Below, piece after piece: positions 1-31,024 of a stretch of 31,024 bases of DNA. The stretch lies in the NCBI RefSeq assembly GCF_003334305.1, contig NZ_QOWS01000035.1. One strand, given 5' to 3'. Source of the DNA: Escherichia coli. GTDB lineage: Bacteria > Pseudomonadota > Gammaproteobacteria > Enterobacterales > Enterobacteriaceae. Every line of letters begins with the position of its first letter. Positions within the stretch are counted from its first letter, which is position 1. Both the position numbers and the translations under genes were made by a program. The notes under the pieces were generated by a model. That model did no database searches, was not told the DNA's origin, and saw only the letters and a program-made list of their open reading frames with translations.

Positions 1-55
1 TTTTTCGTCTTGCGACGTTAAGAATCCGTATCTTCGAGTGCCCACACAGATTGTC

Positions 56-75
56 TGATAAATTGTTAAAGAGCA
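56..75 (-). promoter_or_regulatory. rRNA operon leader boxA antiterminator (NusB/NusE site), with boxB-like hairpin at about 81-104
   Basis: Minus strand reads TGCTCTTTAACAATTTATCA, the canonical rrn boxA. The surrounding leader matches the rrn leader as I recall it; the 16S gene would begin about 75 nt beyond position 1. Confidence 0.8.
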
Positions 76-113
76 GTTGCGACGCGCTTTAGCGCACTGT
101 CGCGAGGTGGCGT

Positions 114-141
114 ATATTACGCTTTCCTCTTTCAGAGTCAA
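114..141 (-). promoter_or_regulatory. rRNA operon P2 promoter
   Basis: Minus strand TTGACT (136-141) and TAATAT (114-119) separated by 16 nt, in the expected position between P1 and boxA. Confidence 0.75.
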
Positions 142-223
142 CCCTGAATTTCAGGATTTTTCTCTTCAACCGAACCGGCTGTTTGTGTGAAGTAATTCAC
201 ATCCGCCGTGTCGATGGAGGCGC

Positions 224-275
224 ATTATAGGGAGTTCTCCGCAGGCCGCAATAGAAAAATTGCAGAAAAATGACT
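224..275 (-). promoter_or_regulatory. rRNA operon P1 promoter with A/T-rich UP element (rrnE-like)
   Basis: Minus strand reads TTTTTCTGCAATTTTTCTATTGCGGCCTGCGGAGAACTCCCTATAATGCGCC: -35 TTGCGG, -10 TATAAT (224-229), GC-rich discriminator GCGCC, and an A/T tract upstream. Confidence 0.75.
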
Positions 276-422
276 GACTGCTGCATTCCCCAGCAAAACC
301 CCGCTTTATACCTTTTTACGCACAGAGTTATCCACAATCATCAATGTAATTTCTGTATTTTTCCCACGGTAACCACTGTCAAAATTGTGATCACCATTGA
401 AAGAGAAAAATTCGCGAGCGTT

Positions 423-438
423 GCGCAAACGTTTTCGT
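423..438. promoter_or_regulatory. PurR operator (Pur box) of purHD
   Basis: gcgcaaacgttttcgt matches the PurR consensus ACGCAAACGTTTTCNT, about 110 bp upstream of the purH ATG. Confidence 0.8.
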
Positions 439-545
439 TACAATGCGGGCGAAAAATAAGGATGCCCCGTTAGGGGCGTTAGCTGAGTTTTTCGCGAAAA
501 ATTCAGCTAACGCTCTCTGTAATAGTCAAATCCAGGGGATTTACC

Positions 546-2135
546 ATGCAACAACGTCGTCCAGTCCGCCGCGCTCTGCTCAGTGTTTCTGACAAAGCCG
601 GTATCGTCGAATTCGCCCAGGCACTTTCCGCACGCGGTGTGGAGCTGCTGTCTACAGGGGGCACTGCCCGTCTGTTAGCAGAAAAAGGTCTGCCGGTAAC
701 CGAAGTTTCCGATTACACCGGTTTCCCGGAGATGATGGATGGACGCGTGAAGACCCTGCATCCGAAAGTACATGGTGGCATTCTGGGCCGTCGCGGCCAG
801 GACGATGCCATTATGGAAGAACATCAGATCCAGCCTATCGATATGGTGGTTGTTAACCTGTATCCGTTCGCCCAGACCGTGGCCCGTGAAGGTTGCTCGC
901 TGGAAGATGCGGTTGAGAACATCGATATCGGCGGCCCGACCATGGTGCGCTCCGCCGCTAAGAACCATAAAGATGTCGCAATCGTGGTGAAGAGCAGCGA
1001 CTACGACGCCATTATTAAAGAGATGGATGACAACGAAGGATCGCTGACGCTTGCAACCCGTTTCGACCTCGCCATCAAAGCCTTCGAACACACTGCCGCC
1101 TACGACAGCATGATTGCCAACTACTTCGGCAGCATGGTTCCGGCGTACCACGGTGAAAGCAAAGAAGCCGCCGGTCGCTTCCCACGCACGCTGAACCTGA
1201 ACTTCATTAAGAAGCAGGATATGCGTTACGGCGAGAACAGCCACCAGCAGGCTGCCTTCTATATAGAAGAGAATGTGAAAGAAGCCTCCGTTGCTACCGC
1301 AACCCAGGTTCAGGGTAAAGCCCTCTCTTATAACAACATCGCCGATACCGATGCGGCGCTGGAGTGCGTGAAAGAGTTCGCCGAGCCGGCATGTGTGATT
1401 GTGAAGCACGCCAACCCTTGCGGTGTAGCTATCGGCAATTCCATTCTTGATGCTTACGATCGCGCGTACAAAACCGACCCAACCTCCGCATTCGGCGGCA
1501 TCATTGCCTTTAACCGCGAGCTAGATGCGGAAACCGCACAGGCCATCATTTCTCGTCAGTTTGTCGAAGTGATTATTGCGCCTTCCGCCAGCGAAGAAGC
1601 CCTGAAAATCACCGCCGCCAAGCAGAACGTACGCGTTCTGACCTGCGGTCAGTGGGGCGAGCGTGTTCCGGGTCTTGATTTCAAACGCGTGAACGGCGGT
1701 CTGCTGGTTCAGGATCGTGACCTGGGGATGGTCGGTGCGGAAGAACTGCGCGTCGTCACCCAACGTCAGCCGACCGAACAGGAACTGCGCGATGCGCTGT
1801 TCTGCTGGAAAGTGGCGAAGTTCGTGAAATCCAATGCTATCGTCTATGCCAAAAACAATATGACCATCGGTATTGGCGCGGGCCAGATGAGCCGCGTGTA
1901 CTCCGCGAAAATCGCCGGTATTAAAGCTGCCGATGAAGGCCTGGAAGTGAAAGGTTCCTCGATGGCTTCTGACGCGTTCTTCCCGTTCCGCGACGGTATT
2001 GATGCCGCCGCCGCTGCGGGCGTGACCTGCGTAATCCAGCCTGGCGGTTCCATCCGTGATGACGAAGTGATTGCCGCCGCCGACGAGCACGGTATTGCGA
2101 TGCTCTTCACCGACATGCGCCACTTCCGCCATTAA
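546..2135 (+). CDS. purH: bifunctional AICAR transformylase / IMP cyclohydrolase
   Basis: 529-aa ORF whose translation I recognise as PurH. SD aggggat precedes the ATG; Pur box upstream; purD follows 11 nt downstream. Confidence 0.96.
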
Positions 2136-2146
2136 TGGAGCAATAG

Positions 2147-3436
2147 ATGAAAGTATTAGTGATTGGTAACGGCGGGCGCGAGCACGCGCTGGCCTGGAAA
2201 GCGGCCCAGTCGCCGCTGGTTGAGACTGTTTTTGTTGCTCCGGGTAATGCAGGCACTGCACTGGAACCCGCGCTGCAAAACGTTGCTATTGGCGTGACCG
2301 ATATCCCGGCGCTGTTGGATTTCGCACAAAACGAAAAGATTGATCTGACCATCGTCGGCCCGGAAGCGCCGCTGGTGAAAGGCGTGGTCGATACCTTCCG
2401 CGCCGCCGGGCTGAAAATCTTCGGCCCAACCGCAGGTGCGGCCCAACTGGAAGGCTCAAAAGCGTTTACCAAAGATTTCCTGGCCCGCCATAAGATCCCT
2501 ACGGCGGAATACCAGAACTTCACCGAGGTAGAACCTGCGCTGGCGTATCTGCGTGAGAAAGGCGCGCCAATCGTCATTAAAGCGGACGGTCTGGCTGCCG
2601 GGAAAGGCGTTATCGTGGCGATGACGCTGGAAGAAGCGGAAGCGGCTGTTCACGATATGCTGGCGGGCAACGCTTTTGGCGACGCGGGTCATCGCATCGT
2701 TATCGAAGAGTTCCTCGATGGCGAAGAAGCGAGCTTTATCGTGATGGTAGACGGCGAGCATGTGCTGCCGATGGCCACCAGCCAGGATCACAAACGCGTA
2801 GGCGATAAAGATACCGGACCAAACACGGGCGGGATGGGCGCTTACTCCCCCGCGCCGGTAGTAACCGATGAAGTTCATCAGCGCACCATGGAACGTATCA
2901 TCTGGCCAACCGTGAAAGGCATGGCGGCGGAAGGCAACACCTACACCGGTTTTCTCTACGCGGGCCTGATGATCGACAAACAGGGCAATCCGAAGGTTAT
3001 CGAATTTAACTGCCGCTTTGGCGATCCAGAAACCCAGCCGATTATGCTGCGCATGAAGTCCGATCTGGTTGAGCTCTGCCTGGCGGCCTGTGAAGGCAAA
3101 CTGGACGAGAAAACGTCAGAGTGGGATGAACGCGCTTCTCTCGGCGTGGTGATGGCTGCGGGTGGATATCCGGGTGATTACCGCACCGGTGACGTGATCC
3201 ACGGCCTGCCGCTGGAAGAAGTGGCAGGCGGCAAAGTGTTCCACGCGGGCACGAAACTGGCGGATAACGAGCAGGTAGTGACCAGCGGCGGGCGCGTACT
3301 GTGCGTCACCGCGCTGGGTCATACCGTGGCAGAAGCGCAGAAACGCGCTTATGCCTTAATGACCGATATTCACTGGGACGACTGCTTCTGCCGGAAAGAT
3401 ATCGGCTGGCGCGCTATCGAACGCGAGCAGAACTAA
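2147..3436 (+). CDS. purD: phosphoribosylamine-glycine ligase (GAR synthetase)
   Basis: 429-aa ORF with ATP-grasp-type sequence, recognised as PurD; forms an operon with purH. Confidence 0.96.
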   Translation: MKVLVIGNGGREHALAWKAAQSPLVETVFVAPGNAGTALEPALQNVAIGVTDIPALLDFAQNEKIDLTIVGPEAPLVKGVVDTFRAAGLKIFGPTAGAAQLEGSKAFTKDFLARHKIPTAEYQNFTEVEPALAYLREKGAPIVIKADGLAAGKGVIVAMTLEEAEAAVHDMLAGNAFGDAGHRIVIEEFLDGEEASFIVMVDGEHVLPMATSQDHKRVGDKDTGPNTGGMGAYSPAPVVTDEVHQRTMERIIWPTVKGMAAEGNTYTGFLYAGLMIDKQGNPKVIEFNCRFGDPETQPIMLRMKSDLVELCLAACEGKLDEKTSEWDERASLGVVMAAGGYPGDYRTGDVIHGLPLEEVAGGKVFHAGTKLADNEQVVTSGGRVLCVTALGHTVAEAQKRAYALMTDIHWDDCFCRKDIGWRAIEREQN

Positions 3437-4758
3437 CGCGACAGTTTTGCCAATAGCGTTTTGCGCGTGATCCCTAACTGACGGGCGGCTTCGGTTTTGT
3501 TGCCGCCCGTTTTCTCCAGTGCCGCCAGAATCACTTCTTTTTCGACTTCCACCAGCGGCTGAATATCCTGACTTTGCCCCAGCGGGATCGGCGTACTGGC
3601 AATCGCCAGCGGCAGCTCGCGTTCGGAAATATATTCCCCGGTCAGCAGCACCACCGACCTTTCCACCGCGTTTTCCAGTTCACGAATGTTTCCCGGCCAG
3701 TCGTAGTGGATCAGCAAATCCATCGCCTGTGGCGTAAAGCCTTTTACCGCCTTGCGATTACGCTCGGCAAAACGCTGAAGAAAATGGCTAGCCAGCAGAG
3801 GGATATCCTCCCGCCGTTGCCGCAGCGATGGTACTTCAATCGCCACCACATTCAGGCGATAGTAGAGATCCTGGCGAAAACGCCCGGCATTCACCTCTGC
3901 GGCAAGATCGCGATGGGTCGCCGCAATCAGCCGGACATCAACCGAGATAGTCTGGTTGCTACCGACACGCTGAACTTCGCGCTCCTGAATCGCACGCAGC
4001 AGACGCACCTGCATCATCGGCGAGATATCGCCAATTTCATCGAGAAACAGCGTGCCGCCGTCCGCCTCAACAAAGCGCCCTTCCCGGCGTTTATCGGCTC
4101 CAGTAAACGCCCCTTTTTCGTGACCGAACAATTCAGATTCCAGTAAGGATTCGTTGAGTGCCGCACAGTTGAGCGTTACCAGCGGTTTTTCGCTACGTGC
4201 GCTACTGGCGTGAATCGCCCTGGCGACCAGCTCTTTACCGGTGCCGGAATCGCCGTGGATCAGTACCGTGGCTTCCGATGGCGCGACGAGGGCGATTTCA
4301 CTGAGCAGGTGTTGCATCGCCGGGCTTTTACCGACCATACCGAACTGGCTGGCAGTCACCGCAGGTGTTTCAGCATCAATACTGTGCGTATGCGCGAGCG
4401 CTTTTTCCAGCGTCGCCTGTAGGTTATCGAAATCCAGCGGCTTGATGAGATAATCCAGCGCCCCAGTTTTCAGTGCCTCTACCGCCGTCTCGACGCTGGA
4501 GTACGCAGTCATAATCAGCACCGGAATTGCCGGGTTTAACGCTTTGATCTCTTTCAGCGTGGCGATGCCGTCCATCTCCGCCATTCGCACATCGCAAAGC
4601 ACAAGATCAAAAACCTGTTCCCGCACCTGCTCCAGCGCCTGTCGCCCGCTGTTCGCCAGCGCGACGTTATAGCCCCAGCCGCGCAGTAAAGCCTGCAAAA
4701 TAGTGCAGTGGCTAATGTCATCATCCACCACCAGAATATCGATATTATCGTGCGTCAT
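3433..4758 (-). CDS. zraR: sigma-54-dependent two-component response regulator (NtrC family)
   Basis: 441 aa. Receiver domain (VVDDD...D...K), AAA+ sigma-54 activation domain with Walker A GDSGTGKE and GAFTGA motif, C-terminal HTH. Overlaps zraS by 4 nt. Confidence 0.95.
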
Positions 4759-6131
4759 CCTTGTGGGTCCTTACGCGTAATATTGACCGGAAGCCAGAGG
4801 GTGAACGTTGAGCCTTTTCCCTCCTGGCTTGCGACCTGAATTGTACCACCGTGTTGTTCAACAATATTATGCACGACCGCCAGCCCCAATCCGGTGCCTT
4901 CGGCTTTGGTGGTGAAGTACGGAGTGAAGATGGCTTCAAGCTGATCTGCCGCAATTCCCTTACCGCTGTCGGTAACGCTGATTTTCACGCCCGCGCCGCT
5001 TTCGCTGACCGTCACGCTAATCACGCCATGCTGACCAATCGCCTGAATAGCATTGAGATAGAGATTCAACAGGACCTGAGTCAGCCTGTCCGGATCGGCC
5101 TGAATTTCCGGTAATGTGTCGTTGGCGGTAAAGCGTAACTGGATCTCCCGGCTGTTTGCATCCTGGCTTACCAGCTGTAATGAGTGGTTAATCAGCGTGT
5201 TGAGATCCACCGCCTGCAAAGCCAGATGCGTTGGCTTAACCAGTTCCAGCAACTCGCTTACCACGCGGTTTAAACGGTCGGCTTCTTTCGCCATCACCTG
5301 CGCCAATTGATGCGCTTCTCCCCCTGCTGGCGCGCGTTCGGCAAAGTATTTCGCCAGTCCTTTAATCGAGGAAAGTGGGTTACGGATTTCGTGGGCAACG
5401 CCTGCCGCAAGATGCCCCAGCGCCACCAGCTTCTCTTTGCGCTTCATTTCATCTTGTAGAAGCTGGCGCGAGCGCAGATAGCGGCGATACCAGAAGAATG
5501 ACAATACGCTTGCCAGCAAGACCGTCGCCAGGGCGAAGAGGATAATCAGGGTGTTTCTCTGCTCACGATCTTCGGCACTCACAATATTACTGGCGTCGAA
5601 AGCGATGAAAATTGCTTGTGGTGTTGCGGCATACTGCTGCATATGGCGCATCCGGTGCATTCCAGCAGCAAACATCGGTTGAAACTGGCGATAAATTTCC
5701 AGAACAGGCTCGCCGTCTGCGCTATCGATCCGCCGCCACGCTTCTTCATCTCCAGGATGTAACTGCTGCATTTCCTGCGGGGAATAAAGCTGTTTTCCCA
5801 CCATGCCGGAGTTGCTATGCATCACGATTGTTCCTTGTTCATCCGTGACCGCAAACCAACGTACTCCAGGCTGCCCGGCCATTTCTTCCAGTAAGGCCTG
5901 CTGCTGCGCATGATGCATGCGCATCCCCATGCCGACGCGCGAGCCGGATTCAAGAGCGCGAATAAGTACACTGCCTTTTTCCAGCAGCGTTTGTCTGGCG
6001 GCGGCAGTCTCGCGCCCATAATCGCGAATCACCGTCACCGCAAACAACCCTACCAGCCCAACAATGACCACGGGGAGGATCGCGCTTAACCATTTAGCTA
6101 AGGAGTCTTTAGAACGTTGCATAAAACGCAT
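4755..6131 (-). CDS. zraS: sensor histidine kinase
   Basis: 458 aa. Two transmembrane segments around a periplasmic domain, H-box (HEIRNPL) and HATPase motifs (DxGxG, GxGLGL). No in-frame start further upstream (stop 14 codons up). Confidence 0.93.
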   Translation of the reverse strand: MRFMQRSKDSLAKWLSAILPVVIVGLVGLFAVTVIRDYGRETAAARQTLLEKGSVLIRALESGSRVGMGMRMHHAQQQALLEEMAGQPGVRWFAVTDEQGTIVMHSNSGMVGKQLYSPQEMQQLHPGDEEAWRRIDSADGEPVLEIYRQFQPMFAAGMHRMRHMQQYAATPQAIFIAFDASNIVSAEDREQRNTLIILFALATVLLASVLSFFWYRRYLRSRQLLQDEMKRKEKLVALGHLAAGVAHEIRNPLSSIKGLAKYFAERAPAGGEAHQLAQVMAKEADRLNRVVSELLELVKPTHLALQAVDLNTLINHSLQLVSQDANSREIQLRFTANDTLPEIQADPDRLTQVLLNLYLNAIQAIGQHGVISVTVSESGAGVKISVTDSGKGIAADQLEAIFTPYFTTKAEGTGLGLAVVHNIVEQHGGTIQVASQEGKGSTFTLWLPVNITRKDPQG

Positions 6132-6162
6132 CTTCTTCTTTGCCTGCTCATCCCTTTCTGAC

Positions 6163-6178
6163 AGCAGAAATCATGCCA
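6163..6178 (-). promoter_or_regulatory. sigma-54 promoter for zraSR
   Basis: Minus strand TGGCAT-gattt-CTGCT with GG/GC spacing of 12, about 30 nt upstream of the zraS ATG. Confidence 0.6.
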
Positions 6179-6229
6179 TCTTTTATCAGCGCTTACCCTG
6201 CGCTGTAACACAAAGGCTTAAGTTTCAAT

Positions 6230-6275
6230 GAGTAAAAATGACTCGCTACCCGCAGCAGGCGAGTCATTTTTACTC
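6230..6275. promoter_or_regulatory. ZraR upstream activator site (perfect inverted repeat)
   Basis: gagtaaaaatgactcgc (6230-6246) and gcgagtcatttttactc (6259-6275) are exact reverse complements separated by 12 bp, lying between two divergent sigma-54 promoters. Confidence 0.75.
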
Positions 6276-6317
6276 GTTTATCATGCCAGATTACCCGTCA
6301 TATCAGCGTTTCATCGT

Positions 6318-6333
6318 TGGCACGGAAGATGCA
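6318..6333 (+). promoter_or_regulatory. sigma-54 promoter for zraP
   Basis: TGGCAC (6318-6323) and TGCA (6330-6333), GG-to-GC spacing 12, about 35 nt upstream of the zraP ATG. Confidence 0.7.
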
Positions 6334-6368
6334 ATACCCGAAGTAAGACAACCACTGGAGGATTAACC

Positions 6369-6794
6369 ATGAAACGGAACACGAAAATTGCCCTGGTAAT
6401 GATGGCGCTTTCAGCAATGGCGATGGGATCGACATCTGCATTTGCTCACGGCGGACACGGTATGTGGCAGCAAAATGCCGCGCCTTTGACCAGCGAACAA
6501 CAGACAGCGTGGCAGAAAATCCATAATGACTTTTACGCTCAAAGCAGCGCACTGCAACAGCAACTGGTGACGAAGCGTTATGAATACAATGCCCTGTTAG
6601 CCGCGAACCCACCGGATAGCAGCAAAATTAACGCGGTCGCCAAAGAGATGGAGAATTTGCGTCAGTCGTTAGATGAGTTACGGGTGAAACGAGATATCGC
6701 GATGGCTGAAGCGGGTATTCCGCGCGGAGCCGGAATGGGCATGGGCTACGGCGGCTGCGGTGGTGGCGGTCATATGGGTATGGGCCACTGGTAA
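6369..6794 (+). CDS. zraP: periplasmic zinc-responsive chaperone (CpxP-like), signal peptide, Gly/His/Met-rich C-terminus
   Basis: Internal ATG at 6369 preceded by SD ggagga at 6355-6360. Product starts MKRNTKIALVMMALSAMAMGSTSAFA (signal peptide). The ORF-track start at 6228 runs through the promoter/UAS and is rejected. Confidence 0.9.
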   Translation: MKRNTKIALVMMALSAMAMGSTSAFAHGGHGMWQQNAAPLTSEQQTAWQKIHNDFYAQSSALQQQLVTKRYEYNALLAANPPDSSKINAVAKEMENLRQSLDELRVKRDIAMAEAGIPRGAGMGMGYGGCGGGGHMGMGHW

Positions 6795-6795
6795 A

Positions 6796-7491
6796 TCAGA
6801 ACGTTTTCTCGTTGGGTTGCCAGCGACAGAAATCAGAGTTTGCCACTAACAGTAATTGCGAACCTTCGGGCGCTTCCAGCCATGCCACGCTGACATCAAC
6901 AGAAGAGCGGCTCTGGCGGCGCTCGATATGCGCTATCGCCTGCGAATCTAAATCAGGTTTAATGGTTTGCCCTTCGCAGGTGGTCACGGTCTGTTCCATC
7001 GCATGCCAGCGCCCCTGGCGCAGCACGACTCTCCCCTGACGTAAGGCATCGCTAATCTGGCGGATCTGATCAGCACGATAACGGTATAAATCGATTTGGT
7101 CGTTAGAAAGCTGCTGCTTTTCCCCATCGGATTCACGTTGCATAAAGCTCAGATCACCGCGATCGTCAAAACGCGCGCGAATGTTCACCGGCGGTTTGCT
7201 GTAAACATTGATATTGATGAGCGTGAGGTTATCGCCCTGCCAGCGATACTCTCGCGTCGTGGTATCGCCACTGCGCCACGGGCTAAACACGGCAAGCAGA
7301 TGCACATTATCGCCGCTGTCTTTTCGCCAGATGCGTACCGCGCCCTGGTCTTCAGCAAATCCACTGGCGGTAAAGGGAGGAAGTGAAGAGTTGTGACTAC
7401 AGGCAGTGAGAAACAGAGCGCCTGCCAGCATCAATGATCGACGCCAGAAAGACAAAAGGGGTGAAACCACCCCTTCGTTAAAACTGTTCAC
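6796..7491 (-). CDS. yjaH: putative lipoprotein of unknown function (YjaH-like)
   Basis: ORF with lipoprotein-type signal (WRRSLMLAGALFLTAC, lipobox LTAC). Start is uncertain: GTG at 7497 or 7491, or ATG at 7431. I chose 7491 because it gives 231 aa, the length I recall for YjaH; no clear SD at any candidate. Confidence 0.7.
   Translation of the reverse strand: MNSFNEGVVSPLLSFWRRSLMLAGALFLTACSHNSSLPPFTASGFAEDQGAVRIWRKDSGDNVHLLAVFSPWRSGDTTTREYRWQGDNLTLININVYSKPPVNIRARFDDRGDLSFMQRESDGEKQQLSNDQIDLYRYRADQIRQISDALRQGRVVLRQGRWHAMEQTVTTCEGQTIKPDLDSQAIAHIERRQSRSSVDVSVAWLEAPEGSQLLLVANSDFCRWQPNEKTF
7444..7476 (-). terminator. intrinsic terminator downstream of hupA
   Basis: Minus strand AGGGGTG-GUUU-CACCCCT hairpin followed by TTTTGTCTTTCT, about 30 nt after the hupA stop. 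Confidence 0.75.
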
Positions 7492-7503
7492 TGCCACGCA
7501 ATC

Positions 7504-7776
7504 TTACTTAACTGCGTCTTTCAGTGCCTTGCCAGAAACAAATGCCGGTACGTTAGCTGCGGCAATTTTGATTTCTTTACCGGTCTGCGGGTTGCGGCCA
7601 GTACGCTCAGCGCGGTGGTTCACTTTGAAGGTACCGAAACCAACCAGTTGTACAGCATCGCCTTCTTTCAGAGACTCAGTAATTGCAGCCAGAGTGGACT
7701 CCAGAGCAGCTTTAGCCTGGGTTTTGGACAGTTCTGCTTTCTCTGCAATTACATCAATCAGTTGAGTCTTGTTCAT
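7504..7776 (-). CDS. hupA: DNA-binding protein HU-alpha
   Basis: 90-aa [17 protein letters not shown]...[12 protein letters not shown], recognised as HU alpha. Confidence 0.97.
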
Positions 7777-7962
7777 AAGTTATCCTTACAATGTGTTTAT
7801 CGCTTGCTAAGCATCGAGTGCGACGGAAATGCCAGAATAGCACTCTCCTGCATACACGCACCGATAGCCACTTTTTTTCGCCCCCCAAATGTAGACCAGA
7901 CGGGGGGCGAAAGGGAAGACTCCAGGTACGACAAATCAGGCGTTAAATCACGTTTTCTGGTC

Positions 7963-8553
7963 TTATTGCTGAAAAATTATACCAATATTGCTCTCACCCG
8001 CCTCACGCAGGTCTGCCCTAAGGCCTTTTATCAGCTCGATATCGCGTTCTTCGCACTCAGCTAAAAGTCGGAATATTTCCCACTGAATGTCCCATTCTTG
8101 CTCTACAGCTGGGTTTTCTTTAAGCTCTTCATCGCTCATTTCGCGACCAGCCTGAGTCATTTCCAGCATCGCAACGGTCGTGATGGAGGTCTTACTCACT
8201 TCCACCGCGTGTTCGAGCGTTTCACCACTCAAACGCGAATGGACCAGTTCACTTAACGCCACGCAGGCATCGATTGCCGGATAAACGCCGTACAGATCGA
8301 AATCGTCGGCTGAAGGAATCGCTTCTTCAAATTTCTCCAGTTGGCTGTCGAAATTTACTTTTGCGTCTTTAACGGTCAGCGTTTCCCAGATGAGATCGAG
8401 AATACGACGGTAAATTTGCCCATCACCAAAACCGGTTTGCTGGCAGAACATGGCGTAATTGGGGTACATGCGTTCGCATAAGCAAGCCATGAAAGTGACA
8501 TGCTGCCAGCTTTCCAGGCGCTCCAGACGCAGATGAATTGGGTTTTGTAACAT
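7963..8553 (-). CDS. yjaG: DUF416-family protein of unknown function (YjaG-like)
   Basis: 196-aa ORF, last gene of the nudC-hemE-nfi-yjaG cluster on the same strand. Confidence 0.85.
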   Translation of the reverse strand: MLQNPIHLRLERLESWQHVTFMACLCERMYPNYAMFCQQTGFGDGQIYRRILDLIWETLTVKDAKVNFDSQLEKFEEAIPSADDFDLYGVYPAIDACVALSELVHSRLSGETLEHAVEVSKTSITTVAMLEMTQAGREMSDEELKENPAVEQEWDIQWEIFRLLAECEERDIELIKGLRADLREAGESNIGIIFQQ

Positions 8554-8595
8554 GTTGAGTTCTCAAATACGGAAATTATCCGCAGTTTACCTGAA

Positions 8596-31024: not shown

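Follow-up and report, generated by a model that had tools for sequence, protein, structure and literature searches.

On its minus strand, the segment from position 1 to 275 of the window (the whole stretch of Escherichia coli DNA analyzed here, 31,024 nucleotides) comprises the sequences that control transcription of the rRNA operon rrnE (rrsE-gltV-rrlE-rrfE), together with the initial part of its 5' leader. No result speaks against this reading, to which we give a probability of about 0.97. The choice of rrnE among the rrn operons follows from K-12 rrnE being the most similar leader, in combination with the divergent purHD neighbors. The rrnE control region at this place is already known, and nothing within 1–275 looks new. 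The value of the call lies in annotation: it fixes the left end of the window at -70 of rrsE and orients the window as a whole (purHD, zraRS, zraP, hupA, the thi operon and rpoBC), and the coordinates of P1, P2, boxB, boxA, boxC and the leader-trailer strand given below are possibly useful for annotating the strain. The initial annotation described 1–275 as an rrn control region, and this description stands, except that the control region reaches past 275, with a conserved block extending to ~300.

The stretch from the window edge to purH (window 1–545, 545 nt) is 100% identical to the corresponding DNA in many complete E. coli chromosomes, which excludes a chance origin of the motifs in 1–275. 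Matches to this stretch were found in all 5426 E. coli genomes, at a median of 7 places per genome, as follows from the presence of seven rrn leaders in each, and at least 80% of its 545 nt is carried by 5411 of the 5426 complete E. coli genomes. On a larger scale, strains A7 and A28 match window 1–25000 at 100% identity. The RefSeq/PGAP annotation contains no feature under the matches to the 545-nt gap.

Assignment to rrnE and the operon beyond the window edge

The 16S-upstream regions of all seven K-12 rrn operons were fetched and aligned with the window. The initial annotation suggested aligning 1–275 with the seven rrn leaders, and the segment indeed aligns to all of them, with the best identity over the span 275–1 to rrnE (274/275), followed by rrnH (247), rrnD (214) and rrnA, rrnB, rrnC and rrnG (189–193, all of 275). 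The discriminating power is distributed unevenly along the span. The part from boxA to the window edge is the same in all seven operons (75/75 in each, rrnE included), and from P1 +1 to P2 the sequence is equally close to rrnE and rrnH (72/73 each), while rrnE, rrnH and rrnD have one and the same P2 core. These shared segments, along with the fact that rrn operons recombine, as exemplified by the rrnD/rrnE inversion in strain W3110 (PMC5179076), would be compatible with the leader of another rrn operon, such as rrnH or rrnD, or with a recombinant hybrid leader. The remaining segments point the other way: the UP and P1 core matches rrnE at 61/61 positions and any other operon at no more than 39/61, the far-upstream flank at 122/125 against no more than 48/125, and boxB at 32/32 against 29/32 for rrnH and rrnD. 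Furthermore, purH adjoins the region, and in identical genomes the operon body comes with tRNA-Glu, yjaB and metA. Origin from another operon is therefore very improbable and effectively refuted for the promoter and leader.

The divergent arrangement with purHD that the initial annotation proposed is borne out by two plus-strand open reading frames, purH (546–2135) and purD (2147–3436), both annotated as such by RefSeq in identical DNA. We do not regard a 67-aa open reading frame at 270–473 on the plus strand as a gene, since both the P1 upstream region and the PurR operator overlap with it and RefSeq annotates nothing at this place.

A search for rRNA genes within the window returned none, in line with the initial annotation, which placed the 16S gene outside. 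Because of this, the link between 1–275 and a 16S gene is drawn from window-identical genomes. In strain 2013C-3264 and other such genomes, the 16S gene begins with AAATTGAAGAGTTTGATCATGGCTCAG, 69 nt past window position 1; thus, the start expected to the left was found, and the distance of about 100 nt given by the initial annotation shrinks to 69 nt. Accordingly, window position x corresponds to -(69+x) relative to the mature 16S rRNA, and the window edge to -70. The 16S gene is followed by tRNA-Glu and 23S in strain 2013C-3264, and the full order in strain A7, 16S, tRNA-Glu, 23S, 5S, yjaB and metA, is the K-12 rrnE layout. For the source genome, we predict that TGAATACCAAGTCTCAAGAGTGAACACGTAATTCATTACGAAGTTTAATTCTTTGAGCATCAAACTTTT and then AAATTGAAGAGTTTGATCATGGCTCAG lie to the left of window position 1. 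If a W3110-like swap of the rrnD and rrnE bodies downstream of the window is present in the source genome, the identity of 1–275 is unaffected.

Given that the 16S gene lies outside the window, one could also imagine an orphan or decayed rrn promoter remnant, with no rRNA operon attached to it in the source genome. This is the least probable of the alternatives considered here and scarcely credible, given that intact loci match the stretch at 100% identity, that at least 80% of its 545 nt is present in 5411 of the 5426 genomes, and that the full operon is located 69 nt away in every annotated example looked at.

The P1 and P2 promoters and the antitermination leader

The P1 promoter occupies 251–216 on the minus strand, where the three elements named by the initial annotation are all present. 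The -35 element TTGCGG (251–246), identified by sequence match, is found only in rrnE among the seven K-12 operons. It is separated by an exact 16-bp spacer from the -10 element TATAAT (229–224), which is invariant in all seven K-12 leaders, as is its combination with the discriminator GCGCCTCC (223–216), a G+C-rich element that begins with GCGCC. Alignment to rrnB P1 places the inferred start at the A in position 215 of the minus strand (+1). In the alignment of the seven leaders, this column contains G in rrnD and A in the other six operons, which fits the known division of rrn P1 starts into those initiating with GTP and those initiating with ATP. The composite pattern TTGCGG-N16-TATAATGCGCC occurs once in the 31 kb, against 0.01 occurrences expected. 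A generic sigma-70 scan did not call P1; TTGCGG matches the TTGACA consensus at 3 of 6 positions, so that the miss reflects a limit of the scan and is not evidence against P1.

Upstream of the -35 element lies an AT-rich, UP-like tract GTCATTTTTCTGCAATTTTTCT (274–253, also given as 275–252, minus strand; -59 to -38 of P1) that is 73% A+T and conserved across genera. As a candidate for the UP element claimed by the initial annotation, this tract has a weak match to the UP consensus, 6–8 of the 14 informative positions by a hand count. The tract overlaps a conserved upstream activating block, GGTTTTGCTG(G/T)GGAATGCAGCAGTCAGTCATTTTT (~265–300, minus strand), which aligns with the upstream region of rrnB. 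Within this block, a 15-mer of the form G-N13-C at 294–280 is centered at about -72 from P1 +1, a position homologous to that of rrnB Fis site I, and we consider it a putative Fis-site-I-like element on the basis of this correspondence. A scan of the region with a degenerate Fis consensus yielded three weak matches (centers at -170, -243 and -327) and missed the homology-based site I. The primary source for the anatomy of the rrnE UP and Fis sites is the work of Hirvonen et al. from 2001.

Among the seven promoters, that of rrnE has been described as the strongest, the most Fis-dependent and, in gel shifts, the most Fis-bound (Maeda 2015; PMC4696680). The rrnE forward primer of that study maps to window 487–474 on the minus strand, so that the promoter fragment, with its multiple Fis sites, starts at window 487, and the "rrnE promoter" of the study is the purH-adjacent promoter. 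The text of the same study assigns Ile/Ala spacer tRNAs to rrnE (PMC4696680), whereas tRNA-Glu is seen in the window-identical genomes; this conflict is resolved by the rrnD/rrnE inversion in W3110. More generally, all seven rrn operons have tandem P1 and P2 promoters, with P1 dominant in fast growth and P2 basal, and are controlled through an AT-rich UP element, a G+C-rich discriminator, Fis, H-NS, ppGpp and the initiating NTP (PMC4696680; PMC5179076).

Conservation of the purH-adjacent P1 was assessed in species-representative genomes by a single plain-DNA scan, with the purH start as anchor, which covered 120 loci from Escherichia, Citrobacter, Salmonella, Klebsiella, Enterobacter, Kosakonia, Pantoea, Erwinia, Mixta and others. 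The -10 element with the discriminator, TATAATGCGCC, is found divergently upstream of purH in 89 of the 120 loci; most of the remaining loci lie on contigs that stop short of it, usually within the rrn leader, a place at which assemblies break. Among the 87 distinct purH-adjacent P1 regions, the -35 element is TTGCGG in 61, TTGCAG in 13, TTGCGC in 11 and TTGTCA in 2. Across the same 87 regions, the block at ~300–265 is almost invariant, and the spacer between the -35 and -10 elements varies freely.

The P2 promoter, also present as the initial annotation had it (141–114, minus strand), was found independently by the promoter scan: run blind, the sigma-70 scan recovers P2 with 9/12 matches (1 found, 0.3 expected). 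It comprises the -35 element TTGACT (141–136), invariant in all seven leaders, and, after a 16-bp spacer, the -10 element TAATAT (119–114), with transcription expected to start near 108–106. The spacer between the P1 discriminator and the P2 -35 element is 73 nt long, and the distance from P1 +1 to P2 is ~109 nt.

Just 3' of P2, the rrn leader contains boxB, boxA and boxC in that order (PMC10250234), and the same order is observed in the window. The boxB/boxA antiterminator of the initial annotation was recovered in both parts. The boxB hairpin, GCGAC-AGU-GCGC-UAAA-GCGC-GUCGC (103–79, minus strand), appears in both the MFE and the centroid folds and is a sequence variant specific to rrnE. It is followed by an exact boxA, the NusB/NusE binding element TGCTCTTTAACAA (75–63, minus strand; 16S positions -144 to -132), which is invariant in the seven leaders. 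The exact 13-mer TGCTCTTTAACAA is present in a single copy in the 31 kb; with up to 2 mismatches, 0.59 occurrences are expected by chance, so that boxA is informative only as an exact match in context. Position -141, mutated in Warner 2023 (PMC10250234), falls inside this boxA. The boxA element is necessary and sufficient both for the recruitment of NusB/NusE and for building, with NusA, NusG, S4 and SuhB, the rrn antitermination complex (PMC10250234). The third element, boxC (UCUGUGUGGG, also read as TCTGTGTGGG; 50–41, minus strand; -119 to -110), conforms to the motif given in Warner 2023.

Window 60–19 doubles as the 5' strand of the 16S leader-trailer helix, an observation added to the initial annotation as a correction. 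In the duplex predicted for this helix, a substrate of RNase III, the segment 60–19 (minus strand; -129 to -88) pairs with trailer positions +5 to +46, taken from the window-identical genome L001; the energy is -55.8 kcal/mol, and the pairing contains a run of 24 contiguous pairs, one of them G-U. In shuffle controls, 0 of 1000 sequences reached -55.8, and 1 of 300 did so in the first control; that single case was a long fragmented pairing, and duplex energy is heavy-tailed, so that the 24-base contiguous complementarity is the stronger argument. It has been reported that boxC lies within the 5' strand of the leader-trailer helix cleaved by RNase III and that the critical region spans -113 to -89 (PMC10250234), which coincides with the predicted helix strand 60–19. 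Closer to the edge, the predicted MFE fold includes the leader helix hA, CGUC-GCAA-GACG (17–6, minus strand; -86 to -75), the coordinates of which equal those of the delta-hA deletion in Warner 2023 (-86 to -75; PMC10250234); hence, the window edge falls between helices hA and hB. The whole leader folded alone does not differ significantly from shuffled sequences (z = -0.90), as expected for an RNA that pairs mainly with the trailer, 1.6 kb distant.

The only Rfam signal for the region is a match to the family Ysr197 (RF02849; 284–53, minus strand, 117.5 bits, E = 1e-29), which would suggest that 1–275 encodes a discrete sRNA, instead of or besides the rrn leader. Ysr197 has been reported as an exponential-phase RNA that is strongly repressed once cells are stationary, and also as the "sRNA" with the highest prevalence among bacterial genomes. 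The score, however, is below the gathering threshold of 167, and the model alignment spans the P1 -10 element, P2, boxB and boxA, and so includes untranscribed promoter DNA. Moreover, the growth-phase behavior and the multi-copy prevalence fit a leader fragment transcribed from P1 and released by RNase III, and the literature consulted documents no independent function for Ysr197. We consider a discrete sRNA here unlikely, if slightly less so than the leader of a different operon. Rather, Ysr197 (the Yersinia "sRNA 197") appears to be the Yersinia rrn promoter and leader and not an independent sRNA, a point of wider use.

Returning to the rrnE reading, the order of events on this DNA can be proposed from established knowledge of rrn operons. 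In fast growth, sigma-70 RNA polymerase would initiate mainly at P1, assisted by Fis at more distant upstream sites and by alpha-CTD contacts with the AT-rich tract. The suboptimal -35 element, the 16-bp spacer and the G+C-rich discriminator would make for a short-lived open complex, which in turn would let P1 respond to ppGpp/DksA and to initiating-NTP concentration; P2, ~109 nt downstream of P1, would provide basal transcription. The nascent leader would then expose boxB-boxA-boxC, with boxA recruiting NusB/NusE, and these, together with NusA, NusG, S4 and SuhB, would form the rrn antitermination complex. Later, the boxC region (window 60–19) would pair with sequence 3' of 16S into the helix that is cut by RNase III. 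The purHD operon would be transcribed divergently, from its own PurR-controlled promoter.

The divergent purHD promoter and leader

The PurR operator of purHD is located at 423–438 on the plus strand, outside the rrn control region, and was recognized by motif identity: the minus strand at 438–423 reads ACGAAAACGTTTGCGC, and the purH-purD motif from PurR ChIP-chip is the same ACGAAAACGTTTGCGC (Cho 2011). Next to the operator, a conserved TACAAT/TAAAAT at 439–444 on the plus strand is probably the -10 element of purHD; the sigma-70 scan called no plus-strand promoter for purHD.

Three structures were observed in the purHD leader, all on the plus strand: a small GC hairpin, GCCCCGTTAGGGGC, at 464–477; a perfect 19-bp inverted repeat, 476–494/495–513, which extends to 20 bp (473–516) in the fold, with z = -3.47; and an AAATCC-AGG-GGATTT hairpin at 528–542 over the Shine-Dalgarno sequence.

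In 63 compact purHD leaders, the long stem is 97.6% paired and mostly invariant, with double changes at three pairs and one variable pair that is broken in 19 of 62 sequences. When the alignment of the compact leaders was turned into a covariance model, the model matched over its full length upstream of purH at 49 additional loci, where apical inserts reach ~60 nt. In the model-fitted alignment, which leans to the model and in which two pairs are often broken, both sides change in 9 of the 15 long-stem pairs (for example, GC 25/CG 21 and GC 23/UA 22), and the overall share of paired cells is 92.6%. This share is 84.9% in shuffles, none of 500 of which attains 92.6%, and below 49% with the partners slid. 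Judging from these alignments, the predicted long hairpin has been conserved in Enterobacterales, where its stem shows compensatory changes and its apical insert varies.

Two other interpretations of the leader were rejected. ZTP or another known riboswitch upstream of purH was sought in Rfam, which returned no match even at E ≤ 10. A DNA site for a dimeric regulator was discarded because pairing persists across genera in which the arms are separated by anything from 4 to over 60 nt; this variable spacing favors an RNA hairpin over a dimeric DNA-binding site. Rfam 15 contains no family that covers the purHD leader hairpin, and no description of it was found in the searchable literature, although the purHD sequencing papers of 1989–1990 may mention the dyad. 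Tentatively, and with more doubt than confidence, we propose that the purHD leader (464–516 and 528–542, plus strand) is an undescribed cis-regulatory or stabilizing RNA element, additional to PurR. Candidate roles could include those of a 5' stabilizer, of a device for translational control, or of a binding site for a protein or ligand. As a conserved structured element, this hairpin is the only item in the region that might repay further work.

Comparison with known systems

The closest known system is rrnE of K-12 MG1655 (upstream of rrsE, b4007), which is identical to the window at 274/275 positions over 1–275 and at 396/400 over window 1–400. By all features open to testing, the segment belongs to the family of this K-12 control region. 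The two also agree in the divergent purH, in how far away the 16S gene lies and in the operon body, the last as seen in window-identical genomes. The sole substitution inside 1–275 is at window 194, where the minus strand has T here and C in K-12; it is a loop position of a small GUGAA/UUCAC hairpin in the P1-P2 spacer. Three further substitutions are at window 299, 362 and 377.

The leader of K-12 rrnH is nearly identical to that of the window from the P1 -10 element through P2, but the -35 element, the UP tract and the upstream region differ (37/61), as does boxB (29/32), and the flanking gene is gmhB in K-12 rrnH and purH in the window. Compared to P1 and P2 of rrnB, the experimentally characterized paradigm, the window has the same layout, consisting of a -35 element, a 16-bp spacer, TATAAT, the GCGCC discriminator, P2 and boxB-boxA-boxC, and the sequence from boxA to the 16S gene is identical (75/75). 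In contrast, the -35 element is TTGCGG here and TTGTCA in rrnB, and the UP tract, the Fis region, boxB and the P1-P2 spacer differ in sequence, the spacer being ~9 nt shorter as well, with an overall identity of 193/275 across the span.

Outside the rRNA operons, the nearest counterpart is found in the nut sites of phage lambda, where, as in rrn, the nascent RNA uses boxA and a boxB hairpin for the assembly of an antitermination complex with Nus factors (PMC10250234). The rrn leader differs from lambda nut in the order of its elements, boxB-boxA-boxC, in functioning without the N protein, and in the participation of S4 and SuhB (PMC10250234). The likeness to lambda nut, drawn from this comparison of elements and factors, is one of functional analogy and not of membership.

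Control elements and leader structures of purHD

The PurR operator of purHD (423-438, + strand) matches the motif published from ChIP-chip, ACGAAAACGTTTGCGC, at every position. It is adjoined on its 3' side by a TACAAT/TAAAAT hexamer (439-444, +), which is conserved across genera and is likely to be the purHD -10 element. No convincing -35 element was found for this promoter, and the mechanical promoter scan made no plus-strand call. An ATG-initiated ORF of 67 aa (270-473, +) spans both the upstream region of rrnE P1 and the PurR operator; RefSeq has no annotation at this position, so this ORF is probably spurious.

Three hairpins are found in the purHD 5' leader, namely, a small GC hairpin (464-477, +), a subsequent perfect hairpin of 19-20 bp (476-513, +, which can be extended to 473-516) and a third one (528-542, +) that covers the Shine-Dalgarno sequence. 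Across Enterobacterales, the long hairpin is conserved in front of purH and shows compensatory changes as well as an apical insert that varies; it has no entry in Rfam 15, and no description of it was found in the searchable literature. The small hairpin is directly preceded by a conserved AAGGATG, which we take to resemble the CsrA core motif.

Ysr197 and other Rfam matches

The match to Rfam Ysr197 (RF02849) at 53-284 (- strand) covers the -10 element of rrn P1, P2, boxB and boxA. Ysr197 has been reported as a Yersinia sRNA and has been ranked as the most prevalent bacterial sRNA. Given this coverage, the family appears to represent the promoter and leader of rrn and not an independent sRNA gene. 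Gathering-level Rfam matches elsewhere in the window are the TPP riboswitch upstream of thiC (11777-11877, +), sroH between thiH and yjaZ (17570-17730, +) and, in the intergenic region of rplL and rpoB, 'Pseudomonas sRNA P26' (27066-27127, -).

Distribution of the purH/rrn arrangement and identity of the operon

Among the draft-genome loci of Enterobacterales anchored on the start of purH (L009-L128), most of the contigs stop 250-650 nt upstream of this gene, within the rrn leader. This pattern shows that the divergent purH/rrn layout is widespread and that the rrn repeat interrupts assemblies at this purH-adjacent spot. In the collection of complete E. coli genomes, the 545-nt query (1-545) matches at 4 to 10 places per genome, and 10 of the 37,991 matches are plasmid-borne, which indicates that some strains possess fewer or extra copies of the rrn leader, including copies on plasmids.

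In genomes identical to the window, the purH-adjacent operon contains tRNA-Glu, at odds with the Ile/Ala spacer tRNAs assigned to rrnE by Maeda et al. (2015; PMC4696680), although primer mapping places the rrnE promoter fragment of that study at window positions 487 through 1. The conflict stems from the rrnD/rrnE inversion in W3110 (PMC5179076).

The region upstream of rrnE P1 and comparison with K-12

Upstream of rrnE P1, the block GGTTTTGCTG(G/T)GGAATGCAGCAGTCAGTCATTTTT (265-300, -) is near-invariant across enterobacterial genera, whereas the P1 spacer varies. This block probably comprises Fis site I and the distal UP subsite. Further downstream, the spacer between P1 and P2 contains a small GUGAA/UUCAC hairpin, with window position 194 (-) located in its loop. 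It is at this position that the only difference from rrnE of K-12 within 1-275 is found, with C in K-12 and T in the present sequence.

Follow-up and report, generated by a model that had tools for sequence, protein, structure and literature searches.

Organization of the purHD locus

The window analyzed here, a 31,024-nucleotide stretch of Escherichia coli DNA, carries on its plus strand a 529-aa open reading frame at 546–2135, annotated as purH in RefSeq E. coli, followed by a 429-aa open reading frame at 2147–3436, which we take to be purD from its size and its position in the purHD operon; the two genes form the operon served by the leader described below. The PurR operator (Pur box) of the purHD promoter, GCGCAAACGTTTTCGT, lies at 423–438 on the plus strand and is the reverse complement of ACGAAAACGTTTGCGC, the purH-purD PurR site listed in PMC3159470. 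The −10 hexamer TACAAT (439–444, plus strand) directly follows the Pur box, is conserved at this place in all enterobacterial loci, and is part of a Pur box/−10 block that is kept as CGCAAACGTTTTCGYTACAAT across Enterobacterales loci. Judging from the promoter sequence, purHD transcription would start at about position 451, approximately 7 nt downstream of the −10 hexamer, and such a start would place both hairpins described below inside a 5′ UTR of approximately 95 nt. Moreover, since both lie downstream of the conserved Pur box and −10 hexamer, they should be transcribed; in the accessible part of the supplement text of one published start-site study, purH was not found. Closer to the gene, a small hairpin, AAAUCC-AGG-GGAUUU (528–542, plus strand), is predicted in both the centroid and the MFE folds. 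The Shine-Dalgarno sequence AGGGGA (534–539) lies within it, and the GGGAU of this hairpin is invariant in 24 species.

The left end of the window (about 1–290) is, on the minus strand, the rrnE promoter/leader region. A sub-threshold Rfam match to Ysr197 (Yersinia sRNA 197) covers 53–284 on the minus strand (117.5 bits, below the gathering score of 167; E = 4.5e-29); because this match falls in the rrnE promoter/leader, the Ysr197 family may partly model the conserved rrn leader. Between rrnE and purH, a double DnaA box, TTACGCACA-gag-TTATCCACA, occupies 314–338, which is a strong DnaA ChIP-seq site ‘upstream of purH’ in PMC11317965, and the box TTATCCACA is conserved in many enterobacterial loci. 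A patch of approximately 60 nt between the DnaA boxes and the purH promoter (344–405) differs in O157:H7 at 17 positions from both K-12 and the window, with identical flanks on both sides, and approximately 320 of 5420 E. coli genomes fall within a 90–95% identity band over 300–560; the patch looks like a lineage-specific replaced or hypervariable segment. From 407 to the purH ATG, K-12, O157:H7, and the window are identical. Farther along the window, three RNAs exceed their Rfam gathering scores: a TPP riboswitch at 11777–11877 (plus strand), sroH at 17570–17730 (plus strand), and a P26-family RNA at 27066–27127 (minus strand).

A near-perfect palindrome in the purH leader

A palindrome and a small adjoining hairpin lie between the Pur box/−10 block (423–444) and the purH ATG (546), where the original prediction, made from this DNA alone, had placed them. 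Positions 464–513 read gccccgttaggggcgttagctgagtttttcgcgaaaaattcagctaacgc, letter for letter as noted there. A repeat search resolved 476–513 into two arms of 19 nt each (476–494 and 495–513), which are 95% complementary with a spacer of 0 nt; these arms correspond to the predicted 17-bp arms plus the self-complementary cgcg center. The sole mismatch between the arms, G487 against T502, pairs as G·U in the sense transcript. The small hairpin, GCCCC/GTTA/GGGGC, occupies 464–477 as described, and the GC at 476–477 is common to its end and to the start of the palindrome.

The symmetry was said to exceed chance, and it does. The repeat at 476–513 ranks first among the inverted repeats of the whole 31-kb window, and when palindromes were sought with 17-nt arms and no more than one mismatch, the window yielded this site alone and 40 simulated first-order Markov windows yielded none. 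The second-best inverted repeat, at 30863–30908 (22-nt arms, 82% complementary, 2-nt spacer; AAAGCGTGCAAAAAGGGCATCA / TGATGCCCTTTTAGTGCGCATT), is probably a terminator. Additionally, the leader RNA (450–560) has a folding energy of −36.2 kcal/mol (z = −4.4), and none of 200 shuffled sequences was equally stable.

A 63-nt stretch with the palindrome was found in 5420 of 5426 complete E. coli genomes, with an identity of at least 99% in 5333, at a single locus per genome and with no annotated feature over it; it is scored at two places per genome because the palindrome matches on both strands. A dispersed repeat of the REP/BIME, ERIC, or MITE kind was rejected on the same ground, as one locus per E. 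coli genome was found even at E <= 10 with 11-nt words. A rare E. coli variant combines G460A with C493T, the latter turning the top C-G pair into U·G so that pairing is kept.

Comparative evidence for the P2 helix

In the RNA, the palindrome corresponds to a long hairpin, P2 (476–513, plus strand; 17–19 bp in E. coli with one G·U pair), which was recovered by repeat search, folding, and covariation. A scan with PurH, using one genome per species, returned 80 loci. In Enterobacteriaceae, Erwiniaceae, Yersiniaceae, and Pectobacteriaceae, the leader is built of the same parts: a G+C-rich hairpin, followed by GCGTTAnCTGA ... TCAnnTAACGC-TCT around a variable interior. The base of P2 (GCGUUAGCUGA/UCAGCUAACGC) is conserved, the interior is variable, and its central part is not conserved beyond close relatives. 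Among 31 Enterobacterales, P2 measures 38–88 nt and folds in every case as a single hairpin, and the unconserved spacer between the half-sites GCGTTAnCTGA and TCAnnTAACGC varies from 16 to 66 nt (elsewhere put at approximately 0–50 bp).

Covariation was scored in an ungapped alignment of the 15 basal P2 pairs from the 31 Enterobacterales species. The original prediction had proposed a search for compensatory changes in related purH leaders, and these were present: 7 of the 15 pairs are changed on both sides, and 91% of the cells are standard pairs. None of 500 shuffles paired as well, and sliding the partner strand by 1–3 columns left approximately 36% paired, although the shuffle statistics overstate independence because the species are related. 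Pair 7 occurs as G-C, C-G, U-A, or U-G and pair 12 as G·U, A-U, or G-C, while pair 8 is C-G, A-U, or G-C (the last in locus L136) and a C·C or C·U mismatch in about half of the species. The loops vary even among close relatives (CGCG, ACGC, CGUG, CACC, AGAG) with the flanking helix kept. As caveats, GAAA stands in for the helix interior in the trimmed alignments, A2 among them, and the left anchor was the motif match that gave the best pairing.

Folding favored the sense RNA over its reverse complement in 25 of the 31 species (mean −22.7 versus −19.3 kcal/mol; Wilcoxon p = 1e-4), the outcome expected when only the transcribed strand can accommodate G·U pairs. A covariance model (R1) built from 26 natural sequences gave one sense-strand match upstream of purH at every locus of the four families, several of them outside the seed, with scores of 30–78 bits against 12–37 bits for the antisense strand. 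R1 had no other match in the 31-kb window and none in taxa outside the four families. A metagenome scan with the pattern TAACGCTCT-N(18-48)-ATGCAACA was too loose, as approximately 9 of 120 stretches were true purH leaders. By sequence comparison, selection, both purifying and compensatory, acts on the leader structure as sense-strand RNA; the element is single-copy, specific to purH, and present in Enterobacteriaceae, Erwiniaceae, Yersiniaceae, and Pectobacteriaceae.

The upper part of P2 in Erwiniaceae and Yersiniaceae bears a hairpin that recurs across loci, in which a pyrimidine run, UAUAUA, and a purine run follow one another (as in UUCUUCUAUAUAGAAGAA and CUCUCUAUAUAGAGAG; loci L016, L021, L022, L025–L032, L034, L145, L160, and L202). 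In Yersinia thracica, the P2 apex is a 28-bp perfect palindrome; Enterobacteriaceae have no such apex. This apex could be an ancient insertion or an additional functional module.

The P1/P2 junction and the invariant tail

The small hairpin, P1 (464–477, plus strand), has the form GCCCC-GUUA-GGGGC with five G+C-rich base pairs, and it overlaps P2 by two bases, which end P1 and begin P2. A hairpin of this type, with 3–7 bp and a variable loop, abuts P2 in 28 of the 31 Enterobacterales. Compensated variants of P1 occur as CCUC/GAGG in locus L008 and as CACC/GGUG in locus L009; in two metagenomic relatives, the change to GGUG is uncompensated. The G-run at 473–475 (plus strand) can either close P1, by pairing with CCC at 466–468, or extend P2, by pairing with UCU at 514–516. 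The latter pairing is possible in 28–30 of the 31 species, and it shows no covariation because both of its sides are nearly invariant.

For the E. coli junction, four conformers are predicted within 1.6 kcal/mol (−29.7 to −28.1): P1 of 5 bp with P2 of 15 bp, P1 of 3 bp with P2 of 17 bp, P2 of 17 bp extended by GGG:UCU, and a three-way junction closed by GGA (460–462) paired with UCU. The RNAalifold consensus of leaders extended to the start codon combines the extended P2 with a pairing between CCCC and the GGGG of the Shine-Dalgarno sequence; the latter carries no real covariation because it rests on almost invariant runs. Mutating P1, P2, or the tail in silico changed the predicted accessibility of the Shine-Dalgarno sequence little (0.24–0.47), and this near-constant accessibility leaves a switch at the junction without computational support beyond the near-degenerate energies.

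The 3′ end of P2 and the pyrimidine tract that follows form a nearly invariant block, UAACGCUCU (508–516, plus strand; also given as TAACGCTCT). This block is the most conserved part of the leader, with columns T51–T59 of A2 and T55–T63 of A5 invariant or at least 90% conserved. Its partner strand, GCGUUA, is less conserved (variants GUG, ACG, AAG, and GCU), and the fact that UAACGCUCU outranks its partner in conservation hints at a sequence-specific role. The complement of the invariant tail had only chance-level matches elsewhere in the 31-kb window.

purH leaders outside the four families

A different long hairpin is found in the purH leaders of Vibrio, Aliivibrio, Enterovibrio, Photobacterium, Ferrimonas, Aeromonas, and Zobellella, downstream of a Pur-box-like site. 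Its base has the form RGG-UAUUU-NNN-AAA ... UUU-NNN-AAAUA-UCU/CCC, with two fixed mismatch positions, and its RGG:UCU/CCC pairs belong to one continuous covarying helix in the Vibrio/Aeromonas type. Over 13 sequences, 86% of the cells are paired and 10 of 19 pairs are changed on both sides, values that are biased upward because the register was picked to maximize pairing. A small upstream hairpin that competes for the G-run is frequent in these leaders. Since the enterobacterial covariance model does not detect it, we call the Vibrio-type hairpin analogous, possibly homologous, to P2.

The leaders of Morganellaceae, Budviciaceae, and Edwardsiella are long and have no R1 match, and a long hairpin is predicted in Photorhabdus and Edwardsiella. 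In Photorhabdus caribbeanensis (locus L035, about 400–560), the leader reaches approximately 250 nt through an inserted imperfect palindrome (…GAATCCCTGGGAGCATAGCGAACTATGTGACCAGGGTGAGTG…), which resembles an ERIC element and is absent from the two other Photorhabdus loci. The purH leader of Pasteurellales is short and has no long hairpin. In Vibrio ruber (locus L050), the leader is only approximately 68 nt long; the long hairpin of all other Vibrio loci is missing and the tail-like sequence ACAUCUAUUU is kept, a natural deletion. Furthermore, two reduced-genome symbionts (loci L054 and L064) retain only degenerate remains of the element. Loss or decay in these symbionts and in Vibrio ruber fits a regulatory, dispensable element.

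Comparison with known RNA classes

A search of positions 1–1500 against Rfam 15 at E <= 10 gave a single overlap with the leader, a chance match to the miRNA precursor mir-725 (23.8 bits against a gathering score of 76), and neither the whole-window scan nor the scan of eight related loci gave a gathering-level match at the purH leader. The ZTP (pfl) riboswitch was rejected, as cmscan with permissive filters returned no match and P2 is a continuous duplex. A leader peptide was also rejected: the AUG at 462 opens a frame of only three codons, AUG-CCC-CGU-UAG, with the Shine-Dalgarno-like AAGGA directly abutting it, and this AUG is missing in several genera. Finally, likenesses to the 5′ half of a tRNA (GGGGCnnUAGCUnAGU), to segments of 16S rRNA, and to integron attC ends were set aside as numerology; a plain helix encloses the bases concerned, and GTT...AAC reverses the order of the ends found in attC.

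Discussion

We consider it likely, if by no means certain, that the palindrome is the DNA image of P2, an RNA hairpin in the purHD leader, which together with P1 and the tail UAACGC-UCU forms a conserved cis-acting element with a post-transcriptional role. As in other cis-acting 5′-UTR RNAs, compensatory substitutions occur in both P2 and P1, and selection acts on the sense strand. The nature of the element thus bears out the leader-RNA hairpin of the original prediction, through compensatory changes in four families, a free loop and interior, and G·U-dependent stability on the sense strand. From its retention across enteric bacteria, the element probably matters to its hosts. The structure itself is apparently not a new sighting: in 1990, Flannigan et al. 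reportedly mapped the 5′ end of purHD mRNA by primer extension and noted there two dyad symmetries that interfere with each other. The remark that no function had been described appears right, as the searchable literature yielded no functional study of or experiment on the purH leader, and neither that literature nor Rfam held a function, a family definition, or a comparative analysis for it.

Based on these observations, the leader would act after transcription initiation and independently of the PurR operator, tuning purHD translation initiation, mRNA lifetime, or both. The most likely working part would be the junction at the base of P2, where the G-run at 473–476 would pair either with the CCCC of P1 or with the UCU of the tail, lengthening P2 to approximately 22 bp. 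This choice would decide which pyrimidine tract, CCCC or CUCU, is free near the Shine-Dalgarno sequence AGGGGA, itself held in a small hairpin. In turn, the long, stable upper part of P2, with its variable length, could insulate or clamp the leader and hinder 5′-end-dependent attack by RNase E. The half-life of purH mRNA in the wild type, approximately 10 min (PMC5694010, Supplementary Data 2), is compatible with a stabilizing leader and not diagnostic of one. A passive stabilizer needs no strong sequence conservation of the kind seen in GUUA..UGA/UCA..UAACGCUCU, which hints at a specific partner.

Such a partner is the premise of a second and less probable reading, in which the leader is the RNA operator of a putative trans-acting factor. 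This factor, which would be a protein that binds RNA, an sRNA or, with lower probability, a metabolite, would recognize GUUA-NN-UGA / UCA-NN-UAACGCUCU and exert control of purHD independent of PurR. The helix base and tail are conserved far past the needs of pairing while pairs 7–8 and the interior vary, the 3′ strand and tail are more conserved than their pairing partner, and the pyrimidine·pyrimidine mismatch at pair 8 sits in a fixed context in approximately half of the species; the two fixed mismatch positions of the Vibrio-type helices point the same way. However, there is no candidate factor, the perfect duplex of E. coli P2 has no internal loop for a ligand pocket, and no Rfam riboswitch or protein-binding leader family matches. 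CsrA was suggested by the GGA motifs at AAGGAUG (458–464) and in the GGGGAU at the Shine-Dalgarno sequence, which it might bridge via P2, but Supplementary Data 2 of PMC5694010 lists purH without a CsrA CLIP-seq peak and with a translation-efficiency logFC of 0.04, not significant, in the csrA mutant, and this candidate was therefore rejected. In a wider form, which is speculative and rather doubtful, the P1/P2 junction and the UAACGCUCU tail would be the operator of a putative regulator (protein, sRNA, or small molecule) reporting purine, AICAR, or one-carbon status, and thus a PurR-independent post-transcriptional switch for purHD in Enterobacterales and, diverged, in Vibrionales and Aeromonadales. 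If true, it would be a functional analogue of the ZTP riboswitch that guards purH in other phyla.

It is unlikely that P2 and its U-rich tail act as a leaky intrinsic terminator, or attenuator, with P1 as an overlapping antiterminator that removes the basal P2 pairs. The overlap of P1 and P2 does mean that each limits the other, and in all species the G+C-rich base of P2 (GCG/CGC) is followed by UCU and U/A-rich sequence. Under the criterion of a G+C-rich stem followed by a U-tract with at least 5 U in 8, some tails of Yersiniaceae and Erwiniaceae qualify by eye, and terminator-like tails include UCUUUUUAUU of Serratia grimesii and UCUUAUUU of Pantoea. However, the tail UCUCUGUAAU conserved in E. 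coli and all Enterobacteriaceae has only 4 U in its first eight bases, as has the E. coli tail written as UCUCUGUA, and a terminator scan made no plus-strand call at the leader. Moreover, the leader has neither a leader peptide nor an obvious sensing step, and the supplement text of an E. coli 3′-end mapping study does not mention purH as far as its four accessible files go. A minus-strand terminator formed by GCCCCTAACGGGGC and ATCCTTATTT (464–477, with a tail to approximately 454) was flagged and rejected, as its U-rich tail is not conserved in other genera and the strand asymmetry favors a sense RNA.

That P2 is an RNase III site whose cleavage governs purHD translation or decay, in the manner of the rnc and pnp leaders, appears very unlikely. 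With 17–19 contiguous base pairs, or approximately 22 with the GGG:UCU extension, P2 comes near two helical turns and near the RNase III criterion of about 20 bp or more, and a long helix is kept in all orthologues. Nevertheless, many orthologues have mismatches and bulges near the base of P2, and we know of no requirement of RNase III for sequence conservation of a helix base, such as is seen here. The palindrome is not among the RNase III sites in the main-text table of PMC5371410, and the only site reported there in the purH-rrsE intergenic region lies approximately 340 nt upstream of the purH ATG and was assigned to the rrsE rRNA precursor.

The orientation of the arms, TTTTTCG|CGAAAAA, is the reverse of that in LacI/GalR-type operators. 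It is highly improbable that the palindrome is the DNA operator of a dimeric factor other than PurR, as the original prediction had alternatively suggested, or a cruciform-forming element: the DNA symmetry is near-perfect in E. coli, a table of PMC10100675 names RbsR and PhoP as additional regulators of purHD, and DnaA binds upstream, but the gap between the conserved half-sites varies among genera, the palindrome center is not conserved past close relatives, the arm mismatches favor G·T on the sense strand (A·C on its complement), a strand bias that a DNA palindrome would not tolerate, and the DnaA double box sits separately at 314–338, which also ruled out the palindrome as a DnaA site. Because the half-site spacing is not conserved and the constraint is strand-asymmetric, a dimeric DNA operator was excluded.

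As a conserved cis-acting leader RNA, the element can be set beside several known systems. It shares with the ompA 5′ stem-loops and other obstacles to RNase E scanning a stable cis-acting stem-loop in the 5′ UTR of a housekeeping mRNA, the lack of a ligand architecture, and a variable upper stem. In contrast to these stabilizers, P1 does not sit at the inferred 5′ end but starts approximately 13 nt into the leader, and its neighbor P2 and the tail show, at the helix base and beyond, a sequence conservation that passive stabilization would not require. The start-site-dependent hairpin that sequesters the Shine-Dalgarno sequence of pyrC/pyrD and the attenuators of pyrBI/pyrE likewise belong to bistable nucleotide-biosynthesis leaders of E. 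coli and use mutually exclusive pairings of pyrimidine and purine runs near the Shine-Dalgarno sequence. However, the purH leader shows no sign of alternative starts, reiterative transcription, a leader peptide, or a canonical terminator, and conservation does not extend to the A-run with which the E. coli leader opens.

The leaders of rne (hp2), rnc, pnp, and the ribosomal-protein operators resemble the purH leader in having a long hairpin, confined to Gammaproteobacteria, whose lower stem is conserved and whose apex varies, but the purH leader has no known partner protein, and no RNase III site is reported at its position. The ZTP (pfl) riboswitch controls purH and folate genes in many other bacteria. 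The element described here lies at the same genomic position, ahead of purH, and would take the same regulatory place; in contrast, it shares no similarity in sequence or structure with the riboswitch, and P2 is a plain duplex and not a pseudoknotted two-domain fold. To our knowledge, ZTP riboswitches have not been reported in the lineages that carry the purH leader hairpins. We file the purH leader as an uncharacterized conserved cis-acting leader RNA.

The control of purHD is usually put down to PurR alone, within one of the best-studied regulons of E. coli. A conserved leader with a counterpart in vibrios and aeromonads implies an additional post-transcriptional layer on this operon, and the element is short, single-copy, and located in a genetically tractable organism, so that its role is directly testable. 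If the leader only stabilizes the mRNA, it would be a tidy textbook example; if it is the operator of a further factor, it would show how the AICAR-consuming step is adjusted in bacteria without a ZTP riboswitch.

Follow-up and report, generated by a model that had tools for sequence, protein, structure and literature searches.

[quoted passage not shown] The same study counted 58 convergent overlaps in E. coli and reported a spike at an overlap length of 4 across 58 genomes. On the basis of the predictions of Lesnik et al. (2001), one embedded Rho-independent terminator was assigned to 19 of the 58 E. coli overlaps and both terminators were found to be embedded in 2 (PMC2174442). In such cases, the hairpin and U-tract of one gene are carried by the codons of its partner.

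Related arrangements have been described at the level of the transcript. Excludons, represented by the ExcludonFinder E. coli set (NAR 2025; PMC12288877) and by mscL-arfA (PMC10070815), are neighbouring genes on opposite strands whose transcripts overlap. Also, a class of untranslated antisense RNAs in E. coli is terminated by Rho (Adams et al., 2021; Peters et al., 2012, cited there), and its members include bicyclomycin-sensitive, C-rich and G-poor RNA that lies antisense to purD.

The junction between purD and zraR of E. coli has features of all these systems. It is a plain member of the 4-nt class of Lillo and Krakauer, from which it differs in nothing: the two genes lie tail to tail and the tetramer is exactly CTAA. 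Furthermore, zraR-purD is among the 165 convergent transcript overlaps present in at least 50% of 58 MG1655 transcriptomes (PMC12288877), and like other excludons it is convergent with overlapping transcripts. For zraR-purD, however, neither reciprocal expression nor RNase III dependence nor a phenotype is known, and the overlap appears to be short and bounded by terminators. The overlap is already known from the reference annotation, from the 2007 class and from the published overlap list, and the junction is an ordinary compact tail-to-tail one, of a common type. What the present analysis adds is modest, namely a candidate purHD terminator that is embedded in zraR under synonymous constraint, and an opposite strand that would rely on Rho.

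The purD-zraR junction

The DNA that was analysed (the window) is a stretch of 31,024 nt from E. coli, and the genes around the junction are arranged in it as follows.

546 to 2135, + strand: purH coding sequence, gene 1 of the purHD operon (open reading frame list; RefSeq annotation of an identical strain, offset by 101 nt).
2147 to 3436, + strand: purD coding sequence, 429 aa, with its stop codon TAA at 3434-3436 (open reading frame list, RefSeq).
3433 to 3436, both strands: CTAA tetramer common to the purD and zraR coding sequences (sequence, open reading frames; kept across genera).
3433 to 4758, - strand: zraR coding sequence, 441 aa, a sigma-54-dependent response regulator (open reading frame list, RefSeq).
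4755 to 6131, - strand: zraS coding sequence, co-transcribed with zraR, with a 4-nt start/stop overlap (open reading frame list, RefSeq).

The sequence gaaCTAAcgc occupies window positions 3430-3439, and the zraR stop codon TAG is the reverse complement of 3433-3435. Two bases (3434-3435) are common to both stop codons and four (3433-3436) to both coding sequences. An earlier note on this DNA, prepared from the letters alone, had named the two genes as purD and zraR and had described stop codons that overlap in this manner. The gene identities are right, as judged by the open reading frames, RefSeq and the protein structures, and the overlapping stops are borne out by the sequence, the open reading frames, RefSeq and the ends of the structures in the PDB. 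The stops share bases in CTAA, and both reading frames are genuine protein genes.

It might be argued that the annotation is an artefact, in that one of the genes really ends earlier and a true overlap is absent. We found no point in support of this reading and give it practically no credence. The end of an open reading frame is set by its stop codon whichever start is picked, and the PurD and ZraR frames close with ...IEREQN* and ...LLAKLSR*, respectively. Both C-termini are kept across genera and match the ends of crystallised proteins: the alignment with PDB entry 1GSO (E. coli PurD) covers residues 1-429 and reaches the last residue of that entry, and PDB entry 1OJL (ZraR) terminates exactly at ...LLAKLSR, residue 441. 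The artefact was rejected on the ends of these structures and of both reading frames. The purD-zraR overlap is real and both stops are true protein ends.

The same overlap is present in the RefSeq annotation of K-12 MG1655, where purD lies at 4204642-4205931 and zraR at 4203320-4204645, and it is likewise annotated in strain E2863, which is 100% identical to a 1.1-kb query around the junction. Of 5,426 complete E. coli genomes, 5,421 contain the query region at 90-100% identity, and in 5,419 its coverage is at least 80%. Among the matches listed for these complete genomes, every one is annotated with both purD and zraR.

A scan with PurD, limited to one genome per species, yielded 80 loci, among which zraR adjoins purD in Escherichia, Kluyvera and Citrobacter. 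Fetched ZraR orthologues revealed the order yjaH-zraP-zraS-zraR-purD-purH in Klebsiella grimontii, Phytobacter diazotrophicus, a record named 'Enterobacter hormaechei', Kosakonia arachidis and Klebsiella aerogenes. The overlap occurs in all 8 of the enterobacterial genera with zraPSR that were examined, and it is 4 nt long in 7 of them (Escherichia, Kluyvera, Citrobacter, Klebsiella grimontii, Phytobacter, the 'Enterobacter hormaechei' record and Kosakonia). In K. aerogenes (locus L087, 3822-3832), purD encodes 431 aa and the overlap with zraR is 11 nt, because the loss of one base near the end of purD shifts the stop codon 7 nt downstream. This species provides an example of overlap growth through stop displacement. 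As judged from these sequences, the exact length of the overlap is not rigidly fixed. Since the overlap is kept across the genera that carry zraPSR, it was inherited with the zraPSR block.

In relatives that lack zraPSR (Enterobacter asburiae, Leclercia, Pantoea, Erwinia, Yersinia, Serratia and others), yjaH is convergent with purD across a spacer of ~25-135 nt. A comparison of window 3433-6794 with loci L005-L038 and L083-L087 shows that some Enterobacteriaceae carry the zraP-zraS-zraR block and others do not, and that yjaH and purD flank it wherever it occurs; where it is missing, the short purD-yjaH spacer contains hairpins or REP-like sequence. At the other edge of the block, the zraP stop codon TAA (6792-6794, + strand) and the yjaH stop codon TGA (complement of 6796-6798) are one base apart (window 6792-6798). 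The yjaH-zraP pair is also in the ExcludonFinder list (PMC12288877), and a strong Rho region with a Rho score of 17 lies antisense to zraP at K-12 4201402 (Adams et al., 2021; PMC7815308).

Length variants of ZraR in E. coli span 436-469 aa. Nearly all are due to internal indels, and differing C-terminal ends were rejected on this ground as their general explanation. Two singleton alleles (P0003 and P0004) lose the stop: the zraR TAG (3433-3435) is converted to a codon for Tyr or Gln, and ZraR continues for another 15 or 28 residues, encoded antisense to purD. In the Gln allele, the same substitution makes the purD stop TGA instead of TAA, and purD still has a stop codon. Among E. coli ZraR proteins of 436-448 aa, the commonest variants are 437, 439, 443 and 445 aa long and carry short indels in a repeated 'EQVR/EQV' of the receiver domain (residues ~41-48; window ~4615-4640, - strand), a pattern that suggests slippage at a short tandem repeat.

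A candidate purHD terminator within zraR

There is no intergenic DNA between purD and zraR, so each transcript must run into the coding region of the other gene. The earlier note had argued as much, and its argument agrees with the presence of zraR-purD in the published list of transcript overlaps. The note had also claimed that no space is left for terminators. This claim stands literally, in that intergenic DNA is absent, but it does not extend to the coding regions, where a terminator-like hairpin lies in zraR and a Rho region lies antisense to purD. The first of these is the following feature.

3481 to 3517, + strand: candidate intrinsic terminator of purHD, in zraR codons 415-426 (fold, synonymous constraint, eight genera).

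The stem of the hairpin is formed by 3481-3489 and 3502-3510 (ACGGGCGGC and GCCGCCCGT), and a T-tract, TTTTCTCC, is located at 3510-3517. The order on the + strand is ACGGGCGGC-TTCGGTTTTGTT-GCCGCCCGT followed by TTTCTCC (3481-3517), with a loop of 12 nt. The hairpin starts 45 nt past the purD stop codon and the whole element spans 45-81 nt past it. Eight of the 9 bp in the stem are G-C pairs, which corresponds to the stable GC-rich stem-loop of an intrinsic terminator. Folding of the + strand RNA from 3475 to 3525 gave -22.7 kcal/mol (z = -3.5), and 0 of 200 shuffled sequences were as stable. The U-rich tract reads UUUUCUCC in E. coli and in Kosakonia, UUUUUUC in five of the other seven genera and UUCUUUC in K. 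grimontii, and it follows the stem on the + strand only, the opposite strand being without one. Because the E. coli tract is imperfect, termination may be partial.

The bases of the hairpin also encode, on the opposite strand, residues E415-R426 in the Fis-type helix-turn-helix of ZraR. When this peptide was recoded synonymously 5,000 times, with weights from local codon usage, 0.42% of the recodings were as stable as the real sequence and ~6% yielded some hairpin followed by TTTT. The peptide (EKT, GG..AA) favours structure, and the real sequence is near the extreme of what it allows. A terminator and promoter scan of 2600-4300, in which loops could be no longer than 8 nt, returned one unrelated site (4086-4111); the hairpin at 3481-3510 escaped it on account of its 12-nt loop. 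An Rfam scan of 2900-4000 gave a meaningless sub-threshold lncRNA as its sole match, indicating that no known RNA family is represented in that interval.

Synonymous constraint was assessed in a codon alignment of zraR from 8 genera with 81-94% amino-acid identity. Across the gene, 46 of 294 conserved degenerate codons are invariant, a background of 15.6%, and between codons 417 and 425 the count is 8 of 9. No window elsewhere in zraR scores nearly as high. The sole variable codon, T422 in the loop, is represented by all four Thr codons, which indicates that sites are otherwise saturated. By a rough binomial calculation, 8 invariant codons out of 9 against the 15.6% background would arise with a probability of ~3e-6 per window and <1e-3 over ~290 windows, an optimistic figure given that the eight aligned sequences are related and that preferred codons (GGC, AAA, GAA, AAC) inflate invariance.

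A hairpin followed by a T-run is present in 8 of the 8 genera, 37-46 nt past the purD stop codon. Two polymorphisms of the stem in E. coli, A3481G and C3508T, each produce a G.U pair in purD-sense RNA and an A.C mismatch in zraR-sense RNA. Among relatives without zraPSR, a simple scanner detected a hairpin and T-run in the purD spacer of 18 of 33, so intrinsic termination is frequent, not universal, for the purHD operon. In E. albertii NBRC 107761 (L003, 3305-4640) and E. coli GU2018_CL13 (L088), zraR is frameshifted or annotated as a pseudogene, yet the 3′ hairpin and CTAA are intact.

We predict with moderate confidence that 3481-3517 is the intrinsic terminator of purHD, or at least the structure that fixes the 3′ end of its mRNA. 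Specifically, RNA polymerase would pass the purD stop codon and proceed 45 nt antisense into zraR, where it would meet the GC-rich hairpin and then UUUUCUCC (3481-3517), encoded by the helix-turn-helix codons E415-R426. Most polymerases would terminate at this hairpin, or at least the mRNA 3′ end would be fixed there. The resulting purHD 3′ UTR would be ~80 nt long and complementary to the last 27 codons of zraR, with a predicted 3′ end at window 3514-3518, equivalent to K-12 ~4204560-4204564 on the - strand. In comparison with the embedded terminators of Lillo and Krakauer, the purHD candidate adds synonymous constraint across eight genera, and termination is predicted.

Published resources were also consulted for this 3′ end. 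Adams et al. (2021) give a curated Term-seq list of dominant ends only (~900-1,200 per condition), in which the interval 4203-4205 kb is empty, and the TERMITe paper lists neither purD nor zraR. Literature searches on a purHD terminator and on purD antisense returned nothing relevant.

Rho and the zraSR transcript

The opposite transcript involves two further features.

3100 to 3432, - strand: zone of read-through on the zraSR strand, where the RNA is C-rich and untranslated and lies opposite the 3′ end of purD (Adams et al., 2021; GC skew).
6163 to 6178, - strand: sigma-54-like -24/-12 element upstream of zraS, TGGCATGATTTCTGCT (pattern match, 2 mismatches).

The element at 6163-6178 is the likely start of the zraSR transcript. 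Sigma-54-like matches in the window are not more numerous than expected by chance, so its assignment to zraS rests on its position and on what is already known of the zraP and zraSR promoters. Two sigma-54-like -24/-12 boxes face outward, one at 6318-6333 (+ strand) for zraP and the other at 6163-6178 (- strand) for zraSR. A long inverted repeat at ~6230-6275 (GAGTAAAAATGACTCGC...GCGAGTCATTTTTACTC) lies between these boxes and is presumably a ZraR binding site. RefSeq carries a 42-aa hypothetical open reading frame at 6238-6366.

At the other end of the zraSR unit, Adams et al. (eLife 2021; PMC7815308, supplementary file 2) located a region of Rho termination antisense to purD, at K-12 4204911 on the + strand (Rho score 4.28, p = 5.7e-8). 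Upstream and downstream coverage there is 74 and 17 reads in untreated cells and 172 and 169 reads with bicyclomycin (PMC7815308); read-through in these published data rises with bicyclomycin, as is characteristic of Rho. By conversion from the K-12 annotation, the coordinate maps to window ~3167, or ~266 nt past the zraR stop codon, and since it was derived from 800-nt coverage windows it denotes a region, not a site. The RNA upstream of the release zone, antisense to purD and past the zraR stop, is untranslated, C-rich and G-poor. Between 3060 and 3340, GC skew on the + strand ranges from +0.17 to +0.35, the value at 3100-3179 reaching +0.35, so the - strand RNA has more C than G.

Past the zraR stop (3130-3440), the - strand folded into no more structure than shuffled sequences and contained no hairpin followed by a U-tract, so we rejected an intrinsic terminator for zraSR. 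A synonymous-constraint scan of purD, conducted on both zraR-carrying and zraR-less lineages, found no island in the last 100 codons; in the genera that carry zraR, 13.8% of these codons are invariant, compared with 19.7% gene-wide. The lack of an island at the purD 3′ end led us to reject an embedded sequence element for zraSR termination as well.

The published data, which are coarse in resolution, fit Rho acting on untranslated antisense RNA. Polymerase would pass the zraR stop codon into antisense purD, the RNA that it makes there would be untranslated and C-rich, and Rho would end the zraSR transcript within a few hundred nt. We infer that the bicyclomycin-sensitive RNA is read-through from the zraSR promoter. 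Alternatively, an unmapped promoter within zraR could be its source.

Competing readings and their implications

We consider it probable that each unit ends within the opposing gene and that the mechanisms differ, purHD ending at its embedded hairpin and zraSR through Rho. A simpler account, which we hold to be unlikely, dispenses with a dedicated terminator: the hairpin would be kept for codon preference in the helix-turn-helix or for zraR mRNA structure, and Rho and polymerase collisions alone would end both transcripts. Such an account agrees with the lack of a 3′ end at the hairpin in the curated list of Adams et al. (2021). Furthermore, the peptide predisposes to pairing between GGC GGC and GCC GCC, the reverse strand folds too (-20.1 kcal/mol, z = -2.6), and the + strand RNA is C-rich past the hairpin (GC skew -0.35 at 3500-3579), so that Rho could act there. 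However, among the conserved codons elsewhere in zraR, just 4 of 25 for Gly and 5 of 31 for Ala are invariant, the T-tract follows the stem on the + strand only, and it is only in the purD-sense RNA that the stem stays paired with either polymorphism. Also, a metagenome scan for the E415-R426 peptide, restricted to sequences in which the first Gly codon is not GGC, returned only four matches, all of them distant activators (44-51% identity) without a convergent purD, which encode the same peptide with different codons. These observations count against a hairpin maintained for zraR alone.

If both units end inside the partner gene, the embedded terminator and the Rho region would make the mutual invasion short, and it appears to be bounded at ~80 nt on the purHD side and ~270 nt on the zraSR side. 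The earlier note had seen in the junction a route for interference or antisense pairing between a purine operon and a zinc-stress regulator. Such a coupling is a possibility, and nothing that we found supports it. As a functional excludon, purHD switched on by purine limitation would repress zraSR, or zinc-induced zraSR would repress purHD, through head-on collision of polymerases or through cleavage of the paired 3′ ends by RNase III. Such a mechanism is compatible with the terminator and Rho anatomy, to which it adds a regulatory purpose. In its favour are the ExcludonFinder entry (at least 50% of 58 MG1655 transcriptomes), the retention of the overlap in 8 genera and the complementarity of the predicted purHD 3′ UTR to ~80 nt of zraR mRNA. 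The overlap of neighbouring transcripts is unavoidable with overlapping coding sequences, however, and any co-expression of such genes counts as an excludon by definition. The apparent confinement of the invasion to ~80 nt and ~270 nt, the drift of the overlap length (11 nt in K. aerogenes) and the existence of zraR stop-loss alleles all speak against a regulatory function, as does a literature search with both gene names, which returned no report of purHD-zraSR crosstalk. Moreover, coverage of the zraSR strand in LB is low (74 reads per 800 nt), which makes an effect on purHD unlikely. We therefore regard a functional excludon as distinctly improbable.

A more specific proposal, in which we place even less belief, is that the embedded purHD terminator is deliberately leaky and that the junction acts as a one-way valve. 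Read-through during purine starvation, together with the ~80-nt antisense 3′ UTR, would then lower the synthesis of ZraS and ZraR. If this were true, the envelope and zinc stress response would be tied to purine status, and upkeep of the terminator would freeze nine helix-turn-helix codons of ZraR across the Enterobacteriaceae.

The overlap itself carries little weight as a discovery, since it is annotated and catalogued. The junction serves rather as a teaching example of dual coding, in which nine codons of a DNA-binding domain would also spell the hairpin and T-tract for a convergent operon. If the zraR 3′ end is recoded or deleted, as in knock-out collections and codon-optimised constructs, the purHD terminator may be lost and purHD mRNA changed, and analyses of synonymous-site evolution should mask such junctions.

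Follow-up and report, generated by a model that had tools for sequence, protein, structure and literature searches.

How can two divergent transcription units that belong to one signalling system be controlled from the single spacer that separates them? The question is raised by the zraSR and zraP genes of Escherichia coli as they occur in the window (the whole 31,024-nt stretch of DNA that was analysed). The spacer between them is very probably a bidirectional ZraPSR control region, in which two sigma-54 promoters are served by a shared two-box ZraR enhancer with looping. The divergent sigma-54 promoters of zraP and zraSR (hydHG), and their dependence on ZraR, were reportedly described already by Leonhartsberger et al. 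in 2001. The region is thus known and catalogued: RegulonDB and EcoCyc include its promoters, which have found wide use in zinc and lead biosensors. The present check is mainly a validation, in that both promoters and the enhancer had been located correctly from raw sequence. A minor and mildly new contribution is the conserved geometry of the region, together with an 11-bp loss in Escherichia and a conserved ACACAAA block. The geometry (box consensus GRGTAAAAATGACYC, 31–33 bp between boxes, ~60 bp to the promoters, the 11-bp loss) could aid promoter engineering or the prediction of ZraR sites.

Table 1. Features of the zraSR/zraP locus, in coordinates of the window.
Feature	Position	Strand	Remarks
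zraR	3433..4758	-	sigma-54-dependent response regulator (enhancer-binding protein)
zraS	4755..6131	-	sensor histidine kinase, first gene of the zraSR operon
zraS/zraP spacer	6132..6368		237 bp, between the divergent starts at 6131 (minus) and 6369 (plus)
zraSR sigma-54 promoter ATGGCATGATTTCTGCT	6163..6179	-	GG 6177-6176, GC 6165-6164
ACACAAA(C) block	6208..6214		flanked by the zraS promoter and box 1; ~-59 relative to the predicted zraS start
Left repeat arm GAGTAAAAATGACTCGC	6230..6246		17 bp, exact reverse complement of the right arm
ZraR box 1 GAGTAAAAATGACTC	6230..6244		in the left repeat arm; candidate ZraR contact, conserved in 78 loci
Inter-box spacer	6245..6260		16 nt here, 16-18 nt in relatives; sequence variable, length constrained
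Right repeat arm GCGAGTCATTTTTACTC	6259..6275		17 bp, exact reverse complement of the left arm
ZraR box 2 GAGTCATTTTTACTC	6261..6275		in the right repeat arm, box 1 inverted; candidate ZraR contact, conserved in 78 loci
zraP sigma-54 promoter TTGGCACGGAAGATGCA	6317..6333	+	GG 6319-6320, GC 6331-6332
zraP	6369..6794	+	periplasmic zinc-dependent chaperone, accessory protein of the ZraSR system

The three genes (Table 1) are identified by NCBIfam equivalog models, each matched well above its curated cut-off: ZraR by NF007689 (995 bits, cut-off 760), ZraS by NF007688 (887 bits, cut-off 479) and ZraP by NF008584 (274 bits, cut-off 200). The ZraR match spans the full length of its model. The protein consists of a receiver domain, an AAA+ domain with the GAFTGA motif (the loop that contacts sigma-54) and a C-terminal HTH, and its translation also contains the Walker A sequence GDSGTGKE. 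Residues 141–441 match PDB 1OJL, a crystal entry named “ZraR” with six chains, and ZraR orthologues have Pfam matches to Response_reg, Sigma54_activat and HTH_8. A 501-bp segment around the spacer occurs as a single copy in 5,421 of 5,426 complete E. coli genomes and is annotated as zraS/zraP in those 5,421; the window is therefore a segment of the E. coli chromosome. The copy of the spacer found here is 100% identical to that of several sequenced strains. The divergent arrangement of zraP and zraSR is accompanied by conserved synteny with yjaH, hupA, yjaG and nfi, the downstream neighbors being genes for a DUF1481 protein, HU-alpha, a DUF416 protein, endonuclease V and HemE. There is no substantive difference from the zraP-zraSR (hydHG) region described in E. 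coli and Salmonella: locus, promoters, genes and activator are all the same. The initial annotation was thus right to assign the region to the established zinc-responsive ZraSR system.

What is the evidence that both promoters depend on sigma-54? Two -24/-12 motifs lie in the one spacer, each oriented toward its own gene. The core of the zraS motif (TGGCATGATTTCTGCT, minus strand, 6178 to 6163) reads TGGCAT-GATTT-CTGCT, and that of the zraP motif (TGGCACGGAAGATGCA, plus strand, 6318–6333) reads TGGCAC-GGAAG-ATGCA, with the canonical GG-N10-GC. The former had been given in the initial annotation exactly as it stands, TGGCAT-N5-CTGCT on the minus strand. The latter had been placed correctly and written one base short, as TGGCAC-N5-TGCA where the sequence is TGGCAC-N5-ATGCA. 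A motif match alone is weak evidence, because the plain consensus TGGCAC-N5-TTGCW, with up to two mismatches allowed, shows no enrichment in the window (23 matches, 19.5 expected). Since that search does not discriminate, a position weight matrix (PWM) was adopted for which Table 1 of PMC4591121 supplied 40 E. coli sigma-54 sites verified by ChIP-seq, with the zraP and zraS sites left out. Among the ~62,000 positions on both strands of the window, the zraS site has the highest score (17.9 bits) and the zraP site the second highest (15.4 bits), with ~0.2 sites of at least 15.4 bits expected per shuffled window. The earlier reading of two opposed -24/-12 promoters around a repeat is thus borne out by the two top-scoring positions, both identical to published sites. 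The next scores belong to 30814–30830 (minus strand, 14.6 bits), 11159–11175 (plus strand, 14.4 bits) and 10751–10767 (plus strand, 13.4 bits); the first two of these lack the GG doublet. No sigma-70-like promoter was found in a scan of 6000–6900.

Several published data sets bear on the same two sites. First, they appear in Table 1 of Bonocora 2015 as OS38 (TTGGCACGGAAGATGCA) and OS39 (ATGGCATGATTTCTGCT), which are attributed to zraP and zraS and given predicted starts 25 nt and 21 nt upstream of these genes, respectively (PMC4591121). These are separate sigma-54 ChIP-seq peaks, one centered on each motif, and they were obtained from cells grown without added zinc (PMC4591121). Second, the zraP and zraS sequences in the list of known sigma-54 promoters in Table 1 of Zhao 2010 are identical to those found here (PMC2831329). 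Induction of sigma-54 raised zraP 4.1-fold and zraS 3.5-fold, and deletion of rpoN lowered them 3.1-fold and 2.3-fold, respectively (PMC2831329). Third, ChIP-chip placed sigma-54 holoenzyme on the orthologous Salmonella sites, TGGCACGGAAGATGCAAG (zraP) and TGGCATGATCTCTGCTTA (Samuels et al. 2013, PMC3844500), and in that species the two operons depend on sigma-54 (PMC3844500; reviewed in PMC4987338).

The positions at which transcription begins follow from the rule used in PMC4591121, which puts the zraS start at ~6152, 21 nt before the zraS ATG, and the zraP start at ~6344, 25 nt before the zraP ATG. In 2015, EcoCyc carried both promoters as “predicted”, not experimentally confirmed (PMC4591121), and a search of the accessible papers for mapped 5' ends of zraP or zraSR found none; the exact start sites given here are likewise predictions. 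A GGAGG Shine-Dalgarno sequence lies ~7 nt upstream of the zraP ATG at 6369. A longer ORF of 188 aa (6228–6794), the ATG of which lies inside ZraR box 1, runs in frame into zraP, and the database ZraP entries P0001, P0004 and P0005 (174–186 aa) have N termini that look over-extended. Such long N termini are doubtful given the predicted start at ~6344 and the GGAGG ahead of the ATG at 6369.

There is also published evidence that ZraR acts on this spacer. In genomic SELEX with purified ZraR, the spacer was the single high-affinity target, accounting for 81 of 86 clones (PMC8249747), and ZraR ChIP-exo gave peaks upstream of both zraP and zraSR (PMC7657598). Deletion of zraR lowered zraS by a log2 value of 3.18 with zinc and by only 0.02 without zinc (PMC7657598). 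This zinc-dependent drop is direct evidence for the positive autoregulatory loop proposed in the initial annotation. The loop is not purely positive, however, since ZraP has been described as repressing ZraSR (PMC4987338, PMC7657598). SELEX and ChIP-exo locate ZraR at the level of the spacer, not of base pairs. Rome et al. (2018) reportedly found 25 extra ChIP-seq targets.

Where within the spacer might ZraR bind? The most conspicuous feature is an inverted repeat whose two 17-bp arms have 12 nt (TACCCGCAGCAG) between them. At 95% it reaches 20 nt, and among the perfect inverted repeats of the window with spacers of up to 40 nt it is the longest, the runner-up having arms of 12 bp. In 100 shuffled sequences the longest arm was 9.8 on average and at most 12; analytically, 7e-5 arms of at least 17 are expected. 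The perfect 17-bp repeat noted in the initial annotation is therefore present and exceptional for the window. It could in principle be a nucleic-acid structure (an RNA hairpin, a terminator or a DNA cruciform) and not a pair of protein sites at all, and a single strand does fold at -18.8 kcal/mol, with z = -8.7 relative to shuffles. Nevertheless, this explanation is scarcely credible. The repeat lies between divergent genes and upstream of both predicted starts, meaning that it would be in neither transcript; a scan of 6000–6900 found no intrinsic terminator with a T-run; and a whole-window Rfam search gave no match in the spacer. Comparison with relatives points the same way. The perfect 17-bp complementarity is specific to Escherichia, and the outer GC pair (6245–6246) varies even within that genus. 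In other genera the arms lose their mutual complementarity without compensation from arm to arm; in C. amalonaticus, for example, box 1 has GGGT..ACCC and box 2 has GAGT..ACTC, with the consensus and the spacing still kept.

What is conserved is better described as two protein sites. The comparison covers 78 loci with 28 distinct architectures from at least five genera, including Escherichia species, Citrobacter, Salmonella, Kosakonia oryziphila, “Enterobacter” lignolyticus, C. rodentium and metagenome contigs. A genome scan with the ZraP protein alone reached just Escherichia and Citrobacter, and the wider taxa came from protein look-ups and from a metagenome scan for the pair of 11-bp box cores, the gap between them being free to vary from 15 to 25 nt. 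Across these loci the spacer has four strong phylogenetic footprints, namely the two promoters and two 15-bp boxes, and the remainder is poorly conserved. Both promoter motifs are nearly invariant, and the box consensus GRGTAAAAATGACYC and its inverse are kept in all 78 loci. Each box by itself is an imperfect dyad of the form GAGT-N7-ACTC around the core GT-N7-AC. As read from these sequences, the functional unit is the two 15-bp inverted ZraR boxes, not the 17-bp hairpin-like repeat as such. The boxes are also the likely exact contacts of ZraR, given their conservation, the binding data for the spacer and the work of Leonhartsberger et al. (2001), who reportedly observed binding of phosphorylated HydG/ZraR to “two inverted repeats separated by a 14 bp spacer” in the zra region. 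A spacer of 14 bp agrees with the two boxes when 16 bp are counted for each.

Some observations on the boxes stand apart from this argument. Covariation within the boxes was considered for positions 2 and 14, which change from A/T to G/C in Citrobacter, and was rejected: GAGT..ACCC and GGGT..ACTC both occur, so the two positions are semi-independent. In a set of more distant loci (L022, L023, L027, L033, L036, L041, L060 and others), where ZraP has ~51%–57% identity, ZraS ~61%–66% and ZraR ~84%, both boxes and both promoters are kept, with box centers 32 or 33 bp apart and not 31. The metagenome scan also returned an unrelated long perfect hairpin, GTAAAAATGACGAAAAGAAACGATCGTTTTTTTTCGTCATTTTTAC, with a 24-nt gap, which made up 43 of 120 matches (L015, L016, L020, L021 and others). 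It shares the 11-bp cores by chance and lacks the flanks of the ZraR boxes.

Could the boxes belong to another regulator, such as a repressor, NtrC or NorR, with ZraR acting elsewhere in the spacer? The published binding data leave room for this, as they place ZraR on the spacer and not on particular base pairs. Moreover, the GT-N7-AC core is common to NorR sites, and zraP also rises under nitrogen limitation (quoted in PMC4591121). That rise occurs without binding of NtrC at zraP by ChIP-seq (quoted in the same paper), and it could possibly reflect cross-talk or another signal. We nevertheless regard a different occupant of the boxes as highly improbable. The boxes are the only strongly conserved elements of the spacer other than the promoters, and no further box-like sequence was found in the window. 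Among the loci from the paired-box scan, the boxes co-occur only with zraP and zraSR; indeed, all 65 of the 65 metagenomic loci with full boxes are flanked by zraP and zraS homologues.

The geometry of the spacer suggests how the two ZraR boxes might work. With respect to the predicted starts, the center of box 1 (6237) is at -85 for zraS and -107 for zraP, and the center of box 2 (6268) is at -76 for zraP and -116 for zraS. Dyad-symmetric sites thus lie upstream of both promoters within the range of roughly 70–150 bp used as a criterion for enhancers. In the 78 loci the box centers are 31, 32 or 33 bp apart. The best reading is a pair of ZraR dimer sites with ~three helical turns between them, an arrangement like that of NtrC enhancers, and we propose that both boxes face one side of the DNA, their centers being 31 bp apart here. 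At NtrC sites, dimers cooperate on one face of the helix.

An alternative arrangement is that each promoter relies mainly on the box nearer to it (zraSR on box 1, zraP on box 2), such that the spacer would hold two adjacent single-site enhancers. Each box is an imperfect dyad able to hold a dimer, and in most genera there is near mirror symmetry, with each promoter GG ~60–63 bp from the nearer box, as would suit such a division of labor. On the other hand, the distance between the boxes is held to 31–33 bp although the sequence between them varies freely, which is expected if two dimers cooperate on one face of the helix, and one dimer site alone would be insufficient to build a hexamer. Separate enhancers are therefore unlikely, though they merit more weight than either a nucleic-acid structure or a different regulator. 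By analogy with NtrC, the two boxes would jointly form one enhancer for both promoters.

The distances from this putative shared enhancer to its two promoters are not constrained to the same degree. From the center of box 1 to the GG of the zraS promoter the distance is 59.5–60.5 bp in 77 of 78 loci. The lone exception is a Citrobacter-like metagenome contig (L100, ~1127–1172) in which the zraS promoter is 9 bp nearer (50.5 vs 59.5 bp); either genuine variation or a mistake in the assembly might explain this. From the center of box 2 to the GG of the zraP promoter the distance is 50.5–51.5 bp in Escherichia and 60.5–64.5 bp in other taxa. With a total range of 50.5–64.5 bp, strict helical phasing is not established on the zraP side. 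The possibility that box spacing compensates for the distance from box 2 to the promoter was considered and rejected, compensation being only partial (sums of 93.5–96.5). The short distance in Escherichia reflects the absence of one helical turn of DNA (11 bp) from the stretch that links box 2 to the zraP promoter, around 6276–6290. These 11 bp are present in Citrobacter, Salmonella, Kosakonia and “Enterobacter” lignolyticus (comparison of L006–L014, ~2396–2420). The deletion junction in Escherichia creates a second copy of ATCATGCCA at 6280–6288, and on the minus strand this copy contains an orphan -24-like TGGCAT without a -12 partner.

How would the DNA between enhancer and promoter be bent? 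No convincing IHF site was found between the enhancer and either promoter: the only matches to the IHF consensus have two mismatches, are about as frequent as chance predicts (1.6 per 237 bp) and are not conserved. The ACACAAA block is moderately conserved in Escherichia and Citrobacter and is weaker in Salmonella and Kosakonia; it too has only a two-mismatch match to the IHF consensus, and the match itself is not conserved. The fixed distance on the zraS side, the loss of exactly 11 bp in Escherichia and the lack of a recognizable IHF site together suggest looping over ~60 bp that depends on the face of the helix and that might use an unrecognized bend element, for example ACACAAA. This suggestion is tentative, and we consider it more doubtful than probable.

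What mechanism might connect these parts? Sigma-54 polymerase is held in closed complexes at both outward-facing promoters, as ChIP-seq of cells grown without added zinc shows (PMC4591121). In the presence of zinc or envelope stress, ZraS would be activated and ZraR phosphorylated, and ZraR dimers on the two head-to-head boxes would nucleate an AAA+ hexamer. The ZraR oligomer would loop to either promoter, where ATP hydrolysis, acting via the GAFTGA loop, would open the closed complex. One enhancer could in this way drive both zraP, the effector, and zraSR, the regulator operon, resulting in positive autoregulation, and ZraP would feed back negatively on ZraS. Hexamer assembly and looping are modeled on NtrC. 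None of the observations speaks against this scheme.

How does this arrangement compare with known enhancers? At glnAp2, a sigma-54 promoter is preceded by two dyad NtrC sites at a distance of ~three helical turns from each other. The zra spacer resembles this NtrC enhancer in having two putative dimer sites on one face of the helix, with box centers 31–33 bp apart, and likewise in having no obvious IHF site. The activators belong to the same family of phosphorylated response regulators, with ZraR scoring 459 bits on the NtrC model, which is below the cut-off. The differences are in the sequence recognized (TGCACC-N5-GGTGCA for NtrC, GRGTAAAAATGACYC for the zra boxes), in the distance, the zra enhancer being nearer (-76 to -116) than that of glnAp2, and in the direction of action, since the zra enhancer, with a sigma-54 promoter on each side, would, unlike that of glnAp2, work both ways. 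The NorR enhancer of norR-norVW is also similar, with inverted-repeat sites, a GT-N7-AC core and divergent genes, and the HTH of NorR is related to that of ZraR (ZraR scores 357 bits on the NorR model). NorR has three sites and IHF, and only norVW is sigma-54 dependent, whereas the zra spacer has two sites, no clear IHF site and two divergent promoters that are both sigma-54 dependent. A third comparison is hycA-hypA, where FhlA serves as the one activator for back-to-back sigma-54 promoters in one short spacer; a distance of 128 bp separates the ChIP-seq sites of these promoters, OS27 and OS28 (PMC4591121). FhlA belongs to another branch of activators, sensing formate and not being part of a two-component system, and its site, CATTTCGTACGAAATG, differs from the zra box.

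Elsewhere in the window, three Rfam matches score above the gathering score: a TPP riboswitch in the thiC leader (11777–11877, plus strand), the sRNA sroH (17570–17730, plus strand) and a member of the “P26” family (27066–27127, minus strand).

Follow-up and report, generated by a model that had tools for sequence, protein, structure and literature searches.

Two nested open reading frames end at position 6794 of the window, by which we mean the whole 31,024-nt stretch of E. coli DNA analysed here. The locus raises the question of which frame is the real protein and whether the glycine-rich tail that closes it is a conserved, functional segment or arbitrary low complexity.

Identity and neighbourhood of zraP

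Translation of 6369-6794 on the plus strand yields a 141-aa protein ending in ...GIPRGAGMGMGYGGCGGGGHMGMGHW and a stop codon. The product is identical to ZraP (YjaI) of E. coli K-12 (WP_000828222.1, UniProt P0AAA9), and no difference was found in sequence, locus, promoter or neighbours. The gene and its surroundings, 769 nt in all, match E. coli K-12 MG1655 with 100% identity. In MG1655, RefSeq annotates exactly this 141-aa frame (zraP, "zinc resistance sensor/chaperone ZraP"), flanked on one side by zraS-zraR, a divergent operon, and on the other by yjaH-hupA, which converge on it. The same 769-nt stretch was matched in 5,421 of the 5,426 complete E. coli genomes; five genomes had no match, and two matches lay on plasmids. 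With NF008584, the NCBIfam equivalog model of ZraP, the protein reaches 274.4 bits (cut-off 200), and residues 1-141 align with profile positions 1-145 of 145. Pfam PF13801 (Metal_resist) matches residues 8-120 (E 4.8e-23), and PF07813 (LTXXQ) gives a marginal match (E 0.018). The sole relative among solved structures is Salmonella ZraP (PDB 3LAY, E 1.9e-51). The genes concerned are the following.

3433-4758, minus strand: zraR, sigma-54-dependent response regulator, partner of the histidine kinase zraS
4755-6131, minus strand: zraS, divergent from zraP
6369-6794, plus strand: zraP coding sequence, 141 codons plus a TAA stop (from translation, identity with MG1655, NCBIfam and Pfam)

The order zraR-zraS / zraP / yjaH-hupA is common to Salmonella, Citrobacter and [Enterobacter] lignolyticus. 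The Salmonella enterica orthologue (STM4172, 3LAY) is about 65% identical and shares the hairpin fold, the gene order and the sigma-54 promoter. Taken as a whole, the region is very probably best explained as zraP of E. coli K-12, the accessory gene of ZraPSR, a system that responds to zinc and envelope stress, and we hold the identity and architecture of ZraP with high confidence. Descriptions of the gene, the signal peptide, the sigma-54 promoter and the His/Gly-rich ends date from 1998-2015. The gene, promoter, signal peptide and metal-rich ends are thus already known and nothing is new at these levels; with the gene known and a crystal structure of the Salmonella orthologue in existence, the locus carries little weight for discovery.

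The stop codons of zraP (TAA, 6792-6794, plus strand) and yjaH (TGA, 6796-6798, minus strand) converge one base apart. No terminator-like hairpin was found 3' of zraP on the plus strand, and transcription of zraP presumably runs antisense into yjaH. No sigma-70-like promoter was found anywhere in 6000-7900. Elsewhere in the window, three Rfam matches exceed their gathering scores: a TPP riboswitch (11777-11877, plus strand) ahead of a 631-aa ORF at 11958, thiC by position; the sRNA sroH (17570-17730, plus strand), 3' of the thi operon; and "P26" (27066-27127, minus strand), just upstream of a 1353-aa ORF ending at 26845, rpoB by size and position. All three are expected in this K-12 region.

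Divergent promoters and the start of the protein

The DNA between zraS and zraP holds the following elements.

6163-6179, minus strand: sigma-54 promoter ATGGCATGATTTCTGCT for divergent transcription of zraSR; every locus examined has it on this strand
6227-6278, no strand assigned: 20-nt inverted repeat, AATGAGTAAAAATGACTCGC / GCGAGTCATTTTTACTCGTT, arms 95% complementary
6228-6368, plus strand: N-terminal extension of the 188-aa ORF, non-coding promoter/enhancer DNA with the promoter and the inverted repeat inside it
6317-6333, plus strand: sigma-54 promoter of zraP, TTGGCACGGAAGATGCA, with -24 GG and -12 GC, found by pattern match
6357-6361, plus strand: Shine-Dalgarno sequence GGAGG, 7 nt upstream of the zraP ATG, assigned from sequence context, GGAG being kept in other genera

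Both promoters coincide with published sigma-54 ChIP-seq sites: the 17-mer TTGGCACGGAAGATGCA is identical to site OS38 for zraP, and ATGGCATGATTTCTGCT is site OS39 for zraS (PMC4591121). One inverted repeat, at 6227-6278, lies between these two divergent promoters. We aligned the intergenic regions of E. coli, Salmonella, Citrobacter and [Enterobacter] lignolyticus. Conserved in this alignment are the repeat arms, the two sigma-54 elements, the GGAG and the ATGAAACGGAA start, and nothing else. The zraP sigma-54 element is invariant in Salmonella, Citrobacter and [Enterobacter] lignolyticus, and the arms of the repeat are nearly invariant in the four genera while their flanks diverge. Between the conserved elements the sequences have diverged, and their indels have lengths not divisible by three. 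Leonhartsberger et al. reportedly found in 2001 that ZraR binds at the inverted repeat; on this basis the repeat is presumed to be the enhancer-binding site of ZraR common to zraP and zraSR. Others have established that zinc induces zraP through ZraSR, acting at the sigma-54 promoter (sigma-54 site: PMC4591121). In the mechanism we propose, phosphorylated ZraR would bind the inverted repeat and activate the sigma-54 promoter when zinc reaches the periplasm. The gene itself is read from the ATG at 6369, after the GGAGG ribosome-binding site.

The longer frame, 6228-6794, would add 47 residues to the N-terminus and give a product of 188 aa. It is open throughout and appears in the mechanical ORF list, and forms of 186-188 aa are deposited in GenBank for UTI89, APEC O18, S. 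dysenteriae Sd197, E. coli 53638 and LAU-EC10. However, the conserved inverted repeat encloses its ATG at 6228, and the -24 element of the ChIP-seq-verified sigma-54 promoter follows 89 nt downstream. Because this ATG sits upstream of the sigma-54 promoter, the zraP transcript should lack it. No Shine-Dalgarno sequence precedes this ATG, and the extension has a GC3 of 0.38 vs 0.58 for the coding sequence. In Salmonella the frame is closed by a stop 6 codons before the ATG, the peptides encoded upstream are unrelated between genera, and with the extension the signal peptide would come to lie in the interior of the protein. The 141-aa form is the one used by RefSeq and UniProt. That the 188-aa frame is the true product is, in our estimate, extremely improbable. 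We rejected it as a real gene on account of the promoter and repeat inside it, the lack of a Shine-Dalgarno sequence, its GC3 and its non-conserved extension, in agreement with the earlier note on this DNA, which had described it as an artefact running through the promoter. The 186- and 188-aa "ZraP precursor" entries in GenBank are the same artefact as the 188-aa ORF here, so that the extended form persists in database records.

Signal peptide and helical core

Read from 6369, the protein divides into four segments, of which the first three are listed here.

6369-6446, plus strand: Sec signal peptide, residues 1-26 (MKRNTKIALVMMALSAMAMGSTSAFA), cleavage predicted after Ala26
6447-6476, plus strand: mature N-terminal His/Gly/Met segment HGGHGMWQQN, residues 27-36, from the sequence and a pLDDT below 50
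6492-6710, plus strand: two-helix hairpin core, residues 42-114, from AlphaFold2 and a Foldseek match to 3LAY

The leader has the features of a Sec signal: an n-region MKRNTK with a net charge of +3, an h-region of 14 hydrophobic residues with a mean Kyte-Doolittle value of 2.14, and Ala at -3 and -1 (A-F-A) directly before His27. The A-x-A cleavage site is conserved across genera in an alignment of 20 orthologues. Two published in-silico studies ran SignalP on the ZraP leader and obtained cleavage at 26|27 with a Sec/SPI score of ~0.99 (PMC11356227, PMC10278209); a table in one of the two gives a 26-aa signal under UniProt P0AAA9. Both the signal peptide and the mature start HGGHGMWQQN anticipated by the earlier note are thus borne out, the latter lying directly after the predicted cleavage site. 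Export to the periplasm via a cleavable Sec signal, with His27 as the mature N-terminus, is a strong prediction from the sequence. Cleavage before His27 would leave a mature protein of 115 residues, with a calculated mass of 12,484 Da (12.5 kDa). Noll et al. reportedly observed in 1998 a zinc-induced YjaI protein of 12 kDa, which agrees with this predicted mature mass. Sec export would accordingly deliver a 115-residue periplasmic protein.

In the 20-sequence alignment, GMWQQ of the mature N-terminus is nearly invariant. The residues preceding it vary: at the mature N-terminus, Salmonella, Citrobacter, Kosakonia and the other genera in the alignment have (R/G)HHWGN..GMW, 4 residues more than the HGGHGMW of E. 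coli. In Salmonella, where the protein has 151 aa, the corresponding segment reads GHHWGNNDGMW. Because the E. coli N-terminus is shorter and lacks HHWG, the N-terminal metal site proposed below would differ among genera.

The core includes an LTSEQ motif (residues 40-44), the single canonical LTXXQ motif in ZraP. In the AlphaFold2 model, built on the 20-sequence alignment, residues 42-78 and 84-114 form helices at pLDDT above 90, and the pLDDT of residues 13-36 and 121-141 is below 50. Foldseek superposes the model on every chain of 3LAY (rmsd 1.1-1.7 Å, target-normalised TM 0.87-0.94), which is described as an "alpha-helical barrel formed by the decamer". The chains of 3LAY resolve 77-81 residues of a 175-residue construct, so that the His-rich N-terminus and the Gly/Met/His tail are not visible in the sole crystal structure. 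In the Salmonella crystal, hairpins of this kind assemble into a decameric helical barrel. The prediction of a helical core between His/Met/Cys-rich segments is matched by the model, in which both ends are of low confidence, and by its superposition on 3LAY.

CpxP, Spy and CnrX (PF13801) are, like ZraP, periplasmic helical-hairpin proteins; to our knowledge they carry no Gly/Met/His/Cys tail. Weaker structural neighbours found with Foldseek are CnrX (TM about 0.63) and CpxP (3ITF, with marginal E-values). The sequence similarity to CpxP is marginal as well (20.9 bits with the NCBIfam CpxP model vs a cut-off of 148). As the model depicts it, a helical core of the CpxP/Spy/CnrX type with flexible, ligand-rich ends is an accurate description of ZraP. 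CpxP is, like ZraP, an accessory repressor of a two-component system; a difference is that ZraP requires zinc to repress (PMC10848872).

Conservation, proposed roles and length alleles of the tail

The fourth segment, and a repeat within it, are as follows.

6726-6791, plus strand: Gly/Met/His/Cys tail, residues 120-141 (GAGMGMGYGGCGGGGHMGMGHW), defined by composition, shuffle test and conservation
6732-6743, plus strand: tandem hexanucleotide GGAATG GGCATG (Gly-Met x2), site of a polymorphism with 1, 2 or 3 units in DNA alignments

The tail consists of 12 Gly, 4 Met, 2 His, 1 Cys, 1 Tyr, 1 Ala and 1 Trp. Gly, His, Met and Cys make up a fraction of 0.86 of these 22 residues vs 0.05 of the core (residues 37-119), and the Shannon entropy is 2.05 bits vs 3.94. 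In 20,000 shuffles of the protein, a 22-residue window with 12 Gly was never reached. The tail is therefore rich in Gly, His and Met, as the earlier note had stated, and its low entropy agrees with the term "low-complexity" used there, but that term understates what is a conserved motif. Across the 20 aligned sequences (named sources: Escherichia, Citrobacter, Salmonella, Kosakonia and [Enterobacter] lignolyticus), M125, G126, C130, G133, G134, H135, M138 and G139 are invariant and G124, Y127, G129, G131, G137 and W141 nearly so, giving a motif GMGYGGCG...GGHMGMGxW across genera. Between genera, the length differs only in a central insert that separates the Cys from GGHMGMG. Salmonella ZraP shares GMGYGGCGG and GGHMGMGxW; it has one GM unit and an extra YGGGYHRG between the Cys and GGHMGMG.

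We considered whether slippage drift produced the tail, which would then be a low-complexity appendage under no constraint and without a specific function. It is predicted to be disordered and is unresolved in 3LAY, its length is polymorphic inside E. coli and among genera, and some assemblies carry frameshifted or truncated tails, all of which would suit such an origin. Against this, the eight invariant and six nearly invariant positions are kept although the cores are only 68-72% identical, variation is limited to two short repeats and one central insert, and the NCBIfam equivalog profile aligns through the last residue of the tail. We regard drift as highly unlikely and rejected unconstrained low complexity in view of the positions that are invariant across genera. 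The restricted variation and the invariant positions argue for a function of the tail. It is a conserved motif rather than arbitrary low complexity, and it is absent from every solved structure.

What the tail would do is less clear-cut. In our reading, both ends of ZraP are functional. Petit-Hartlein et al. reportedly found in 2015 that interfacial Zn/Cu sites lie close to the N-terminus and that the C-terminus takes part in polymerisation into a tetramer of dimers (octamer). The tail might then be mainly an oligomerisation determinant, joining hairpin dimers into an octamer or decamer, with Zn/Cu bound at the His-rich N-terminus. We give this slightly less than an even chance. The nearly invariant Trp141 and Tyr127 speak for it, since they fit packing better than metal ligation. 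His135 and Met125/Met138 speak against it, being invariant and typical soft or borderline metal ligands. Furthermore, a Cys-to-Ser mutant of ZraP loses Ag+ binding in vivo and in vitro (PMC6557469), and Cys130 of the tail is the only cysteine of the protein. On balance we lean modestly towards the tail serving as a direct metal ligand, and the two roles are compatible with each other.

Flexible Met/His-rich periplasmic stretches that bind Cu(I)/Ag(I) are found in CusF, PcoE/SilE and CopC. Binding of Ag+ by ZraP would fit the chemistry of these segments, and the comparison extends to chemistry only; unlike them, the tail of ZraP is dominated by Gly and bears a Cys. Two zinc-binding domains are attributed to ZraP in a review (PMC9175090, citing Noll 1998). 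Together with the Cys-to-Ser result, this favours the earlier description of both ends as likely metal-binding, which is only partly documented for the tail. ZraP is further described as a zinc-dependent homopolymer with chaperone activity (PMC8264917), and zinc-bound ZraP is reported to repress zraPSR (PMC10848872).

In the mechanism that we propose, the flexible ends would supply the metal-binding side chains, namely the imidazoles of His, the thioethers of Met and the thiol of Cys130. The zinc and copper sites would lie mainly near the N-terminus, where the His pair may form the main Zn/Cu site. The tail would have a dual role, in oligomerisation through Tyr127 and Trp141 and in soft-metal binding through Cys130, His135/140 and Met. 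Zinc-loaded ZraP would act both as a chaperone and in negative feedback on ZraS.

The length of the tail repeat varies among strains, as the earlier note had thought likely for such repeats. One, two or three Gly-Met units give proteins of 139 aa (...RGT-GMGYGG, e.g. NU14, D2 and APEC O1), 141 aa (...RGAGMGMGYGG, K-12 and O157) and 143 aa (...RGAGMGMGMGYGG). Among the 5,421 complete E. coli genomes, they are distributed as follows; the counts are approximate, having been taken from BLAST identity bands of at least 95% with allele-specific queries of 105, 111 and 117 nt.

2 Gly-Met units (K-12 type): about 3,368 genomes, 62%
1 Gly-Met unit: about 1,878 genomes, 35%
3 Gly-Met units: about 85 genomes, 1.5%

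About 90 genomes fall outside these three main classes. One- and two-unit tails both occur on Ala121 and Thr121 backgrounds (GAGMGY in S. dysenteriae, GTGMGMGY in AR13438), a distribution suggestive of repeated slippage or recombination. The Gly run after Cys130 varies too, with rare runs of three or five residues, five being found in E. marmotae. Other rare alleles are Gly131Asp and a 136-aa protein that has lost Gly-Gly-Cys130. Outside the tail, the sampled alleles are invariant or differ by one substitution. Two slippage-prone repeats, (GGNATG)n and (GGN)n, account for the E. coli length alleles of 136-143 aa. Salmonella variants are found in which the tail Cys is replaced by Trp, Phe or Tyr; together with the 136-aa allele, they indicate that this Cys is not strictly indispensable.

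It is conceivable that the Gly-Met alleles (1-3 units) and those of the Gly run after Cys130 (3-5 residues) are non-neutral and tune the oligomeric state or the metal stoichiometry of ZraP. If so, length alleles would set the zinc threshold or the feedback strength of the ZraPSR envelope-stress response in each E. coli lineage. We consider such tuning doubtful, and a phenotypic effect of the Gly-Met alleles unlikely. We know of no report of a Gly-Met allele census, and the present one is a small descriptive addition. The common 139-, 141- and 143-aa alleles are relevant when the biochemistry of ZraP is compared between strains.

Some genomes carry altered copies of the gene. In E. coli KKa014, zraP is split by an IS1A insertion, and in E. 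coli ET490 a 2-nt insertion has led RefSeq to flag it as a frameshifted pseudogene. In the Logan protein P0001, a stop-loss change from TAA to AAA extends the product to 174 aa, which reads into the antisense strand of yjaH.

Follow-up and report, generated by a model that had tools for sequence, protein, structure and literature searches.

Among the systems described for two genes that face each other tail to tail, the closest to the zraP/yjaH pair of Escherichia coli is the convergent excludon. ExcludonFinder lists 165 convergent excludons of strain MG1655, each detected in 50% or more of the 58 RNA-seq samples from that strain, and both yjaH-zraP and zraR-purD are among them (NAR 2025, PMC12288877). 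The arrangement is therefore already known, being annotated in K-12 and catalogued as a convergent excludon. Like other members of the catalogue, zraP (plus strand) and yjaH (minus strand) are adjacent genes that face each other from opposite strands, and the overlap of their transcripts is documented in the literature, both by the ExcludonFinder coverage and by a Rho termination region 140 nt inside zraP. However, the excludon concept rests on genes that exclude each other's expression and on processing by RNase III, whereas yjaH-zraP is known by coverage overlap alone. Moreover, at a spacing of 1 nt the ExcludonFinder call is nearly automatic, since any coverage past the stop codon counts as overlap.

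Bidirectional intrinsic terminators between convergent genes (Ju et al. 2019, as cited in PMC7815308) and REP hairpins offer a second comparison. A palindromic element of this kind occupies the homologous spot in Salmonella and Citrobacter, while that of Enterobacter lies between yjaH and purD. In contrast, E. coli has none, with 1 nt between the stop codons, and in Klebsiella pneumoniae the two open reading frames (ORFs) even overlap. The 'overlapping terminators' of the TransTermHP type are not evident at yjaH-zraP either, as there is no hairpin followed by a U-tract on either strand.

A third comparison is provided by Rho-dependent termination of untranslated and antisense RNA (Peters et al. 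2012, as cited in PMC7815308); antisense regions make up 51.5% of all Rho regions (PMC7815308). The yjaH-strand RNA is much alike, as it is untranslated after the yjaH stop codon, C-rich and G-poor, with a read-through that is sensitive to bicyclomycin. It differs from the usual antisense case in that the Rho terminator of yjaH is the normal 3'-end signal of a protein-coding gene, located inside the ORF of its convergent partner. The zraP strand, by comparison, has a weak rut character. We consider it probable that zraP and yjaH are packed tail to tail without a terminator, that the yjaH RNA is stopped by Rho inside zraP while the zraP RNA runs into yjaH, and that the two transcripts overlap.

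Spacing of the stop codons in E. coli and its relatives

The window, that is, the whole stretch of 31,024 nt of E. coli DNA that was analysed, contains the following features around the junction:

6317-6333, plus strand: sigma-54 (-24/-12) promoter motif of zraP, TTGGCACGGAAGATGCA, located as an exact match
6369-6794, plus strand: zraP coding sequence, 141 aa, with a Gly/Met-rich C-terminal tail and stop codon TAA at 6792-6794 (ORF list and RefSeq annotation)
6795, no strand: a single A between both stop codons, the only intergenic nucleotide, the same in K-12
6796-7491, minus strand: yjaH coding sequence, 231 aa, with an annotated GTG start and stop codon TGA at 6798-6796 (TCA on the plus strand)

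The junction reads ...CACTGG TAA A TCA GAACG... on the plus strand of the window sequence. The coordinates of both genes were taken from the RefSeq annotation of a strain that is 100% identical over positions 6100-7800; this region is 100% identical to several complete E. coli genomes, and is chromosomal. In the ORF list, the plus-strand ORF ends at 6794 and the minus-strand ORF extends over 6796-7497. In K-12 MG1655, yjaH (4200566-4201261) and zraP (4201263-4201688) are likewise separated by 1 nt. Window sequence, ORF list, RefSeq and K-12 thus all agree with the preliminary description, which had placed the two stop codons 1 nt apart. A 121-nt query spanning the junction gave a one-piece match in 5421 of 5426 complete E. 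coli genomes, and the same spacing is found in E. whittamii, E. albertii and other Escherichia. Mis-annotation of the stop codons was considered and ruled out, as both are found at aligned positions in Salmonella, in Citrobacter and in other Escherichia.

The identity of the genes is supported by a match of ZraP to the NCBIfam equivalog NF008584 (274 bits against a cut-off of 200) and of YjaH to PF07356/DUF1481. YjaH is a predicted lipoprotein with a visible lipobox, L-T-A-C. The motif TTGGCACGGAAGATGCA was assigned to zraP by sigma-54 ChIP-seq (PMC4591121).

RefSeq flags thiC as a pseudogene with an internal stop in strain CFSAN061769, which matches the window perfectly over 6100-7800. The thiC of the window (11958-13853) is open over 631 aa, without an internal stop, so that either the window stems from a different record or the flag reflects an assembly difference.

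A search for intrinsic terminators at the junction gave consistent results. The consensus terminator scan of 6300-7450 found no intrinsic terminator on either strand, and a relaxed hairpin search returned only weak stems, at 6788-6799 (-0.3 kcal/mol) and 7097-7116 (-1.7 kcal/mol). The junction did not fold better than shuffled sequence (z = -0.61 on the plus strand and -0.19 on the minus strand), and a GC-rich hairpin with U-tract, as expected of a bidirectional intrinsic terminator, was found neither at nor beside it. The scan, the relaxed search and the shuffling hence all support the earlier suggestion that the junction has no room for an independent terminator, and they show no sign of one. 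With a gap of 1 nt and no intergenic terminator, the 3' end of each RNA must form inside the coding region of its partner, and the zraP and yjaH RNAs overlap.

How unusual is such tight packing? We surveyed three 50-kb samples (150 kb) of the K-12 annotation, which contained 22 convergent pairs of coding sequences. Five of these pairs (23%) overlapped or had a gap of at most 1 nt, and 8 (36%) had a gap of at most 10 nt. The tight pairs were as follows (spacing in nt, overlap negative):

amiD-ybjS, -4
ybjD-ybjX, -4
ycaM-ycaN, 0
cho-ves, -41
nudG-ynjH, -35

The 1-nt spacing of zraP and yjaH is ordinary tail-to-tail packing, no rarer than expected. The other end of the zra locus offers a further example in the same window, where purD (plus strand) and zraR (minus strand) overlap by 4 nt (3433-3436). 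Their stop codons, TAA and TAG, have two bases in common. A Rho termination region antisense to purD has been reported at MG1655 4204911 on the plus strand (Adams et al. 2021, PMC7815308).

For the comparison with relatives, genome contigs were queried with a single protein (9 loci), complemented by look-ups of exact proteins. Both stops are homologous from genus to genus, and it is the spacer between them that varies:

Escherichia: 1-nt gap
Klebsiella pneumoniae (locus L014, 3705-3729): yjaH stop lost and yjaH extended to about 240 aa, giving a 25-nt overlap with the 3' end of zraP
Salmonella (locus L012, 3703-3743): 41-nt spacer with a 10-bp hairpin (z = -2.66)
Citrobacter (locus L013, 3697-3766): 70-nt spacer with a REP-like palindrome pair
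Enterobacter, Leclercia, Siccibacter, Cedecea and Sodalis: without zraPSR, so that yjaH converges directly on purD

The yjaH-purD spacer of Enterobacter contains a 10-bp GC hairpin (z = -3.26). The variability of the spacer across genera counts against selection for a particular overlap geometry.

yjaH-strand RNA and its Rho-dependent end inside zraP

Transcription of the yjaH strand involves four further features, all on the minus strand:

7504-7776, minus strand: hupA coding sequence, highly expressed, upstream of yjaH (ORF list and annotation)
7455-7476, minus strand: hairpin of the hupA intrinsic terminator (GAAGGGGTGGTTTCACCCCTTT followed by TGTCTTTCTG), in the annotated 5' coding region of yjaH
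6646-6795, minus strand: C-rich, G-poor, rut-like stretch just 3' of the yjaH stop codon (60 C, 26 G; (C-G)/L = 0.227)
about 6655, minus strand: Rho termination region of the yjaH strand (MG1655 4201402, plus strand), antisense to zraP

The hupA terminator was the only match of the consensus scan. Its use is supported by a Term-seq 3' end at MG1655 4200605 (plus strand; window 7452, minus strand) with a score of 102752, which lies 39 nt inside the yjaH ORF and was given the class 'internal' (Adams et al. 2021, PMC7815308). A second dataset has a 'Termination' event at the yjaH 5' end, with a log2 change of -2.9. The hairpin overlies the yjaH codons E-G-V-V-S-P-L-L, and the location of the terminator within the yjaH ORF is kept in loci of 10 genera (L002-L015), with compensatory changes in the stem (GGGGTG/CACCCC, GGGGCG/CGCCCC and GGGGCT/AGCCCC). 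The GTG start of yjaH, about 12 nt past the hupA stop codon, is conserved as well, and Salmonella has no alternative start downstream. An internal ATG at 7431, 3' of the hupA terminator, was considered as the true start of yjaH and rejected as a general explanation, because it is missing in Salmonella and other genera while the upstream GTG is conserved.

Translation of yjaH thus seems to depend entirely on RNA that extends past the hupA terminator. The conserved geometry suggests that hupA read-through feeds yjaH; a promoter inside hupA would be the alternative. A sigma-70 promoter scan of 6000-7900 returned 0 sites, and thus gave no sign of independent antisense promoters.

At the other end of yjaH, published DirectRNA-seq data provide direct evidence. 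The Rho region at 4201402 (plus strand) has a Rho score of 17.2 (p = 9e-85; Adams et al. 2021, eLife, PMC7815308). Reads upstream and downstream of it numbered 444 and 40 in untreated cells, and 294 and 456 with bicyclomycin, which shows that read-through is raised when bicyclomycin is present (PMC7815308). The coordinate is the position of best significance in 800-nt windows rather than the exact termination site, and is likely to lie nearer a processed RNA 3' end (PMC7815308). The Rho region implies that the yjaH-strand RNA passes the yjaH stop codon and runs ~140 nt antisense into zraP. These published data show that yjaH-strand RNA enters zraP antisense and is ended by Rho about 140 nt in. 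The preliminary description had considered zraP read-through antisense to yjaH; it overlooked this documented read-through, which runs in the opposite direction, from the yjaH strand into zraP, and is Rho-terminated.

The sequence composition fits well with this result. Downstream of its stop codon, the yjaH strand carries an untranslated, rut-like C-rich segment, 6646-6795, which no other 150-nt segment on either strand of the 31-kb window equals in its excess of C over G. The Rho termination zone lies at the far edge of this stretch, as read from 6795 to 6646, and we attribute the Rho stop at ~6655 to its C-rich, G-poor composition. The stretch is the antisense of the GGN codons that encode the glycine-rich tail of ZraP (...GAGMGMGYGGCGGGGHMGMGHW). 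The minus strand is thus C-rich here because the ZraP tail uses GGN codons on the other strand. The C-over-G skew of the zraP antisense strand is kept in Salmonella, Citrobacter and Klebsiella.

According to the annotation, zraS-zraR follow further downstream on the yjaH strand, and the Rho stop therefore plausibly insulates zraS-zraR from hupA/yjaH read-through.

The ZraS protein of the window (4755-6131, minus strand; 458 aa) is only ~86% identical to the K-12 ZraS (465 aa), and ~97-98% identical to ZraS of two other E. coli loci (L004 and L007). The flanking ZraP, YjaH and HupA proteins have 99.6-100% identity to K-12. The contrast points to divergent alleles of zraS or to recombination within the species.

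Probable course of the zraP transcript beyond its stop codon

A zraP transcript that continues past its stop codon would cross the following stretch:

6799-7455, plus strand: stretch antisense to yjaH, C/G about 1.0-1.2, without intrinsic terminator

In 150-nt windows past the zraP stop codon, C/G on the plus strand is 0.98-1.16, which corresponds to the 44th-73rd percentile. Stable hairpins are present at 6940-6979, 6999-7028 and 7222-7256, none of them with a U-tract. The first strong hairpin able to act as backstop for the zraP RNA is that of the hupA terminator, met from its reverse face. On the plus strand, this hairpin occupies 7456-7475 (-12.6 kcal/mol), ~660 nt past the zraP stop codon, and it has a poor tail, CGTTAAAACT.

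We found no mapped zraP 3' end in the published datasets that were searched. The Rho and Term-seq tables of Adams et al. 2021, in which zraP is barely expressed, have entries on the yjaH strand only and none on the zraP strand; TRS 2023 and the silver-stress transcriptome have no entry for a zraP 3' end. A study of the Salmonella sigma-54 regulon reports a 16-fold induction of zraP and is silent on yjaH (STM4171). Judged from the composition of the plus strand and its lack of a terminator, zraP read-through antisense into yjaH is likely.

Upstream of zraP, a near-perfect palindrome of 40 nt occupies 6233-6272 (TAAAAATGACTCGC...GCGAGTCATTTTTA; -20.5 kcal/mol as RNA), flanked by two divergent sigma-54 motifs, that of zraS at 6163-6179 and that of zraP at 6317-6333, and presumably serves as the enhancer-binding site of ZraR. 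An Rfam scan of 6000-8000 found no known RNA family; a match of the zraP-zraS palindrome to a plant miRNA was sub-threshold and was put down to chance.

Transcript overlap and possible regulation

Tail-to-tail packing without a terminator, with a Rho stop on one strand and read-through on the other, would work as follows. Polymerases that escape termination at the hupA hairpin would reach yjaH. Transcription of the yjaH strand passes the yjaH stop codon and proceeds ~140 nt antisense into zraP, where Rho ends it at the far edge of the C-rich stretch, and this Rho stop would presumably also keep hupA/yjaH read-through from crossing zraP into zraS-zraR. In the opposite direction, the zraP RNA from the sigma-54 promoter would meet neither a hairpin followed by a U-tract nor a marked rut, and would probably extend some hundreds of nt antisense into yjaH. 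Its end might be diffuse, set by Rho/NusG on RNA that is not translated or by head-on collision with hupA/yjaH traffic, and its latest stop may be around the back face of the hupA hairpin, ~660 nt downstream. The zraP half of this model is derived from sequence only.

Does the overlap regulate either gene? One possibility is a functional convergent excludon, in which zraP transcription induced by zinc or envelope stress would lower YjaH by collision and/or cleavage of the RNA duplex by RNase III, inversely to ZraSR activation. Several observations are compatible with this idea. The zraP gene lacks a terminator and the plus strand beyond it has weak rut character. Once induced, zraP is transcribed strongly from its sigma-54 promoter; yjaH, in contrast, sits behind a terminator. 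The pair is on the excludon list, and mscL-arfA appears to offer an E. coli precedent for crosstalk between convergent genes (PMC10070815). Yet, about 1 in 4 of the sampled convergent pairs is equally tight, and the spacing is not conserved (41 nt in Salmonella, 70 nt in Citrobacter, a 25-nt overlap in Klebsiella). The literature that was searched yielded no strand-specific data under zinc, and p19 dsRNA validation was reported as not feasible with convergent excludons (PMC12288877). Moreover, in the only joint measurement both genes changed in the same direction, with yjaH down by -2.32 and zraP by -3.84, although these values come from strand-blind macroarrays of PCR products and are weak evidence either way. 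The inverse coupling of yjaH to zinc stress that the preliminary description had raised is not supported by any data, and we regard a functional excludon as unlikely.

Regulation might also act in the reverse direction. Constitutive hupA-yjaH antisense RNA over the 3' 140 nt of zraP would then damp basal zraP expression, and the Rho gate would insulate zraSR from sigma-54-independent transcription. This idea draws on the rise in downstream reads from 40 to 456 with bicyclomycin, on the position of zraS-zraR downstream on the yjaH strand, and on the very strong and conserved rut-like patch. However, the Gly-rich ZraP tail fully accounts for the C-rich patch, which would be its by-product, and antisense Rho termination is pervasive and mostly treated as suppression of noise. 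We therefore consider regulation of zraP and zraSR by this antisense RNA improbable.

Both directions might be combined in a two-way coupling gated by Rho. In unstressed cells, hupA-yjaH antisense RNA on the zraP 3' end would be cut off by Rho at the C-rich antisense of the ZraP glycine tail, which would bar sigma-54-independent transcription of zraSR, while under zinc or envelope stress zraP transcription would sweep yjaH and lower YjaH. We regard this scenario as quite doubtful. Finally, a cryptic non-canonical terminator that forms the zraP 3' end at or before ~6800, without meaningful antisense overlap with yjaH, is extremely improbable: it could make use of the tiny stem of 3-4 bp at 6788-6799 (CUGG-UAAA-UCAG, followed by AACGUUUU), but this stem is worth only -0.3 kcal/mol, the region folds like shuffled sequence, the standard scan was empty, and in half or more of the 58 RNA-seq samples the coverage was called as overlapping.

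The preferred reading, overlapping transcripts with a Rho stop on the yjaH strand, has consequences of its own. The Rho stop of yjaH-strand RNA inside zraP is a typical case of Rho policing antisense transcription, and reads over yjaH or over the zraP 3' end need strand-specific interpretation in annotation and expression work. If the overlap turned out to be regulatory, the uncharacterised lipoprotein YjaH (DUF1481) would join the Zra envelope and zinc stress response, and excludon-type control in E. coli could be tested at this locus in a simple natural setting. If the two-way coupling were true, YjaH would belong to the Zra envelope stress response as a hidden member under inverse regulation.

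Follow-up and report, generated by a model that had tools for sequence, protein, structure and literature searches.

In the window analysed here, a stretch of 31,024 nucleotides from Escherichia coli to which all positions refer, the transcription terminator of hupA lies inside the annotated 5' end of the next gene, the lipoprotein gene yjaH. This terminator is real, works in vivo, and ends hupA transcripts intrinsically at position 7452. An in-frame start codon upstream of the terminator hairpin and an open frame across the terminator are conserved in nearly all of the Enterobacterales sampled, and the comparison suggests that a terminator placed within yjaH is a conserved way to make little YjaH from read-through, not an annotation error. 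With somewhat better than even confidence, it can be proposed that yjaH is translated from GTG 7491 and/or GTG 7497 on those transcripts alone that have passed a leaky terminator, probably by ribosomes that reinitiate after hupA; which codon is used, the reinitiation route, and how much read-through occurs are the steps that we infer.

The region corresponds to the E. coli chromosome around zraS, zraP, yjaH, hupA, yjaG, and nfi. A 1.3-kb query from the locus had a match in 5,426 of 5,426 complete E. coli genomes, with a coverage of 80% or more in 5,421. The 126-nt hupA-yjaH junction is at least 95% identical across 5,421 genomes, and within-species variation is uninformative; the lone E. coli junction that is 3 nt shorter was set aside, its assembly flagging both hupA and yjaH as frameshifted. 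The RefSeq/PGAP product name for yjaH is 'DUF1481 domain-containing protein', and Pfam DUF1481 covers residues 44-229 of the longest yjaH open reading frame (ORF), which runs from a GTG at 7497 to 6796 on the minus strand and encodes 233 aa (E = 1e-72). The predicted structure of YjaH is confident (pLDDT 92.8), and a Foldseek comparison of the model with the PDB returned no neighbour (best E = 0.07, TM < 0.25) and no functional lead. Essentially no literature on yjaH or DUF1481 was found, and the RaiZ-hupA paper covers only the hupA 5' UTR. The features of the junction are as follows.

7776-7504, minus strand: hupA (HU-alpha) coding sequence, from the ORF list and RefSeq; stop codon TAA at 7506-7504.
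6796-7491, minus strand: yjaH as annotated (DUF1481 lipoprotein, 231 aa), from the RefSeq/PGAP start GTG 7491 and Pfam DUF1481.
7495-7497, minus strand: GTG, first in-frame candidate start, 6 nt past the hupA stop; 32-residue signal peptide.
7489-7491, minus strand: GTG, RefSeq/PGAP start, about 12-13 nt past hupA; 30-residue signal peptide and Cys31.
7455-7476, minus strand: terminator hairpin GAAGGGGUG-GUUU-CACCCCUUU, from a pattern scan, folding, and pairing over 39 sequences.
7445-7454, minus strand: interrupted U-tract UGUCUUUCUG, from the scan; mapped RNA 3' end at 7452.
7453-7455, minus strand: TTG in the U-tract, candidate start; 18-residue signal peptide MSFWRRSLMLAGALFLTA followed by C.
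7429-7434, minus strand: TTG 7434 and ATG 7431, downstream candidate starts; uncharged 10-residue signal peptide from ATG 7431.
7399-7443, minus strand: signal-peptide core with RR (7443-7438), h-region, and lipobox L-T-A-C (7410-7399), from translation and alignments.

On the minus strand, the longest frame reads GTG (7497) GCA GTG (7491) AAC AGT TTT AAC GAA GGG GTG GTT TCA, continues as CCC CTT TTG (7455) TCT TTC TGG CGT CGA TCA TTG (7434) ATG (7431), and later reaches TGT (7401).

The hairpin consists of a 5' arm at 7476-7468, a 4-nt loop at 7467-7464, and a 3' arm at 7463-7455 (minus strand), with 9 pairs of which 5 are G-C. Folded alone it has an energy of -14.0 kcal/mol, and the U-run that follows it holds four U and then an interrupting G. 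A scan for the terminator consensus is by itself no better than chance (2 sites in 3 kb against 3.5 expected), and an Rfam search of 7200-8000 gave no family at E <= 1. The hairpin is considered real because it lies 27 nt past the hupA stop, because its stem is conserved and covaries, and because a Term-seq end falls at its foot. Over 39 distinct orthologous sequences, 97.7% of the stem positions pair, and the two loop-proximal (top) stem pairs covary as UG/CA, CG/CG, and CU/AG with 8 double-sided changes. None of 500 shuffles scored as high in covariation as the observed alignment, and in slid registers 51-80% of the positions pair.

By Term-seq (Adams et al., eLife 2021, PMC7815308), a strong RNA 3' end was mapped at MG1655 position 4200605, which is +39 of annotated yjaH. 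Supplementary files 1 and 3 list it with 102,752 reads in LB and an intrinsic-terminator score of 5.76; its Rho score, 0.74, marks it as not Rho-dependent. This coordinate equals position 7452 of the window, and the RNA ends in ..CCCCUUUUGU-3'. In the same data, 3'-end-based counts in 800-nt windows were 379 upstream and 401 downstream, counts of a kind that do not gauge read-through (PMC7815308); a termination efficiency for the hupA terminator was found neither in TERMITe nor in the Dar & Sorek supplements. The locus thus combines a G+C-rich hairpin and a U-rich tract with a Rho-independent 3' end in vivo and evolutionary upkeep, as is expected of an intrinsic (Rho-independent) terminator. 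The authors classed the end as 'internal' to yjaH (PMC7815308); it is the primary 3' end of hupA, not a premature termination of yjaH.

These data bear out the preliminary description, which had placed the hupA terminator inside the annotated 5' end of yjaH: the hairpin spans 7476-7455, the Term-seq end is at 7452, and the annotated start is GTG 7491. Its placement of the terminator at codons 'about 6-17' of the longest ORF was close, the exact figures being codons 8-18 of the longest ORF and codons 6-16 of annotated yjaH, and in the long ORF the hairpin translates as E-G-V-V-S-P-L. The candidate starts that it listed (GTG 7497, GTG 7491, and ATG 7431) all exist, but three more in-frame candidates on the minus strand had been overlooked, namely GTG 7470, TTG 7455, and TTG 7434. 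It had also found a convincing Shine-Dalgarno (SD) sequence at none of its starts, and this agrees with the anti-SD duplex energies, which are -1.4 to -1.5 kcal/mol at 7497, 7491, 7434, and 7431 as against -5.9 kcal/mol at the start of hupA itself. The sole SD-like element is AAGGGG (-7.6 kcal/mol), which lies 12 nt upstream of TTG 7455 and is locked in the stem. The two upstream GTGs sit 15-21 nt before the stem, and they form with the hupA stop the close stop and start, with a downstream start that lacks an SD, by which coupled pairs are recognised. Since the candidate GTGs have no SD, reinitiation is the most likely route to them.

It is fair to call the yjaH start ambiguous, as the preliminary description had done, because GTG 7497 and GTG 7491 are indistinguishable and TTG 7455 is also a candidate. 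The RefSeq start at GTG 7491 is probably right, or off by at most two codons. The supplement texts of start-site and N-terminomics papers that were searched do not mention yjaH. A strict promoter scan of 6000-9000 found nothing, and neither the strict nor the relaxed scan gave a promoter-like site between the terminator and the yjaH ORF (7455 to 7431). One weak, E. coli-specific site from the relaxed scan, with the hupA stop plus GAT as its -10 element, was rejected as a general mechanism, the other genera reading TAAGAC there.

Junctions for comparison were taken from Escherichia species, a Klebsiella MAG, and Sodalis, from Salmonella, Citrobacter, and Klebsiella, from Dickeya, Pantoea sp. 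IMH, Proteus, and Morganella, and from 80 metagenomic loci and five more distant loci. The search of genome contigs with a single protein gave matches limited to Escherichia, one Klebsiella MAG, and Sodalis; the query for the metagenome search was an alignment of 10 sequences. The 95 loci reduced to 69 distinct segments, each reaching from the hupA stop to the lipobox Cys; in 64 of them hairpin and ORF are joined without a break, and these 64 junctions fall into 11 clusters with less than 80% identity over 40 nt. A 1-nt insertion in one metagenomic junction (L078) was treated as an error, its contig having a coverage of about 1.2x. The gene order yjaG (DUF416)-hupA-yjaH (DUF1481) persists down to 27-36% YjaH identity.

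In all 64 junctions, and thus in all 11 clusters, an ATG, GTG, or TTG lies before the hairpin in the yjaH frame, which then stays open as far as the lipobox Cys; the same test in the other two frames was passed by 5/64 and 0/64. Shuffles of the upstream bases passed in 0.22-0.39 of trials per cluster; the product over clusters, 1.6e-6, is an upper bound on significance only, since the shared ancestry of the junctions makes it overstate. Among the 64 junctions, the spacer from the hupA stop to the first start ranges from -1 to 11 nt in single-nucleotide (non-triplet) steps, and the length from the start to the Cys changes in triplets only (+3 in L075 and L019, +12 in L025 and L030). The equivalent of GTG 7491, after which an AAC or AAA codon is conserved, is the sole upstream start in Salmonella (L010) and in L096, where the first position reads GTA. 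The first position is the sole upstream start in L029, L049, L073, and Dickeya (L013), and it reads ATG in L013, L050, and L056. It appears from this pattern that the two E. coli GTGs act as interchangeable starts across lineages.

As to the conservation of the early codons, which the preliminary description had proposed as a check, the upstream start and the open frame are kept in 64/64 junctions, and the eight codons before the hairpin carry no coding signature. From the first GTG to the hairpin, the entropy at codon positions 1, 2, and 3 is 0.58/0.71/0.71, with no third-position excess. In the signal-peptide codons it is 0.98/0.69/1.32, which is normal third-position variability, and these codons are less conserved than the upstream stretch. 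The constraint upstream of the hairpin acts on the nucleic acid, not on the peptide, and would suit an initiation region and a hupA 3' UTR equally.

Downstream of the terminator, yjaH encodes a lipoprotein signal. A lipobox of the form [LVI][ASTVI][GAS]C follows a hydrophobic h-region, and its Cys (codon 7401-7399) does not vary in two family alignments, of 26 and 31 members. A twin-arginine (Tat) signal was considered and rejected because the RR is not conserved, the WRR of E. coli being WRH, WRG, WRQ, CRA, RQG, or KGR in orthologues. Under the '+2 rule' for lipoprotein sorting, Ser at +2 of YjaH suggests sorting to the outer membrane. The signal peptide, in which the RR is present, would be 30-32 residues long from GTG 7491 or GTG 7497, 18 from TTG 7455, and 10 from ATG 7431, a typical length being about 15-25. 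In the long form, the first 17 positions hold an acidic residue but none that is basic, and its length of 30-32 residues is atypical but conceivable for a lipoprotein. The preliminary description took the lipoprotein signal to favour a start close before the n-region. The lipobox is indeed present, but only TTG 7455, which had not been listed, fits such a start, and this codon is lost in some lineages.

A start at TTG 7455, as the main or an additional one, is the alternative to be weighed most seriously, and it is assigned a modest probability, well short of even. Here, the 18-residue signal peptide, of typical length and with a charged n-region, would be the true one; the sequence upstream would be hupA 3' UTR, kept in frame by the fixed position of the TTG relative to the hairpin, and read-through would still be needed. 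The absence of codon periodicity upstream of the hairpin fits this reading, and so does the retention of the TTG in 58/64 junctions, with a G at 7453 that is invariant in 39/39 aligned sequences though it interrupts the U-tract. The NCBI-named Morganella proteins (219 aa) begin at the equivalent TTG, and one distant locus described below (L102) shows that the family can manage without an upstream start. The only SD-like sequence lies upstream of this codon, but it is 12 nt away and is paired in a stem of -14 kcal/mol, and TTG is a weak initiator. The codon is also lost in junctions whose yjaH is intact. In five Citrobacter-like junctions and L050 it reads TCG, and in these six the other canonical starts all give signal peptides that are shorter than 12 residues or lack a basic residue; the upstream start is therefore their sole option. 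In L098, at 27% protein identity, it has become TTA in a U-tract UUUUAUUUA, with no other usable downstream start; a GTG lies 6 nt past the hupA stop there, immediately preceded by an in-frame TGA. A start at TTG 7455 would also leave unexplained the open upstream start in 64/64 junctions, the closed state of the other frames, and the changes of the upstream start to ATG.

Several lineages depart from the E. coli layout. In Pantoea sp. IMH (L014), a loop that is 1 nt shorter puts the hairpin out of the yjaH frame, and yjaH begins at a new ATG about 75 nt further on. An ORF of 36 codons that opens at the conserved GTG crosses the terminator, and its TGA overlaps the new yjaH ATG as ATGA, the classic arrangement of translational coupling. 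Judged from its sequence, this layout is as would be expected if ribosomes must pass from the hupA stop through the hairpin to yjaH. L022 and L024 have a strong U-tract, a variable spacer of about 100 nt, and an ATG of their own for yjaH. In L100 the hairpin lacks a U-tract, the spacer is 60 nt long, and a proper SD (GAGGTG) stands 4 nt before a GTG. In L102, an in-frame TAA directly before the hairpin leaves no upstream start, so that yjaH must begin inside or after the hairpin; the 3' arm offers the first start there, an ATG 5 nt past the G-rich arm, and two more ATGs follow just past the U-tract. L019-L021 and Edwardsiella (L101) have the upstream GTG plus an ATG in the loop or 3' arm. These exceptions imply that the initiation site shifted around the hairpin during evolution. 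The upstream start is the rule in Enterobacteriaceae, Dickeya, Sodalis, and Morganellaceae, but it is not universal.

Returning to initiation at the upstream GTGs on read-through transcripts, the expression of yjaH can be potentially described as follows. No yjaH start or promoter would avoid the hupA terminator. The majority of hupA transcripts would stop at 7452 and supply abundant monocistronic HU-alpha mRNA, and a minority of polymerases would pass the imperfect U-tract UUUUGUCUUUCU. Transcription of yjaH would come from read-through only, because no promoter-like sequence follows the hairpin and because, given an upstream start, no promoter could get round the terminator. Ribosomes fresh from HU-alpha may then reinitiate at GTG 7491 and/or GTG 7497, 6-12 nt past the stop, and would translate the hairpin as a long, unconstrained n-region M(AV)NSFNEGVVSPLLSF, after which come WRR, the h-region, and Cys31 of the lipobox. 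Signal peptidase II would strip the whole hairpin-encoded n-region together with the signal peptide. The pro-lipoprotein is predicted to begin with fMet-NSFNEGVVSPLLSFWR from an upstream start and with fMet-SFWR from TTG 7455. A fixed low ratio of YjaH to HU-alpha would result, given by the leakage of the terminator multiplied by the efficiency of reinitiation.

This scheme draws its support from the conserved open upstream start, the substitution of one GTG for the other, the triplet-only length changes, the junctions that lack the TTG, and the leader ORF of Pantoea, and also from the lack of an SD at the candidate starts, whereas a yjaH that is detached from the hairpin can have one (L100). 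On the other side, the upstream GTGs could be passengers of a conserved element of the hupA 3' UTR that shows no coding periodicity, and the atypical signal peptide, the retention of TTG 7455 in 58/64 junctions, the missing upstream start of L102, and the several ATGs in the loop or 3' arm point away from it. A start upstream of the hairpin needs read-through whatever the promoter. The argument in the preliminary description that initiation at 7497 or 7491 together with efficient termination would imply a separate promoter therefore has a gap. It had left open either dependence on read-through or a true start downstream; the comparison favours read-through, and the downstream start that it named, ATG 7431, is confined to Escherichia.

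A more elaborate form of the scheme is doubtful. Across Enterobacterales the hairpin might be a dual-use module, at once the stop of one RNA and the translated 5' end of yjaH, and in some lineages a ribosome-binding site as well. YjaH would then be tied both to read-through and to the ribosomes that leave HU-alpha, and read-through might respond to how close these ribosomes keep behind the polymerase. This would amount to a pyrBI-like attenuator made from the signal peptide of a real protein, so that an envelope lipoprotein would be linked to a nucleoid protein's output.

That the locus works as an active attenuator like those of pyrBI or rph-pyrE is less probable still. According to this proposal, a reinitiating ribosome close behind the polymerase covers the 5' arm and suppresses termination, so that yjaH transcription would report the tightness of the coupling between translation and transcription on hupA. 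An ORF that passes through the terminator hairpin is the defining geometry of pyrL, it is order-wide here (64/64 junctions), and in Pantoea sp. IMH it persists as a leader ORF of its own, 36 codons long and ending on the start of yjaH. Of the features of a pyrBI-type attenuator, however, the overlap of ORF and hairpin is present and the far-upstream leader start is absent. With a start 15-21 nt before the hairpin and termination about 40 nt from the start, very little time would be left for ribosome loading if general rates apply; the hupA stop, 27 nt from the stem, is too far away for a terminating ribosome to melt the hairpin. The detached ORFs of L022, L024, and L100, as well as L102, manage without this geometry, and a pause or sensing element was not found in the locus.

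The weakest proposal is a start at ATG 7431 or TTG 7434 served by its own promoter past the terminator, the annotated 5' end being a longest-ORF artefact of gene callers; it is very improbable, for although ATG is the strongest start codon, yjaH would escape the terminator, some gene callers choose this ATG (P0083, 210 aa), and the filter of the Term-seq authors implies a mapped transcription start at most 200 nt upstream of the 3' end (PMC7815308), such a start would lie upstream of the terminator and not past it, no promoter-like site exists between 7455 and 7431, the ATG is found only in Escherichia (8/64 distinct junctions; Thr, Leu, or Ala in other genera, with no start there in Salmonella, Klebsiella, and Citrobacter), its 10-residue signal peptide has no basic n-region, and it has no SD (-1.5 kcal/mol) and is paired, like TTG 7434, in a local E. 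coli hairpin at 7447-7425.

The annotation question is probably settled in favour of the existing start, and nothing is overturned; an ordinary mechanism appears here in an unusually compact and conserved form. The device places a terminator within the sequence-tolerant n-region of a signal peptide, and with one promoter it would yield one protein in tens of thousands of copies and its neighbour in very few. The start calls of DUF1481 proteins vary among genera, some being placed before the hairpin, some within it, and others in the U-tract, and they could be made consistent. Deletions or tags of hupA that change the terminator or the stop codon will probably alter the expression of YjaH.

Among known systems, the operon rpsU-dnaG-rpoD has an operon-internal partial intrinsic terminator between rpsU and dnaG, and its neighbouring genes are expressed unequally. 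The hupA-yjaH pair resembles it in having a strong upstream gene, a hairpin and U-tract that stop most transcripts, and a weak downstream gene that needs read-through. It differs in that the terminator of rpsU-dnaG is intergenic and is followed by a ribosome-binding site for the downstream gene, whereas that of hupA lies inside the yjaH frame and no SD is present. The pyrL leader is a dedicated peptide begun far upstream of its attenuator, and UTP is sensed there through polymerase pausing. As in pyrL-pyrBI and rph-pyrE, in the latter of which the upstream ORF is a real gene, a translated ORF enters or crosses an intrinsic terminator in hupA-yjaH. Unlike pyrL, the ORF that crosses the hairpin is the signal peptide of the functional protein itself and starts 15-21 nt before the stem; a separate pyrL-like leader ORF occurs, among the lineages sampled, only in Pantoea sp. 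IMH. The junction is also like termination-reinitiation pairs in its short stop-to-start distance (6-12 nt in E. coli, -1 to 11 nt over the lineages) and its lack of an SD, but GTG starts with a strong hairpin 15 nt downstream are uncommon in such pairs.

The same site is listed with its intrinsic score in the catalogue of Adams et al. (PMC7815308) as an ORF-internal 3' end, a class that is treated there as candidate premature termination or small RNAs, and the main text of that paper contains neither 'misannotated' nor 'mis-annotated'. Partial internal terminators, translational coupling, and the Term-seq listing of this site are already known; what is new is the interpretation of the site and its conservation.

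Around the junction of hupA and yjaH, both transcribed on the minus strand, two further elements are predicted in the E. coli sequence.

7501-7530, minus strand: weak promoter-like site (-35 AAGGCA, 18-nt spacer, -10 TAAGAT)
7425-7447, minus strand: second predicted hairpin in the E. coli folding, with many G-U pairs

The -10 element TAAGAT consists of the hupA stop codon followed by GAT, and TAAGAC is found at this position in other genera; a transcription start is predicted from this site near 7494. The filter used by the Term-seq authors (PMC7815308) implies a mapped transcription start 21-200 nt upstream of the RNA 3' end at 7452. Within the U-tract of the hupA terminator, the interrupting G at 7453 (column 45 of the alignment of orthologous hupA-yjaH junctions) is invariant in all 39 sequences, and it occurs in TTG as well as TCG contexts. 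Two candidate yjaH starts, TTG 7434 and ATG 7431, are both paired within the hairpin at 7425-7447, the sequence of which is not conserved in other genera.

An E. coli-like yjaH variant of 211 aa (P0005), representing 50 member sequences from ENA assemblies, starts with MRCYRNLLPAC.. instead of ..WRRSLMLAGALFLTAC; it could be a signal-peptide allele with a frameshift, or else an assembly artefact that recurs. The AlphaFold2 model of mature YjaH (window 6796-7398) is confident (mean pLDDT 92.8) and for the most part beta, with two long helices. A Foldseek search of the PDB with this model returned no neighbour (best E = 0.07, TM < 0.25); as modelled, DUF1481 is a fold without a solved relative in that search.

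One more hairpin was noted upstream of hupA, and additional RNA 3' ends within hupA and its 5' UTR.

~7872-7912, minus strand, yjaG-hupA gap: 12-bp G+C-rich hairpin UUUCGCCCCCC...GGGGGGCGAAA, then A7
MG1655 4200389 and 4200251/4200253: additional RNA 3' ends, hupA coding region / 5' UTR (Term-seq, PMC7815308)

The hairpin has a predicted energy of -29.8 kcal/mol (z = -3.8), and the stretch immediately 3' of it is conserved in distant loci. For a canonical terminator the U/A tracts lie on the wrong side, whichever direction is read. The further hupA 3' ends in the Term-seq tables are of low abundance. Separately, HU-alpha carries a Lys/Ala-rich C-terminal tail in two distant lineages.

L099 599-898: HU-alpha, 99 aa, tail ..KAVKAPKAKK*
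L102 160-471: HU-alpha, 103 aa, tail ..PKPAAKAKK*

At its other end, yjaH converges with zraP.

6796, minus strand: last base of the yjaH stop, convergent with the zraP stop
6794, plus strand: last base of the zraP stop, convergent with the yjaH stop

Since only 1 nt separates the two stops (window 6794-6796), there is no space for terminators between them, and PMC12288877 includes yjaH/zraP in its list as a convergent 'excludon'.

Follow-up and report, generated by a model that had tools for sequence, protein, structure and literature searches.

The window analysed here is a stretch of 31,024 nucleotides of the Escherichia coli chromosome, written so that the genes of interest lie on its complementary strand, arranged as follows:

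9277-10341, minus strand, hemE
8596-9273, minus strand, nfi
7963-8553, minus strand, yjaG
7504-7776, minus strand, hupA, the gene for HU-alpha, with its ATG at 7776
7452-7476, minus strand, the intrinsic terminator of hupA (GAAGGGGTGGTTTCACCCCTTT followed by TGTCTTTCTG)
From a GTG at 7497, minus strand, yjaH in its longest mechanical open reading frame

Because the hupA terminator falls inside the longest yjaH frame, the true start of yjaH is probably located further downstream than the GTG at 7497. The region between yjaG and hupA holds the inverted repeat that is the subject of this work, and the 221 nt around the repeat were found as a single copy, with at least 99% identity, in 5388 of the 5421 complete E. 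coli genomes; within this region the RefSeq annotation of E. coli genomes contains yjaG and hupA and nothing else. A repeat element of the REP/BIME type was considered and rejected, the 221-nt region occurring at a median of one place per genome in the 5421 genomes. As a separate observation, in the O157:H7 strain 9.1_Anguil (NZ_CP076235.1) the match ends at query base 136 (window position about 7845, in the hupA leader) and is found at two places in the record, which suggests an insertion or rearrangement inside the hupA leader of this strain.

The repeat search identified two arms of 11 nt each, at 7876-7886 (TTTCGCCCCCC) and 7902-7912 (GGGGGGCGAAA), that are 100% complementary and are separated by 15 nt, the whole repeat corresponding to positions 4200145-4200181 of U00096.3. 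The initial annotation had described a GC-rich stem in the context of yjaG and hupA, and in these respects it was right: the repeat exists, the gene context is correct, yjaG and hupA both lying on the minus strand, and the seven T residues noted ahead of the stem on the plus strand (7872-7878) are the same run as the seven A residues behind the stem on the minus strand. Its 9-bp core (tcgcccccc/ggggggcga) is also accurate, but its loop, given as 14 nt, counts 15 nt. Folding of the region as RNA yielded -29.8 kcal/mol for the minus strand (z = -3.8) and -25.6 kcal/mol for the plus strand (z = -4.0), with none of 200 shuffled sequences folding as well in either case, and the stem folded as DNA yielded -14 kcal/mol (z = -4.8). 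When perfect inverted repeats of at least 11 bp with loops of 3-20 nt were counted, five distinct places were found in the 31 kb of the window, whereas random sequence generated by a first-order Markov model has 0.125 per window, repeats of this length being about 40-fold rarer in random sequence. The inverted repeat is real and goes beyond chance, and since it does so by far, regarding its complementarity as a coincidence requires that the C-run and the G-run be each independently constrained. An additional complementarity of 8 nt, between the loop (AGACCAGA, plus strand, 7893-7900) and the region of the yjaG stop codon (TCTGGTCT, plus strand, 7956-7963), was treated as chance because other genera have not kept its upstream partner.

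The position of the repeat with respect to the transcription of hupA was established from published starts, determined by primer extension or S1 mapping and by 5' RACE. As entered in Table 1 of PMC2760140 on the basis of Kohno 1990 and Claret 1996, the known p1 start of hupA lies 105 nt upstream of the ATG, and the 5' RACE experiments of Mendoza-Vargas 2009 placed the hupA start at -105 as well, the same as the classical studies (PMC2760140). The supplement of that paper labels the -105 start 'Known, hupAp1' and assigns to it the -35 box GTCTTCCCT, and the -10 matrix scan there picks TCTACATTTG in an entry that stands in the neighbouring row labelled -45, probably owing to a mix-up of rows. 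Our conversion of coordinates was checked against Term-seq rows with printed flanks, according to which 4200253 is window position 7804 and 4200605 is window position 7452. The elements of the promoter, in the sense orientation of hupA, are then distributed as follows:

7881 (U00096.3 4200176), minus strand, +1 of hupA, the last G of the G6 run, from the ATG at 7776 and the published -105
7882-7887, minus strand, discriminator TGGGGG, -6 to -1, G-rich (five of six bases G)
7888-7893, minus strand, -10 hexamer TACATT, -12 to -7, inside the loop and ending exactly 7 nt upstream of the published start
7894-7911, minus strand, spacer of 18 bp, TTCGCCCCCCGTCTGGTC
7912-7917, minus strand, -35 hexamer TTCCCT, -36 to -31, three of six bases matching TTGACA
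7876-7886, minus strand, 3' arm of the repeat, GGGGGGCGAAA, -5 to +6, extending from the discriminator, most of which it includes, across the start site into the first transcribed bases
7902-7912, minus strand, 5' arm of the repeat, TTTCGCCCCCC, -31 to -21, comprising the last base of the -35 hexamer and the upstream part of the spacer

The -10 hexamer matches the consensus at four of six positions, including the A at -11 and the T at -7. It is because the -35 hexamer matches at just three of six that a consensus promoter scan missed hupAp. This hexamer reads TTCACA (five of six) in Kluyvera, Pluralibacter, Erwinia, Pantoea, Dickeya and others, and its weakness in E. coli is in line with a dependence on activators.

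With the start at 7881 the repeat does not lie between the yjaG stop codon and the promoter region of hupA, where it had been placed, and overlaps the core promoter itself. Moreover, because the start is inside the arm nearest hupA, the hupA mRNA never contains the hairpin and retains no more of the stem than its last 6 nt. This bears directly on the proposal, also made in the initial annotation, of a 5'-UTR structure, which may be conceived as a riboswitch, a thermosensor or a protein-binding leader. Such an element is favoured by the strong fold predicted for the repeat and by its location ahead of the hupA ATG, and by nothing else, while the 5' arm and the loop are absent from a transcript that starts within the 3' arm, no Rfam match and no covariation were found, and no second hupA promoter further upstream is reported in PMC2760140, which gives a single known p1 and whose extra 5' ends, at -52 and -4 from the ATG, all lie downstream of it; we hold the probability of a structured leader of this kind to be close to negligible. 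Much of the value of the present analysis resides in this correction, since it is tempting to read a strong intergenic GC hairpin as an RNA structure, and the mapped start excludes this hairpin from the hupA mRNA. As to the other roles that had been suggested for the repeat, nothing was found in favour of an insulator or a pause element, and the label of protein-binding site applies trivially, to the binding of RNA polymerase, and in no other sense.

Intrinsic terminators resemble the hupA repeat in having a perfect, G/C-rich stem that is intergenic and downstream of a stop codon. They differ from it in that their stem encloses a loop of about 3-8 nt and is followed by a U-tract, whereas the hupA repeat has a loop of 15 nt and its T-run precedes the stem on the plus strand. 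On that strand the stem is followed by AAAGGGAAG, and in the sense direction (minus strand) the order is TTT-stem-loop-stem-A7, so that a U-tract follows in neither orientation, and an intrinsic terminator was rejected for both, as the initial annotation had already concluded. The published 3' ends agree with this: in the Term-seq data of Adams et al. 2021 (PMC7815308), which cover three growth conditions, no 3' end was present at 42000xx-42001xx on either strand at the published depth, nor within the 10 nt or so downstream of window position 7876, the ends recorded being those at 4200251/4200253 (hupA leader), at 4200389 and, strongly, at 4200605 (hupA terminator, window 7452). In the terminator scan the hupA terminator (7476-7455) was the sole match in the region, with none between yjaG and hupA. 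A search of the repeat against Rfam gave no match at the gathering score, the best permissive match being a eukaryotic miRNA model with E = 1, a value expected by chance.

There would be one further RNA in which the hairpin could act, that is, yjaG read-through RNA, where it might form a protective stem at the 3' end, a processing site, or a terminator or pause devoid of a U-tract that insulates hupAp. The stem is very stable in E. coli (-29.8 kcal/mol) and no other terminator separates yjaG from hupA, both of which favour such a role; the missing 3' end at or near the stem in the three Term-seq conditions (PMC7815308), the missing U-tract and a 15-nt loop outside the range of terminators count against it, and so does the comparative evidence.

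This evidence was obtained by scanning one genome per species on the basis of YjaG, which provided 80 Enterobacteriaceae loci, in 78 of which hupA follows yjaG, with an intergenic length constant to within 1 nt. The 86-nt alignment included 79 sequences, namely the window and 78 loci, of which 46 were distinct. Compensatory changes in the stem, which had been proposed as a check of its conservation, were looked for in the 79 sequences and none of the 11 pairs had changed on both sides. The proportion of paired cells for the 11-pair structure in this alignment was 81.2%, against a shuffle mean of 81.3%, and six of the 11 pairs depart from pairing solely through unpaired cells. At position -3 the C:G pair has become C:A or another non-pair in 17 of the 46 distinct sequences, uncompensated, and the G-run as a whole shows uncompensated replacements of G by A or T in about 40% of the distinct sequences. 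Predicted hairpin stability ranged across genera between -24.4 and -7.6 kcal/mol, with a median of -14.3 kcal/mol.

Per-position conservation, measured as the majority frequency over 61 distinct intergenic sequences, followed the elements of the promoter. Its mean was 1.00 in the -10 hexamer, which does not vary among the 79 aligned sequences or the 11 loci sampled further away, 0.998 in the rest of the spacer (-20 to -13), 0.96 in the C6 run and 0.91 in the G6 run, where -5, -1 and +1 are invariant and -3 falls to 0.61. In the outer stem the 5' arm TTTCG had a mean of 0.73 and its partner CGAAA one of 0.997, positions +2 to +5 being invariant in the 79 aligned sequences. Conservation is thus higher in the loop than in the stem, and the invariant block has its boundary inside the stem. 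This is the reverse of the pattern of an RNA hairpin and argues, together with the lack of covariation and with a stability that decays to -8 kcal/mol in other genera, against a role in yjaG read-through RNA, which we judge to be highly improbable. The conservation pattern is that of a promoter and not that of a hairpin, and the greater conservation of the loop and the one-sided variation of the stem point to a signal in the DNA rather than to a folded RNA. The length of the C-run is itself variable, with C7 in Citrobacter amalonaticus leading to a spacer of 19 bp and C5 in Kluyvera genomosp. 3 to one of 17 bp.

Beyond the Enterobacteriaceae, 11 loci, a thin sample, were reached by protein searches and contig look-ups. 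In Erwinia, Pantoea, Paramixta, an Erwiniaceae isolate and Dickeya, the -35 hexamer TTCACA, the 18-bp spacer, the -10 hexamer TACATT and the G-run are all kept. The arms of the Erwiniaceae and Dickeya oppose CCCCCT, CCCCCA or CACCCT to GGGGGG or GGAGGG, with changes on one side only, and in the same set TTCG, TCGG and TTGG occur in the outer 5' arm while the 3' arm (GGGGGGCTG) stays fixed. An apparent compensation in the outer stem of Pantoea (T:A to C:G and C:G to G:U) was rejected as covariation because sister Erwiniaceae share the 3' arm and vary on the 5' side alone. In an AT-rich relative with a 2.4-Mb genome (L085, CP133959.1), TCTACATTT survives and both arms are gone. Further away, in the neighbourhoods L086-L090, whose YjaG is about 50% identical, the intergenic region is AT-rich and unalignable, or hupA is not adjacent.

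Taking together the published start, the layout of the elements and their conservation, we consider, with a probability of roughly 85%, that the inverted repeat is simply hupAp, the core sigma-70 promoter of the HU-alpha gene, and that the complementarity of its two runs is a by-product. This promoter has been known since the 1990s, and in comparison with its descriptions (Kohno et al. 1990; Claret & Rouviere-Yaniv 1996; RegulonDB hupAp1) the locus and the -105 start are the same and nothing differs; our assignments of the -35 and -10 elements agree with the matrices of PMC2760140, and the upstream CRP/Fis region is conserved. The hupAp literature that we examined contains no discussion of the complementarity between the spacer C-run and the discriminator G-run. 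In the mechanism that we propose, RNA polymerase, aided by CRP and Fis bound upstream, would melt the DNA in the middle of the apparent hairpin and start at the last G. The C-run in the spacer and the G-run in the discriminator would be two separately constrained parts of the promoter, and their complementarity would follow from those constraints without being itself selected. The hairpin could fold in yjaG read-through RNA alone, and nothing indicates that it would be relevant there. The palindromic look of the hupA promoter is hence most likely incidental, and a structural role for the C6/G6 symmetry is unlikely.

The upstream regulation of hupA is in the hands of CRP and Fis (PMC2760140; PMC9221221), with the explicit statement that 'FIS activates the hupA gene' (PMC9221221). 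Two features upstream of the repeat may be related to these regulators:

7948-7956, minus strand, invariant block AAAACGTGA, -75 to -67, majority frequency 0.995
7964-7987, minus strand, predicted Fis site TATTGGTATAATTTTTCAGCAATA, about -106 to -83, at the end of yjaG, a matrix prediction from supplement file 6 of PMC2760140

The first of these is probably the left half of the CRP site that has been described for hupA. With respect to DNA topology, hupA is listed in a review table as being activated by DNA relaxation (PMC8301835), whereas G/C-rich discriminators usually accompany repression by relaxation (PMC8422995; PMC9221221). Stringent or supercoiling-sensitive promoters, such as those of stable-RNA genes and fis, share with hupAp the G/C-rich discriminator and a suboptimal -35 element, as well as an expression peak in early growth with activation by Fis (PMC9221221). 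They typically have a spacer of 16 bp (PMC9221221), in contrast to the 18 bp of hupAp, and they are repressed by relaxation, unlike hupA as reported (PMC8301835). In view of the reported activation by relaxation (PMC8301835), we dropped as a firm claim the notion that the G-rich discriminator makes hupAp dependent on supercoiling or ppGpp.

Two loose ends are left by the simple promoter picture, which explains neither of them. One is the activation of hupA by relaxation reported in spite of its G-rich discriminator. Another difference from the stringent promoters is that the G at position -5 is favourable, and not unfavourable, for the stability of the open complex, through contacts with sigma region 1.2. 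The other is the near-invariance of the C6 run and of the spacer between -26 and -13 (7894-7907, minus strand; CCCCCCGTCTGGTC), which is almost invariant in the 61 distinct sequences and is unusual in this for a sigma-70 spacer. The motifs TGGTCTA and CTGGTC within it may resemble half-sites of operators of the HutC/GntR type and of FadR.

Both loose ends would find a place in a role of the C6/G6 symmetry at the level of DNA, either as a cruciform or hairpin that depends on supercoiling and hides the -10 hexamer, or as a palindromic operator, with its centre near -13, to which a dimeric regulator would bind, the cruciform being possibly bound by HU with autoregulation as the outcome. In favour of such a role, the repeat exceeds chance expectation by a wide margin and its DNA fold is stable (-14 kcal/mol, z = -4.8), conservation of the C6 run and of the spacer is unusually high, and extrusion at high negative supercoiling would explain the activation of hupA by relaxation (PMC8301835). 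We also considered the symmetry that an operator would have: the C6 and G6 cores reach 0.96 and 0.91, with variation at -3, and the outer halves are asymmetric, at 0.73 and 0.997. HU prefers junctions of the cruciform type, and the title of the 1990 study by Kohno reportedly speaks of autogenous control. Against all this, the changes in the G-run are uncompensated, the outer arms are conserved on one side alone, and both arms are dispensable in L085. A 15-nt loop between G/C-rich arms of 11 bp is, besides, a poor substrate for cruciform extrusion, and we know of no regulator with a site like the C6/G6 palindrome. We regard a DNA-level role as quite improbable. Its most specific version, in which the C6 and G6 runs would form a supercoil-sensitive structure, recognised by HU itself, that occludes the -10 hexamer when negative superhelicity is high, seems to us very improbable. 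Were it true, it would amount to a topology-coupled autoregulation of HU-alpha, and it would account for a promoter activated by relaxation despite a G-rich discriminator as well as for the near-invariant spacer.

Downstream of the promoter that we assign to the repeat, the hupA transcript begins with a conserved leader:

7777-7881, minus strand, 5' leader of hupA, 105 nt, nearly invariant in Enterobacteriaceae, with a mean majority frequency of 0.98 from +7 to +105

An inner stem of this leader, GAGTGC (about 7845-7840) with GCACTC (about 7820-7815), is kept in Erwiniaceae and Dickeya, the loop being different between genera. The loop tolerates an ERIC-like insertion of about 123 nt, which is carried by Dickeya fangzhongdai and by one D. 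zeae contig but is lacking from another (L081, L096, L097). The Term-seq ends of the leader, 4200251 and 4200253, correspond to window positions 7806 and 7804, 28-30 nt before the hupA ATG, and the minimum free energy of the whole leader has a z-score of just -1.15. According to the supplement of PMC2760140, 454 sequencing detected extra 5' ends of hupA at 52 and 4 nt upstream of the ATG, and in the row labelled -45 the -10 box belonging to the -105 promoter, TCTACATTTG with its C at -13, is entered as matching the sigma-38 type. These additional ends and the -45 row could represent processing sites, minor promoters or a mix-up in the table.

Other features were observed elsewhere in the window. 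Its longest inverted repeat, at 6230-6275, is a perfect one of 17 bp (GAGTAAAAATGACTCGC and GCGAGTCATTTTTACTC) with a loop of 12 nt, situated in the divergent region that adjoins the open reading frame 4755-6131, which resembles the sensor kinase gene zraS. We presume that this repeat is the known binding palindrome of ZraR. Another perfect inverted repeat, of 11 bp (GCGTTAGCTGA and TCAGCTAACGC), is located at 476-513, and its 16-nt loop is itself palindromic (TTTTTCGCGAAAAA). Matches above the Rfam gathering score were obtained for the sRNA sroH at 17570-17730 on the plus strand (201 bits), for a TPP riboswitch at 11777-11877 on the plus strand (74.8 bits), and for 'Pseudomonas sRNA P26' at 27066-27127 on the minus strand (74.5 bits), the last coinciding with an 11-bp hairpin at 27067-27092.
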